Shown: positions 1-64,000 of the stretch, piece after piece
How the letters are laid out: each line of letters begins with the position of its first letter
How positions within the stretch are numbered: the stretch's first letter is position 1
Assembly: GCF_003018235.1 (NCBI RefSeq)
Contig: NZ_CP027437.1
DNA from: Escherichia coli
GTDB taxonomy: Bacteria > Pseudomonadota > Gammaproteobacteria > Enterobacterales > Enterobacteriaceae
Direction: 5' to 3' (one strand)
Length of the DNA stretch: 64,000 bases
Program-made: the position numbers and the translations under genes
The notes under the pieces: model-generated
Told to the model about the DNA's origin: nothing
The model's database searches: none
Seen by the model: only the letters and a program-made list of their open reading frames with translations

Positions 1-863
1 TGTAACCACAGGCTGACTGCGGGTGGCACCAGCGCGGTGACGTTCACCTGATGTTTTTCAATCAATGGGAAACAGAGCGTGGCGCTGGGATCGGCCGCCA
101 GAACGACCGTTCCTCCGGCAAGAAAGACGCCCAGCGATCCCGGCGAACTCATGGCGTAGTTGTGCGCCGCCGGAATCGCGCATAAATAGCGCGTCTGTTG
201 TGTGAACTGACAAATCTCGACGCTACGACGCACGCTGTAGTAGTAGTCATTATGAGTGCGCGGGATCAGCTTCGGTGTGCCGGTGGTGCCGCCGGAAAGC
301 TGGAAATAGGCCACTTCATCAGCAGGTGACGGCGTGGCAGTAAAATCCTCAGCCGGATGGTTAATCGCATCCTGCAAGTTATGCTCACCGCTGTCGTTGT
401 GCAGTTGCACCACGCGAATGGAGGAATGCTCTGCAACAAATGTATTGAGGAAATCATCTCCGCTAAACAGCGCATGCTGGCGATCGGCAATCAGTAACGC
501 CGGTTCAATCTGGCTGGCATAGGCGTTCAGTTCACTACGCTGATGGCTGAACAGCGCCAGCACCGGCGCAACGCCCAGTTTCAGCAGCGCGAAAAAGGTA
601 ATATACAATTCAGCGACGTTACCCAGCTGTACCAGCGCGGTTTCACCAGGTTTAATGCCCTGACGGCGCAAACTACACGCGAGGTTATCCGCCGCCTGAT
701 TCAGCTCCCGATAACTCAACTGCCTCTCGCCGTCGATAACCGCGATGCTGTCACTCGCAGCATGTCGCGTCAGAATGTCGGTCAGCGGCAAATCCTGCCA
801 GTAGCCTTTTTCCCGATAGCGACGGGTAAACTCTTCCGGCCAGCGGGTAAATGGAATGCTCAT
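1..863 (-). CDS. entE: 2,3-dihydroxybenzoate-AMP ligase EntE, N-terminal portion; gene continues past the window start
   Basis: Minus-strand ATG at 861-863, translation begins [12 protein letters not shown]; sits 9 bp downstream of the entC stop as in the entCEBA operon. Not in the ORF track because it runs off the edge. Confidence 0.8.
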
Positions 864-872
864 CCTCGCTCC

Positions 873-2048
<1,176 letters not shown>

Positions 2049-2061
2049 ATCATCCTCCACA

Positions 2062-2097
2062 AAATGATAAAGGCTTTAATAATGATTATCATTTATA
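2062..2097. promoter_or_regulatory. Fur box-like AT-rich dyad in the entC/fepB divergent promoter region
   Basis: Sequence aaaatgataa...ataatgattatcatt resembles the Fur consensus GATAATGATAATCATTATC; lies between divergent iron-regulated genes. Confidence 0.5.
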
Positions 2098-2236
2098 TTT
2101 TCGGTCGCTAACCTAAAAGCAAACGCGCACTATGTCAACTCTTGAGGTAACGCAATCTGCAACTCGGGGTTGCATCTGGTTGTGGTTACAATGAAAATGA
2201 GAAGCATTAACTTCATTAATAACAGGAAGCTGATTT

Positions 2237-3193
2237 GTGAGACTCGTCCCGCTCTACCGCAACGCCCTTCTATTAACAGGACTTTTGCTTTCAGGAATAG
2301 TCGCAGTTCAGGCCGCCGACTGGCCGCGTCAGATTACTGACAGCCGTGGCACTCATTCCCTGGAAAGCCAGCCGCAGCGTATTGTTTCCACCAGCGTCAC
2401 CCTGACCGGCTCACTGCTGGCGATTGACGCTCCAGTGATTGCCAGCGGCGCGACCACGCCAAATAACCGCGTCGCGGATGACCAGGGCTTTTTACGCCAG
2501 TGGAGCAAGGTAGCGAAAGAACGCAAATTGCAACGACTCTATATCGGTGAACCAAGTGCCGAAGCCGTTGCCGCGCAAATGCCGGATCTGATTTTAATTA
2601 GCGCGACCGGCGGCGATTCGGCGCTGGCGCTGTATGATCAGCTTTCCACCATCGCCCCGACGTTAATCATCAATTACGACGACAAAAGCTGGCAGTCGCT
2701 GTTAACGCAACTTGGCGAAATTACCGGGCATGAGAAACAAGCGGCAGAGCGGATTGCACAGTTTGATAAGCAACTGGCGGCGGCGAAAGAGCAAATCAAA
2801 TTACCGCCGCAGCCGGTCACTGCCATTGTCTATACCGCCGCTGCACACAGTGCCAATCTCTGGACGCCGGAATCAGCACAAGGGCAGATGCTGGAACAAC
2901 TCGGCTTTACGTTGGCGAAATTGCCCGCAGGGTTAAATGCCAGCCAAAGCCAGGGTAAGCGTCATGACATCATTCAGCTTGGTGGGGAAAATCTGGCTGC
3001 AGGGTTAAATGGCGAGTCACTATTCCTGTTCGCCGGTGATCAGAAAGATGCCGATGCGATTTATGCTAATCCGCTGCTCGCGCACCTGCCTGCAGTACAA
3101 AACAAGCAGGTTTATGCGCTGGGAACCGAGACGTTCCGTCTGGATTACTACAGCGCCATGCAAGTGCTGGAACGGCTTAAGGCGCTGTTTTAA
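2237..3193 (+). CDS. fepB: ferric enterobactin periplasmic binding protein FepB
   Basis: 318-aa ORF with GTG start and signal peptide; recognised as FepB. Confidence 0.9.
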
Positions 3194-3196
3194 GCA

Positions 3197-4447
3197 TTAA
3201 CTGTCGGACGCTGTCACCTGCGGCGGCGTCTGGCGAAAACGCCGCAACTCCACCAGCACCAGCAATAACAATACGCCGATAATCAACAAACCAAAACCGC
3301 TTGCGCTTGCGGAAGCAACCGGTGTCATCATCGCGCCCAAACCGCCCAGCAGCGCCGCGCCTATGGCATCGCCCGTCACGTTTTGTGCCGTCCACAAACC
3401 GTTAATCCGCCCTAACATCGCTTCCGGGGTTTGCGTTTGCAGCATTGTATATTGCAGCAACGAACTAACCGCGCTCAGCCAGCCGAATAGCGCCAGACAA
3501 ATCACGCCTAAAATCCACATCGGCATCAGGCCAAACAGCCCAATGGCGAGGAACGATCCCAGCGTGGAGAGCAGCATCAATAACCCTGGTCGCGCGCTAT
3601 GTGCCAGCTTCCCGCTGGTTAACGCGCCAATAGCCGCGCCGAGCGGGATCGCCGCATAGAGAAAACCAATCTGTGCCGCCGACATCTGCCAGTTGTCAGC
3701 CAGCGCCGGATACAGTACCCGCACCGCACTCGCCATCGTCAATAAACCACCCAGCAGCGCAATCCCTCCCACCAGCGGGCTGGCGAGCAGAAAACGAAAT
3801 CCTGCCAGTAATGATTTCAACGGATGCTCACGCGGCTGCGGTGGCGGTGGCAACGCCGGAAGGCTTAATAACGGCAGCAAGGTAATAAACGTGCCCGCCG
3901 CCGCCAGCCCGTAGTTCCAGGCTACGCCGCCGGTCGCCAGCAATAAACCGCCAATCATAGGCGAAATCACCGACCCCAGACGCACGGTCAACATGGTGAT
4001 CGCCCCGGCCTGCATTAAGTTTTCACGCCCTACCAGTGCAGGTGTCGCCGCCAGTAGCGCCGTAACGCCAAGCGATGCGAAAAAACCATCCCATAAACCG
4101 AGTAAATAGATTGCCAATAGAGATGGCTCCGGCAGCAGCGCGTTCAGGCACAGTCCAATGAAGCCAATGCCACAGGTGCCGCGCGCCAGCAAAATCACTT
4201 TTTTGCGCTCATAGCGATCCGCCAGCACACCGCCGACCATCAGGCCAACAAACATCGCGCCGCCGGTCAGCGTCACCGAAAGCCCCACCTGCCAGGTAGA
4301 ATGCGTCATCATCTGGATCTGCACTGGTACCGCGACGCCGAGCAAACCCAGAGACACAATTGAGATAAAACGAGCGAGGAATACTGCGCGAAACGCCGGG
4401 TGCGTTTTCAACAGGCTGAGGTTAAGCAGCCAGGATTGTTTATTCAT
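3197..4447 (-). CDS. entS: enterobactin exporter EntS (MFS transporter)
   Basis: 416-aa highly hydrophobic ORF, convergent with fepB and divergent from fepD; recognised as EntS/YbdA. Confidence 0.9.
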
Positions 4448-4520
4448 TACAATGCCTTGCCATCAAATATTTTAAATACCTATTCTTAGGCTGCACATGC
4501 TAACATATCCAAATAAGATC

Positions 4521-4545
4521 GATAACGATAATTAATTTCATTATC
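4521..4545. promoter_or_regulatory. Fur box-like site in the entS/fepD divergent promoter
   Basis: gataacgataattaatttcattatc close to the Fur consensus, just upstream of the fepD start. Confidence 0.5.
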
Positions 4546-4557
4546 ATGGAAGTTCGT

Positions 4558-5562
4558 ATGTCTGGTTCTGTTGCCGTGACACGCGCCATTGCCGTGCCCG
4601 GATTGCTGTTATTACTGATTATCGCGACGGCATTAAGCCTGCTCATTGGGGCAAAATCACTCCCCGCTTCCGTAGTGCTGGAGGCCCTCTCCGGCACCTG
4701 CCAGAGCGCCGACTGCACCATCGTGCTCGACGCGCGGCTGCCGCGCACCCTTGCCGGTTTACTGGCAGGCGGCGCGCTTGGGCTTGCCGGGGCGTTAATG
4801 CAAACCCTCACCCGAAACCCACTTGCCGACCCCGGCTTGCTTGGTGTGAACGCCGGAGCCAGCTTTGCCATTGTGCTGGGTGCGGCGCTGTTTGGTTACT
4901 CATCCGCGCAGGAACAACTGGCGATGGCCTTCGCCGGGGCGCTGGTGGCCTCATTGATTGTTGCCTTTACCGGCAGCCAGGGCGGCGGGCAGTTAAGTCC
5001 GGTGCGTTTAACCCTGGCGGGCGTGGCGCTGGCGGCGGTGCTGGAAGGGCTGACCAGCGGCATCGCCCTGCTTAATCCTGACGTCTACGATCAACTGCGT
5101 TTCTGGCAAGCCGGTTCGCTGGATATTCGCAATCTACATACCTTAAAAGTTGTGCTGATCCCGGTGCTGATCGCCGGAGCAACCGCGCTATTACTGAGCC
5201 GCGCGCTGAACAGTTTAAGCCTCGGCAGTGACACCGCGACGGCGCTGGGCAGTCGCGTGGCGCGCACACAGTTGATTGGTCTGCTGGCGATTACCGTGCT
5301 TTGTGGTAGTGCAACGGCGGTAGTTGGCCCGATTGCCTTTATTGGCCTGATGATGCCGCATATGGCGCGTTGGCTGGTGGGTGCCGATCATCGCTGGTCG
5401 CTGCCCGTCACGCTGCTTGCTACCCCTGCCCTGCTGCTGTTTGCCGATATCATCGGGCGGGTGATTGTGCCCGGCGAACTGCGAGTTTCCGTGGTCAGTG
5501 CGTTTATTGGTGCACCGGTGCTGATCTTCCTCGTGCGACGTAAAACGCGAGGTGGCGCATGA
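4558..5562 (+). CDS. fepD: ferric enterobactin ABC transporter permease FepD
   Basis: Track ORF 4546..5562; start placed at MSGSVAVT by recognition of FepD; polytopic membrane protein. Confidence 0.85.
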   Translation: MSGSVAVTRAIAVPGLLLLLIIATALSLLIGAKSLPASVVLEALSGTCQSADCTIVLDARLPRTLAGLLAGGALGLAGALMQTLTRNPLADPGLLGVNAGASFAIVLGAALFGYSSAQEQLAMAFAGALVASLIVAFTGSQGGGQLSPVRLTLAGVALAAVLEGLTSGIALLNPDVYDQLRFWQAGSLDIRNLHTLKVVLIPVLIAGATALLLSRALNSLSLGSDTATALGSRVARTQLIGLLAITVLCGSATAVVGPIAFIGLMMPHMARWLVGADHRWSLPVTLLATPALLLFADIIGRVIVPGELRVSVVSAFIGAPVLIFLVRRKTRGGA

Positions 5563-6551
5563 TTTACGTCTCTCGCCGATTAATTATCACCTGTTTGCTG
5601 CTGGTTTCCGCCTGTGTGGTTGCAGGTATCTGGGGATTACGCAGCGGTACCATCACGCTGGAAACCTCGCAGATATTCGCCGCGCTGATGGGCGATGCGC
5701 CGCGCAGTATGACGATGGTGGTCACCGAATGGCGTTTACCACGCGTGCTGATGGCGCTGTTGATTGGCGCGGCACTGGGCGTCAGCGGCGCGATTTTTCA
5801 GTCGCTGATGCGTAACCCGCTCGGTAGTCCTGACGTAATGGGCTTTAACACCGGGGCGTGGAGCGGCGTGCTGGTGGCGATGGTGCTGTTTGGTCAGGAC
5901 CTGACGGCTATTGCCCTGGCAGCAATTGTGGGCGGCATTGTCACTTCGCTGCTGGTCTGGCTGCTCGCCTGGCGTAACGGCATCGACACCTTTCGGTTGA
6001 TTATTATTGGTATCGGCATTCGCGCCATGCTGGTGGCCTTTAATACCTGGCTGTTGCTGAAAGCGTCTTTAGAAACGGCGCTAACAGCGGGTTTGTGGAA
6101 TGCCGGATCGCTCAACGGCCTGACGTGGGCAAAAACCTCGCCTTCCGCACCCATCATTATATTGATGCTAATTGCCGCCGCCTTACTGGTACGCCGGATG
6201 CGCTTGCTGGAAATGGGCGATGATACCGCGTGTGCGCTGGGCGTCAGCGTCGAACGTTCGCGTCTGTTAATGATGCTGGTTGCCGTAGTGCTTACCGCTG
6301 CGGCAACAGCGCTTGCCGGGCCGATTTCCTTTATTGCTTTAGTCGCGCCACACATTGCCCGCCGCATTAGCAGCACCGCTCGCTGGGGGCTGACCCAGGC
6401 GGCGCTGTGCGGGGCGTTGTTACTGCTGGCGGCCGATCTCTGCGCCCAACAACTGTTTATGCCGTATCAACTTCCGGTTGGCGTCGTTACCGTCAGCCTC
6501 GGTGGTATTTACCTTATCGTCTTGTTAATTCAGGAGTCTCGCAAAAAATGA
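5559..6551 (+). CDS. fepG: ferric enterobactin ABC transporter permease FepG
   Basis: 330-aa ORF whose start overlaps the fepD stop by 4 nt; recognised as FepG. Confidence 0.9.
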   Translation: MIYVSRRLIITCLLLVSACVVAGIWGLRSGTITLETSQIFAALMGDAPRSMTMVVTEWRLPRVLMALLIGAALGVSGAIFQSLMRNPLGSPDVMGFNTGAWSGVLVAMVLFGQDLTAIALAAIVGGIVTSLLVWLLAWRNGIDTFRLIIIGIGIRAMLVAFNTWLLLKASLETALTAGLWNAGSLNGLTWAKTSPSAPIIILMLIAAALLVRRMRLLEMGDDTACALGVSVERSRLLMMLVAVVLTAAATALAGPISFIALVAPHIARRISSTARWGLTQAALCGALLLLAADLCAQQLFMPYQLPVGVVTVSLGGIYLIVLLIQESRKK

Positions 6552-7363
6552 CCGAATCAGTAGCCCGTTTGCGTGGCGAACAGTTAACCCTCGGATATGG
6601 CAAATATACCGTTGCGGAAAATCTGACTGTAGAAATTCCTGATGGTCACTTCACGGCAATTATCGGGCCAAATGGCTGCGGTAAATCCACGTTACTGCGT
6701 ACTTTAAGCCGCCTGATGACGCCTGCTCACGGGCATGTCTGGCTGGATGGTGAGCACATTCAACATTACGCCAGTAAAGAGGTTGCACGCCGGATTGGCC
6801 TGTTGGCGCAAAATGCTACCACGCCGGGCGATATCACCGTGCAGGAGCTGGTGGCGCGTGGACGTTACCCGCATCAACCGCTGTTTACCCGCTGGCGCAA
6901 AGAGGATGAAGAAGCGGTAACGAAAGCGATGCAGGCCACGGGAATCACTCATCTGGCAGATCAAAGCGTGGATACCCTTTCTGGCGGACAACGCCAGCGA
7001 GCGTGGATAGCAATGGTGCTGGCCCAGGAAACGGCAATTATGCTGCTCGATGAACCAACGACCTGGCTGGATATCAGTCATCAGATTGATTTGCTGGAAC
7101 TGTTAAGCGAACTGAACCGCGAGAAAGGCTATACCCTGGCGGCGGTGCTGCACGATCTTAATCAGGCCTGTCGTTACGCCAGCCATTTGATTGCATTGCG
7201 GGAAGGGAAAATTGTTGCTCAGGGAGCGCCGAAGGAGATTGTCACTGCTGAATTGATCGAGCGCATTTATGGTCTGCGCTGCATGATTATTGACGACCCG
7301 GTTGCCGGAACGCCGCTCGTGGTGCCGCTCGGACGAACGGCACCTTCAACCGCAAATAGTTAA
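6548..7363 (+). CDS. fepC: ferric enterobactin ABC transporter ATPase FepC
   Basis: ATG at 6548 overlaps the fepG stop; Walker A motif GPNGCGKST and ABC signature LSGGQRQR in the translation. Confidence 0.9.
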   Translation: MTESVARLRGEQLTLGYGKYTVAENLTVEIPDGHFTAIIGPNGCGKSTLLRTLSRLMTPAHGHVWLDGEHIQHYASKEVARRIGLLAQNATTPGDITVQELVARGRYPHQPLFTRWRKEDEEAVTKAMQATGITHLADQSVDTLSGGQRQRAWIAMVLAQETAIMLLDEPTTWLDISHQIDLLELLSELNREKGYTLAAVLHDLNQACRYASHLIALREGKIVAQGAPKEIVTAELIERIYGLRCMIIDDPVAGTPLVVPLGRTAPSTANS

Positions 7364-8493
7364 ACTAAGTGGTCTGCTATCATGGCATCCTGTTTTCTGG
7401 ATGCCATCGCATAGCGCAACAGCACGCCACCACAAGCCACCATCCCGCCGATCATCGCAGAAAGGATCACAATAATCGCCTTACCCGGACCGTCTTTTTT
7501 CACTGGCAATGACGGGCTTAACTGATATTTAAACGGCGTAAAATTCACATCGTTGATATTTGCTTTTGTTAACTGCTCAACAAGATACTGACGATTACGT
7601 AATTCACCGTTCAGTTCCGCAACGTTAGTAACCGCTTTTTCAATTTCCAGTTTGCGTTCAATACCGTCTGCGCCGAGAGAAATAGAGAAATCGGGGTCAT
7701 CTTTAACGGCCTGACCATTACTGTAAACGGGCTTTTTAATTCCTGCCGCGTTGGCAATGTCGAGTGAATAATTGAGGCGCTGAATGTTTGCATCAAGTTG
7801 ATTTTTCGTTTTAATGCGATCCTGAGCCAGTTTTTCTTTTTCAAACTGGGTTTTGATCTCCAGTTTATTACGGACGTTTTCTATCGACTCTTTCACCACC
7901 AACGCAGAGATATAATCGATATACCCGCTCAAAACGGTCTGCGCCTCTTCACTGGTTGGCGCGGTAAAACTTAGCGTCCAGGAGTTATACAGTGACGGTT
8001 CATCTTTTTTCTTACTGGCATTGTCATCAACCGCTTTCATTTTTTCGCTCAATGCGACAATTGCGCGATGCAAATCCAGCTCGTCGATTTTCGCCTCTTT
8101 TAATTGGTCCATCACATAAGGTGTTGAGCGCAGGTACTCTTCCAGCAAGCTAACCGACTGAAACTTCTTGATAAACAGGTTAAATGCTTCTGTACGATCA
8201 ATTTTGATATCCAGATCCAGCACACGAAGCTTAGTGAATGTTTTCTCAAGCGCCTGCCACTGAACAGGTTCTGGAGGCGTGACAACCGCCGCGCTGGTCC
8301 ATTTTTGCGGCAGGATGAAAGAGATCAGTAAACCTGCGCAGGCAAACGCAAAAACGACCGCCATGACCGTTTTTTTGGCCCGCCATAAAACTTCGATTAG
8401 ATTAAGTAAATCAATTTCATTATTACTGGGCGACGCCAGAGGATACTCGGGAAAATGAGTGTCACTTCCCTGTTTAATATTCAGTGATGACAT
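7360..8493 (-). CDS. fepE: polysaccharide co-polymerase family protein FepE
   Basis: Track ORF 7360..8613; start trimmed to MSSLNIKQG (ATG complement at 8491-8493) by recognition of FepE; stop overlaps the fepC stop (convergent). Confidence 0.85.
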   Translation of the reverse strand: MSSLNIKQGSDTHFPEYPLASPSNNEIDLLNLIEVLWRAKKTVMAVVFAFACAGLLISFILPQKWTSAAVVTPPEPVQWQALEKTFTKLRVLDLDIKIDRTEAFNLFIKKFQSVSLLEEYLRSTPYVMDQLKEAKIDELDLHRAIVALSEKMKAVDDNASKKKDEPSLYNSWTLSFTAPTSEEAQTVLSGYIDYISALVVKESIENVRNKLEIKTQFEKEKLAQDRIKTKNQLDANIQRLNYSLDIANAAGIKKPVYSNGQAVKDDPDFSISLGADGIERKLEIEKAVTNVAELNGELRNRQYLVEQLTKANINDVNFTPFKYQLSPSLPVKKDGPGKAIIVILSAMIGGMVACGGVLLRYAMASRKQDAMIADHLV

Positions 8494-8663
8494 GGGGTAT
8501 AACCTGAAAATGAGTCCAATAAGAGTAAATCTCCACGGCCCCCACTCTACCAGTTGGTGAGATTTATCCGAAGCTGAAGTTTGTAAATTACTCCCACTGA
8601 ATGCAACATTCACTCTATTTCAGAGAAACACCCACCAAATTTATAAATTAAACAAATGATAAA

Positions 8664-8690
8664 CCCATAATTATTTTCTGTAATTATGGG
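8664..8690 (-). terminator. perfect AT-rich palindrome downstream of entF (possible terminator or operator)
   Basis: cccataatta ttttctg taattatggg is a 10-bp perfect inverted repeat followed by a T-rich run on the minus strand. Confidence 0.3.
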
Positions 8691-8708
8691 TTTATAGATA
8701 ATATAAAT

Positions 8709-11700
8709 TTACTTATTTAGCGTCGCACGAATAATCGGCCCAATTTTTTCAAACGCCACCGGAGAGATAATATCCACATGCGCACAATCCTGACGATAGA
8801 TATCCAGCTCAGCAATCCACGGTGCCCAGGCCTGTTCAGGACTCATACCTTCCTGAAGCGTGCGTTCGGCAACAAATAGCGTCGCTTTACCATCAAACGG
8901 TACGCTATGAGCTGTCGTCAGCAGGCGCACAGCATCAGCGTAGTTGCCTTCAATGGTGGTAAACAACTCCGTTGAAGTACTTCCCTGCTGTGCCGCCAGG
9001 AAGGCTTCGCGCTCGCGGTTAATCTCCGCCAGCACTTCCGGGTCCAGACCATTAGCCTCTTTTTCCTGCCAGTTTTGCGTTTCTGGCGGCCAGGTATCCA
9101 GCAAGCCAAGAAATGCCACCTGTTCGCCACGGGCACGCAGTCGCGCCGCAATGCCCTGCGCCAGCGTACCGCCCAGCGAATACCCCAGCAGGTAATAAGG
9201 GCCGTGCGGTTGTTGTTCAAGTAACGTTGCCAGATGCGCTTCGCAGACTTCATCCAGGTTTGCCGCGGTCTGCATGGGGCCATGAGGGCGCGGCGACTGA
9301 ATGCCAATAATCGACCATTGTGGATCGAGATAACGCGAAAGCACGCTAAACTGCCAGGCAAAACCGGAGGCCGGATGGAAACAAAACAGCGTCGGGCCAT
9401 TACCTTCACGCAACGGCAGAATGGTTTCGAATCCCATGCGCTGGGTGCTGTCTTCTTCACCATCAATAATCGTTGCCAGTTTGGCGACAGTTGACGCGAC
9501 CATCACCTGCCCCGGCGTCACCTGGCGGGTAAACTGCCGACTTAACTGCGCAGCCAGTTTCATTGCCAGTAGCGAATGACCGCCAAGCGCAAAGAAATCA
9601 GCATCGGCATCCTGCACGTCACAACCCAGCAACGACGAGAATGCCGCGGCGATAATCGTTTCACTGCCCGCTTTCGGCGCACGCCCCGGCGCTTGTGCCT
9701 TCAGTTCAGGCAACGGTAAGGCTTTGCGATCCAGCTTGCCGTTGGCGCTAAGCGGCAACTGCGGAAGTTGCAGCAGAACCACGGGCACCATATGCGGTGG
9801 CAATGTTTCGCGCAACTGCGCCTGCAATGCAGTGGTATCCAGCGGCAGGCCTGATTGCGACACCAGATACCCAACCAACTGACGCGCATCGCCTCCCGTT
9901 GCGGCAGCCTGGTTAATGACGCAGGCGTGGGTAACGGCCTGTTCGACATCCGGCAGTGCCTGCATCACGCGATCGATTTCGCCCAGTTCAATACGCTGCC
10001 CGCGAATTTTTAGCTGATCGTCACTGCGCCCGAGGTACTCCACCGCGCCGTTATCCAGCCAGCGGGCAACGTCTCCGGTACGGTACATCCGTTCGCCAGG
10101 GGCAAAAGGATCGGCAATAAAGCGGCTGGCGGTCAGATCGGGTCGTCCAAGATACCCCTGCGCCAGTTGAATACCGGTGAGATAGAGATCTCCCGCCACA
10201 CCCGGCGGCACCGGATGCATCATCGCATCAAGAATACGCAGGCCCGTATTCCACACCGGATAACCAATCGGCACACTGCTGCCGCGCACCTGTGCCAGTT
10301 CCTCGCCAAAAGCCGGATACCAGCTGACATCTACCGCCGCTTCCGTCGGGCCATATAAATTATGCAACGGCGCGCTGGTTAACTGTTGCCATTCGCGGCA
10401 TAAATCAGCGGGTAAGGCCTCACCACTACAGAAAACCTGTTTCAACGTCGCGCAATTCTGACGAGCGGTTTGCGGAGTCAGCGATGCAACAAATGCCGCC
10501 AGCATCGACGGCACAAAGTGCGTGGTCGTTACACCATATTCGGCAAAGAATTGCTGCATAGCGAGCGGGTCGCGGTGCGCTTCCGGTTCAGCCATCACCA
10601 GTTTAGCCCCGGCAATAAACGGCCAGAAAAACTCCCACACCGAGACATCAAAACTGCACGGCGTTTTTTGGGCAACGACATCTTCGCCTGTAAGCGGGTA
10701 GTGGTTTTGCATCCAAAGCAGGCGGTTAACGATAGCCGTCTGCCCGACCATTACCCCTTTTGGTCTGCCGGTGGAACCTGAGGTGAAGATGATATAAGCC
10801 GTGTGGTGCGGTTGTGAAAGCTGCAGCGGCGCACTGCCCTGCGGTGTAAGCGGGGCGTTATAGCAAAGGTTGGTTAAATCTGGAACATCGGCAAAGCGCG
10901 GCAGTTGATCGTCGGTGGTGATTAACAGCGACGGACGCGCATCTTCCAGCATCATTTTCAAGCGATCGTCCGGATAACCGGTATCCAGCGGTAGCCAGGC
11001 CGCGCCAGCTTCAACTATCGCATGTAGCGCCAGGGTCAAAAAGACCGAGCGCGGTAGCGCCACCGCCACGCTGTCCCCTGGTTTAACGCCGCGCTCACGC
11101 AGCAGATTCGCCAGCGCCACCACCTGCTCGCGCATTTCCCGATAGCTGAACTGGTAACGCGCATCTGCCAGCGCCGGAGCATGCGGCGTTTTTGCCGCTT
11201 GTTCTGCCACCAGCGCGCTAAGCGTGGTTTCTGGAATCTCAACCTGAGTGGCGTTGATCTGCGCCAGCTGCGCATACTCACCTGGCAGCATAATATCGAC
11301 ATCGCCGCACAACAGCGCCGGATCCGCGGCGAACTGGGCAATCAGCATTTTCAGGCGTTCAGCATGCTGGATTAACGTTGGCTCATCGTAACGCTGTTTA
11401 TTGGCGAGGATCTCAATACTCAAATCACCGTGTTCATCCGGGAACAGTGCCAGTTCAAGGTCATTAACCGGACCGGTTGCTAGTGTATGGGTTTGCGCCT
11501 GAACACCAGGAATATCCAGTTGGTAATCAAATACCTTGATATTGAGTACCGGACCAAACAGCGGTTCATCACCTGCCGCTCGCCCGCTGTCACGGACAAT
11601 TTGTTCGGCATCGTAACGTTGATGACGACGCATTTTTTTCAGTTGTGCTGCCAGTCGGGTTGCCAGTTGCGGCAGCGTTTCTTGCGCCGCAATGTGAATA

Positions 11701-12590
11701 CCCAACGGTAAAACGTTGAGCACGGGTCCGGTAGCCGTCAGCGCCGCCGAGCCCAGTCGACGCATAAAGATAAATCCGGCAGCGTAGTCCATGCGGTTGC
11801 ACAATCGCCCCAGCCACAAAGCCGTCAGCGCAAGGGCTAAATCGGTACGCTGCACACCTGAAAGTTGCGTAGCCAGCTGGCGGAATTCCCCGTCGGTAAA
11901 TTCCAGTTTCAGGCGCAAAATATCTGCCGAAGCGCTGCGCCCCGGTAAAGGTGCCGGAGAAAGTGACGCGGGCGGTGGCAGTTGACGACGCTGTTCCGCC
12001 CAGAATGCCGCATCACGCTGCCAGGCTTCGCTTTCGCGGTATTGCTGGTACTCTTCCACTACATCAGCGAAAGGCGTAAACGGCGAAGCAGGCGTTGGTT
12101 CGCCACGCAGCAATGCGCAGTAAATATTGGCGATCTGGCGTGTAATGGCCGGGAAACTGAAGCCATCGACCAGCAAATGGTGATAACGCTGATACCAGTA
12201 CCAGCGGTTATCCGCCACCTGTATCAGTTGATGAAAGACCAGTGGTTTACCACTATCGACGCGCAGATCTTGTTGCAAATCCGCCTGCATTAATGCCCGC
12301 GCAGTACCGTGCGGATCAATGTTGGTTCGCAGGTCGATAATTTCTGGCAGTTCGAACGTCTGCGCATCATCGACCCACTGCCAGACTTCGCCGTTATCTT
12401 CCGTAAAACGCATCCGCAACGTATCTGCTTGCGCTAGTCCGGCAACCACCGCGCGGGCCAGTAATGGCGCATCAACCTCTCCGGTTAACTCAACGTAATG
12501 CGCCACGCTCCAGGCGGAGGGTAAATCCGACAGTTTTTCTGCCATCCAGATGCCGGGCTGTGCGGCGACCAAAGGTAAATGCTGGCTCAT
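8709..12590 (-). CDS. entF: enterobactin non-ribosomal peptide synthetase EntF
   Basis: 1293-aa ORF with adenylation-domain motifs (YIIFTSGSTGRPKGV) and a C-terminal thioesterase GYSLGG motif. Confidence 0.95.
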   Translation of the reverse strand: MSQHLPLVAAQPGIWMAEKLSDLPSAWSVAHYVELTGEVDAPLLARAVVAGLAQADTLRMRFTEDNGEVWQWVDDAQTFELPEIIDLRTNIDPHGTARALMQADLQQDLRVDSGKPLVFHQLIQVADNRWYWYQRYHHLLVDGFSFPAITRQIANIYCALLRGEPTPASPFTPFADVVEEYQQYRESEAWQRDAAFWAEQRRQLPPPASLSPAPLPGRSASADILRLKLEFTDGEFRQLATQLSGVQRTDLALALTALWLGRLCNRMDYAAGFIFMRRLGSAALTATGPVLNVLPLGIHIAAQETLPQLATRLAAQLKKMRRHQRYDAEQIVRDSGRAAGDEPLFGPVLNIKVFDYQLDIPGVQAQTHTLATGPVNDLELALFPDEHGDLSIEILANKQRYDEPTLIQHAERLKMLIAQFAADPALLCGDVDIMLPGEYAQLAQINATQVEIPETTLSALVAEQAAKTPHAPALADARYQFSYREMREQVVALANLLRERGVKPGDSVAVALPRSVFLTLALHAIVEAGAAWLPLDTGYPDDRLKMMLEDARPSLLITTDDQLPRFADVPDLTNLCYNAPLTPQGSAPLQLSQPHHTAYIIFTSGSTGRPKGVMVGQTAIVNRLLWMQNHYPLTGEDVVAQKTPCSFDVSVWEFFWPFIAGAKLVMAEPEAHRDPLAMQQFFAEYGVTTTHFVPSMLAAFVASLTPQTARQNCATLKQVFCSGEALPADLCREWQQLTSAPLHNLYGPTEAAVDVSWYPAFGEELAQVRGSSVPIGYPVWNTGLRILDAMMHPVPPGVAGDLYLTGIQLAQGYLGRPDLTASRFIADPFAPGERMYRTGDVARWLDNGAVEYLGRSDDQLKIRGQRIELGEIDRVMQALPDVEQAVTHACVINQAAATGGDARQLVGYLVSQSGLPLDTTALQAQLRETLPPHMVPVVLLQLPQLPLSANGKLDRKALPLPELKAQAPGRAPKAGSETIIAAAFSSLLGCDVQDADADFFALGGHSLLAMKLAAQLSRQFTRQVTPGQVMVASTVAKLATIIDGEEDSTQRMGFETILPLREGNGPTLFCFHPASGFAWQFSVLSRYLDPQWSIIGIQSPRPHGPMQTAANLDEVCEAHLATLLEQQPHGPYYLLGYSLGGTLAQGIAARLRARGEQVAFLGLLDTWPPETQNWQEKEANGLDPEVLAEINREREAFLAAQQGSTSTELFTTIEGNYADAVRLLTTAHSVPFDGKATLFVAERTLQEGMSPEQAWAPWIAELDIYRQDCAHVDIISPVAFEKIGPIIRATLNK

Positions 12591-12805
12591 TGTGCCTCCT
12601 GCAACTGGGTGAAATTCGCCGGTGTCAGAGTACGCCAGTGGGCTTCAAGCCACTGCTGGCAGGACGCCTGTGACTGCGGCTGACACACAACGTCCCAGCC
12701 TGCCGGTAAGGCGCATTGTTGCGGCCACAGACTGAATTGCCCCTGCGCATTGCGCAAAATGTAAAACACGCCCTGCGGATCATCGAAGGGATTACTGAAT
12801 GCCAT
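12587..12805 (-). CDS. ybdZ: MbtH-like protein YbdZ
   Basis: Small ORF overlapping the entF start; translation MAFSNPFDDPQG with conserved tryptophans; start taken at the second Met of the track ORF. Confidence 0.8.
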   Translation of the reverse strand: MAFSNPFDDPQGVFYILRNAQGQFSLWPQQCALPAGWDVVCQPQSQASCQQWLEAHWRTLTPANFTQLQEAQ

Positions 12806-12807
12806 AT

Positions 12808-14010
12808 TCAACTCCTGTCATGGAAAAGTGGTTGCCAGAGGTCGATTAGCCCCTGCATCAAGCCACCGCGCCAACAAAGCGCATCATGTCCGCCGTCAAC
12901 CTGACGCCAGAAAATGGATTCTTTTATGGGGTGTAATTGCGCATACAGCGCCTGATTGGCCCGCATGATCATCGGCTCGCGAATACCCGCTTCCAGCACA
13001 ATGCGCAGACCTTCGGCGCTAACTTCACCAGCTTTAAGTTGCTCAAGTAAAACACCTTCTTGCTGCCCGCCCCGATGCGGCCACCAGTACGATCCTGACT
13101 GGCTTAATACACAGCCAAAGCGTTCAGGCCAGTGCAGTCCGGCATACAGCGCGGAAAGCCCACCAAAACTCTGCCCGGCGACCACGGTGCGATCGGCGCG
13201 ATCGCTAAAAGGGGCAATAGCTTTCACCAGGGGTAATAACTCTTGCTGTACTGCCAGCCAGAAATCCGCATTACACGGCAGTTCGTGGGCGCGGTGCGTG
13301 GTGTCGATAGCGTCGATCAACACATACACGGCGGGAGGAAGTTGCCGACGATGGGTCAGCGAAGTCAGCACAGGCCAGACGGGCATACTTTGCGCCCAAA
13401 ATTCGCCATCGAGCAAAACTGCCAGCGGGCGTTCTTCTGCTGTTACATCGCCGGTGGTAAAAATCCATACACGACGTGAATTTTTCAGCCGTTCACTTTT
13501 CCAGATAATTTCTTTGACAGGTATTTCTGGCGCTTGCGGACAATCCCATCCCGGTTGCAGAGGCGCTTGCGGCATTTCGAGTGCAGAAACAGCGTGCCCT
13601 CGCCCGCCTTTCCAGCTTTGTGGATTCAGCGGATCGGCTATCGCCTGGGGTAATAGTTTTCGCCAGCCTTCGCGTAATTCGAGGCGATCAGGGGATGGTG
13701 CAGAAAAAATGTCATCGCGTTCGGTGGGAATAAAGCAGTAGCTGCCGCGCCAGTTGGCATTGAGTTGTGTCGTCCACTGCCAGACATCAGTACCTGCAAT
13801 TCGCTGCATCGACTGGGGCTGGCTGTTCTGATGGTGATCGGTCACACCAGTGATGTAGACCCATACCCGCTTTATCGTCGAGTATTCTTCAGAACCTTGG
13901 GGATCACGCCACCAGAAAGTGACCTCAAACATTTCGTCATTCAGACGCTGCCATTCCGGGCCATGTTTCGACTGCCACCAGCTCTCACTTCCTACTTTTA
14001 ACGCCGTCAC
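12808..14010 (-). CDS. fes: enterochelin esterase Fes
   Basis: 400-aa ORF with esterase GQSFGG motif, first gene of the fes-ybdZ-entF-fepE transcription unit. Confidence 0.9.
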   Translation of the reverse strand: MTALKVGSESWWQSKHGPEWQRLNDEMFEVTFWWRDPQGSEEYSTIKRVWVYITGVTDHHQNSQPQSMQRIAGTDVWQWTTQLNANWRGSYCFIPTERDDIFSAPSPDRLELREGWRKLLPQAIADPLNPQSWKGGRGHAVSALEMPQAPLQPGWDCPQAPEIPVKEIIWKSERLKNSRRVWIFTTGDVTAEERPLAVLLDGEFWAQSMPVWPVLTSLTHRRQLPPAVYVLIDAIDTTHRAHELPCNADFWLAVQQELLPLVKAIAPFSDRADRTVVAGQSFGGLSALYAGLHWPERFGCVLSQSGSYWWPHRGGQQEGVLLEQLKAGEVSAEGLRIVLEAGIREPMIMRANQALYAQLHPIKESIFWRQVDGGHDALCWRGGLMQGLIDLWQPLFHDRS

Positions 14011-14062
14011 ACCATAACCCCATGTTTACTGTGCAATTTTTCATTGATTGCAGAAATATATT

Positions 14063-14096
14063 GATAATATTATTGATAACTATTTGCATTTGCAAT
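14063..14096. promoter_or_regulatory. Fur box-like sites in the fes/fepA divergent promoter
   Basis: gataatattattgataactatttgcatttgcaatag contains overlapping Fur-consensus-like hexamers. Confidence 0.5.
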
Positions 14097-14252
14097 AGCG
14101 TAATGGCGCGCCGTGGGAAGCGCGGACATTAATTAACCAACTGCACTGCGTGTCTTTCAGGATCAAAGGTTTTCGCGGTAGCGGGGTGCGTCGTATTGAT
14201 GACGACCATGCCTGACAGTTGCAATTCGTGGCAAAAATGCAGGAATAAAACA

Positions 14253-16493
14253 ATGAACAAGAAGATTCATTCCCTGGCCTTGTTGGTCAATCTGGGGATT
14301 TATGGGGTAGCACAGGCACAAGAGCCAACCGATACTCCTGTTTCACATGACGATACCATTGTCGTTACCGCCGCCGAGCAGAACTTGCAGGCGCCTGGCG
14401 TTTCGACCATCACCGCAGATGAAATCCGCAAAAACCCCGTTGCCCGCGATGTCTCGGAGATCATCCGTACCATGCCAGGCGTTAACCTGACCGGTAACTC
14501 CACCAGTGGTCAGCGTGGGAATAACCGACAGATTGATATTCGCGGTATGGGTCCGGAAAACACGCTGATTTTGATTGACGGCAAGCCGGTAAGCAGCCGT
14601 AACTCGGTGCGTCAGGGCTGGCGTGGCGAGCGCGATACCCGTGGTGATACCTCCTGGGTGCCACCTGAAATGATTGAACGTATTGAAGTTCTGCGTGGTC
14701 CGGCAGCTGCGCGTTATGGCAACGGCGCGGCGGGCGGCGTGGTTAACATCATTACCAAAAAAGGCAGTGGTGAGTGGCACGGCTCCTGGGACGCATATTT
14801 CAATGCGCCAGAACATAAAGAGGAAGGTGCCACTAAACGCACCAACTTCAGCCTGACCGGTCCGCTGGGCGACGAATTCAGCTTCCGCTTGTATGGCAAC
14901 CTCGACAAAACCCAGGCTGACGCGTGGGATATCAACCAGGGCCATCAGTCCGCGCGTGCCGGAACGTATGCCACGACGTTACCAGCCGGGCGCGAAGGGG
15001 TAATTAACAAAGATATTAATGGCGTGGTGCGCTGGGACTTCGCGCCATTGCAATCGCTGGAACTGGAAGCAGGTTACAGCCGCCAGGGCAACCTGTATGC
15101 GGGCGACACCCAGAACACCAACTCCGATTCCTATACCCGCTCGAAATATGGCGATGAAACCAACCGTCTGTATCGCCAGAACTACTCGCTGACCTGGAAC
15201 GGCGGCTGGGATAACGGAGTGACCACCAGCAACTGGGTGCAGTACGAACACACCCGTAACTCGCGTATTCCGGAAGGTCTGGCGGGCGGTACCGAAGGGA
15301 AATTTAACGAAAAAGCGACACAGGATTTCGTCGATATCGATCTTGATGACGTGATGCTGCACAGCGAAGTTAACCTGCCGATTGATTTCCTCGTTAACCA
15401 GACGCTGACGCTGGGTACGGAGTGGAATCAGCAGCGGATGAAGGATTTAAGTTCCAACACCCAGGCGCTCACTGGGACGAATACCGGCGGTGCTATTGAT
15501 GGTGTGAGTGCGACAGACCGTAGCCCATATTCAAAAGCAGAAATTTTCTCGCTGTTTGCCGAAAACAATATGGAGCTGACTGACAGCACCATCGTAACGC
15601 CTGGGCTGCGTTTCGATCATCACAGCATTGTTGGCAATAACTGGAGTCCGGCGCTGAACATCTCGCAAGGTTTAGGTGATGACTTCACTCTGAAAATGGG
15701 CATTGCCCGTGCTTATAAAGCGCCGAGTCTGTACCAGACTAACCCAAACTACATTCTCTATAGTAAAGGTCAGGGCTGCTATGCCAGCGCGGGCGGCTGC
15801 TATCTGCAAGGTAATGATGACCTGAAAGCGGAAACCAGTATTAACAAAGAGATTGGTCTGGAGTTCAAGCGCGACGGCTGGCTGGCGGGCGTCACCTGGT
15901 TCCGTAACGATTATCGCAATAAGATTGAAGCGGGCTATGTGGCTGTAGGGCAAAACGCAGTCGGCACCGATCTCTATCAGTGGGATAACGTACCGAAAGC
16001 GGTGGTTGAAGGTCTGGAAGGATCGCTAAACGTACCGGTTAGCGAAACGGTGATGTGGACCAATAACATCACTTATATGCTGAAGAGTGAAAACAAAACC
16101 ACGGGCGACCGTTTGTCGATCATCCCGGAGTATACGTTGAACTCAACGCTGAGCTGGCAGGCACGGGAAGATTTGTCGATGCAAACAACCTTCACCTGGT
16201 ACGGCAAGCAGCAGCCGAAGAAGTACAACTATAAAGGTCAGCCAGCGGTTGGACCGGAAACCAAAGAAATCAGCCCGTACAGCATTGTTGGCCTGAGCGC
16301 GACCTGGGATGTGACGAAGAATGTCAGTCTGACCGGCGGCGTGGACAACCTGTTCGACAAACGTTTGTGGCGTGCGGGTAATGCCCAGACCACGGGCGAT
16401 CTGGCAGGAGCCAACTATATCGCCGGTGCCGGGGCGTATACCTATAACGAGCCGGGACGTACGTGGTATATGAGCATTAATACTCACTTCTGA
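14253..16493 (+). CDS. fepA: TonB-dependent ferric enterobactin outer membrane receptor FepA
   Basis: Track ORF 14196..16493; start trimmed to MNKKIHSLALL (ATG 14253); TonB box DTIVVTA; C-terminal F as in beta-barrel proteins. Confidence 0.9.
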   Translation: MNKKIHSLALLVNLGIYGVAQAQEPTDTPVSHDDTIVVTAAEQNLQAPGVSTITADEIRKNPVARDVSEIIRTMPGVNLTGNSTSGQRGNNRQIDIRGMGPENTLILIDGKPVSSRNSVRQGWRGERDTRGDTSWVPPEMIERIEVLRGPAAARYGNGAAGGVVNIITKKGSGEWHGSWDAYFNAPEHKEEGATKRTNFSLTGPLGDEFSFRLYGNLDKTQADAWDINQGHQSARAGTYATTLPAGREGVINKDINGVVRWDFAPLQSLELEAGYSRQGNLYAGDTQNTNSDSYTRSKYGDETNRLYRQNYSLTWNGGWDNGVTTSNWVQYEHTRNSRIPEGLAGGTEGKFNEKATQDFVDIDLDDVMLHSEVNLPIDFLVNQTLTLGTEWNQQRMKDLSSNTQALTGTNTGGAIDGVSATDRSPYSKAEIFSLFAENNMELTDSTIVTPGLRFDHHSIVGNNWSPALNISQGLGDDFTLKMGIARAYKAPSLYQTNPNYILYSKGQGCYASAGGCYLQGNDDLKAETSINKEIGLEFKRDGWLAGVTWFRNDYRNKIEAGYVAVGQNAVGTDLYQWDNVPKAVVEGLEGSLNVPVSETVMWTNNITYMLKSENKTTGDRLSIIPEYTLNSTLSWQAREDLSMQTTFTWYGKQQPKKYNYKGQPAVGPETKEISPYSIVGLSATWDVTKNVSLTGGVDNLFDKRLWRAGNAQTTGDLAGANYIAGAGAYTYNEPGRTWYMSINTHF

Positions 16494-16530
16494 TGCTAAC
16501 GTCAGATTGTTGACAAAGTGCGCGTAGTTC

Positions 16531-16630
16531 ATGCCGGATGCGGCGTGAACGCCTTATCCGGCCTACAAAAATCTTGCCAATTCAATATATTGCAGGACCA
16601 CGTAGGCCTGATAAGCGTAGCGCATCAGGC
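16531..16630. repeat. pair of REP-like palindromic units between fepA and entD
   Basis: gccggatgcggcgtgaacgccttatccggcctac and gtaggcctgataagcgtagcgcatcaggc are classic enterobacterial REP sequences in opposite orientation. Confidence 0.5.
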
Positions 16631-16667
16631 AGTTTTGCGTTTGTCAACATTCTCTAATATGGTCGAC

Positions 16668-17288
16668 ATGAAAACTACGCATACCGCCCTCCCCTTTGCC
16701 GGAAATACGCTGCATTTTGTTAAGTTCGATCCGGCGAGTTTTCGCGAGCAGGATTTACTCTGGCTGCCACACTACGCACAACTGCAACACGCTGGACGTA
16801 AACGTAAAACAGAGCATTTAGCTGGACGAATCGCTGCTGTTTATGCCTTGCGGGAATATGACTATAAATATGTGCCCGCTATCGGCGAGCTACGCCAACC
16901 TGTGTGGCCTGCGGAGGTATACGGCAGTATTAGCCACTGCGGGACTACGGCATTAGCCGTGGTATCTCGTCAACCGATTGGCATTGATATCGAAGAGATT
17001 TTCTCTGTACAAACCGCAAGAGAATTGACAGACAACATTATTACACCAGCAGAACACGAGCGACTCGCAGAATGCGGTTTAACCTTTTCTCTGGCGCTAA
17101 CACTGGCATTTTCCGCCAAAGAGAGCGCATTTAAGGCATCGGAGAGACAAACTGATGCAGGATTTCTGGATTATCAGATAATTAGCTTGAATAAACAGCA
17201 GATCATCATTCGACTAGAGGATGAGCAGTTTGCTGTGCACTGGCAGATAAAAGAAAAGATAGTCATAACGCTGTGCCAACACGATTAA
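16668..17288 (+). CDS. entD: phosphopantetheinyl transferase EntD
   Basis: Track ORF 16518..17288 reads through the REP units; start trimmed to MKTTHTALPF (ATG 16668) by recognition of EntD. Confidence 0.85.
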   Translation: MKTTHTALPFAGNTLHFVKFDPASFREQDLLWLPHYAQLQHAGRKRKTEHLAGRIAAVYALREYDYKYVPAIGELRQPVWPAEVYGSISHCGTTALAVVSRQPIGIDIEEIFSVQTARELTDNIITPAEHERLAECGLTFSLALTLAFSAKESAFKASERQTDAGFLDYQIISLNKQQIIIRLEDEQFAVHWQIKEKIVITLCQHD

Positions 17289-17437
17289 TTGACAATACCC
17301 GGAGCGATTCGCCCGCAGCCAATGCTGACTGCGGGCGAAAGTGTAAAGCAGGTGCCTTACTACTCTGACCTGACAACCGGATATGCGGGGATTACTCCCA
17401 TAAGCGCTAACTTAAGGGATTACTCCCCGCACAACGG

Positions 17438-17590
17438 CTACTTCTTCGGTTCGTAAGCGAGAACAGCCTTAAACTCAATATTACGTTCCTTCACCGTAAA
17501 CTCACACAGCGAGTCGCGGACCAGAAGCGTAAATCCCAGCACCGTTAAACACAGCACTATGACTGCCACAAGGGCATATTTCGTCAGCAT
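17438..17590 (-). CDS. hokE: Hok-family membrane toxin, copy 1 (one substitution versus HokE: G25R)
   Basis: 50 codons [50 protein letters not shown]; overlapped out of frame by the mok-like ORF 17502..17735. Confidence 0.8.
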
Positions 17591-17735
17591 GTTTATATTG
17601 CCTCCATGCGAAGAAGGGACTACCATCCGAGTTGTTGAGGTTCGGAGTGGCAGCCCCAGGATTGATAGAAATATCTCCTGGGGCTTCATCTTTCCAGATC
17701 TCAGAGTTAACCTGAAACCGGAAAGCTTCAGGCAC
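17502..17735 (-). CDS. Mok-like overlapping reading frame of hok copy 1
   Basis: 77-aa ORF in a different frame covering most of hok, the arrangement known for hok/sok loci. Confidence 0.5.
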
Positions 17736-17940
17736 CCGCAGCTATCTTACCTTTCCTCAACAAAATAGCTGTTTATTTATACAGCAAATCCTGTTTCGGA
17801 CTTCTGTTGGCAAAACTGATCATTGCCCTTAAAACGACATCGCCCGCAGCCATTGCTGACCGCGGGCGAAAGTGTAAAACAGGTGCCTTACCACCCTGAC
17901 CTGACAACCGGATATGCGGGGATTGCTCCCCGCACAACGG

Positions 17941-18093
17941 CTACTTCTTCGGTTCGTAAGCGAGAACAGCCCTGAACTCAATATTACGTTCGTTCACCGT
18001 AAACTCACACAGCGAGTCTCCGACCAGAAGCGTAAATCCCAGCACCGTTAAACACAGCACTATGACTGCCACAAGGGCATATTTCGTCAGCAT
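17941..18093 (-). CDS. Hok-family toxin, copy 2 (K34N and K41R versus HokE)
   Basis: [50 protein letters not shown]; mok-like ORF 18005..18193 overlaps. Confidence 0.75.
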
Positions 18094-18193
18094 GTTTATA
18101 TTGCCTCCATGCGAAGAAGGGACTACCATCCAAATTGTTCAGGTTTGGGTAGGTAGCCCCAGGGTTGATAGAAATATCGTCCTGGGGCTTCAT
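18005..18193 (-). CDS. Mok-like overlapping frame of hok copy 2 (N-terminus differs from copy 1)
   Basis: 62-aa overlapping [16 protein letters not shown]... Confidence 0.4.
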
Positions 18194-18444
18194 CTTTCCA
18201 GACCTCAGAGTTAACCTGAAACCGGAAAGCTTCAGGCACCCGCTGTTATCTTACCCTTCCTCAGCAAAATAGCTGTTTATTTATACAGTGAATCCTGTTT
18301 CGGACTTCTGTTGGCAAAACTGATCATTGCCCTTAAAACGACATCGCCCGCAGCCATTGCTGACCGCGGGCGAAAGTGTAAAACAGGTGCCTTACCACCC
18401 TGACCTGACAACCGGATATGCGGGGATTACTCCCCGCACAACGG

Positions 18445-18597
18445 CTACTTCTTCGGTTCGTAAGCGAGAACAGCCTTAAACTCAATATTACGTTCCTTCA
18501 CCGTAAACTCACACAGCGAGTCTCCGACCAGAAGCGTAAATCCCAGTACCGTCAAACACAGCACTATGACTGCCACAAGGGCATATTTCGTCAGCAT
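18445..18597 (-). CDS. Hok-family toxin, copy 3 (identical to the HokE sequence I recall)
   Basis: [50 protein letters not shown]; here the hok frame stays open upstream to 18741 and begins with the Mok N-terminus (MPEAFRFQV...), i.e. the mok and hok frames are fused. Confidence 0.75.
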
Positions 18598-19028
18598 GTT
18601 TATATTGCCTCCATGCGAAGAAGGGACTACCATCCAAATTGTCTGGTTTGGAGTGGCAGCCCCAGGGTTGATAGAAATATCTCCTGGGGCTTCATCTTTC
18701 CAGACCTCAGAGTAAACCTGAAACCGGAAAGCTTCAGGCACCCGCCGTTATCTTACCCTTCCTCAGCAAAATAGCTGTTTATTTATACAGTGAGTCCTGT
18801 TTCGGACTTCTCACTCCTCATTTGATCAACTGAAGCTGAACCCGTTTTTTTCTGCATGCCTCAATCGTCAAAATTCTTCGCCACCAGCCAGCTCTGCCAT
18901 AACTTGTCACATTGCAAAAGTAGCCAAATTGCTTCAGTCACCATCACCAAAAAAAAGAAACATTCCAGAACTTCCGCATCTCGCCCAGCCGCTCCGACTT
19001 CTATACTGAATAGAAAACGCCAACATAA

Positions 19029-20156
<1,128 letters not shown>

Positions 20157-20221
20157 GCCGGGAATTGCCTTACAGAAGAATATCCCTGACAATGGTGTTT
20201 TAACTTACATTTAACAATGTT

Positions 20222-20470
20222 ATGAAACACCCTTTAGAAACCTTGACCACCGCAGCAGGCATTTTGCTGATGGCTTTCCTTTCTTGCCTGCTGCTACCCG
20301 CCCCCGCACTGGGGCTGACGCTGGCACAAAAACTGGTGACCATGTTCCATCTGATGGATCTTAGCCAGCTTTACACTTTATTGTTTTGTCTGTGGTTTTT
20401 AGTGCTGGGCGCTATTGAGTATTTTGTTCTGCGCTTTATCTGGCGACGCTGGTTCTCGCTGGCGGATTAA
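20222..20470 (+). CDS. ybdJ: small inner membrane protein YbdJ
   Basis: 82-aa ORF with two hydrophobic segments; recognised as YbdJ. Confidence 0.8.
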
Positions 20471-20535
20471 ACGTCGATTATCGCCGAACTTCGCGGCATA
20501 CTTTGCTTATTCTCCTTCGCCTAAAGGAACGTTTA

Positions 20536-20903
20536 TGGATAAGCAATCACTGCACGAAACGGCGAAACGCCTGGCCCTTGAGTTACCCTTTGTCGAGCTT
20601 TGCTGGCCTTTTGGCCCGGAGTTCGATGTTTTTAAAATTGGCGGCAAGATTTTTATGCTGTCGTCGGAGCTGCGCGGCGTCCCCTTTATCAATCTGAAGT
20701 CCGATCCACAAAAATCCCTGTTAAATCAGCAAATATACCCGAGCATCAAGCCAGGGTATCACATGAATAAAAAGCACTGGATTTCAGTGTATCCCGGCGA
20801 GGAAATCTCCGAAGCGTTACTTCGCGATCTGATCAACGATTCGTGGAATCTGGTGGTTGATGGTCTGGCTAAACGCGATCAAAAAAGAGTGCGTCCAGGC
20901 TAA
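20536..20903 (+). CDS. ybdF: uncharacterised protein YbdF
   Basis: Track ORF 20415..20903; start trimmed to [13 protein letters not shown] (ATG 20536). Confidence 0.8.
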
Positions 20904-20996
20904 AGCGGAAATCTATAGCGCATTTTTCTCGCTTACCATTTCTCGTTGAACCTTGTAATCTGCTGGCACGCAAAATTACTTTCACATGGAGTCTTT

Positions 20997-21650
20997 ATGG
21001 ATATCATTTCTGTCGCCTTAAAGCGTCATTCCACTAAGGCATTTGATGCCAGCAAAAAACTAACCCCGGAACAGGCCGAGCAGATCAAAACTCTACTGCA
21101 ATACAGCCCATCCAGCACCAACTCCCAGCCGTGGCATTTTATTGTTGCCAGCACGGAAGAAGGTAAAGCGCGTGTTGCCAAATCCGCTGCCGATAATTAC
21201 GTGTTTAACGAGCGTAAAATGCTTGATGCCTCGCACGTCGTGGTGTTCTGTGCAAAAACCGCGATGGACGATGCCTGGCTGAAGCTGGTTGTTGACCAGG
21301 AAGATGCCGATGGCCGTTTTGCCACGCCGGAAGCGAAAGCCGCGAACGATAAAGGTCGCAAGTTCTTCGCCGATATGCACCGTAAAGATCTGCATGATGA
21401 TGCGCAGTGGATGGCAAAACAGGTTTATCTCAACGTCGGTAACTTCCTGCTCGGCGTTGCAGCGCTGGGTCTGGACGCGGTACCCATCGAAGGTTTTGAC
21501 GCCGCCATCCTCGATGCAGAATTTGGTCTGAAAGAGAAAGGCTACACCAGTCTGGTGGTTGTTCCGGTAGGACATCACAGCGTTGAAGATTTTAACGCTA
21601 CGCTGCCGAAATCTCGTCTGCCGCAAAACATCACCTTAACCGAAGTGTAA
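20997..21650 (+). CDS. nfsB: oxygen-insensitive NAD(P)H nitroreductase NfsB
   Basis: Track ORF 20946..21650; start trimmed to [17 protein letters not shown] (ATG 20997). Confidence 0.9.
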
Positions 21651-21659
21651 TTCTCTCTT

Positions 21660-21686
21660 GCCGGGCATCTGCCCGGCTATTTCCCC
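21660..21686 (+). terminator. hairpin after nfsB
   Basis: gccgggc atct gcccggc stem followed by tatttcccc. Confidence 0.35.
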
Positions 21687-21709
21687 TCAGATTCTCCTGA
21701 TTTGCATAA

Positions 21710-23005
<1,296 letters not shown>

Positions 23006-23013
23006 TTAAAAAA

Positions 23014-23041
23014 ACCGCTCTTATCGAATGGATGAGAGCGG
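23014..23041 (-). terminator. rho-independent terminator for pheP, possibly bidirectional with ybdG
   Basis: accgctct / agagcggt 8-bp stem; on the minus strand it is followed by a 7-T run (the a-run at 23008-23014). Confidence 0.55.
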
Positions 23042-23085
23042 TTTCGGATGGTTGACATCATTTTGTCGGATACGGCGTGAATACC

Positions 23086-24462
23086 TTATTTCCGACGCAG
23101 CGTTTTAAACGCTACAAACAGGAATACAATCCACACCGGTAGCAGAATCGCTGACAAGCGCATATCATCCATCGTGCACATCAGCAGCAAAATCATGCCG
23201 AGGAAGGCGATGCAAAGATAGTTGCCGAACGGATAGAGCAGCGCCTTAAACTGTGTTTCACGTCCCTGACGTCGCATCGCCGCGCGAAAACGCAGATGCG
23301 CCAGGCAGATCATAATCCAGTTCAACAGCAGCGTTGCTACCACCAGCGCCATCAGCAGACCAAACGCTTTTTGCGGCAGCAGATAGTTGATTAACACCAC
23401 CAGCGAAGTGATGGCTCCGGAAAGCATCAGCGAGTTAATCGGCACGCCGCGACGGCTGACGCGAGTCAAAAACTTCGGTGCATTACCCTGCACAGAAAGG
23501 CCAAACAGCATCCGGCTGTTAGAGTAAACCCCGCTGTTATACACCGATAACGATGCTACCAGAATGACGAAGTTCAGCGCAGAAGCTACCACGTTGCTGT
23601 CGAGATTATGGAAAATCATCACAAACGGGCTACTGTTGGATTTCACTTCCACCCACGGATAGAGTGCCAGTAAAACCACCAGTGAACCGATGTAAAACAG
23701 CAGGATGCGATAAACCACCTGATTCACTGCTTTAGGGATGCTTTTTTCCGGATCGCGCGCTTCAGCGGCAGTAATCCCAATCAGCTCCAGACCGCCGAAG
23801 GAGAACATAATTACCGCCAGCGACAAAATCAGCCCATTCCAGCCGGTGGCAAAAAAACCACCGTAACGCCAGAGGTTGTCGATACTGGCTTTCTCGCCGC
23901 CGTGACCAGAAAACAGCAGCCACAGACCAAAGCCGATCATGCCGATGATCGCCAGCACTTTAATCAGCGCAAACCAGAACTCAGTTTCGCCATATAAGCG
24001 CACGTTCACCAGGTTAACGGCGTTGATGATAATAAAGAAGGCGGCTGCCCAAATCCACGTTGGAACATCCGGGAACCAGTACTGCATATAGATGCCCGCA
24101 GCGGTCAACTCTGCCATTCCCACCAGCACGAACATCACCCAGTAGTTCCAGCCAGAGAGGAAGCCCGCAAACGGTCCCCAGTATTTATAGGCAAAGTGGG
24201 CAAATGAACCGGATACCGGCTCTTCGACCACCATCTCGCCGAGCTGGCGCATAATCAGGAAAGCGATGATCCCAGCGACGCCGTAGCCCAGCAATACAGC
24301 CGGACCCGCCATCTGAATCGCCGGGCCAATGCCAAGAAACAGACCAGTACCAATTGCGCCACCCAGCGCAATCAGTTGAATATGACGGTTATGTAATCCG
24401 CGATGAAGCGTCGGCTCTTGATTCGACGCAGTATCTTCCGATACGGTTGACGCGTTTTTCAC
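23086..24462 (-). CDS. pheP: phenylalanine-specific APC-family permease PheP
   Basis: Track ORF 23086..24498; start placed at the in-frame GTG giving (V/M)KNASTVSEDTASNQ; the choice of start is uncertain. Confidence 0.85.
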   Translation of the reverse strand: MKNASTVSEDTASNQEPTLHRGLHNRHIQLIALGGAIGTGLFLGIGPAIQMAGPAVLLGYGVAGIIAFLIMRQLGEMVVEEPVSGSFAHFAYKYWGPFAGFLSGWNYWVMFVLVGMAELTAAGIYMQYWFPDVPTWIWAAAFFIIINAVNLVNVRLYGETEFWFALIKVLAIIGMIGFGLWLLFSGHGGEKASIDNLWRYGGFFATGWNGLILSLAVIMFSFGGLELIGITAAEARDPEKSIPKAVNQVVYRILLFYIGSLVVLLALYPWVEVKSNSSPFVMIFHNLDSNVVASALNFVILVASLSVYNSGVYSNSRMLFGLSVQGNAPKFLTRVSRRGVPINSLMLSGAITSLVVLINYLLPQKAFGLLMALVVATLLLNWIMICLAHLRFRAAMRRQGRETQFKALLYPFGNYLCIAFLGMILLLMCTMDDMRLSAILLPVWIVFLFVAFKTLRRK

Positions 24463-24563
24463 GCCTTTCCCCTGTGTGTCTTTTTTGTTGAGGGGCACCT
24501 TTTAACATTTAGTGCCCATCGTCGCAAGACACAATCCACACGGTTAAACCGGGTATCCTGCTT

Positions 24564-27500
24564 TTATTTCCGTACCCGATGTCGGTGCAGCCACATCAGC
24601 TTATACGCCGCCGGGATAATAAACAGCGACAGCAAAGGCGCGGTGATCATGCCGCCAATCATCGGCGCGGCAATCCGGCTCATCACCTCTGAACCTGCTC
24701 CCGTTCCCCACAGAATCGGCAGCAGACCAGCGATAATCACCGCCACCGTCATCGCTTTCGGGCGCACGCGCAGGACCGCGCCGTGATACAACGCCTCATC
24801 CAGCTTCTGCTCGCTGAATGTTTGCGGATTATTCAACGACGGCTCGGCCTCTATGGCGTGACGTAAATACATCAGCATCACCACGCCAAATTCGGCGGCG
24901 ACCCCGGCAAGGGCAATAAAACCGGTGCCCGTCGCCACGGAAAGATGAAAGCCCATCCACCACAGCAACCAGATGCCACCCACCAGCGCAAACGGTACGC
25001 TGCTGATAATCAGCAACGCTTCGCCCACCCGACGGAACGCCAAATACAACAGCACGAAGATGATCATCAACGTCATCGGCACCATGAGTTTCAGCTTATG
25101 GTTGGCGCGTTCCAGTAGCTCGAACTGCCCGGAGAATGCCACGCTGGTGCCCGGTTTTAACTGTACTTTTTCAGCTATCGCTTTTTGCAGATCGTGAACC
25201 ACCGACACCATGTCACGATCGCGGGCATCGATATAAATCCAGCTCGTCGGGCGCGCATTCTCGGTTTTCAGCATCGACGGTCCGGTAGAGACTTTAACGT
25301 CGGCCACGTCTGCCAGGGTGATTTGCTGCTTCATCGGCGTCAGGATCGGCAACTGGCGCAGCGCCTGCGGACTATCGCGCCAGCTTTGCGGATAACGCAG
25401 ATTAATTGGATAACGGGCAATCCCTTCCACCGTTTCGCCAACCATCGCCCCGCCCACCGCAGAAGTCACAAACAACTGCACATCCGCCACCGTCATACCG
25501 TAACGTGCGGCTTTTTCACGGTTAATCTCAACGTTGATATAGCGCCCACCTTCCAGCCGCTCGGCAAGCGCAGAAGCTACGCCTGGCACCGTTCGCGCCA
25601 CTTCTTCAATTTGCTCAGCCATCGCGTCGATATCCGCCAGCACAGTGCCGGAAACTTTAATGCCGATAGGGCTTTTAATGCCGGTTGAGAGCATATCGAT
25701 ACGGTTACGAATTGGCGGCACCCACAGATTCGCCAGCCCCGGCAGACGCACGGTGTTATCCAGTTCCTCAATGATTTTGTCCATCGTCATGCCTGGCCGC
25801 CACTGATCTTGTGGCTTAAGCTGGATGGTCGTTTCTACCATCTCCAGCGGAGCAGAATCGGTGGCGGTTTCCGCTTTCCCGGTTTTGCCAAATACCCGCG
25901 CCACTTCAGGTACGCTCATAATCAGCTTGTCGGTTTTTTGCAGCATACTCGCCGCCTCTGCTGCGGAAATCCCCGGCAGCGTCGATGGCATATACAACAA
26001 GTCGCCTTCATTGATCTGCGGTAAAAATTCCCCGCCAACTTTATTGAGCGGCCAGAGAACCGTCAGCACCGAAAGCGCTGCCACCAACAGCGTGGTTTTC
26101 GGCCAGTGCAGTACTTTCAGCAACAGCGGATGATAAACACGAATCAAAAAGCGATTGAGCGGGTTACTGCTTTCCGGCGGAATTTTGCCACGGATCCAGT
26201 AGCCCATCAGGATCGGGATCACTACGATCGCCAGTAGCGCCGCGCCCGCCATCGCATAGGTTTTGGTGAACGCCAGCGGGCCAAACAGACGCCCTTCCTG
26301 CCCTTCCAGGGTGAAGATCGGGATAAACGACAACGTGATAATCAGCAGACTGATAAACAGCGCCGGCCCCACTTCAACAGATGCATCGGTGATCACCTGC
26401 CAGCGCGTTTTATTATCCAGCGTGGCGTCAGGATGCTGGTGCTGCCACTCTTCCAGCCGTTTATGTGCATTCTCGATCATGACGATAGCGGCATCGACCA
26501 TCGCCCCGACGGCAATAGCAATACCGCCCAGCGACATAATATTGGCGTTCAGTCCCTGAAAGTGCATGACAATAAAAGCAATACACAACCCCAGCGGCAA
26601 CGAAATAATCGCCACCAGCGCCGAGCGCACATGCCAGAGAAACAGCGCACAGACTACCGCCACCACAATAAACTCTTCCAGCAACTTGCCGCTGAGGTTG
26701 TCGATGGCGCGGTCAATGAGCTGGCTGCGATCGTATGTTGTAACTATCTCCACGCCTTCCGGCAGACTACTTTTCAGCGTTTCCAGTTTGTCTTTCACGG
26801 CGGCGATCACTTCTCGGGCGTTTTTGCCGGAGCGCAGGATCACCACCCCGCCCGCCACTTCGCCTTCGCCGTTCAGTTCGGCAATGCCCCGGCGCATCTC
26901 CGGGCCAATCTGGACCTTCGCAACATCGCGCAGATAAACGGGCACGCCATTTTCACTGGCTTTTAAAACGATGTGATTAAAGTCGTCGAGCGTTTGCAGA
27001 TAGCCGCTGGCGCGCACCATATATTCCGCTTCCGCCAGTTCGATCGACGAACCGCCCGCTTCCTGGTTTGAAGCATCCAGCGCGCTTTTTACTTCGGCGA
27101 GACTGATGCCATATTGCGCCAGGCGCTGAGGATCGATAACCACCTGATACTCTTTCACCACACCGCCTACCGACGCCACTTCCGCAACGTCAGGAATGGT
27201 TTTCAGCTCATATTTGAGAAACCAGTCCTGCAATGAGCGTAAATCGGCAAGATCGTGCTTACCGCTGCGATCCACCAGTGCATATTCATAGATCCAGCCA
27301 ACACCCGTGGCATCTGGCCCCAGCTCGGCGCTGACTCCCGCAGGGAGCTTACCCTGTACCTGGTTGAGGTACTCCAGCACCCGCGAACGCGCCCAGTACG
27401 GATCGGTGCCATCTTCGAAAATGACATACACATAAGAGTCGCCAAACTGCGAGAAACCGCGCACAGTCTTCGCGCCAGGCACCGACAACATGGTGGTGGT

Positions 27501-27707
27501 TAGCGGATAAGTCACCTGATTTTCAACGATTTGCGGTGCCTGACCGGGATAGCTGGTTTTAATAATCACCTGCACATCGGAGAGATCCGGCAGCGCATCC
27601 ACTGGCGTGTTAATGATGGTCCAGGTGCCCCAGATACTCAGAAACAACGCGCCCATCAGTACCAGAAAACGGTTCGCCACCGAGCGACGAATAATCCATT
27701 CAATCAT
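24564..27707 (-). CDS. cusA: RND copper/silver efflux pump CusA
   Basis: 1047-aa ORF with twelve predicted membrane spans and RND architecture. Confidence 0.95.
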
Positions 27708-27718
27708 TGGTTATTCCC

Positions 27719-28942
27719 TCAATGCGCATGGGTAGCACTTTCAGAGCGCATCCGCTCCAGTGCGCCAGAAATATTGGCTTCGGAATCAATCAGGAACAAG
27801 CCGCTGGACACCACCTTTTCACCTTCCGCCAGACCAGAGCGTAACGCGGTGACGCCTTGCGATGCCTGGAAAACGGCAACGCGTTTCGGTACAAAGCGCC
27901 CGTCGGCATCAACGGTAATCACCCGCTGTTCGTTGCCGGTATCAATCAGCGCCTGTGACGGAATGAGCAGCATCGGTTCGCTGGCGGTGTTGAGTTGCAA
28001 CCAGGCGTTCATGCCCGGTTTTAGCGCCTCGTCGGCGTTGTCGACTTCCAGACGCAGTTGCAGCGTGCGGGTCGCGGCATCCACGCCGGGTAGCAGGGTC
28101 CATTTGCGAATGGTGAGTGTTTTATCAGGTCGCGCCGGAACGGTGAGCGTAAACTGCGAGGCATCTTTCACCAGCCAGGCGATGGACTCCGGGATCGCGG
28201 CAGTGATCCACACCGGGTCCATACCCTGAATTTTCGCTACCACATTATCTTTGGCGATATTCATTCCCGCGCGCAGATCAAACGCGGTGATCACGCCATC
28301 AATGGGCGCTTTGAGCGTAAAGCGAGTCTGGATTTTTTGCGTAGCGATCAGGCGGCGAATATCCGCCTCCGGCATTCCCGCCAGTCGCAGCCGCTCAAGA
28401 ATGCCTTCAGTCTGGGTCGCCGTACCGCCGGTTTCGCGCAGCAGTAAATACTCACTCTGCGCTTCCACCCAGTCGGGAATGGTCAGGTCGAGAAGCGGTG
28501 TGCCCTTTTGCACTTTATCGCCCACGGTAAGCGGATACACCTTGTCGATAAACCCGGCAGCGCGAGCCTGCACAATGGCATACTGATACTCGTTGTAACT
28601 GACATTCGCCGGGAAACTCTGGGCAAAAGTCAGCGGCCCGCGCGTGACGGTAGCCGTTTTCACCCCCAGATTCTGCGTCTGGGTCGGGTCAATGCGTACA
28701 CCAGACGCAGAACTCTCTTCATCGGCATATTTCGGCACCAGATCCATATCCATAAACGGCGATTTACCTGGTTTATCGAACCGCGTATTGGGATACATCG
28801 GGTCGTACCAGAATAAGATTTTACGTTCTGCGGTCGGCGTTTTTTCTGCGGGCGGTTCAGCCTTTGCAAACCAGGTAAAACCTGCCGCAGAAATAATACC
28901 GCCCGCGATCATGCTGCCGATAATAAGCGCGATTTTTTTCAT
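27719..28942 (-). CDS. cusB: membrane fusion protein CusB
   Basis: 407-aa ORF with an N-terminal signal/anchor; recognised as CusB. Confidence 0.9.
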   Translation of the reverse strand: MKKIALIIGSMIAGGIISAAGFTWFAKAEPPAEKTPTAERKILFWYDPMYPNTRFDKPGKSPFMDMDLVPKYADEESSASGVRIDPTQTQNLGVKTATVTRGPLTFAQSFPANVSYNEYQYAIVQARAAGFIDKVYPLTVGDKVQKGTPLLDLTIPDWVEAQSEYLLLRETGGTATQTEGILERLRLAGMPEADIRRLIATQKIQTRFTLKAPIDGVITAFDLRAGMNIAKDNVVAKIQGMDPVWITAAIPESIAWLVKDASQFTLTVPARPDKTLTIRKWTLLPGVDAATRTLQLRLEVDNADEALKPGMNAWLQLNTASEPMLLIPSQALIDTGNEQRVITVDADGRFVPKRVAVFQASQGVTALRSGLAEGEKVVSSGLFLIDSEANISGALERMRSESATHAH

Positions 28943-28957
28943 CTCATTAAACCTGGG

Positions 28958-29290
28958 TTACTGGCTGACTTTAATATCCTGTAATAAAGAAAGGTTGCCC
29001 TGCTGGACAAAATTAAACGCCACTTTGTCGCCGGTTTTAATTTCACTCATTTTCGTCTGCGGGGTTATAGTAAAGCGCATGGTCATCTCCGGCCATTTCA
29101 CGGCAGCAATCGGATCGTGATGGATGGTGATTTTTTTGCTTTCCAGATCAATACCTTTTACCACGCCAGTGGCGCTAATAACCTGCGGTTGTACTTCGCT
29201 CATGGTTTCATGATGATGTTCGTTAGCCTGGGTATTAAAGCCAATAACGGTAAACAGACTGAACATTGCGACTTGCAGTGCTTTTTTCAT
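28958..29290 (-). CDS. cusF: periplasmic copper/silver chaperone CusF
   Basis: 110-aa ORF with a signal peptide and the MTMRF metal-site region. Confidence 0.9.
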   Translation of the reverse strand: MKKALQVAMFSLFTVIGFNTQANEHHHETMSEVQPQVISATGVVKGIDLESKKITIHHDPIAAVKWPEMTMRFTITPQTKMSEIKTGDKVAFNFVQQGNLSLLQDIKVSQ

Positions 29291-29313
29291 TTATTCTCTC
29301 CTGGAGTTAAAAA

Positions 29314-30696
29314 TTATTGCTGCCAACCGCCACCAAGTGCGGTATATAAAGAAATTTCGTTCACCTGACGGGCATAATTCAGGTCAAGTAAAGTTTGTCG
29401 GGTTGCAAATAAAGAACGTTCGGCATCCAGCACTTCCAGATAACTTACTGCGCCGTGCTGATATAATGCCCGCGCCCGTTGCAGAGTAATTTGTAGCGAC
29501 GCCAGATAACGCTGCTGGGCGCTAATTTGATCGTTCAGGCTTTGACGTAATGCCAGCGCATCTGCCACTTCTTTAAAGGCGTTCTGGATTTTCTGTTCAT
29601 AATTCACCACCGACTGCTGCTGGCGAATTTCGGCGATATCCAGATTGGCCTGGTTACGTCCGGCATTAAAAATGGGGATCTCAATTTTGGGTATAAAATT
29701 CCACATCCCGCTGCTGGCGTTAAATAATGACGACAGATCGCTGCTGGCGGTTGATATTCCGCTGGTCAGGCTGATAGACGGGAAAAATGCCGCGCGTGCA
29801 GCACCAATATTGGCATTAGCCGCTATTAACGCATGTTCAGCTTCCATAATATCCGGGCGCTGCAATAAGATTTGCGACGACAAGCCCGCCGGTAATTTAA
29901 CGCTTTGCAGGCTGTCGCTGTTTACTGTCTGCGCTTGCGGCAGCTTGCCGTAGCTTCCCAATAACAGTTGCAATGCATTATTCGCCTGCGCCAGTTCCCC
30001 CTGACGTTTAGCGATGTCGCCGCGGGTACTTTCAATCACCCCGCGAGCCTGTTCCAGCGCCAGAACATTGCTGCTACCGGTCAACAGTTGTTTTTCGACA
30101 AACGCATATGACTGCTGATAATTACGCAGCGTTTCTTCGGCGATTTGCAATTGCGCATACGCCAGCTGCTGATTGAAATAGCTTTGCGCGACATTAGAAA
30201 CCAGCAGAATATGCACCGCGCGCTGGGCTTCCTCAGTGGCTAAATAATTTTGGCGCTCGGCTTCGCTCATGTTCTTTAAGCGACCGAAAAAATCGAGATC
30301 AAAGCTGGCGTTAAGGCCAGTCGAGAACTCCCGCGTCGTGGCTGAATCGCCTTTAAGATTGCCGCTCCAGCTGCCGCTGCCCTTGCCATTGAGCTGTGGG
30401 TAGCGGTCGGCATCGGTCAGACGATATTGCGCCCGCGCTTCCTGCACTTTCAGCGTCGCCATGCGCAAATCCCGGTTATTCACCAGCGCCTCGCTAATCA
30501 GCGTCTTCACCTGATTATCAACAAAAAAGGTGCGCCAGCCCGCGTTCTGGTAGTTATCTGCTGCGTTAACCAGGCCGTTCTGGTTGAGTGAGAACTGCGG
30601 CGGCACGGGCATTGCCGGGCGCTGATAAACCGGTGCTAGTGAACAACCGGTTAGCGCAAGGGCCACACAAAATGGCAGAAGTTTACAAGAAAACAT
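29314..30696 (-). CDS. cusC: outer membrane factor CusC (lipoprotein)
   Basis: 460-aa ORF with the lipobox LTGCSL; TolC-like. Confidence 0.9.
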   Translation of the reverse strand: MFSCKLLPFCVALALTGCSLAPVYQRPAMPVPPQFSLNQNGLVNAADNYQNAGWRTFFVDNQVKTLISEALVNNRDLRMATLKVQEARAQYRLTDADRYPQLNGKGSGSWSGNLKGDSATTREFSTGLNASFDLDFFGRLKNMSEAERQNYLATEEAQRAVHILLVSNVAQSYFNQQLAYAQLQIAEETLRNYQQSYAFVEKQLLTGSSNVLALEQARGVIESTRGDIAKRQGELAQANNALQLLLGSYGKLPQAQTVNSDSLQSVKLPAGLSSQILLQRPDIMEAEHALIAANANIGAARAAFFPSISLTSGISTASSDLSSLFNASSGMWNFIPKIEIPIFNAGRNQANLDIAEIRQQQSVVNYEQKIQNAFKEVADALALRQSLNDQISAQQRYLASLQITLQRARALYQHGAVSYLEVLDAERSLFATRQTLLDLNYARQVNEISLYTALGGGWQQ

Positions 30697-30765
30697 AGGC
30701 TCATAATTTCTGGTGATTTTATGCCGCCAACTTTACTCGCCAGGCTCTGATTTTCCGGTGACAGG

Positions 30766-30787
30766 AAAATGACAAAATTGTCATTTT
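30766..30787. promoter_or_regulatory. CusR box: perfect 22-bp palindrome between divergent cusC and cusR
   Basis: AAAATGACAA AA TTGTCATTTT is a perfect inverted repeat in the cusC/cusR intergenic region. Confidence 0.7.
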
Positions 30788-30852
30788 GCCAATAAGCGAT
30801 TGCCATCTGATCCCGCTACTCTAGAATTGCCCGGGCAACATGCGGAGGAAAT

Positions 30853-31536
30853 ATGAAACTGTTGATTGTCGAAGATGAAAAGAAAACCGGAGAATACTTG
30901 ACCAAAGGGTTAACCGAAGCCGGTTTTGTGGTCGATTTGGCCGACAACGGGCTGAATGGCTACCATCTGGCGATGACCGGTGATTATGACCTGATAATCC
31001 TCGATATTATGCTGCCAGACGTGAACGGCTGGGATATCGTGCGTATGTTGCGTTCCGCCAATAAAGGGATGCCGATTCTGTTGCTTACCGCGCTTGGCAC
31101 CATTGAACATCGCGTCAAGGGGCTGGAGTTGGGGGCAGATGACTACCTGGTGAAGCCATTCGCTTTTGCTGAACTGCTGGCACGGGTGCGCACATTACTG
31201 CGGCGCGGGGCGGCGGTGATTATCGAAAGTCAGTTTCAGGTTGCCGATTTGATGGTCGATCTCGTCAGCCGCAAAGTCACCCGCAGCGGTACGCGCATCA
31301 CTCTGACCAGTAAAGAGTTTACACTGCTGGAGTTTTTCCTTCGCCATCAGGGCGAAGTGCTGCCCCGCTCGCTTATCGCCTCGCAGGTGTGGGACATGAA
31401 TTTCGACAGCGACACTAACGCCATTGATGTGGCGGTGAAGCGGCTGCGTGGCAAAATCGACAACGACTTTGAGCCGAAGCTGATTCAAACCGTGCGCGGC
31501 GTGGGCTATATGCTTGAGGTGCCGGATGGTCAGTAA
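30853..31536 (+). CDS. cusR: OmpR-family response regulator CusR
   Basis: 227-aa ORF with a receiver domain (conserved Asp in LIILDIMLP) and a winged-helix C-terminus. Confidence 0.9.
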
Positions 31537-32968
31537 GCCATTTCAGCGCCCGTTTTCGCTGGCAACCCGCCTGACCTTTTTTATCAGCCTGGCCACCATC
31601 GCGGCGTTTTTCGCCTTTGCCTGGATCATGATTCACTCGGTAAAAGTGCATTTTGCTGAGCAGGATATTAATGATTTAAAAGAGATTAGCGCCACACTCA
31701 AGCGCGTTCTTAATCATCCCGAAGAGACACAAGCCCGACGCTTAATGACGCTGGAAGATATCGTCAGTGGTTATTCCAATGTGTTGATTTCCCTGGCAGA
31801 TAGCCAGGGTAAAACGGTGTATCACTCCCCCGGTGCGCCGGATATCCGCGAGTTTACGCGTGACGCCATACCCGATAAAGACACGCGGGGCGGCGAGGTG
31901 TATCTCCTTTCCGGCCCGACGATTATGATGCCGGGCCACGGTCACGGGCATATGGAACACAGCAACTGGCGGATGATTAACTTGCCGGTTGGCCCGTTGG
32001 TGGACGGCAAACCGATTTATACGCTCTACATCGCGCTTTCGATCGATTTTCATCTTCATTACATAAATGATTTGATGAATAAACTTATTATGACCGCATC
32101 GATCATCAGCATCCTGATCGTCTTTATCGTGCTGTTGGCGGTACATAAAGGTCACGCACCGATCCGCAGCGTCAGCCGTCAAATCCAGAACATTACCTCG
32201 AAAGATCTCGACGTTCGCCTTGACCCGCAGACCGTGCCGATTGAGCTGGAACAGCTGGTACTGTCGTTCAACCATATGATCGAGCGTATTGAGGATGTCT
32301 TTACCCGCCAGTCCAATTTCTCAGCGGATATCGCCCACGAAATTCGTACACCAATTACGAATCTCATAACGCAAACGGAAATCGCCCTCAGCCAGTCGCG
32401 CAGCCAGAAGGAGCTGGAAGATGTGCTCTACTCTAATCTCGAAGAGCTGACGCGAATGGCGAAAATGGTCAGCGATATGCTGTTTCTCGCCCAGGCCGAT
32501 AACAACCAGTTAATCCCCGAAAAGAAAATGCTCAACCTGGCGGATGAAGTCGGCAAAGTGTTCGATTTTTTCGAGGCATTAGCGGAAGATCGCGGCGTGG
32601 AGTTGCGGTTTGTTGGTGACGAGTGTCAGGTTGCGGGCGATCCGCTGATGCTGCGTCGGGCGTTAAGCAACCTGCTTTCGAACGCCCTGCGTTATACGCC
32701 GCCCGGAGAGGCGATTGTAGTGCGCTGCCAGACGGTCGATCACCAGGTGCAAGTTTCCGTCGAAAACCCCGGTACGCCCATTGCGCCCGAGCACTTACCG
32801 CGATTGTTTGACCGTTTCTACCGCGTTGACCCCTCCCGCCAGCGAAAAGGCGAAGGTAGCGGCATTGGTCTGGCGATAGTGAAATCGATTGTTGTCGCGC
32901 ATAAAGGCACGGTTGCAGTAACGTCAGATGCTCGGGGGACAAGGTTTGTTATCACATTACCCGCTTAA
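31526..32968 (+). CDS. cusS: sensor histidine kinase CusS
   Basis: Start ATG 31526 ([10 protein letters not shown]) overlaps the cusR stop; H-box [11 protein letters not shown]. Confidence 0.9.
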
Positions 32969-33117
32969 TTATTCAGCAAACGGCAACTTTTATAACCAGT
33001 GTAAAAATAACGTGCCGCAATAGTCATACCTATTAATGGTAAAAAGCTGTCACAATTCATAAAAAACCTTAATATACGCCACCCTAAACATAACCAGCGT
33101 TAATGTAAGGTTTTTGT

Positions 33118-35355
33118 GTGGACTGGCTTCTTGATGTTTTTGCTACCTGGCTCTACGGCTTAAAAGTAATCGCGATAACGTTAGCGGTCATCATGTTCAT
33201 CAGCGGGCTGGACGATTTTTTTATTGATGTCGTCTACTGGGTACGCCGCATTAAACGCAAGTTGAGTGTTTATCGCCGCTACCCGCGAATGAGTTACCGC
33301 GAACTGTATAAACCAGATGAAAAACCGTTAGCGATTATGGTTCCGGCGTGGAATGAAACGGGCGTCATCGGCAATATGGCCGAGCTGGCGGCGACCACGC
33401 TCGACTATGAAAACTATCATATCTTTGTTGGCACCTACCCCAACGACCCCGATACTCAGCGTGATGTTGACGAAGTGTGCGCTCGCTTCCCAAACGTGCA
33501 TAAGGTAGTCTGCGCGCGTCCTGGCCCCACCAGCAAAGCCGACTGCCTGAACAACGTGCTGGACGCCATCACCCAGTTTGAGCGTAGCGCCAATTTCGCA
33601 TTTGCTGGTTTTATTCTGCATGACGCCGAAGATGTGATTTCACCGATGGAATTGCGTCTGTTCAACTATCTGGTCGAGCGTAAAGATCTGATTCAGATCC
33701 CGGTGTACCCATTCGAACGCGAATGGACGCACTTCACCAGCATGACTTACATTGATGAGTTTTCAGAACTGCATGGCAAAGATGTTCCGGTGCGTGAAGC
33801 CCTCGCCGGACAGGTGCCCAGCGCAGGCGTCGGCACCTGTTTCAGCCGCCGCGCCGTGACCGCACTGTTAGCTGACGGTGACGGTATTGCTTTCGACGTG
33901 CAGAGTCTTACTGAAGATTACGACATTGGTTTCCGCCTGAAAGAAAAAGGTATGACGGAAATTTTTGTCCGTTTTCCGGTGGTGGACGAAGCCAAAGAAC
34001 GCGAGCAGCGTAAATTTTTACAGCACGCGCGGACGTCAAACATGATCTGCGTGCGCGAATATTTCCCCGATACCTTTTCGACTGCGGTTCGACAAAAATC
34101 TCGCTGGATCATCGGCATTGTTTTCCAGGGCTTTAAAACCCACAAATGGACCTCCAGCCTGACGCTGAACTACTTTCTCTGGCGCGACCGCAAAGGGGCA
34201 ATCAGTAACTTTGTCAGCTTCCTCGCGATGCTGGTGATGATCCAGCTTTTGCTGTTGCTGGCGTATGAAAGTTTGTGGCCCGATGCCTGGCATTTCCTTT
34301 CTATTTTCAGCGGCAGCGCATGGTTAATGACTCTGCTGTGGCTAAACTTTGGCTTGATGATTAACCGCATCGTGCAGCGGGTGATTTTCGTTACTGGCTA
34401 CTACGGCCTGACGCAGGGGCTGCTATCTGTCCTGCGTCTTTTCTGGGGCAACCTGATTAACTTCATGGCCAACTGGCGCGCGTTAAAACAGGTACTTCAA
34501 CACGGCGATCCACGTCGTGTCGCGTGGGATAAAACAACGCATGACTTCCCCAGCGTGACTGGCGATACCCGCTCGTTGCGTCCGTTAGGTCAAATCCTGC
34601 TGGAAAATCAGGTCATCACTGAAGAACAACTCGATACAGCACTGCGTAATCGCGTCGAAGGTCTACGCCTGGGCGGTTCAATGCTGATGCAGGGGCTGAT
34701 TAGCGCCGAACAGCTGGCACAGGCGCTGGCAGAGCAAAACGGCGTGGCGTGGGAGTCGATCGACGCCTGGCAGATCCCTTCATCACTGATTGCCGAAATG
34801 CCGGCCTCCGTGGCGCTGCATTATGCAGTACTGCCGCTGCGTCTGGAAAATGATGAGTTAATTGTCGGCAGTGAAGATGGTATTGACCCGGTTTCGCTGG
34901 CGGCCCTGACGCGTAAAGTCGGACGCAAAGTGCGTTACGTCATTGTTCTGCGGGGACAAATTGTCACGGGGTTACGCCACTGGTATGCGCGCCGACGCGG
35001 TCACGATCCGCGGGCAATGTTGTACAATGCGGTTCAGCATCAGTGGCTCACGGAACAGCAGGCCGGTGAAATCTGGCGGCAATATGTGCCGCATCAGTTC
35101 CTGTTCGCCGAAATACTGACCACGCTCGGTCATATTAATCGTTCAGCAATTAACGTGTTGTTATTGCGCCATGAACGCAGTTCTCTGCCGCTCGGCAAGT
35201 TTTTGGTCACCGAAGGCGTTATCAGCCAGGAAACGTTGGATCGCGTCCTGACAATTCAACGCGAATTACAAGTTTCGATGCAATCACTATTACTCAAAGC
35301 AGGTTTAAACACAGAACAGGTTGCGCAACTGGAGTCCGAAAATGAAGGAGAATAA
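33118..35355 (+). CDS. nfrB: glycosyltransferase family 2 membrane protein NfrB (phage N4 adsorption protein B)
   Basis: 745-aa ORF with GTG start; recognised as NfrB. Confidence 0.9.
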   Translation: MDWLLDVFATWLYGLKVIAITLAVIMFISGLDDFFIDVVYWVRRIKRKLSVYRRYPRMSYRELYKPDEKPLAIMVPAWNETGVIGNMAELAATTLDYENYHIFVGTYPNDPDTQRDVDEVCARFPNVHKVVCARPGPTSKADCLNNVLDAITQFERSANFAFAGFILHDAEDVISPMELRLFNYLVERKDLIQIPVYPFEREWTHFTSMTYIDEFSELHGKDVPVREALAGQVPSAGVGTCFSRRAVTALLADGDGIAFDVQSLTEDYDIGFRLKEKGMTEIFVRFPVVDEAKEREQRKFLQHARTSNMICVREYFPDTFSTAVRQKSRWIIGIVFQGFKTHKWTSSLTLNYFLWRDRKGAISNFVSFLAMLVMIQLLLLLAYESLWPDAWHFLSIFSGSAWLMTLLWLNFGLMINRIVQRVIFVTGYYGLTQGLLSVLRLFWGNLINFMANWRALKQVLQHGDPRRVAWDKTTHDFPSVTGDTRSLRPLGQILLENQVITEEQLDTALRNRVEGLRLGGSMLMQGLISAEQLAQALAEQNGVAWESIDAWQIPSSLIAEMPASVALHYAVLPLRLENDELIVGSEDGIDPVSLAALTRKVGRKVRYVIVLRGQIVTGLRHWYARRRGHDPRAMLYNAVQHQWLTEQQAGEIWRQYVPHQFLFAEILTTLGHINRSAINVLLLRHERSSLPLGKFLVTEGVISQETLDRVLTIQRELQVSMQSLLLKAGLNTEQVAQLESENEGE

Positions 35356-38314
35356 CCTTAATCGCGTCATCGGATGGTCTGGTTTACTGCTGACGTCTTT
35401 ATTGAGTACCAGCGCACTCGCAGACAATATCGGCACCAGCGCAGAAGAGCTGGGGCTGAGCGATTATCGCCATTTTGTTATTTATCCCCGTCTCGACAAG
35501 GCGCTGAAGGTACAGAAAAATAACGACGAAGCAACCGCCATCCGCGAATTTGAATATATACACCAGCAGGTGCCGGATAATATTCCGCTAACTTTATACC
35601 TTGCGGAAGCCTATCGCCATTTTGGTCATGATGACCGGGCGCGGCTGTTGCTTGAGGATCAACTGAAACGTCACCCAGGAGATGCCCGACTTGAGCGCAG
35701 TCTGGCGGCTATTCCAGTTGAAGTGAAAAGCGTTACGACTGTTGAAGAACTGCTTGCCCAGCAAAAAGCGTGCGATGCTGCGCCGACCCTGCGTTGTCGC
35801 AGTGAAGTTGGGCAGAATGCCCTGCGGCTGGCACAATTACCTGTCGCCAGAGCGCAACTGAACGATGCGACGTTTGCTGCATCGCCGGAAGGAAAAACGC
35901 TGCGAACCGATCTGCTGCAACGGGCAATCTACCTGAAGCAATGGTCCCAGGCAGATACGCTATACAATGAAGCACGCCAGCAGAACACATTAAGCGCGGC
36001 AGAACGCCGCCAGTGGTTTGATGTGCTTCTTGCCGGGCAGCTGGACGATCGGATCCTGGCGCTGCAATCACAGGGGATCTTCACCGATCCGCAGTCATAT
36101 ATTACTTACGCGACCGCGCTGGCTTATCGTGACGAAAAAGCACGCCTCCAGCGTTATCTCATTGAAAATACTCCGCTATTTACCACGGACGCACAAGAGA
36201 AAAGTTGGCTCTATCTGTTATCTAAATACAGCGGCAACCCCGTTCAGGCGTTGGCGAATTATACGGTACAGTTTGCCGACAACCGCCAGTATGTTGTTGG
36301 CGCGACGCTACCGGTGCTGTTAAAAGAAGGTCAGTACGACGCAGCGCAAAAACTGCTCGCCACCCTCCCCGCCAATGAAATGCTTGAGGAGCGTTATACC
36401 GTTAGCGTAGCGACCCATAACAAGGCTGAAGCTCTGCGTCTGGCACGATTGCTGTATCAGCAAGAACCGGCAAATCTTACCCGCCTGGATCAACTGACCT
36501 GGCAACTGATGCAGAACGAGCAGTCACGCGAAGCTGCCGATTTATTGCTGCAACGCTATCCTTTCCAGGGCGATGCGCGTGTCAGCCAGACTTTAATGGC
36601 GCGACTGGCGTCTCTGCTGGAAAGTCATCCTTACCTGGCAACTCCGGCGAAGGTGGCGATTTTATCGAAACCCTTACCGCTGGCGGAGCAACGTCAGTGG
36701 CAAAGTCAGTTGCCGGGTATTGCAGATAATTGCCCGGCAATAGTTCGCTTGCTGGGCGATATGTCGCCTTCCTACGATGCCGCCGCCTGGAACCGTCTGG
36801 CAAAGTGTTATCGGGACACGCTACCCGGTGTGGCGTTGTATGCATGGCTTCAGGCCGAACAACGACAACCGAACGCCTGGCAACATCGTGCGGTAGCCTA
36901 TCAGGCGTATCAGGTTGAGGACTACGCCACCGCACTGGCGGCCTGGCAGAAAATCAGTCTTCACGACATGAGCAATGAGGATCTGCTTGCTGCTGCCAAT
37001 ACCGCCCAGGCGGCAGGAAATGGTGCGGCTCGCGATCGCTGGCTTCAGCAGGCAGAACAACGTGGGCTGGGAAACAATGCCCTCTACTGGTGGCTGCATG
37101 CGCAACGTTACATTCCTGGTCAGCCGGAACTCGCACTGAACGATCTCACGCGCTCAATCAATATTGCGCCTTCTGCCAACGCTTACGTTGCGCGGGCGAC
37201 AATTTATCGCCAACGTCATAATGTCCCGGCGGCGGTGAGTGATTTGCGCGCCGCGCTGGAACTGGAACCGAATAATAGCAACACCCAGGCAGCGCTCGGT
37301 TACGCCTTGTGGGATAGCGGTGATATCGCACAGTCGCGGGAAATGCTCGAACAGGCGCATAAAGGGCTACCGGACGATCCGGCACTTATCCGACAACTGG
37401 CCTACGTGAACCAGCGTCTGGATAACATGCCTGCGACGCAGCACTACGCCCGGCTGGTGATTGATGACATTGATAATCAGGCGCTGATAACCCCACTGAC
37501 CCCAGAGCAAAATCAGCAACGCTTCAATTTCCGCCGTCTGCATGAGGAGGTCGGTCGCCGCTGGACGTTCAGTTTCGATTCTTCCATCGGCTTGCGTTCC
37601 GGCGCAATGAGTACCGCTAACAATAATGTCGGCGGCGCAGCGCCAGGGAAAAGCTATCGTAGCTACGGGCAACTGGAAGCCGAGTACCGCATCGGACGCA
37701 ATATGCTGCTGGAAGGCGACCTGCTCTCGGTTTACAGCCGTGTATTTGCCGATACCGGAGAAAACGGGGTGATGATGCCGGTGAAAAATCCGATGTCCGG
37801 CACCGGTCTGCGCTGGAAGCCGCTACGCGATCAGATCTTTTTCCTCGCCGTCGAACAGCAGTTGCCGCTGAACGGGCAAAATGGCGCATCCGATACCATG
37901 CTGCGCGCCAGCGCCTCATTCTTTAATGGCGGCAAATACAGCGACGAATGGCACCCGAACGGTTCAGGCTGGTTTGCCCAAAACCTGTACCTCGATGCGG
38001 CGCAATATATCCGCCAGGATATTCAGGCGTGGACGGCAGATTATCGCGTCAGCTGGCATCAGAAGGTAGCTAACGGACAGACTATTGAGCCTTACGCTCA
38101 CGTTCAGGACAACGGCTATCGTGATAAAGGCACTCAGGGCGCGCAGCTTGGCGGTGTCGGGGTCCGCTGGAATATCTGGACCGGCGAGACGCACTACGAC
38201 GCCTGGCCGCACAAAGTCAGTCTCGGCGTCGAGTATCAACATACCTTTAAGGCGATTAATCAACGTAACGGAGAGCGCAACAACGCGTTTCTCACCATTG
38301 GAGTGCACTGGTAA
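35342..38314 (+). CDS. nfrA: outer membrane protein NfrA (phage N4 receptor / exporter), TPR-rich
   Basis: Track ORF 35321..38314; start at MKENNLNRVIGW (ATG 35342), overlapping the nfrB stop; signal peptide. Confidence 0.85.
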   Translation: MKENNLNRVIGWSGLLLTSLLSTSALADNIGTSAEELGLSDYRHFVIYPRLDKALKVQKNNDEATAIREFEYIHQQVPDNIPLTLYLAEAYRHFGHDDRARLLLEDQLKRHPGDARLERSLAAIPVEVKSVTTVEELLAQQKACDAAPTLRCRSEVGQNALRLAQLPVARAQLNDATFAASPEGKTLRTDLLQRAIYLKQWSQADTLYNEARQQNTLSAAERRQWFDVLLAGQLDDRILALQSQGIFTDPQSYITYATALAYRDEKARLQRYLIENTPLFTTDAQEKSWLYLLSKYSGNPVQALANYTVQFADNRQYVVGATLPVLLKEGQYDAAQKLLATLPANEMLEERYTVSVATHNKAEALRLARLLYQQEPANLTRLDQLTWQLMQNEQSREAADLLLQRYPFQGDARVSQTLMARLASLLESHPYLATPAKVAILSKPLPLAEQRQWQSQLPGIADNCPAIVRLLGDMSPSYDAAAWNRLAKCYRDTLPGVALYAWLQAEQRQPNAWQHRAVAYQAYQVEDYATALAAWQKISLHDMSNEDLLAAANTAQAAGNGAARDRWLQQAEQRGLGNNALYWWLHAQRYIPGQPELALNDLTRSINIAPSANAYVARATIYRQRHNVPAAVSDLRAALELEPNNSNTQAALGYALWDSGDIAQSREMLEQAHKGLPDDPALIRQLAYVNQRLDNMPATQHYARLVIDDIDNQALITPLTPEQNQQRFNFRRLHEEVGRRWTFSFDSSIGLRSGAMSTANNNVGGAAPGKSYRSYGQLEAEYRIGRNMLLEGDLLSVYSRVFADTGENGVMMPVKNPMSGTGLRWKPLRDQIFFLAVEQQLPLNGQNGASDTMLRASASFFNGGKYSDEWHPNGSGWFAQNLYLDAAQYIRQDIQAWTADYRVSWHQKVANGQTIEPYAHVQDNGYRDKGTQGAQLGGVGVRWNIWTGETHYDAWPHKVSLGVEYQHTFKAINQRNGERNNAFLTIGVHW

Positions 38315-39205
38315 ATGCGTAAGTTCATTTTCGTATTGCTGACACTGCTTTTGGTCAGCCCTTTTTCCTTTGCGATGAAAGGTATTATCTGGCAACCACA
38401 AAACCGTGATAGTCAGGTTACCGATACCCAGTGGCAGGGGCTGATGAGTCAGTTACGTTTGCAAGGCTTCGATACCCTGGTTTTGCAATGGACCCGTTAC
38501 GGCGATGCATTCACCCAGCCAGAACAGCGCGCGTTATTGTTTAAGCGTGCCGCAGCTGCGCAACAGGCTGGCCTGAAGCTGATTGTCGGGCTGAATGCCG
38601 ATCCGGAATTTTTTATGCACCAGAAACAGTCATCCGCGGCGCTGGAAAGCTATCTTAATCGCCTGCTGGCTGCCGATCTCCAGCAAGCCAGATTATGGAG
38701 CGCCGCGCCTGGCGTAACGCCGGATGGCTGGTACATCAGCGCGGAAATTGACGACCTGAACTGGCGCAGCGAAGCCGCCCGTCAGCCTTTGCTAACATGG
38801 TTAAACAACGCGCAGCGGCTGATTAGCGATGTTTCAGCAAAACCGGTTTATATCAGTAGTTTTTTCGCCGGAAACATGTCGCCAGATGGCTATCGCCAAC
38901 TGCTGGAACAAGTTAAAGCAACCGGCGTTGATGTCTGGGTACAGGATGGCAGCGGCGTGGATAAACTTACCGCTGAACAGCGTGAACGTTATCTACAGGC
39001 CAGCGCCGATTGCCAAAGTTCCGCCCCTGCCAGCGGCATTGTTTATGAACTGTTTGTCGCCGGCAAAGGTAAAACCTTTACAGCGAAACCGAAACCGGAT
39101 GCAGAGATCGCCTCGCTGTTAGCGAAACGTTCCTCTTGCGGTAAAGACACGCTCTATTTCTCTCTGCGCTATTTGCCCGTTGCGCACGACATTCTCGAGT
39201 ATTAA
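38315..39205 (+). CDS. ybcH: uncharacterised exported protein YbcH
   Basis: 296-aa ORF whose ATG abuts the nfrA stop (taaATG); signal peptide. Confidence 0.8.
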   Translation: MRKFIFVLLTLLLVSPFSFAMKGIIWQPQNRDSQVTDTQWQGLMSQLRLQGFDTLVLQWTRYGDAFTQPEQRALLFKRAAAAQQAGLKLIVGLNADPEFFMHQKQSSAALESYLNRLLAADLQQARLWSAAPGVTPDGWYISAEIDDLNWRSEAARQPLLTWLNNAQRLISDVSAKPVYISSFFAGNMSPDGYRQLLEQVKATGVDVWVQDGSGVDKLTAEQRERYLQASADCQSSAPASGIVYELFVAGKGKTFTAKPKPDAEIASLLAKRSSCGKDTLYFSLRYLPVAHDILEY

Positions 39206-39739
39206 ATCTCCTCCAGGTAAGTCGGGTACGACCTGGCTTACCTCTTTCGCTCTCGTCAGAATTCCATCAAGATTAATTGCTAAAAAGCGTGCTAAAGAAA
39301 GAAGATCGTTATCGGCGAACGGGCCGATCACTCATGCAGGAAGCATAGATCCTTTGAGCGGAGTTTCTGATATCTGAGGAGTGCGAAATGCAATTGAGCA
39401 GCAGTGAACCTTGCGTGGTGATCCTGACCGAAAAAGAGGTAGAGGTAAGCGTTAATAACCATGCCACGTTTACCCTTCCGAAAAACTACCTGGCCGCCTT
39501 CGCGTGCAACAATAACGTCATTGAACTCTCAACGTTAAATCACGTATTAATCACCCACATCAACCGCAACATCATCAACGATTATCTGTTGTTTTTAAAT
39601 AAGAACTTAACCTGCGTAAAGCCCTGGTCGCGGCTGGCTACCCCGGTTATCGCTTGTCATAGCCGTACACCGGAAGTGTTCCGGCTAGCCGCCAACCACA
39701 GCAAGCAGCAACCCAGCAAACCCTGCGAAGCGGAGTTGA

Positions 39740-41810
<2,071 letters not shown>

Positions 41811-42153
41811 TCAAAGCGATATTCAGCATTACTGGAATCTGCGAATTGTCGCCAGTTCGCTATGTTTAAGCCCCAGCCTGCTCAAAAAGAAATTAAAAAA
41901 CGAAAATACCAGCTATAGCCAGATTGTCACAGAGTGTCGTATGCGTTACGCCGTACAGATATTATTGATGGATAACAAAAATATCACTCAGGTAGCGCAA
42001 TTATGTGGCTATAGCAGCACGTCGTACTTTATCTCTGTTTTTAAGGCGTTTTACGGCCTGACACCGTTGAATTATCTCGCCAAACAGCGACAAAAAGTGA
42101 TGTGGTGAAGGGCAAAGCGGAAACAGATAAGACGGGCATAAATGAAGAAGAAA

Positions 42154-42198
42154 TGGCGCGCCCTGCAGGATTCGAACCTGCGGCCCACGACTTAGAAG
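42154..42198 (-). other. 45-nt 3-prime fragment of tRNA-Arg (argU-like), probable prophage attachment-site remnant
   Basis: tggcgcgccctgcaggattcgaacctgcggcccacgacttagaag is the reverse complement of the 3-prime half of argU (acceptor stem, T-arm and anticodon stem) as I recall it; similarity stops abruptly at the anticodon. Confidence 0.6.
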
Positions 42199-42620
42199 TT
42201 CCTAGAACGACATTTTAAGTCAACAAATTACCGCGCCATCTCTGCGCTCACACGTCCCACTACCTCAAAACATGTAAAGCCTTGCAAGCCATTGTGAGGC
42301 CTTATGTGTCTCAGTTTTGTCCCTCTTTTTTGTACTAAAAAACATAGTAATTGAGGATAAACCTCATGCTATTTTCGCTTATATGCCTCTAAAGGCATGG
42401 CACTTAAATAGATAAAAGCACCACAAAAGCATAAAAAACCACACAGTAAAACCGCAATATGAAACAATAACAGATAATTAAACCAAAAACAGATAGCGCA
42501 TTGTGATAATCATTCAATACTAAACAAAATATAAACAGTGGAGCAATATGTAATTGACTCATTAAGTTAGATATAAAAAATACATATTCAATCATTAAAA
42601 CGATTGAATGGAGAACTTTT

Positions 42621-43574
42621 ATGCGGGCGAAACTTCTGGGAATAGTCCTGACAACCCCTATTGCGATCAGCTCTTTTGCTTCTACCGAGACTATATCGTT
42701 TACTCCTGACAACATAAATGCGGACATTAGTCTTGGAACTCTGAGCGGAAAAACAAAAGAGCGCGTTTATCTAGCTGAAGAAGGAGGCCGAAAAGTCAGT
42801 CAACTCGACTGGAAATTCAATAACGCTGCAATTATTAAAGGTGCAATTAATTGGGATTTGATGCCCCAGATATCTATTGGGGCTGCGGGCTGGACTACTC
42901 TCGGCAGCCGGGGTGGCAATATGGTCGATCAGGACTGGATGGATTCCAGTAACCCCGGAACCTGGACAGATGAAAGTAGGCACCCTGATACACAACTCAA
43001 TTATGCCAACGAATTTGATCTGAATATCAAAGGCTGGCTCCTCAACGAACCCAATTACCGCCTGGGACTCATGGCCGGATATCAGGAAAGCCGTTATAGC
43101 TTTACAGCCAGAGGTGGTTCCTATATCTACAGTTCTGAGGAGGGATTCAGAGATGATATCGGCTCCTTCCCGAATGGAGAAAGAGCAATCGGCTACAAAC
43201 AACGTTTTAAAATGCCCTACATTGGCTTGACTGGAAGTTATCGTTATGAAGATTTTGAACTCGGTGGCACATTTAAATACAGCGGCTGGGTGGAATCATC
43301 TGATAACGATGAACACTATGACCCGGGAAAAAGAATCACTTATCGCAGTAAGGTCAAAGACCAAAATTACTATTCTGTTGCAGTCAATGCAGGTTATTAC
43401 GTAACACCTAACGCAAAAGTTTATGTTGAAGGCGCATGGAATCGGGTTACGAATAAAAAAGGTAATACTTCACTTTATGATCACAATGATAACACTTCAG
43501 ACTACAGCAAAAATGGTGCAGGCATAGAAAACTATAACTTCATCACTACTGCTGGTCTTAAGTACACCTTTTAA
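42621..43574 (+). CDS. ompT: omptin outer membrane protease OmpT
   Basis: 317-aa ORF with a signal peptide and C-terminal F; recognised as OmpT. Confidence 0.9.
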   Translation: MRAKLLGIVLTTPIAISSFASTETISFTPDNINADISLGTLSGKTKERVYLAEEGGRKVSQLDWKFNNAAIIKGAINWDLMPQISIGAAGWTTLGSRGGNMVDQDWMDSSNPGTWTDESRHPDTQLNYANEFDLNIKGWLLNEPNYRLGLMAGYQESRYSFTARGGSYIYSSEEGFRDDIGSFPNGERAIGYKQRFKMPYIGLTGSYRYEDFELGGTFKYSGWVESSDNDEHYDPGKRITYRSKVKDQNYYSVAVNAGYYVTPNAKVYVEGAWNRVTNKKGNTSLYDHNDNTSDYSKNGAGIENYNFITTAGLKYTF

Positions 43575-43823
43575 GAACGCCAACTAAAATTTCCCCGAGG
43601 TGAAAATCGCCCCGGGGAATAACTAGCCATATCAATGTAACAATTAACCCTTAAAATAAACCCAGAAGGTTATTAACTGAATCACATAGAAAACCATCAA
43701 TTATAGTGTGTATAAAATGGGCGACAGCAACCCAATTACAAATTAATGGTTCCAGAATATCACATCAAAAAACACGCTATATAATATTATAATTAATATG
43801 TAGACAACTTGTAATAAACATTA

Positions 43824-44573
43824 TCAGTCAATTGTTTTGTTTATTCCATCTGTGACGCCGATTACTTTCTCAAAATAATGAGATGGCGTGACACCATAAT
43901 AATCTTTAAATGCACATATGAAATATGAAGTACTGTTATAGCCACATTTCTGGGCTACAACATTGATAGAATAAGAGTTTGAAGTTATGAGTTTTTTTGC
44001 ATACCTCATCCTAGTGTCTCTCAATACTTCAGTAAATGACGTTCCTTCATCCCTTAATCTTTTTTTTATTAAACTTTCACTCGTATAAATCAATTCCGCA
44101 ATATCTTTTAAATGCCATTGCCGCTCAATATTAAAACTGATTATTCCAGTAATTTTACAGGTAAATGTATTTATATTTGTTAGTATAAATGAATTTACAC
44201 TTTCGCGTTTTTTGAACATGGCAAGTAAGGATATACATAGTCGTTCTTTTAACCAAAGGGAGTGTGAGTCTGCTATTTTAATCCCTTCAAACAGAGAAAA
44301 AACAAGCGATAATGGAGGTTCCTCTTCAGCAATATAGTCATTCTTATCAAGAGTAAATTTGCCAGGCAGCTCATTATTCACGTCGATAAAAAAGGATAAA
44401 CATGTTTTCTTATCTATATCAACAATTCTTAGTTTAGAGGGGCATACTGGTAACTCCCTTCTAATTTTGTCGCTTACAATAAACAATGAATTTTTTTTGA
44501 ACGAGATAACTCTCCTGTTTATAATTAAATCAAATGATTGACAGATGAAAACTACGGAGCAAACATAATCCAT
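43824..44573 (-). CDS. appY: AraC-family transcriptional activator AppY
   Basis: 249-aa AT-rich ORF with a C-terminal AraC helix-turn-helix; recognised as AppY. Confidence 0.9.
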
Positions 44574-45237
44574 CTTGCACCTATCATAAAATTAAAACAA
44601 GTTGATAATAGTCAAATAACAACCAATTAAATACACAATCATAATCAGGATGATGTGCATTTATATTTTTATACACAAAATTATAGTTTGCAAATTTTAA
44701 TAAATTTCATTTAAGATTAAATTATTATATGTATATTATTTTTTATTCTAACGTATTTCAAAGTTACATTTTTCAACGCTTACTATGCTTTTTATTAACA
44801 TAAACTCACTACAACGCACCTGAAACCTCTTGCTATATATATGTCAACCGTTTGAATTTAAAATAAAAAGAGTATCATTTTTACTTGCATTTCTTATCAA
44901 GTCACATTCAACAACAGTAACAAAACATTATTAGAACCATTCAATTAACAAAAAACCAACATCCGGATTGCTTAACTTTTCTTTATTAAACGATATTGAA
45001 AATCAATTGATAAAATACATCTAAACAACTTTTTGGGGCGCAAAAGCATAACATCAAACCAACAAATAACACACCGAAAAAACTCACAATTAATAACCTA
45101 TGATATACATACTGTTTATTATGGTTGAATAAGCCACTCGATATCTGGCGTAACGGAAGTGTCTACACTGTTCAGCAGCACCCGATACTTCCATGCCTCT
45201 AGCAACAATCTTTCCTCCTCCGTTGTAATTTCCAGAT

Positions 45238-45378
45238 CTACAGCATGCTGAAGTGGCGCAATATGCTCACTCTCATTTTACCCTCAAAAATCCGGTCACA
45301 TTCTGCACAGTTCAACGCATTACGTTGTAGATCGGTGTTCTGGTCATTTGTTGATACACGTACATAGCCAATAAGCAT
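45238..45378 (-). pseudogene. remnant of a Gin/Pin/Cin-family serine DNA invertase (46 codons)
   Basis: Minus-strand [37 protein letters not shown]..., whose first 30 or so residues match the invertase N-terminus including the catalytic-Ser region; then it diverges and stops. Below the ORF-track size cutoff. Confidence 0.6.
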
Positions 45379-45440
45379 GTTAAATCCCCTTGGTAAAAGC
45401 AGGAATGATGCCATTTGCTTGTTATTTCTTCATTTTCATA

Positions 45441-45460
45441 AACGTTGGTTTGGGAGAAGG
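45441..45460. other. gix/cix-like recombination site (distal), inverted repeat of the site at 47279..47298
   Basis: aacgttggtttgggagaagg; its reverse complement matches gcttctcccaaaccaaggtt at 18 of 20 positions. Confidence 0.5.
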
Positions 45461-45926
45461 CTCTGCATTACCTGTTGGTGTGCCTGTTCCATGGCCTTCA
45501 GCCACACCGCCAACAGGCTGGCTGAAATGCAACGGTGCGGCATTTTCTGCTGAAGAATACCCGGAACTGGCAAAGGCTTATCCAACAAATAAATTACCTG
45601 ATTTACGCGGTGAGTTTATTCGTGGCTGGGATGACGGGCGCGGTATTGATGCAGGACGTGTTTTATTGAGTATTCAGGCCGGAATGCTGGAAAAGCACCG
45701 TCATCCTGTTGTCGCCAACGATGAGTATGACTCAAAAGAGGAATGGGAACTAGCGACAATCTTCAGAAGAGCATATAAGCAAGGCAGGGGGCTTGATGCT
45801 GCCGCTGCCGGAGGGAGTCTGATCCCATCACCGACACTTCATTCACGAGGGAGTATCGGTAATACTGGCGGGAGTGAAACCCGTCCACGAAATATTGCAT
45901 TTAACTATATCGTGAGGGCTGCATAA
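45441..45926 (+). CDS. alternative tail-fibre C-terminal segment in the currently unexpressed orientation
   Basis: C-terminal part of track ORF 45390..45926 with tail-fibre motifs (LPDLRGEFIRGWDDGRGID, NIAFNYIVRAA); there is no plausible start of its own, and the region upstream of the crossover site is not fibre-like. Confidence 0.55.
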   Translation, partial: NVGLGEGSALPVGVPVPWPSATPPTGWLKCNGAAFSAEEYPELAKAYPTNKLPDLRGEFIRGWDDGRGIDAGRVLLSIQAGMLEKHRHPVVANDEYDSKEEWELATIFRRAYKQGRGLDAAAAGGSLIPSPTLHSRGSIGNTGGSETRPRNIAFNYIVRAA

Positions 45927-46528
45927 TGGATAACGCCGTATTAAATAGCGAGCTTATTACCACGAAGGCGGGGAATATTACCGTCTATAACTATGATGGT
46001 GAGACGCGGGAATATATTTCTGCATCAACTGAATATCTTGCAGTGGGTGTCGGTATTCCAGCATATTCCTGTTTAGACGCTCCTGGTACATCTAAGGCTG
46101 GTTATACAATTTGCCGTTCTGTGGATTTAAAATCATGGGAATATGTGTCAGACCATCGCGGTGAAATCGTCTATAACACCGAAACGGGAGATGCCAAAGA
46201 AATCACAGCACTAGGCGACTATCCCGAAAATACAACCACTATCGCCCCGTTAACGCCATACGATAAATGGGATGGTGAAAAATGGGTGACAGATACTGAG
46301 GCACAACACGGTGCCGCAGTAGAAGCGGCAGAAGCACAGCGCCAGTCACTGATTGATGCAGCAATGGCTTCCATCAGTCTGATTCAACTGAAATTGCAGG
46401 CCGGACGTAAACCGACGCAGGCAGAAACAACCAGACTTAACGCTGTGCTGGATTACATTGACGCGGTGACGGCAACAGATACCAGCACCGCGCCGGATGT
46501 CATCTGGCCTGAACTGCCGGAGGCGTAG
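45926..46528 (+). CDS. tail fibre assembly chaperone (Tfa), partner of the alternative fibre segment
   Basis: 200-aa ORF whose start overlaps the preceding stop; conserved Tfa C-terminus. Confidence 0.7.
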   Translation: MDNAVLNSELITTKAGNITVYNYDGETREYISASTEYLAVGVGIPAYSCLDAPGTSKAGYTICRSVDLKSWEYVSDHRGEIVYNTETGDAKEITALGDYPENTTTIAPLTPYDKWDGEKWVTDTEAQHGAAVEAAEAQRQSLIDAAMASISLIQLKLQAGRKPTQAETTRLNAVLDYIDAVTATDTSTAPDVIWPELPEA

Positions 46529-46943
46529 GCCATTCAATATCTGGCGCACTGGAGGTATCAACCAGCTCCAGTGCATCCAGATAATCCAGCCACAAATTAT
46601 ATTGCGCCAGTTCCTCACCTTTCAGACGACCAATAGCGGCTTTACCGGGCCATTGTTTACTGTTCATGTATTCGTTGGCCTGGTTAATCAATAATTGCCT
46701 CTCTGATTCGGCCTGTTCAATAAGTTCCTCATGTGATGGTGGAGGTATTTCAGCCCATGTGGGAAAACCATTTTCCCCTGCAACTCGGATTTTCCCTTGT
46801 GGCGGTTCCGCCATATATTTTACAGAAATATCATCAGGAATATCTAATGCATTAGCAGGCCATGTTCCATTTACTTCATAAGTGTTTTTTAAATTAACAG
46901 CATAAAAAGCATTTTCCGAAGGGGAATAAATATATTGATTCAT
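46500..46943 (-). CDS. tail fibre assembly chaperone (Tfa), expressed orientation
   Basis: 147-aa ORF convergent with the other tfa and overlapping it by 29 bp; conserved C-terminus SSAPDIEWPTPP. Confidence 0.7.
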   Translation of the reverse strand: MNQYIYSPSENAFYAVNLKNTYEVNGTWPANALDIPDDISVKYMAEPPQGKIRVAGENGFPTWAEIPPPSHEELIEQAESERQLLINQANEYMNSKQWPGKAAIGRLKGEELAQYNLWLDYLDALELVDTSSAPDIEWPTPPAVQAR

Positions 46944-46944
46944 A

Positions 46945-47583
46945 TTATCTTCCTATTGCGATAATCATAGTTCCATACAAACCATTTCCGGTTGATACTT
47001 TTAAGGTTACTGATGTCCTTGTTGTCGTGTACCCCATAAGTTTAAAGGTCGGAGCAGCCGTTAATGTGCCATCTGACCATAAGGCACTAACAGCCAGTGC
47101 GCCTGAAGGAAATGCAATAGGGAAATTACCTGTAGTTCCGTTAGTGTCCGCCCCATAAACATTCATCGAAAACATTTGGACAATATGACCACTTGGTAAC
47201 TGAAACCAGTTTTTGCCAGATGGAAATGCAGACATATCTGGTATCTGATTTTCCCCTGTTCCCACATTCCGTTTTGCCGCTTCTCCCAAACCAAGGTTTT
47301 CGAGAGCCGTTTTCACCGTGCCGTCCGATTTGATATCGCCAAACGGATTTTTGCGGCTTAACAGCAGCGCACGAAGCGCGGTAAGCAGCTGGTCATGCCG
47401 CCCCTTCTCCAGGCTGGCACCGGATGCCTCCACCACGCTGCAGAGTTCTTCCTGCAACATGTCAAAGTAGTCATCATCCAGATCGGTGGCAGGTGTGCCG
47501 GTCTGGGGGTTACCACGGGTAAAACCGTTCTTACCCGCGCCGAACTTATCCTTCTGCGCGGTTTTCGTGTCTATACGATGCAT
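46945..47583 (-). CDS. tail fibre protein (constant N-terminus plus variable C-terminus)
   Basis: 212-aa ORF; the crossover site lies inside the gene near codon 95. Confidence 0.7.
47279..47298. other. gix/cix-like recombination site (proximal, inside the tail fibre gene)
   Basis: gcttctcccaaaccaaggtt, inverted relative to 45441..45460. Confidence 0.5.
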
Positions 47584-47586
47584 GGA

Positions 47587-58047: not shown

Positions 58048-58432
58048 TGCTGCCTCCGTGACTCTGCCTACATTCGCCCAGCTCCGTACACTCCAGCAGC
58101 AGAAAGCGCCGCGCCCCGTTCAGATCGCGCTGACGTTTCACCCGGTACACACTGTCACCGCAGACCACCTCATAATCAGCGGTGATCCCCCGGCGGTAAC
58201 GAATGGTGATGTAATGGGTGATGGCGTCCCCTGTCTGCGCGGTTTCCTGCCAGGTGGTGGCACTGGTCTGGATAACCTTCGCCCATGTCCGGAACGTAAC
58301 CGGGTATTGAGGCTCCACGCCAAAGTTATCCGCGGGCATATCCACCCGCAGGCGGATCAGGACGCGTTTATTCAGTTCACCGGGGTCCGGCAGAATGTAG
58401 GTTGCGCTGGTCTGCGCCTGACGAATTTTCAT
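58022..58432 (-). CDS. head closure / head-tail adaptor protein
   Basis: 136-aa ORF between connector and tail-completion genes. Confidence 0.5.
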   Translation of the reverse strand: MKIRQAQTSATYILPDPGELNKRVLIRLRVDMPADNFGVEPQYPVTFRTWAKVIQTSATTWQETAQTGDAITHYITIRYRRGITADYEVVCGDSVYRVKRQRDLNGARRFLLLECTELGECRQSHGGSNGDSLFSR

Positions 58433-58752
58433 TGCGGAAAGTACCTGTACGGGCCGACAAGCCAGCCAAAACTCTGCGGCATGTCGAGTTTCTCCACTTC
58501 CGTAACCGACGAGCGGTTTTCGTAAAAATGGCTGATAAGCATCAGCATCCCCAGACGAATATCATCCGGCAGGTGCAGCCCGTCCGGATCGCTCTCCGGA
58601 ATGGTTTCATCCGGTGCATAGAGCTTCCGGTTCAGATACGTTTCCGTCCGCTTTTGCGCCGCACAGGCCAGCAGTTGCAGATGGCGGTCATCAGCATCGA
58701 AATCCTCATCCAGCCGGAGTTGGGCTTTAATCTCTTCCATTGTCAGAAGCAT
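58429..58752 (-). CDS. head-tail connector protein (gp6-like)
   Basis: 107-aa ORF immediately downstream of the capsid module. Confidence 0.5.
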   Translation of the reverse strand: MLLTMEEIKAQLRLDEDFDADDRHLQLLACAAQKRTETYLNRKLYAPDETIPESDPDGLHLPDDIRLGMLMLISHFYENRSSVTEVEKLDMPQSFGWLVGPYRYFPQ

Positions 58753-58754
58753 AC

Positions 58755-58955
58755 TCAGCCCTCTTTACTGGTCGTGGCTTTTTTCTCTTTTGCCGCTTTA
58801 CTGCTTTTTGCACTGGTTCCGCGCTCTGCTAACCCGGCCTGAAGTGCAATCTCCTGCACCCGGGCAGGAAGCGCCCCATCGTCATACTCACCGGCCCGAA
58901 TGACCTCAACACGCATACCGTCCGGTGACCATTTCAGATCTTGTTTCAGGATCAT
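58755..58955 (-). CDS. hypothetical small phage protein
   Basis: 66-aa ORF with a Lys/Ala-rich tail, between capsid and connector; function unknown. Confidence 0.35.
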   Translation of the reverse strand: MILKQDLKWSPDGMRVEVIRAGEYDDGALPARVQEIALQAGLAERGTSAKSSKAAKEKKATTSKEG

Positions 58956-59004
58956 GATTCTTCACCCGTCAGAACAGGGGGCGCGGTTCCGCGCCCCTGA
59001 GTGA

Positions 59005-60210
59005 TTACGCCGCTGCAATCTTCAGCAGTTTGATGGCCTGCGAATCGACCAGCATCCCGCCGGTGCGCTTGGTGGTATAAAAACCGACAAACGGTTTATT
59101 GGTGTACGGGTCACGCAGAATGCGGGTGCCGATACGGTCAACGATGGTGTAACCCCGTTTGAAGTTACCAAATGCAATGGCTTTCGCATCAGCGGCGATA
59201 TCCGGCATCTGTTCGTTTTCAGCGATACCGTAACCCGCCAGAGAGGACGGCTGCCCCAGTTCCAGCCCCGGACGCCACAGATAGTTACCCTCGCTGTCTT
59301 TAAGCAGACGGATGGCAAACAGGCTGTTGTTGTTCATCATGAACTTCGCGCCAGTGCGGTGTGCCTTACGCAGCGTGTAAATCAGTTTGATAATGGCGTC
59401 TGCGGTCACCGCGGTCGCTTCGCCGGATACAATATGCTGAAGTTTGCCGAACGCCCGGACCTTGTCGGTTTCATCAGTGGATTCATACGCCAGGAACCCT
59501 TTCGGCTTCTTGGTGCCATCGCCTGAGGTAAAGGCAATTTCTTCCTGTTCGGCAAATTCGGTTGCCAGCTCGCTGTTGATCCAGGCCTCCACGTTGAAGA
59601 AGGCATCGTCCAGCATTTTCTGGGTAGCCTGCGGGTTGCCGTAGATTTCCCCCATGAGAGGTTCAATCAGCTCCAGTCTGGAGGTGGCAGTCTGGGATCG
59701 CGTATCCGTTTCCCCCACCCATCCGGAAGCCGTACCGCCCAGATTCACCAGTTTTTTGTAGTCGGAACCGCCAACGGTGATCACCGTGGCTTCCTGACGC
59801 ATCACCACTTCATCTTTCAGCAGGTTAAGAATGTTGCGATCCAGTTCTTCCGGCACGGCGTAGCCACCGTCTTCATCGGTACCCACCTGCAATGCCTTAC
59901 GCTCCAGATCGCGCAGACCGTCTTCACGGCCTTTACGTAGAAAGCCCACAAACGCCTCTTTATGCTCGGTGGCCAGTTTATTTTGCGCTCCACCTGCCGG
60001 ACGTTTCAGCTCAAGCAGCTCTTTTTCAAGGTCGCTTTTGAGATTTTCCAGCTCGCTGAGTTTCCCGTTCAGGGTTTCCACCTGCCCGGCAAGCTTGCCT
60101 TTTTCCTGCTCAATCGCATCCACGCGCTTGTCGTTCTTTGCTTTGAAGTCGTCAAACTTCTGCTGCAGCTCCTGCGCGACCTGTTCGACATCTTTAATAT
60201 CAACCGCCAT
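59005..60210 (-). CDS. major capsid protein, HK97 family
   Basis: 401-aa ORF with an N-terminal coiled-coil delta domain followed by an HK97-like fold region. Confidence 0.85.
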   Translation of the reverse strand: MAVDIKDVEQVAQELQQKFDDFKAKNDKRVDAIEQEKGKLAGQVETLNGKLSELENLKSDLEKELLELKRPAGGAQNKLATEHKEAFVGFLRKGREDGLRDLERKALQVGTDEDGGYAVPEELDRNILNLLKDEVVMRQEATVITVGGSDYKKLVNLGGTASGWVGETDTRSQTATSRLELIEPLMGEIYGNPQATQKMLDDAFFNVEAWINSELATEFAEQEEIAFTSGDGTKKPKGFLAYESTDETDKVRAFGKLQHIVSGEATAVTADAIIKLIYTLRKAHRTGAKFMMNNNSLFAIRLLKDSEGNYLWRPGLELGQPSSLAGYGIAENEQMPDIAADAKAIAFGNFKRGYTIVDRIGTRILRDPYTNKPFVGFYTTKRTGGMLVDSQAIKLLKIAAA

Positions 60211-60224
60211 CGTATTTCTCCTGA

Positions 60225-60911
60225 TTAGAAGTTCAGATTTTTCAGTGCATTCAGTGCAGAGCCCACATCCTCAGCGTCGCGCAGGGACAGTGCGCCATAG
60301 CCCCCGGCCATGAATGCTTTGGCCTGGGTACGGGAGAGTCCGACATCACGCAGGACTCTTTCGATTTTTTTCTGTTCGGGGATTTCCCCGCGGGCCAGCG
60401 CGTTCTTGACGTCGCTGATCCGCGCCTCGTCGTTAGACGGAAACGTCACCAGACTGACTTCCCAGAGGTCGATTTCTTTCAACAGAAAGGCTTCTTTGCT
60501 CCGGTCGTATTCCCAGTCTTTCAGGACGTACCCAATAGAAAGGCCGGTTAACGAACCGGCCTTCATGTGTGCATGTGCGCGTTTTGCGAGGGGATCATCA
60601 TCAATAAGCAACCGTCCCCTGACGTAAAGCCCGACATCGTCTTCCTTCATTTCGGTGTAAACACCGATGGGTTCATCCATGCGGTGCTGCCAGAGCAGCG
60701 CAGGTAACGCTTTTCTGTCACTCCACGCCCGCAGGGAAGCAGCAAATGCCCCGGACATCACCACATCATCGTGGCTGTCCTTTACACCAAAGACGGAGCC
60801 ATACCCTTCAAACTCACCGGAGTCACTGACAGATTTCAGACTCAGCGGTACATCAAGACGTTGTTTCGTCTGCATTGGCGTTATCCTTCTGCTTACCGGC
60901 TTTACTGCCAT
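60225..60911 (-). CDS. prohead maturation protease, HK97 family
   Basis: 228-aa ORF between portal and capsid; the true start may lie at an internal Met, since the track ORF overlaps the portal end by 59 nt. Confidence 0.75.
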   Translation of the reverse strand: MAVKPVSRRITPMQTKQRLDVPLSLKSVSDSGEFEGYGSVFGVKDSHDDVVMSGAFAASLRAWSDRKALPALLWQHRMDEPIGVYTEMKEDDVGLYVRGRLLIDDDPLAKRAHAHMKAGSLTGLSIGYVLKDWEYDRSKEAFLLKEIDLWEVSLVTFPSNDEARISDVKNALARGEIPEQKKIERVLRDVGLSRTQAKAFMAGGYGALSLRDAEDVGSALNALKNLNF

Positions 60912-62094
60912 CGGAGGGTTTCGTGGTCATGTTCATCGGTGTGAGATAGACATCCCCACCGGGACGCGGATTCATATCTTCCAGGTCGCGGCAGTCATTG
61001 GGAGAGTAAATTCCCCAGTTAATCCCGGTGGCGTAGGCTTCAAAACGGGACTTCATATCCCCGCGCAGTAACGCCCCGGCGTTAAATTTGGCGTAATAAA
61101 CGCCCTGCTTACTTTTTCGTACCAGTCCGGTGTTGATCCGCTGCTCAATGCGGGTCAGATACGGCACCAGTGAATAGTTGATAAATCCCAGCCCCAGCTC
61201 TTCGATATTGTTGAAGGTGGCGCGATCGGTGTTCTGCACCATGTGCAATGGCACACGGAACAGACGACAGATTTCTTCAAGCTGAAACTTGCGGGTTTCC
61301 AGGAACTGGCTGTCCTCGGCGTTCAGCGCCATCGACTTCCAGTCCAGCCCCATCTCAAGGATCATCGGGCGGTGAGCATTACCAAGCCCGGTGTGACGCT
61401 CCTCAAAATCTTTCTTCAGACGCTCATAAGCCTGATCCGACAGCGTCTGCTCTGTACGCAACACACCGGACGTCACCGCACCATTGCTGAACAGTCTGGC
61501 CCCGTGCTCTTCGGTCGCAGCTGCCAGCGATATTGCCTCGCGGGCATAGGCGATGGGATTCAGTCCCACCAGACCGTCCAGCGTCAGCGTGCGCACATGC
61601 CAGATATCTTCCTGGCTCAGTACATCCGTGGAGCCGTCCGGGAATGTGACCTGGTAAACCGGTTCCCAGCTACTGTTAAGCTTCGGTACCACACAACCTG
61701 GGTCGACGGGCAGCAGTTCAGCCACTTCGCCAAATGCTTTCACTTTGTAGGCGTAAAAGTTTCCCCGCAGGCACAGACAGGTGATCACCAGCTCCCAGAA
61801 CTCCTGCGGCGTCATATAGCCATTGGGATGCGTGGAGATCAGCTTATGCAGACGTTCGCCGGTGGCTCTCTGTTTCAGGCTGCCGTTCAGGTGATACAGG
61901 TTGCAGGGCAACATCCCGACCGACTCCGCCAGCACCCTGACGCAGGAAAAAACCGCCGTCAGTCGCATGGCCCGCTGGCTGCTGATCTGCTTTCCGGTAT
62001 AGGTGTCATATGACAGCCCGATAGCATCCGCCAGCTCTGCTGGCGTGGTCACCGGTGCGTCACTTTTTCGTTGAAATAATCCCGAAAAGAACAC
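60853..62094 (-). CDS. portal protein, HK97 family
   Basis: 413-aa ORF upstream of the protease/capsid genes. Confidence 0.85.
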   Translation of the reverse strand: MFFSGLFQRKSDAPVTTPAELADAIGLSYDTYTGKQISSQRAMRLTAVFSCVRVLAESVGMLPCNLYHLNGSLKQRATGERLHKLISTHPNGYMTPQEFWELVITCLCLRGNFYAYKVKAFGEVAELLPVDPGCVVPKLNSSWEPVYQVTFPDGSTDVLSQEDIWHVRTLTLDGLVGLNPIAYAREAISLAAATEEHGARLFSNGAVTSGVLRTEQTLSDQAYERLKKDFEERHTGLGNAHRPMILEMGLDWKSMALNAEDSQFLETRKFQLEEICRLFRVPLHMVQNTDRATFNNIEELGLGFINYSLVPYLTRIEQRINTGLVRKSKQGVYYAKFNAGALLRGDMKSRFEAYATGINWGIYSPNDCRDLEDMNPRPGGDVYLTPMNMTTKPSDGSKAGKQKDNANADETTS

Positions 62095-62276
62095 TATTTA
62101 CCTCCGCCGACAGACGGCTGTGTACGGTCGAGATATCGCGCCACCAGCCACGACCAGAACAGGCACAGCGCCCCGGCAACAACAAACCCCGCCGGGGGAT
62201 AAATCAGCCAGGCACCATACGCCAGCAAAAGCGCACCCAGCACGCCCACCAGAGGCGCGAGAATCAGCATGATCAT
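62094..62276 (-). CDS. small two-span membrane protein of unknown function
   Basis: 60-aa hydrophobic ORF wedged between terminase and portal, start/stop-coupled to the portal gene. Confidence 0.4.
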
Positions 62277-62287
62277 AATTACCTCAG

Positions 62288-63949
62288 TTAAAGCGAGCGG
62301 ATCCCGTAGGACTCAATGTGATCAGACAGCGTGTCTTCTTTCTCGTACAGCATGGCTCTGCCAACCGCCATAATCAGCGCAACTGCACCATCAATTTTGT
62401 TTTCCGCCTGCTCCTTGACGGGCTTCACCACATCATCGTTACCCGGAATGGTTTTGCCGACCACGTTGCCGATACACCAGGTCATGATGGGATTGCCGTC
62501 ATGATGAAAACGCCCCGATTCAATTGCCGCTTCCAGCTCTTTCAGCGGGTCGGACATGTTGGTGTAGTTCTGAATGATGGTGATGGGGTTCAGGTCTTCA
62601 TCCGCAAGGTCATGCGACAGCCCGGTCGCCCCGAAGGGGTCGATGGGTGACTCACTGACCGGGCTGATTTTGTTCGCCGCTTTGGCCTCCTCGAGGATGT
62701 AGCGATAATCCACCTCCGCACCATCGGTAACGGTCAGAACGCCCATTTCCACCCATTTCTGAAAGCGCTCGGCTGTCCGGCGATCTTCATTTTTCTCGAC
62801 GCTGTACACCGTGTCATACGGTACCCAGAAGCGCGGAGCCACACTGTAGTAATGCGTTTTACCGTCAATCTCGCGGGTATAAAGTCGCGCCATACTGTTC
62901 ATATCCAGCTTACGCGCCAGGTCAAAGGCCAGAATGCACGGCTGCCCCTCAAACTGCTCAAGGGTCAGTGATTTATCCTCGCAGCTCTGCCAGCTCACCA
63001 GGTTGAAATACGCCGAACGCGCCGACACCCAGATATTGAGGTGTTTTGTTTTAAAGACGTTTGCCAGACGGGCGTTATTTTTCGCACGCTGCTGCTGACT
63101 TAACAAAAATTCGCGATAAACCGACACGCCAATATTTGGATTGGCTTTTTCCAGCACCTGCGGGTCGGTCCAGTCGTCACCTTCATCAACGGTATAGATG
63201 ATCCCGAACAGTTCATCGTTGGGCACCGAGCCGTTGAGCATCTCGATGACTTCCCGCCGCTTGTCGTAGCACGGCCCCTCAATGTTGTACCCGGCAGTAG
63301 TAATGGCCCACATCAGTGGCTGACGTCGCGCCCCCATCCCGGTAAGCATCGTGGTGTAAAGCGCATCGGTGGCGTGCTCGTGATATTCATCCACCACCGC
63401 ACAGTGGGGTGATGATCCATCACCGGGGTTACCGATCAGCGGTTCAAAACGCGCACCATCCTCCGGACGGTTCATGTTTGAGGCGTTAACCTCAATCCCG
63501 AACGCTTCCGTCAGCATGGGTGTGCGTTTACACATCAGTCGCGCCGGGCGAAAGACTTCCCACGCCTGTTTCTCTGTCGTGGCACCGGAATACACTTCCG
63601 CGCCAAACTCGTTATCACAGGCAAAACAATACAGGGCGACACCGGCAGAGATTGCCGATTTGCCGTTCTTACGGGGGATTTCGGTATACACCTCACGGAA
63701 GCGGCGCAGCCGGGAGCCTTTATTGACCCAGCCAAACGCGCAGCAGATCACAAAGAGCTGCCACGGCTCCAGCGTGATGGGCATCCTCTTGAATGCCCAC
63801 TCACCCTTGGTGTGCGGCAACAGCTGAATAAATTTGGCGGCCCGTTCAGCCAGGTCCTTGTCGAAGCGGTAACGAAACGACTTACTTTTTTCCGCCATCA
63901 GGTCATCAAGATGGCGCTGGCAGGCCTGAATCACAAACTGGCAGGCCAC
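62288..63949 (-). CDS. terminase large subunit
   Basis: 553-aa ORF at the head of the structural module. Confidence 0.85.
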
Positions 63950-64000
63950 AATCTTTCCGCGAACGACATCCCGGGCATACTGATTGGCAGCATTTACGTT

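Follow-up and report, generated by a model that had tools for sequence, protein, structure and literature searches.

The 64,000-nucleotide stretch of Escherichia coli DNA analysed here (the window) closes with a block of genes, from approximately 45280 to 64000, which probably represents the late operon, encoding the virion, of a temperate phage of the SfV-like type, or 'lambdoid myovirus', resident as a prophage in the argU/DLP12 site; a rough probability of 0.64 is given to this reading. The particle-building gene block looks intact, and the prophage type is very common in E. coli and Shigella and has already been described. Phages of this type join lambda-style regulation to an HK97-style head and a Mu-style contractile tail, and what may appear as a mosaic is the standard architecture of the whole SfV-like group and not an event local to this strain. 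The mosaic nature of the group has reportedly been known since the sequencing of SfV. SfV-like prophages already have a definition as lambdoid Myoviridae, with five sites used in E. coli (PMC3603311), and in the relevant passage of that paper Allison 2002 and Bobay 2013 are cited for the group. The head-to-sheath block was present in 830 of 5,426 complete E. coli genomes.

Packaging, head and tail genes

Profile searches, which had been suggested as a check on the sequence-only reading, placed the ORFs in phage families, and Pfam, PHROGs and NCBIfam agreed with the gene order and identities it had proposed from terminase to baseplate (Table 1). The portal, protease and capsid proteins all scored above the curated cut-offs of TIGR01537, TIGR01543 and TIGR01554, with concordant Pfam assignments. 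TerL showed 98-99% amino acid identity to SfIV and vB_EcoM-720R4, and the corresponding ORF of a sister assembly (GCA_041857655.1) encodes 577 aa. The tail was found to be collinear with that of Mu, with homologues of gp38, L, gp43 and gp44-48 giving eight tblastn matches of 30-45% amino acid identity. Together with the HK97 models and the 97% nucleotide identity to SfIV, SfII, SfI and SfV, this bears out the SfV-like mix of head and tail lineages that had been suggested. No Mu-type head genes were matched in the region by tblastn against Mu, no transposition genes were seen, and the sister assembly has a lambdoid early region; given the HK97-type head in addition, a Mu-like transposable phage was rejected.

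Table 1. Features of the prophage and its border in the window, from attR to the large terminase (- and +, strand).
Feature	Coordinates	Strand	Evidence
attR, 45-nt copy of the tRNA-Arg argU 3' half (anticodon loop to CCA)	42154-42198	-	exact 25-nt match, 0 expected by chance
ompT cargo	42621-43574	+	Pfam Omptin; annotation of matching genomes
appY cargo	43824-44573	-	Pfam HTH_AraC; annotation of matching genomes
Non-coding stretch and tfaX remnant	44574-45271		98% nt identity to K-12 DLP12, ends 45271
Pin-type serine invertase stump, 46-aa fusion ORF	45238-45378	-	alignment with annotated pinE and K-12 tfaX
Silent alternative fibre C-terminus (collar domain) and its chaperone	45390-46528	+	PF07484 Collar, PF02413
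Invertible fibre segment, 1.86 kb	45440-47299		inverted crossover sites 45440-45459 and 47280-47299
Assembly chaperone of expressed fibre	46500-46943	-	PF02413 at 6e-34
Tail fibre, 212 aa, expressed orientation	46945-47583	-	PF21882, phrog_1396
Baseplate set, homologues of Mu gp44, gp45, gp46, gp47, gp48	47587-51259	-	Pfam Gp44-like/GpP, Phage_Mu_Gp45, GP46, Baseplate_J, Phage_Mu_Gp48; collinear 30-45% aa Mu matches
DNA-circulation protein (Mu gp43/N-like, DNA_circ_N)	51256-52632	-	PF07157; 43% aa identity to Mu gp43 N-terminus
Tape measure protein	52657-54564	-	PF10145; TIGR01760; 99% aa identity to SfIV gp13
Tail assembly chaperone	54649-54972; 54565-54972 with putative -1 extension	-	PF10109
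Tail tube	54969-55325	-	PF10618 at 2e-33
Contractile tail sheath	55325-56821	-	three Pfam sheath domains; 36% aa identity to Mu gpL, full length
DUF2635 protein (Mu gp38 homologue)	56805-56975	-	PF10948; 42% aa identity to Mu gp38
Neck module: 66-aa ORF, gp6-like head-tail connector, head-closure protein, Neck1/tail-completion protein, tail terminator	56984-58955	-	PF05135, PF05521, PF23840; phrog_1020, phrog_879
HK97-family major capsid protein	59005-60210	-	PF05065 at 3e-79; TIGR01554 384 bits
HK97-family prohead protease (S78)	60225-60911	-	PF04586; TIGR01543 158 bits, cut-off 59
HK97-family portal	60853-62094	-	PF04860 at 6e-108; TIGR01537 portal_HK97 260 bits, cut-off 112
60-aa YmfR-like small protein	62094-62276	-	phrog_502; annotated ymfR in NZ_CP159453
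Large terminase TerL	62288->64000	-	Pfam TerL_ATPase and TerL_nuclease; open to window edge (base 64000), ~7 N-terminal codons missing

The structural genes had been read as uninterrupted, and each of the 23 minus-strand proteins indeed aligned over its full length and without gaps to an isolated phage or a close prophage. Twenty-one aligned end to end with SfIV or vB_EcoM-720R4 at 96.7-100% identity; the remaining two, the fibre and its chaperone, gave full-length matches to a close E. coli prophage (99.1% and 96.6%). Overlaps of 1 to 59 nt were counted at 14 of the 22 gene junctions, in keeping with the claim that most overlap, with the others spaced by 1-84 nt. Within the tail assembly chaperone gene a putative −1 frameshift site (T TTT TTT) lies at approximately 54715-54721, and frame analysis found the −1 frame open to the start of the tape measure gene.

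SfIV (NC_022749) has the same late gene order, with an HK97-type head and contractile tail, and shares 97% nucleotide identity over 91% of the region; for SfV, SfI, SfII and SfIV the range was 96.6-97.3% over 56-91%. Twenty of the 23 minus-strand proteins were 97-100% identical to those of SfIV, including the SfIV-type tape measure and chaperone, with the head-closure protein at 90%, whereas Neck1 (60%), the fibre (68%) and the fibre chaperone (34%) differ. SfIV also uses a different integration site and has gtr serotype-conversion genes following its fibres, in contrast to the ompT-appY cargo and argU att core found here and the DLP12/PhiR68_2-type early region of the sister assembly. Electron microscopy of SfIV showed a myovirus whose head measures 55 nm and whose contractile tail measures 101 nm (PMC3851460); the present prophage may also be inducible and form particles. 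The isolated myovirus vB_EcoM-720R4 (ON470603) showed 97.6% nucleotide identity over 94% of the region, with Neck1 at 99.4% and the same arrangement of terS, lysis and HNH genes beyond terL. It differs in the fibre C-terminus (78%) and its chaperone (69%), and its record starts at the silent chaperone gene, with neither the invertase stump nor the ompT-appY block.

It is expected from well-studied families that induction would give a single rightward late transcript, on the minus strand and read from the Q/lysis side. The terminase, with terS and an HNH protein encoded just outside the window, would then package DNA into the HK97-type head (portal, S78 protease and capsid). The neck proteins would connect this head to a Mu-type contractile tail consisting of sheath, tube, −1-frameshift chaperone, tape measure, gp43-48-like baseplate and a short fibre with its chaperone.

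Fibre switch and truncated invertase

The stretch 45238-47583, holding the fibre, its chaperone, the invertible segment and the invertase stump, was absent from the sequence-only reading. The expressed fibre, 99% identical at amino acid level to that of a prophage of strain muskdeer13-4, keeps its constant N-terminal ~95 codons outside the invertible segment, and the silent fibre covers positions 467-638 of the 673 of phrog_523, thus only the C-terminal part. Both crossover sites, a 20-nt inverted repeat of 95% complementarity with the core AAACC-AA-GGTTT, and the opposed fibre/chaperone pairs are features of a switch of the Din family (Gin/Cin/Pin/Hin type). The topology is the S-U-U'-S'-invertase order of the Mu G segment, although the invertase is truncated here. 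Alignment with pinE found no intact invertase gene adjoining the fibre segment, only a stump of ~32 of the 184 Pin codons fused to 14 unrelated codons, with the junction to the tfaX remnant at 45272-45280.

As the invertase gene has been cut and fused to this older tfaX remnant, the fibre could change orientation only if a Pin/Gin-type invertase came in trans from another prophage, and would otherwise stay locked. In L032, a related prophage with the same stump, the segment is reversed with breakpoints exactly at both crossover sites, which suggests that flipping of the orphan switch in trans may still occur. In RefSeq annotation of close relatives, the names ymfQ, ymfR, stfP, tfaE and pinE, given to the gp48-like gene, the 60-aa gene and the genes of the fibre switch, are those of the K-12 element e14 (ymfQ, ymfR, stfP/stfE, tfaP/tfaE, pinE), presumably a remnant of the same phage type. 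Unlike the present element, with its complete structural operon and broken pin gene, e14 is a remnant at icd with an intact pinE.

Prophage border and the region beyond the window

The position of the element at the DLP12 site, as had been proposed, was confirmed by a flank syntenic with K-12 (appY-ompT-envY-ybcH-nfrAB-cus), by K-12-like sequence running through the tfaX remnant up to 45271 and by the copy of the argU 3' half. The match to argU was extended from 25 nt to 45 nt by comparison with the argU sequence. This copy, as attR, places appY and ompT, with a G+C content of ~0.37-0.40 across the cargo region, inside the prophage borders; envY, next to it, is interrupted by an IS. Phage Kati has the same argU fragment between int and ompT, the K-12 layout is alike, and the order int-attP-ompT-appY-tfaX is found in the isolated phages Kati and PhiR68_2, both of which match the tfaX-remnant stretch up to the same base, 45271. 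The module had been given as 45238-64000, and this holds apart from the left end: 45238 is the stop codon of the 46-aa fusion ORF, and phage-derived sequence begins at approximately 45280.

The sister assembly showed one mismatch in 13,148 nt, and its contig breaks off at the IS found inside envY in the window. It carries terS, HNH, Rz, endolysin, holin, Q, ylcG, rusA, ybcO, ninE, ybcN, ybcK, emrE, P, O, a cro-like gene and an S24-type cI; no lesion was found in these 13 kb beyond the window. Lysis and regulatory genes, whose absence beyond the window would have spoken against the sequence-only reading, are present in this near-identical element, and the sequence covered there stops short of an integrase. 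Isolated ompT-carrying lambda-like phages match its early region at 95-98% identity up to Q, where homology stops. Among these, PhiR68_2, Kati and Turner (matching from cI to ylcG) are intact relatives of K-12 DLP12 that share with it the chromosomal site and an attR-ompT-appY-tfaX' block 98% identical to the present one. They differ in that their virion genes are of the lambda siphovirus type (Nu1/A, J, lom, stf) and their PinQ/PinR-type invertase is intact; compared to these phages, everything from Q onwards is replaced here and the virion module is of SfV type.

From its relatives, the whole prophage can be described as a probable hybrid, with an SfV-type virion module in place of the lambda-type one on a DLP12/PhiR68_2-type backbone, to which the argU att site, the ompT-appY cargo and, as carried by the sister assembly, cI-cro-O-P-emrE-ybcK-nin would belong. 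At the far end of L033, which has the same invertase stump, a 387-aa integrase lies beside a FimZ-like response regulator, an arrangement shared by L045 together with a DLP12-type early region. We take this to be the fimZ-argU-intD order of K-12, and an integrase and attL would be expected at the same place here. The size of the prophage is estimated from the sister assembly and relatives at ~41-43 kb. It is tentatively suggested that the argU-site phage lineage with ompT-appY cargo has two virion morphotypes, the lambda-type siphovirus of PhiR68_2, Kati and the decayed DLP12 and the SfV-type myovirus form seen here, the whole packaging, head and tail module having been swapped, and that the invertases of other resident prophages may flip the orphan fibre switch.

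State of the prophage and its meaning

A less likely reading, though one with an appreciable chance of being right, is that the prophage is defective and grounded, its late operon intact only because decay is recent, with excision, replication or packaging lost (for instance through loss of integrase or attL, an overlong genome or a lesion outside the window). The deletion/fusion that truncated the invertase has already hit the tail end; an IS lies in envY, next to attR; and what K-12 keeps at this site, DLP12, is a wreck. Gene loss in same-junction relatives (L032 without head and tail genes, L033 without nearly everything between O and the fibre chaperones) shows that this prophage lineage does decay. 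Against this, no lesion was found in the 23 late genes or in the 13 kb of the sister assembly, attR is intact, the estimated length fits the span of 35-43.5 kb among the records of isolated relatives, and SfIV, which has no invertase, is viable.

At 45272-45280 the two parts meet in an illegitimate fusion and not in an att site, and several other places in the chromosome, such as one next to ybhC, hold SfV-like late modules. Both points would fit two elements, an SfV-like prophage beside an unrelated DLP12 remnant (tfaX'-appY-ompT-attR) joined by deletion, in which ompT and appY would not be phage genes and excision would start from another att site. This is considered improbable, as the sister assembly already has an early region of DLP12/PhiR68_2 type (emrE, ybcK, ybcN, ninE, ybcO, rusA, ylcG), the integrase and FimZ-like regulator end L033 and L045, and the stretch between 45280 and 42154 showed no further att-like repeat. 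The exact appY-to-fibre junction was found in one piece in none of the 5,426 complete E. coli genomes, which could point to a chimeric assembly of a prophage contig and the appY flank. Such an artefact is very nearly discounted: the exact 46-aa junction ORF occurs on 36 independent public contigs (NCBI, ENA and Logan assemblies), always beside appY-ompT, and L034 matches 5.8 kb spanning the junction at 99.98% identity.

For the reading of an SfV-like prophage at argU, a suitable label is the late operon of an SfV-like prophage within an argU/DLP12-site prophage of ~41-43 kb (estimated), ompT and appY included. Its significance beyond correct annotation is small. At the DLP12 site, where K-12 has a wreck, an apparently complete relative of myovirus type can reside, which is useful for prophage-typing tools and for questions of ompT mobility, and the orphan invertible fibre segment offers a natural system in which to test Pin-type invertases acting in trans. 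If active, an argU-site SfV-type prophage would be a myovirus vehicle for ompT.

The late operon

ORF listing combined with profile searches against Pfam, PHROGs and NCBIfam revealed a minus-strand operon running continuously from the window edge to position 46500, its ORFs falling into phage head, tail and baseplate families (see the table). The sequence-only reading of this region as an HK97-type head joined to a Mu-type tail was borne out, with the portal, protease and major capsid protein all scoring above the NCBI curated (NCBIfam) HK97 cut-offs and a tblastn comparison with phage Mu giving eight collinear tail matches (gp38, sheath L, gp43 and gp44–48) at 30–45% identity. No match to the Mu head genes was found in this comparison. 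A lesion at the N-terminus of the terminase was ruled out: the GTG start listed at 63949 merely reflects the end of the window, to which the frame is open.

Overlaps were found at 14 of the 22 gene junctions, and the widest gap is 84 nt. This gap, the one "intergenic" interval of any size, is explained by the −1 frame of the tail chaperone, which was found by frame analysis to be open for approximately 55 codons, is associated with a T TTT TTT heptamer and runs to the start of the tape-measure gene. The heptamer (a putative slippery site) and the open −1 frame conform to the conserved tail-chaperone frameshift arrangement, which is known in phages such as P2 (E/E+E').

Features of the prophage, its surroundings and related loci (window coordinates unless another locus is named)
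Feature	Position	Strand	Remarks
E. coli core genes	1-39200		K-12 order, reversed
IS21-family element in envY	39777-41728		1,952 bp; IstA 340 aa, IstB 260 aa; 7-bp target duplication ACTTTCT
EnvY C-terminal ORF	41764-42108		114 aa, right of the IS
argU 3'-half copy (attR)	42154-42198		45 nt, anticodon loop to CCA
ompT	42621-43574
appY	43824-44573
Pin-tfaX fusion ORF	stop at 45238		46 aa
Pin-tfaX junction	45272-45280
Pin remainder	45378 down to ~45283		~32 codons
Fibre C-terminal fragment, second fibre chaperone	45390-46528	+	collar domain in fibre fragment
Inverted repeat	45440-45459, 47280-47299		20 nt
Fibre, fibre chaperone		-	fibre 212 aa
DNA-circulation protein; Mu gp44, 45, 46, 47, 48 homologues		-
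DUF2635 protein, sheath, tube, chaperone, tape measure		-
T TTT TTT heptamer	54715-54721		within tail chaperone gene
66-aa ORF, gp6-like connector, head-closure protein, Neck1, tail terminator		-	neck set
HK97-family portal, S78 prohead protease, major capsid protein		-
YmfR-like ORF		-	60 aa; after terminase in operon order
Large terminase	62288-64000	-	open to last window base
emrE, large serine recombinase	L021 3729-5842		sister assembly
Lysis genes joined to truncated gp47	L032 2521-5573
int, ydaT, O, two fibre chaperones	L033 936-5573
kwaA/kwaB	L025 4884-6467; L029 1908-3491; L030 16085-17668		Kiwa

Relationship to isolated phages

The 18.8-kb region showed 97.6% nucleotide identity to Escherichia phage vB_EcoM-720R4 over 94% of its length, and 97.0% identity to Shigella phage SfIV over 91%, while SfII, SfI and SfV gave 97% identity at 56–77% coverage. 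No paper describing vB_EcoM-720R4 was found. All 23 minus-strand proteins aligned end to end and ungapped with phage counterparts, which came from isolated phages except in the case of the fibre pair, matched by a close prophage. Of the 23, 21 were 96.7–100% identical to SfIV or 720R4 proteins; the structural genes are thus uninterrupted, as had been proposed. SfIV has been isolated, and under the electron microscope its particles are those of a myovirus, the head measuring 55 nm and the contractile tail 101 nm (PMC3851460). A tailocin or gene-transfer agent was ruled out, since the terminase and a complete complement of head genes are present and differ little from their counterparts in plaque-forming phages. 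A Shigella origin was likewise ruled out, with ompT intact and only one IS in the flank examined.

It is the pairing of an HK97-type head with a Mu-type tail that defines the "SfV-like" group, the lambdoid Myoviridae (Allison 2002 and Mmolawa 2003, both as reviewed in PMC3603311). The head-to-sheath block was present at a coverage of at least 80% in 830 of 5,426 complete E. coli genomes. Judged from these similarities, the late module is of a common and well-described type, and the sequence-only reading was correct but concerns a kind of phage already known from sequenced isolates at 97% identity.

Prophage border and fibre segment

A pattern search showed that the 3' half of argU is repeated in the interval separating ompT from the disrupted envY; the copy represents half a tRNA only, and ARAGORN detected no tRNA in the window. 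The same fragment lies between the integrase gene and ompT in phage Kati, that is, at attP, where a tRNA-Pro is annotated, and the same layout closes DLP12 in K-12. The suggested DLP12 position was therefore confirmed. The low-G+C stretch of appY and ompT is placed inside the prophage because the argU copy (attR) lies beyond ompT, as in both of these elements. Just outside attR, envY is split by an IS21-family element. The core region further left contains the ent/fep enterobactin cluster, the cus copper efflux operon, nfrBA and ybcH, with names based on the size of each ORF and on synteny with K-12; annotation was compared for the right-hand part of this core region only.

At the other side of appY, Pfam and PHROGs searches detected a plus-strand fibre fragment, covering only positions 467–638 of the 673-position fibre profile, together with a second fibre chaperone. 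An inverted repeat, whose core (AAACC-AA-GGTTT) is typical of crossover sites of the Gin/Pin/Hin kind, encloses a 1.86-kb segment here, its right-hand site falling within the expressed fibre gene, after approximately 95 codons. The S-U-U'-S'-invertase topology is identical to that of the Mu G segment. Whereas an intact pinE follows the fibre segment in a close E. coli prophage, only a stump of the invertase gene remains in the window, joined to sequence that shares 98% identity with the tfaX remnant adjoining appY in K-12. The start assigned earlier to the late module, 45238, coincides with the end of the resulting fusion ORF, a truncated invertase fused to the tfaX remnant. The fibres and their chaperones, the crossover sites and the stump were absent from that description.

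The exact fusion ORF was found on 36 public contigs, with appY-ompT alongside every time, so the junction is real and inherited; in one piece it was present in none of the complete RefSeq E. coli genomes. In L032, a locus with the same stump, the fibre segment has the opposite orientation with breakpoints exactly at both crossover sites, its interior being only 88–95% identical, so that the flip may have preceded or followed the truncation. Since the invertase is truncated, the fibre switch would be locked. SfIV is likewise without an invertase, so this need not block the formation of particles.

Completeness of the prophage

The portal match led to assembly GCA_041857655.1, whose contig shows one mismatch in 13,148 positions and breaks exactly at the envY IS, and which is regarded here as the source genome's sister; it was extended to cI via a rare 157-aa protein. 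The genes beyond terL are those for terS, an HNH endonuclease, Rz, endolysin, holin, Q, ylcG, rusA, ybcO, ninE and ybcN, and further on for a 508-aa YbcK-type large serine recombinase, emrE (multidrug efflux), P, O, a cro-like product and an S24-peptidase cI. This sequence, followed as far as cI, stops short of the presumed tyrosine integrase, to which the serine recombinase would be an addition. The cI-to-ylcG stretch shares 95–98% identity with lambda-type phages that have been isolated, among them PhiR68_2 and Turner, which carry ompT, and this homology ends at Q. It should also be noted that the anti-phage genes kwaA/kwaB occupy the position of emrE-ybcK in three related prophages, and a variable defence/moron slot appears to lie between P and the nin region.

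L033 is a decayed relative that shares this stump, and at its far end a 387-aa integrase lies beside a FimZ-like response regulator, the fimZ-argU-intD arrangement of K-12; a further locus, L045, is built alike at this end, and its early region is of DLP12 type. Pieced together from the sister and these two loci, which supply the integrase end, the prophage is estimated at approximately 41–43 kb, within the 35–43.5 kb of isolated relatives.

Most probably, the late genes in the window are the virion operon of a temperate phage of hybrid make-up, in which a DLP12/PhiR68_2-type backbone with its cargo is joined to a packaging, head and tail module of SfV type. The element is probably complete and inducible (probability roughly 0.64). 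The main rival, in which damage somewhere beyond the window has grounded it, is considerably less likely; decay is nevertheless usual at the argU/DLP12 site, as seen in DLP12 of K-12 itself and in the large deletions of L032 and L033. In L032 the lysis genes abut gp47 directly, heads and tails being deleted, and L033 retains only five genes before the stump, so that the two may be regarded as a decay series of the same prophage. That two elements are involved is poorly supported and improbable, and an assembly artefact is scarcely credible with the same junction ORF on so many contigs.

No literature linking DLP12 with SfV-like modules was found. Module exchange is textbook behaviour among lambdoid phages, and the combination of this backbone with this module, together with the orphan fibre switch, would be small additions to a known type.

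Follow-up and report, generated by a model that had tools for sequence, protein, structure and literature searches.

YmfR, a predicted inner-membrane hairpin encoded between the large terminase and portal genes of an HK97-type head module

The locus and its 60-codon gene

The window analyzed here is a 64,000-nucleotide stretch of Escherichia coli contig NZ_CP027437.1 (assembly GCF_003018235.1). Toward its end, on the minus strand, the 3' part of a large terminase (TerL) gene is followed by a small open reading frame (ORF) and a portal gene (Table 1), and then, by Pfam matches in the window, by genes for an S78 protease and an HK97-type capsid protein. A prediction made earlier from the letters of this DNA alone (the original prediction) had described a 60-codon hydrophobic ORF between terminase and portal. 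The ORF lies exactly where it had been placed, and Pfam matches confirm both neighbors. The terminase and portal genes that flank it are intact, so the head module looks functional.

Table 1. Features of the TerL-ymfR-portal junction in window coordinates
Feature	Position	Strand	Basis
Portal gene, PF04860, GTG start	60853..62094	minus	Pfam match
Recombination patch common with phiP27	61925..62345		Identity 95-100% versus flanks 55-85%
ymfR-family CDS, 60 aa, phrog_502, small inner-membrane helical hairpin (predicted); ATG at 62276-62274, TAG stop at 62096-62094	62094..62276	minus	Sequence, family match, AlphaFold2
Variable basic cytoplasmic tail (predicted), codons 47-60	62097..62138	minus	Charge statistics
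Portal Shine-Dalgarno GGAGGT, within Gly-Gly codons of the ymfR C terminus	62100..62105	minus	Read from sequence
Helix 2, hydrophobic part (predicted), codons 29-46 (conserved G35, C38, L39, S42)	62139..62192	minus	Alignment, AlphaFold2
Tight periplasmic turn P-P-A (predicted), codons 26-28, conserved family-wide	62193..62201	minus	Alignment, AlphaFold2, charge statistics
Predicted transmembrane helix 1, codons 2-25 (conserved G11, G14, G21, W23)	62202..62273	minus	Alignment, AlphaFold2
ymfR Shine-Dalgarno GAGGT, 4 nt to ATG; TerL stop codon 11 nt upstream	62281..62285	minus	Read from sequence
TerL, 3' part, PF03354 + PF20441; start outside window end	62288..64000	minus	Pfam match

The ORF matches phrog_502 (E=1.7e-28, residues 1-55 against positions 3-57 of the 58-position profile). 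Window DNA is 99.2% identical over 251 nt to MG1655-derived genomes, in which PGAP annotates the feature as "ymfR: protein YmfR." The gene is already known, as a gene of the cryptic e14 prophage catalogued as a PHROG; K-12 e14 YmfR (b1150), ST64B Sb3, phiP27 L37, SfII_03, and the phrog_502 "membrane protein" are all the same gene as the window ORF, and it was found in 1,349 of 5,426 complete E. coli genomes. The e14 copy has the same length and the same neighbors, terminase upstream and portal downstream, but there the two flanking genes survive only as truncated pseudogenes. Records assign no function to any phrog_502 member, e14 YmfR included.

Further searches added little to this identification. 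The only PHROGs matched at E<=1 were 502, 7105, 12448, 11301, and 33409. Nothing meaningful matched in sequence searches of Pfam, NCBIfam, PADLOC, and PDB, and among the PADLOC defense models there were 0 families at E<=1 both for ymfR and for the SfV analogue described below. When the 60-aa protein was compared with phages by tblastn, its N-terminal half was lost to low-complexity masking; a locus search with a family alignment returned near-identical loci only and served for allele counts, not diversity. Literature on SfII/ST64B and on terminase, portal, and transmembrane together yielded no function for ymfR, and literature on small membrane proteins near terminase or portal yielded generic holin text only. 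The TerI anti-packaging system of Listeria phages is unrelated, since both the gene and its locus differ.

We observed that ymfR is a real gene under purifying selection. Variable sites fall mostly at codon position 3 (17/26), dN/dS is 0.13 to 0.39, and length is conserved across 166 close and 169 representative homologues. Low dS in the comparison with phiP27 had raised the suspicion of constraint on synonymous sites. The suspicion was rejected: against Klebsiella and PY54 dS is saturated, and the zone of low dS is itself a 420-bp patch of recombination.

AlphaFold2 modeled the protein as two helices, residues 2 to 25 and 29 to 52, with a mean pLDDT of 74.8. In 135 family representatives, Lys plus Arg averaged 1.74 per protein at the N terminus, 0.19 in the loop, and 2.39 at the C terminus, and the first charged residue after the second helix was R or K in 111. 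YmfR is hence predicted to be a helical hairpin with both termini in the cytoplasm and a Pro-Pro-Ala turn of 3 to 4 residues in the periplasm. The two membrane spans of the original prediction are upheld by the two hydrophobic helices of the model together with these charge statistics. G14 and G35 are invariant, G21 and W23 are nearly so, and the P-P-A turn is kept, down to 33% identity. The conserved part lies within the membrane. The cytoplasmic tail, which would be the natural surface for an interaction with the portal, is conserved least, and the portal Shine-Dalgarno (SD) sequence constrains its last residues; this speaks against a role in portal assembly. By alignment and its AlphaFold2 model, YmfR itself conforms to the family pattern, a hydrophobic two-helix hairpin of ~60 aa with a conserved Gly/Trp/Pro-Pro-Ala core. 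We conclude that the ORF is almost certainly ymfR/phrog_502, a late-operon inner-membrane hairpin, predicted N-in/C-in, and the portal-end, portal-coupled gene of an HK97-type head module.

Coupling to the portal gene and inheritance with it

The TAG stop of ymfR and the GTG start of the portal gene share base 62094 (TAGTG). An overlap of 1 to 8 nt between the two genes, with the SD inside the last ymfR codons, was present in 8 of 10 family members, and members in Burkholderia and Mycobacterium phages overlap the portal start in the same way. The translational coupling that had been proposed for this junction is well supported by the overlap and by the portal SD encoded in the ymfR C terminus. 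Could the portal carry a matching signature at the protein level? We found no portal N-terminal motif specific to hairpin-bearing phages; M-F-F-x-x-L-F is rejected as evidence because portals without the hairpin carry it too.

The position of the gene is strongly conserved. Of the close viral loci fetched that are long enough to show it, 80 of 80 kept the TerL-ORF-portal order, and phages of the SfI/SfII/SfIV/ST64B/phiP27 type all keep ymfR. Among sampled representatives of distant relatives at 33 to 42% identity, 8 of 8 lay directly upstream of a portal gene (PF04860) or of a TerL-flanked portal gene. Members of phrog_502 occupy the same slot in Mycobacterium phage Optimus (3e-17), Burkholderia phage vB_E174 (5e-15), and Yersinia phage PY54 (2e-17). 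Hairpin CDSs are missing from the records of SfV, SfIV, PY54, and vB_E174. Absence of the ORF from related prophages would have told against the original prediction. Conservation there is in fact strong, which favors a module-intrinsic gene over a moron.

A ymfR-like ORF was absent only among very distant HK97-type modules. In a sample of 19 diverse modules of this type the TerL-portal junction was empty in 11, so the earlier description of the position as "usually empty" was a fair one. The gene is dispensable in many lineages.

Does the hairpin belong with the terminase or with the portal? SfV has a TerL 88% identical to that of the window, but its portal is only 28% identical and its hairpin is of another type (phrog_7105). 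Conversely, phi467 and 606R7 keep the portal and ymfR with a different TerL. The patch in common with phiP27 spans the last ~18 TerL codons, ymfR, and the first ~57 portal codons. In Mantel tests, hairpin distances correlated with those of the portal (r=0.42, p=0.0065) but not with those of TerL (r=-0.04, p=0.53); with two close relatives removed, the portal correlation was weaker (r=0.32, p=0.054). Judged by the three mosaic joints and the Mantel test, ymfR travels with the portal and not with the terminase. The linkage might mean no more than that recombination joints are tolerated at the TerL 3' end. Segregation of the family with portal rather than terminase seems not to have been described in the searchable literature. 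The same seems true of the family as an ancient, positionally fixed portal companion in proteobacterial and actinobacterial phages, with similar-looking ORFs in phages of Firmicutes.

Candidate functions of the hairpin

We favor, at a probability of roughly 0.35, a reading modeled on T4 gp40, in which YmfR is an accessory factor that helps the portal or the procapsid to initiate at the inner membrane. In T4, viral gp40 assists the portal initiator gp20 in assembling on that membrane (PMC9958956). The YmfR hairpin would be made in step with the portal protein by the same ribosome traffic and would then enter the inner membrane. There, a conserved face of small residues (G11/G14/G21 and G35/S42) suggests self-association or packing within the membrane. 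The effect of the hairpin might then be to concentrate or anchor at the membrane either new portal subunits or the initiating procapsid or packaging complex. The hairpin would be helpful rather than essential for an HK97-type head, because many HK97-type phages, HK97 included, lack it. The 11 empty slots among 19, and the assembly of HK97 portals without such a factor, mean that the function cannot be a core one.

The hairpin would also not be incorporated into virions. Mass spectrometry of Omega virions listed the portal gp13 and nothing encoded between TerL gp10/11 and gp13 (PMC3706429). This absence carries little weight, since mass spectrometry easily misses proteins that are small and hydrophobic. 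The claim that ymfR is not a structural gene is probably right, weakly so, on the strength of this virion list (PMC3706429).

Perhaps YmfR is instead a moron, as the original prediction had suggested: a membrane peptide made from the repressed prophage that blocks DNA entry by incoming phage or otherwise benefits the lysogen. HK97 gp15 and T4 Imm are superinfection-exclusion proteins of this kind. A small inner-membrane protein would suit such a role, phrog_502 is filed under "moron, auxiliary metabolic gene and host takeover," and the distribution of ymfR over distant HK97-type phages is uneven. True morons do occur at the TerL-portal junction, where a Streptococcus suis phage carries a Phd/Doc toxin-antitoxin pair. 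In e14, moreover, ymfR is intact although its neighbors are pseudogenes. However, the PHROG category simply mirrors the label "membrane protein," and the intact e14 copy may only reflect a target of 183 nt. We found no sigma-70-like promoter directly upstream of ymfR, with promoter-like counts not above those of shuffled sequence, and terminator-like matches around the gene showed no excess over shuffled controls. ymfR is tightly coupled on both sides. Its GC3 (0.689) resembles that of TerL, portal, protease, and major capsid protein genes (0.598 to 0.667), and its higher total GC comes from Gly, Ala, Pro, and Leu codons. This composition, and a TerL-ORF-portal slot kept down to 33 to 42% identity, tell against the earlier description of the ORF as "inserted." Morons are typically sporadic between close relatives, whereas ymfR was retained at all 80 close loci and holds one slot from enterobacterial to Mycobacterium phages. 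No PADLOC model matched, and in K-12 ymfR was induced under SOS (log2FC 4.5) together with the e14 lytic genes (PMC10012262). On this evidence the moron or superinfection-exclusion reading is unlikely.

Some other late function in the membrane is also conceivable: a block to wasteful reinfection of doomed cells by depolarizing or modifying the membrane, a tether for the packaging motor or DNA, or an activity against an abortive-infection effector that acts on membranes. Any of these would suit a late-expressed, conserved membrane hairpin. None explains the constant position upstream of the portal, the overlap, and the coinheritance, and we regard this group of functions as rather unlikely.

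We wondered if YmfR might be related to lysis, as a class II holin-like, pinholin-like, or antiholin hairpin that tunes membrane integrity or lysis timing late in infection. Its architecture is generically that of a class II holin, with ~60 aa, two transmembrane helices, N-in/C-in topology, glycine-rich faces, and a basic C-terminal tail, and it is expressed with the late genes. Two transmembrane helices and a charged cytoplasmic C terminus are a generic combination and not a diagnostic one. No holin family in Pfam or PHROGs matched at E<=1, and ymfR never adjoined an endolysin gene in the sampled loci. SfII has its own cassette elsewhere (class I holin S, lysin R, and Rz/Rz1), and Cluster J mycobacteriophages carry a separate two-transmembrane holin beside lysB (PMC3706429). 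An ASKA overexpression screen of membrane y-genes that included ymfR did not flag lethality, though this is weak evidence (PMC10299036). A lysis role is, in our estimate, quite unlikely.

We give equally little credence to the idea that the ORF is mainly a translational device, in which termination and reinitiation set portal dosage and the peptide is incidental. Each head requires just 12 copies of the portal protein. The conserved overlap with its embedded SD (8 of 10 members) is what such a device would need, and the C-terminal residues are biased to Gly, Glu, and Lys, whose codons encode the SD. But members at as little as 33% identity still conserve the hairpin at the amino acid level, dN/dS is far below 1, and a pure spacer would not remain a two-transmembrane hairpin in phages of three phyla. 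Many relatives, moreover, couple the portal straight to TerL without any hairpin.

Two further readings can be set aside with near certainty. GenBank records ON470584, ON470603, and PQ793804 label the protein as a head-tail joining protein of the lambda gpW type. Between its terminase A and portal B genes lambda likewise encodes W (68 aa), and gpW is a soluble protein. Position and size are all that speak for this identity; there was no match to the gpW family (PF02831) at E<=1, and YmfR is a predicted hydrophobic transmembrane hairpin, so that the identity is refuted at the level of sequence and fold. The label is a positional annotation transfer. The other reading, that ymfR is a chance ORF or noncoding spacer and that the real feature is an antisense 78-aa ORF (62055..62291, plus strand) or an RNA element, could draw on the short, GC-rich, low-complexity character of ymfR and on a terminator annotated within its homologue in the SfII record; it is ruled out by the codon-position pattern, since the antisense frame puts the 17 of 26 variable sites at position 1 while the minus-strand frame fits, by the hundreds of homologues of conserved length, and by the SfII "terminator" region, which folds no better than shuffled sequence (z=-0.29).

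Comparison with known systems

Among the systems that YmfR resembles, morons of the HK97 gp15 type are likewise small membrane proteins encoded within a morphogenesis operon. They differ in what ymfR lacks: its own promoter and terminator, a compositional shift, and sporadic presence among close relatives. Class II holins and pinholins such as phage 21 S21 share with YmfR a length of ~60 to 70 aa, two transmembrane helices, glycine-rich faces, and a charged C-terminal tail. They differ in that YmfR has no match to their families and is encoded outside the lysis cassette. Were YmfR an exclusion factor or a lysis modulator, ymfR would be a routine accessory gene.

Closer in position is the SfV-type hairpin (phrog_7105), which the SfV record leaves without annotation. 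This 53-aa two-transmembrane hairpin with a basic tail fills the slot that ymfR has in the window, and its start overlaps the TerL stop. Profile matches between the two types are reciprocal and weak (SfV hairpin versus phrog_502, 5.7e-6; window ORF versus phrog_7105, 0.023), but pairwise similarity is not significant (BLASTP E=0.32), and the SfV type accompanies the other type of portal, 28% identical, behind the 88%-identical TerL. In Gram-positive hosts, ORF3 of Lactobacillus phages BH1/Lrm1 is a 63-aa two-transmembrane ORF between TerL and an HK97-type portal (PMC6950654). Like it, a 54-aa ORF of Enterococcus phage EfaCPT1 is two-span and fills the TerL-portal slot ahead of the protease and capsid genes (phrog_8943/phrog_1142). 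The EfaCPT1 ORF matches phrog_502 only at E=7.5e-3 and is separated from TerL by a 69-nt gap and an annotated terminator. By sequence, the BH1/Lrm1 and EfaCPT1 ORFs may be analogues of ymfR rather than homologues.

We can imagine, as a doubtful extension of the favored reading, that the phrog_502 hairpin, the SfV type, and possibly the Gram-positive counterparts form a widespread, unrecognized portal-assembly or procapsid-initiation factor in a large share of HK97-type phages, one that would confine portal synthesis or ring formation to the inner membrane. If so, membrane-nucleated head assembly, known from T4, would be a general strategy. Should YmfR take part in starting the portal or procapsid at the membrane, this would close a gap in what is otherwise a well-understood route of HK97-type assembly and give one of the y-genes of E. 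coli K-12 a function. It would also correct the default database class "moron" for the family, the labels "head-tail joining protein W," and the missing CDSs of SfV, SfIV, PY54, and vB_E174.

The comparison on which the favored reading is modeled is with T4 gp40 and gp20. In T4, genes 40 and 20 are not neighbors. YmfR and gp40 are unrelated in sequence, with no similarity at E<=1 of ymfR to T4 gp40 or to a PHROG annotated as an assembly chaperone, and HK97-type heads can assemble without such a factor. The likeness is functional only, in that a phage factor is needed for the portal initiator at the inner membrane (PMC9958956). YmfR, for its part, is by prediction a membrane protein genetically tied to the portal.

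The ymfR gene and its product

The original prediction had placed a small ORF between terminase and portal genes and described it as translationally coupled to the portal. Its coordinates were exact, and the sequence is read on the minus strand. Pfam searches gave the minus-strand order TerL (large terminase), ymfR ORF, portal, S78 prohead protease and HK97-type major capsid protein. The ORF, which the NCBI pipeline calls "ymfR: protein YmfR", starts 11 nt past the TerL stop and carries its own Shine-Dalgarno (SD) sequence, GAGGT, 4 bases 5' of the ATG. At its far end, the TAG stop and the portal GTG have one base in common (TAGTG), and the portal SD, GGAGGT, is encoded by Gly-Gly codons among the final ymfR residues. 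Hence, the description was correct, portal coupling included. TerL runs past the window end, and the TerS, HNH and lysis cassette genes of the prophage therefore lie outside. The TerL GTG start listed at 63949 is an artefact; the SfV homologue starts about 24 codons further upstream.

Features at the TerL-portal junction in the window and in related loci
Sequence	Feature	Position	Strand	Details
Window	TerL gene	62288 to beyond window end	minus	PF03354 ATPase and PF20441 nuclease
Window	ymfR ORF	62094-62276	minus	ATG 62276-62274, TAG 62096-62094; 60 residues
Window	terminator-like G+C hairpin	62186-62200	minus	CCCCCGGCGGGG then TTTGTTGTT; codons of the Pro-Pro-Ala-Gly turn and Phe-Val-Val
Window	portal gene	62094..60853	minus	PF04860
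SfV (L002, U82619.2)	two-TM ORF, unannotated	2762-2923	minus	MKSLIADVIGLAGFGLLTCGVYLQFGMAPALILSGALLLVGALAMARRGTRAA; 53 aa
e14 prophage of a K-12 derivative (L107)	terminase remnant, ymfR, portal remnant	3887-5624		ymfR intact between the two pseudogenes
SfIV (KC814930)	phrog_502 member	2382-2483		no CDS annotation
Yersinia phage PY54 (L089)	phrog_502 member	2295-2492		no CDS annotation
Burkholderia phage vB_E174 (L096)	phrog_502 member	915-1100		no CDS annotation
Streptococcus phage phi-SsuJS7_SSU0237 (S. suis, L094)	Phd/Doc toxin-antitoxin pair	342-967

Is the ORF translated into a selected protein? Among 23 distinct 183-nt alleles of ymfR from the fetched loci, 26 sites varied: 17 at codon position 3, 6 at position 1 and 3 at position 2. 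The same sites mostly occupy position 1 of an antisense 78-codon ORF. Against relatives spanning 98% to 36% amino-acid identity, dN/dS was 0.13-0.39 (Nei-Gojobori). YmfR matched the profile of the PHROG family phrog_502 ("membrane protein") at E=1.7e-28; the 90%-clustered database contains 166 homologues, and clustering at 50% identity gives 169 representatives, almost every one 50-70 aa long. We conclude that ymfR is a real gene; that it is a chance ORF is scarcely credible.

AlphaFold2 and the family alignment placed helices at residues 2-25 and 29-52 (mean pLDDT 74.8). The family core reads LIGLxGAxLxxYGAWLxYPPAGxIVxGxLxLxWS; its G14 and G35 never vary, G21 and W23 hardly do, and the hydrophilic tail differs between members. 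Across 135 representatives, Lys plus Arg averaged 1.74 before helix 1, 0.19 in the turn and 2.39 past helix 2, and Arg or Lys was the first charged residue past helix 2 in 111. By the positive-inside rule, both YmfR termini are predicted to be cytoplasmic and the Pro-Pro-Ala turn periplasmic. The C-terminal residues are rich in Gly, Glu and Lys because their codons also serve as the portal ribosome-binding site.

The gene is already known, as a catalogued entry of unknown function. By megablast, the locus is present in 1349 of 5426 complete E. coli genomes, and the K-12 e14 copy is 99.2% identical to that of the window. In e14, the terminase pseudogene lacks its N-terminus and the portal pseudogene its C-terminus, the portal remnant being fused next to a truncated baseplate J gene. 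The literature searched assigned ymfR no function: it is mentioned in deletion lists, in an ASKA screen of membrane y-genes (PMC10299036) and in one transcriptome. In the SOS response it rises by log2FC 4.5 alongside ymfL, ymfM, ymfQ, tfaP, xisE and other e14 genes (PMC10012262).

Homologues are labelled "putative integral membrane protein" in SfII_03, phiP27 L37, ST64B sb3 and 118970_sal3, and "hypothetical protein" in the SfI record; the unannotated members in PY54, vB_E174 and SfIV occupy TerL-portal "gaps" of ~190 bp. Four recent records among the search hits, ON470584.1 (H1), ON470603.1 (H2), PQ793804.1 (H12) and ON470580.1 (H19), use "head-tail joining protein W". Since the Pfam search gave no gpW match and the protein is a transmembrane hairpin, this label appears to be a mis-annotation transferred by position from lambda, and a gpW-type protein can be set aside as highly improbable. 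The 1764-bp record OR844959.1, "Enterococcus phage Efm 3-10" (H18, H34), is attributed to an Enterococcus faecium phage and yet ~94% identical to the enterobacterial terminase-ymfR-portal region; it probably reflects contamination or a labelling error.

Linkage to the portal rather than the terminase

Three independent mosaic joints all fall within the last ~6-27 TerL codons. TerL sharing between SfV and the window stops at 62369, past which both the hairpin and the portal of SfV differ. Phi467 and 606R7 have portal and ymfR in common with the window up to 62305, with another TerL. Identity to phiP27 (L003) is 95-100% from ~62345 to 61925 and 55-85% on both sides. This 420-bp patch covers the C-terminal ~18 codons of TerL, ymfR and the first ~57 portal codons, and dS was 0.06 in ymfR versus 0.8-1.4 in the flanks. 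The patch is a short tract of recent recombination; the TerL tail and portal N-terminus that it spans may be co-adapted as a unit.

Over 12 loci, hairpin identity tracked that of the portal (Mantel r=0.42, p=0.0065; weaker without two close relatives, r=0.32, p=0.054) and not that of TerL (r=-0.04, p=0.53); between TerL and portal there was likewise no correlation (r=0.03). For the metagenomic member L108, vB_E174 and SfV, identities were 67-88% in TerL, 29-39% in the hairpin and 28-31% in the portal. In 8/10 phrog_502 members, hairpin stop and portal start share 1-8 nt. Mosaic joints, phiP27 patch, distance correlations and translational overlap together assign ymfR to the portal module.

The SfV hairpin ORF (phrog_7105, the SfV-type family, E=3e-22) fills an apparent 100-bp TerL-portal gap, its ATG overlapping the TerL stop (ATGA). 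As annotated, the SfV portal gene begins with a GTG (L002 2820), overlaps this ORF by 59 nt and has an unusual N-terminus, MLYCWWAHWLW...; more probably it starts at VLLDALFRSK, near L002 2772.

The TerL-portal slot and the moron interpretation

From 2095 phage records with related portals, we surveyed 19 diverse HK97-type junctions. The slot was empty in 11: HK97, mEp235 and phages of Acinetobacter, Caulobacter, Burkholderia (Bcep176), Clostridium, Aeromonas, Pseudomonas, Paenibacillus, Staphylococcus and Acutalibacteraceae. Six held a two-TM ORF of 54-67 aa (Klebsiella phi6.3, Yersinia PY54, Vibrio K308, Mycobacterium Optimus gp8, Burkholderia vB_E174, Enterococcus EfaCPT1), one a non-membrane 69-aa ORF (Mycobacterium phage SpongeBob) and one the Phd/Doc pair. 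Optimus gp8 (E=3e-17) and the unannotated vB_E174 (5e-15) and PY54 (2e-17) ORFs belong to phrog_502; those of Vibrio and SfV fall in phrog_7105 and also hit phrog_502; that of Enterococcus falls in phrog_8943/1142, its phrog_502 match being marginal only. At least the proteobacterial and actinobacterial hairpins are one family. A 63-aa two-TM ORF3 is reported at the same place in Lactobacillus phages BH1 and Lrm1 (PMC6950654). The slot is thus optional and, when filled, usually holds a two-TM hairpin of the ymfR kind, a pattern opposite to that of sporadic recent insertion. Modules bearing the family (L108-L111 and relatives) typically open with genes for an HNH endonuclease and a small terminase subunit (Terminase_4); their prohead protease is of S78 or S49/NfeD type, and the hairpin thus goes with more than one kind of protease.

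Could ymfR nevertheless be a moron, as first suggested? No sigma-70-like promoter was found directly 5' of it, and promoter and terminator counts around it lay inside shuffled expectation. The "rho-independent terminator" annotated within the ORF in SfII folds no better than shuffles (z=-0.29). The hairpin at 62186-62200 was rejected as a terminator: it consists of conserved-turn codons, and terminator-like sites here are not above chance. Total GC is 0.612 versus about 0.55, and GC3 is 0.689 versus 0.60-0.67 in neighbours; because GC3 is near the neighbours' values, the excess reflects amino-acid composition. Each of the 80 close viral-contig loci long enough to show it keeps the terminase-ORF-portal arrangement. 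Wherever flanks of distant representatives (33-42% identity) could be identified, the ORF lay directly between the TerL nuclease domain and a PF04860 portal (8/8), the usual gene order being HNH, TerS, TerL, hairpin, portal, protease, capsid. This synteny is ancient. The Phd/Doc pair exemplifies a true moron at this junction, and the junction therefore serves genuine morons elsewhere among HK97-type phages as an insertion site. The interpretation was thus partly supported: a two-span membrane ORF, probably non-structural, stands, and "inserted" and moron-like fail by any testable criterion. An exclusion or moron function expressed in the lysogen is accordingly unlikely.

A proposed role at the portal

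YmfR is a conserved, selected, late-operon inner-membrane hairpin tied to the portal genetically and translationally, and we infer that it acts on the portal. Another late membrane role is slightly less likely than lysogenic exclusion. It is more doubtful still that YmfR is holin-like or modulates lysis: it has no holin family match, and SfII has a canonical S/R/Rz/Rz1 cassette. Equally doubtful is a pure translational-coupling device, which conservation of the peptide contradicts.

Our preferred reading, to which we give a probability of roughly 0.35, is an accessory one: the hairpin would act at the membrane to concentrate or anchor either nascent portal or the initiating procapsid. Against this mechanism, most HK97-type phages lack the hairpin, and its conserved surface is intramembrane rather than cytoplasmic. 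The Omega virion proteome contained the portal, gp13, and nothing encoded between TerL and portal (PMC3706429), an absence weakly compatible with a non-structural assembly factor; Omega gp12 would be the hairpin by synteny with Optimus gp8. The outcome is a sharper, testable hypothesis for an E. coli y-gene, with several annotation corrections. We propose an accessory portal or procapsid role because the closest mechanistic precedent is that of T4, in which the gp20 portal initiator assembles on the inner membrane, aided by the viral factor gp40 (PMC9958956).
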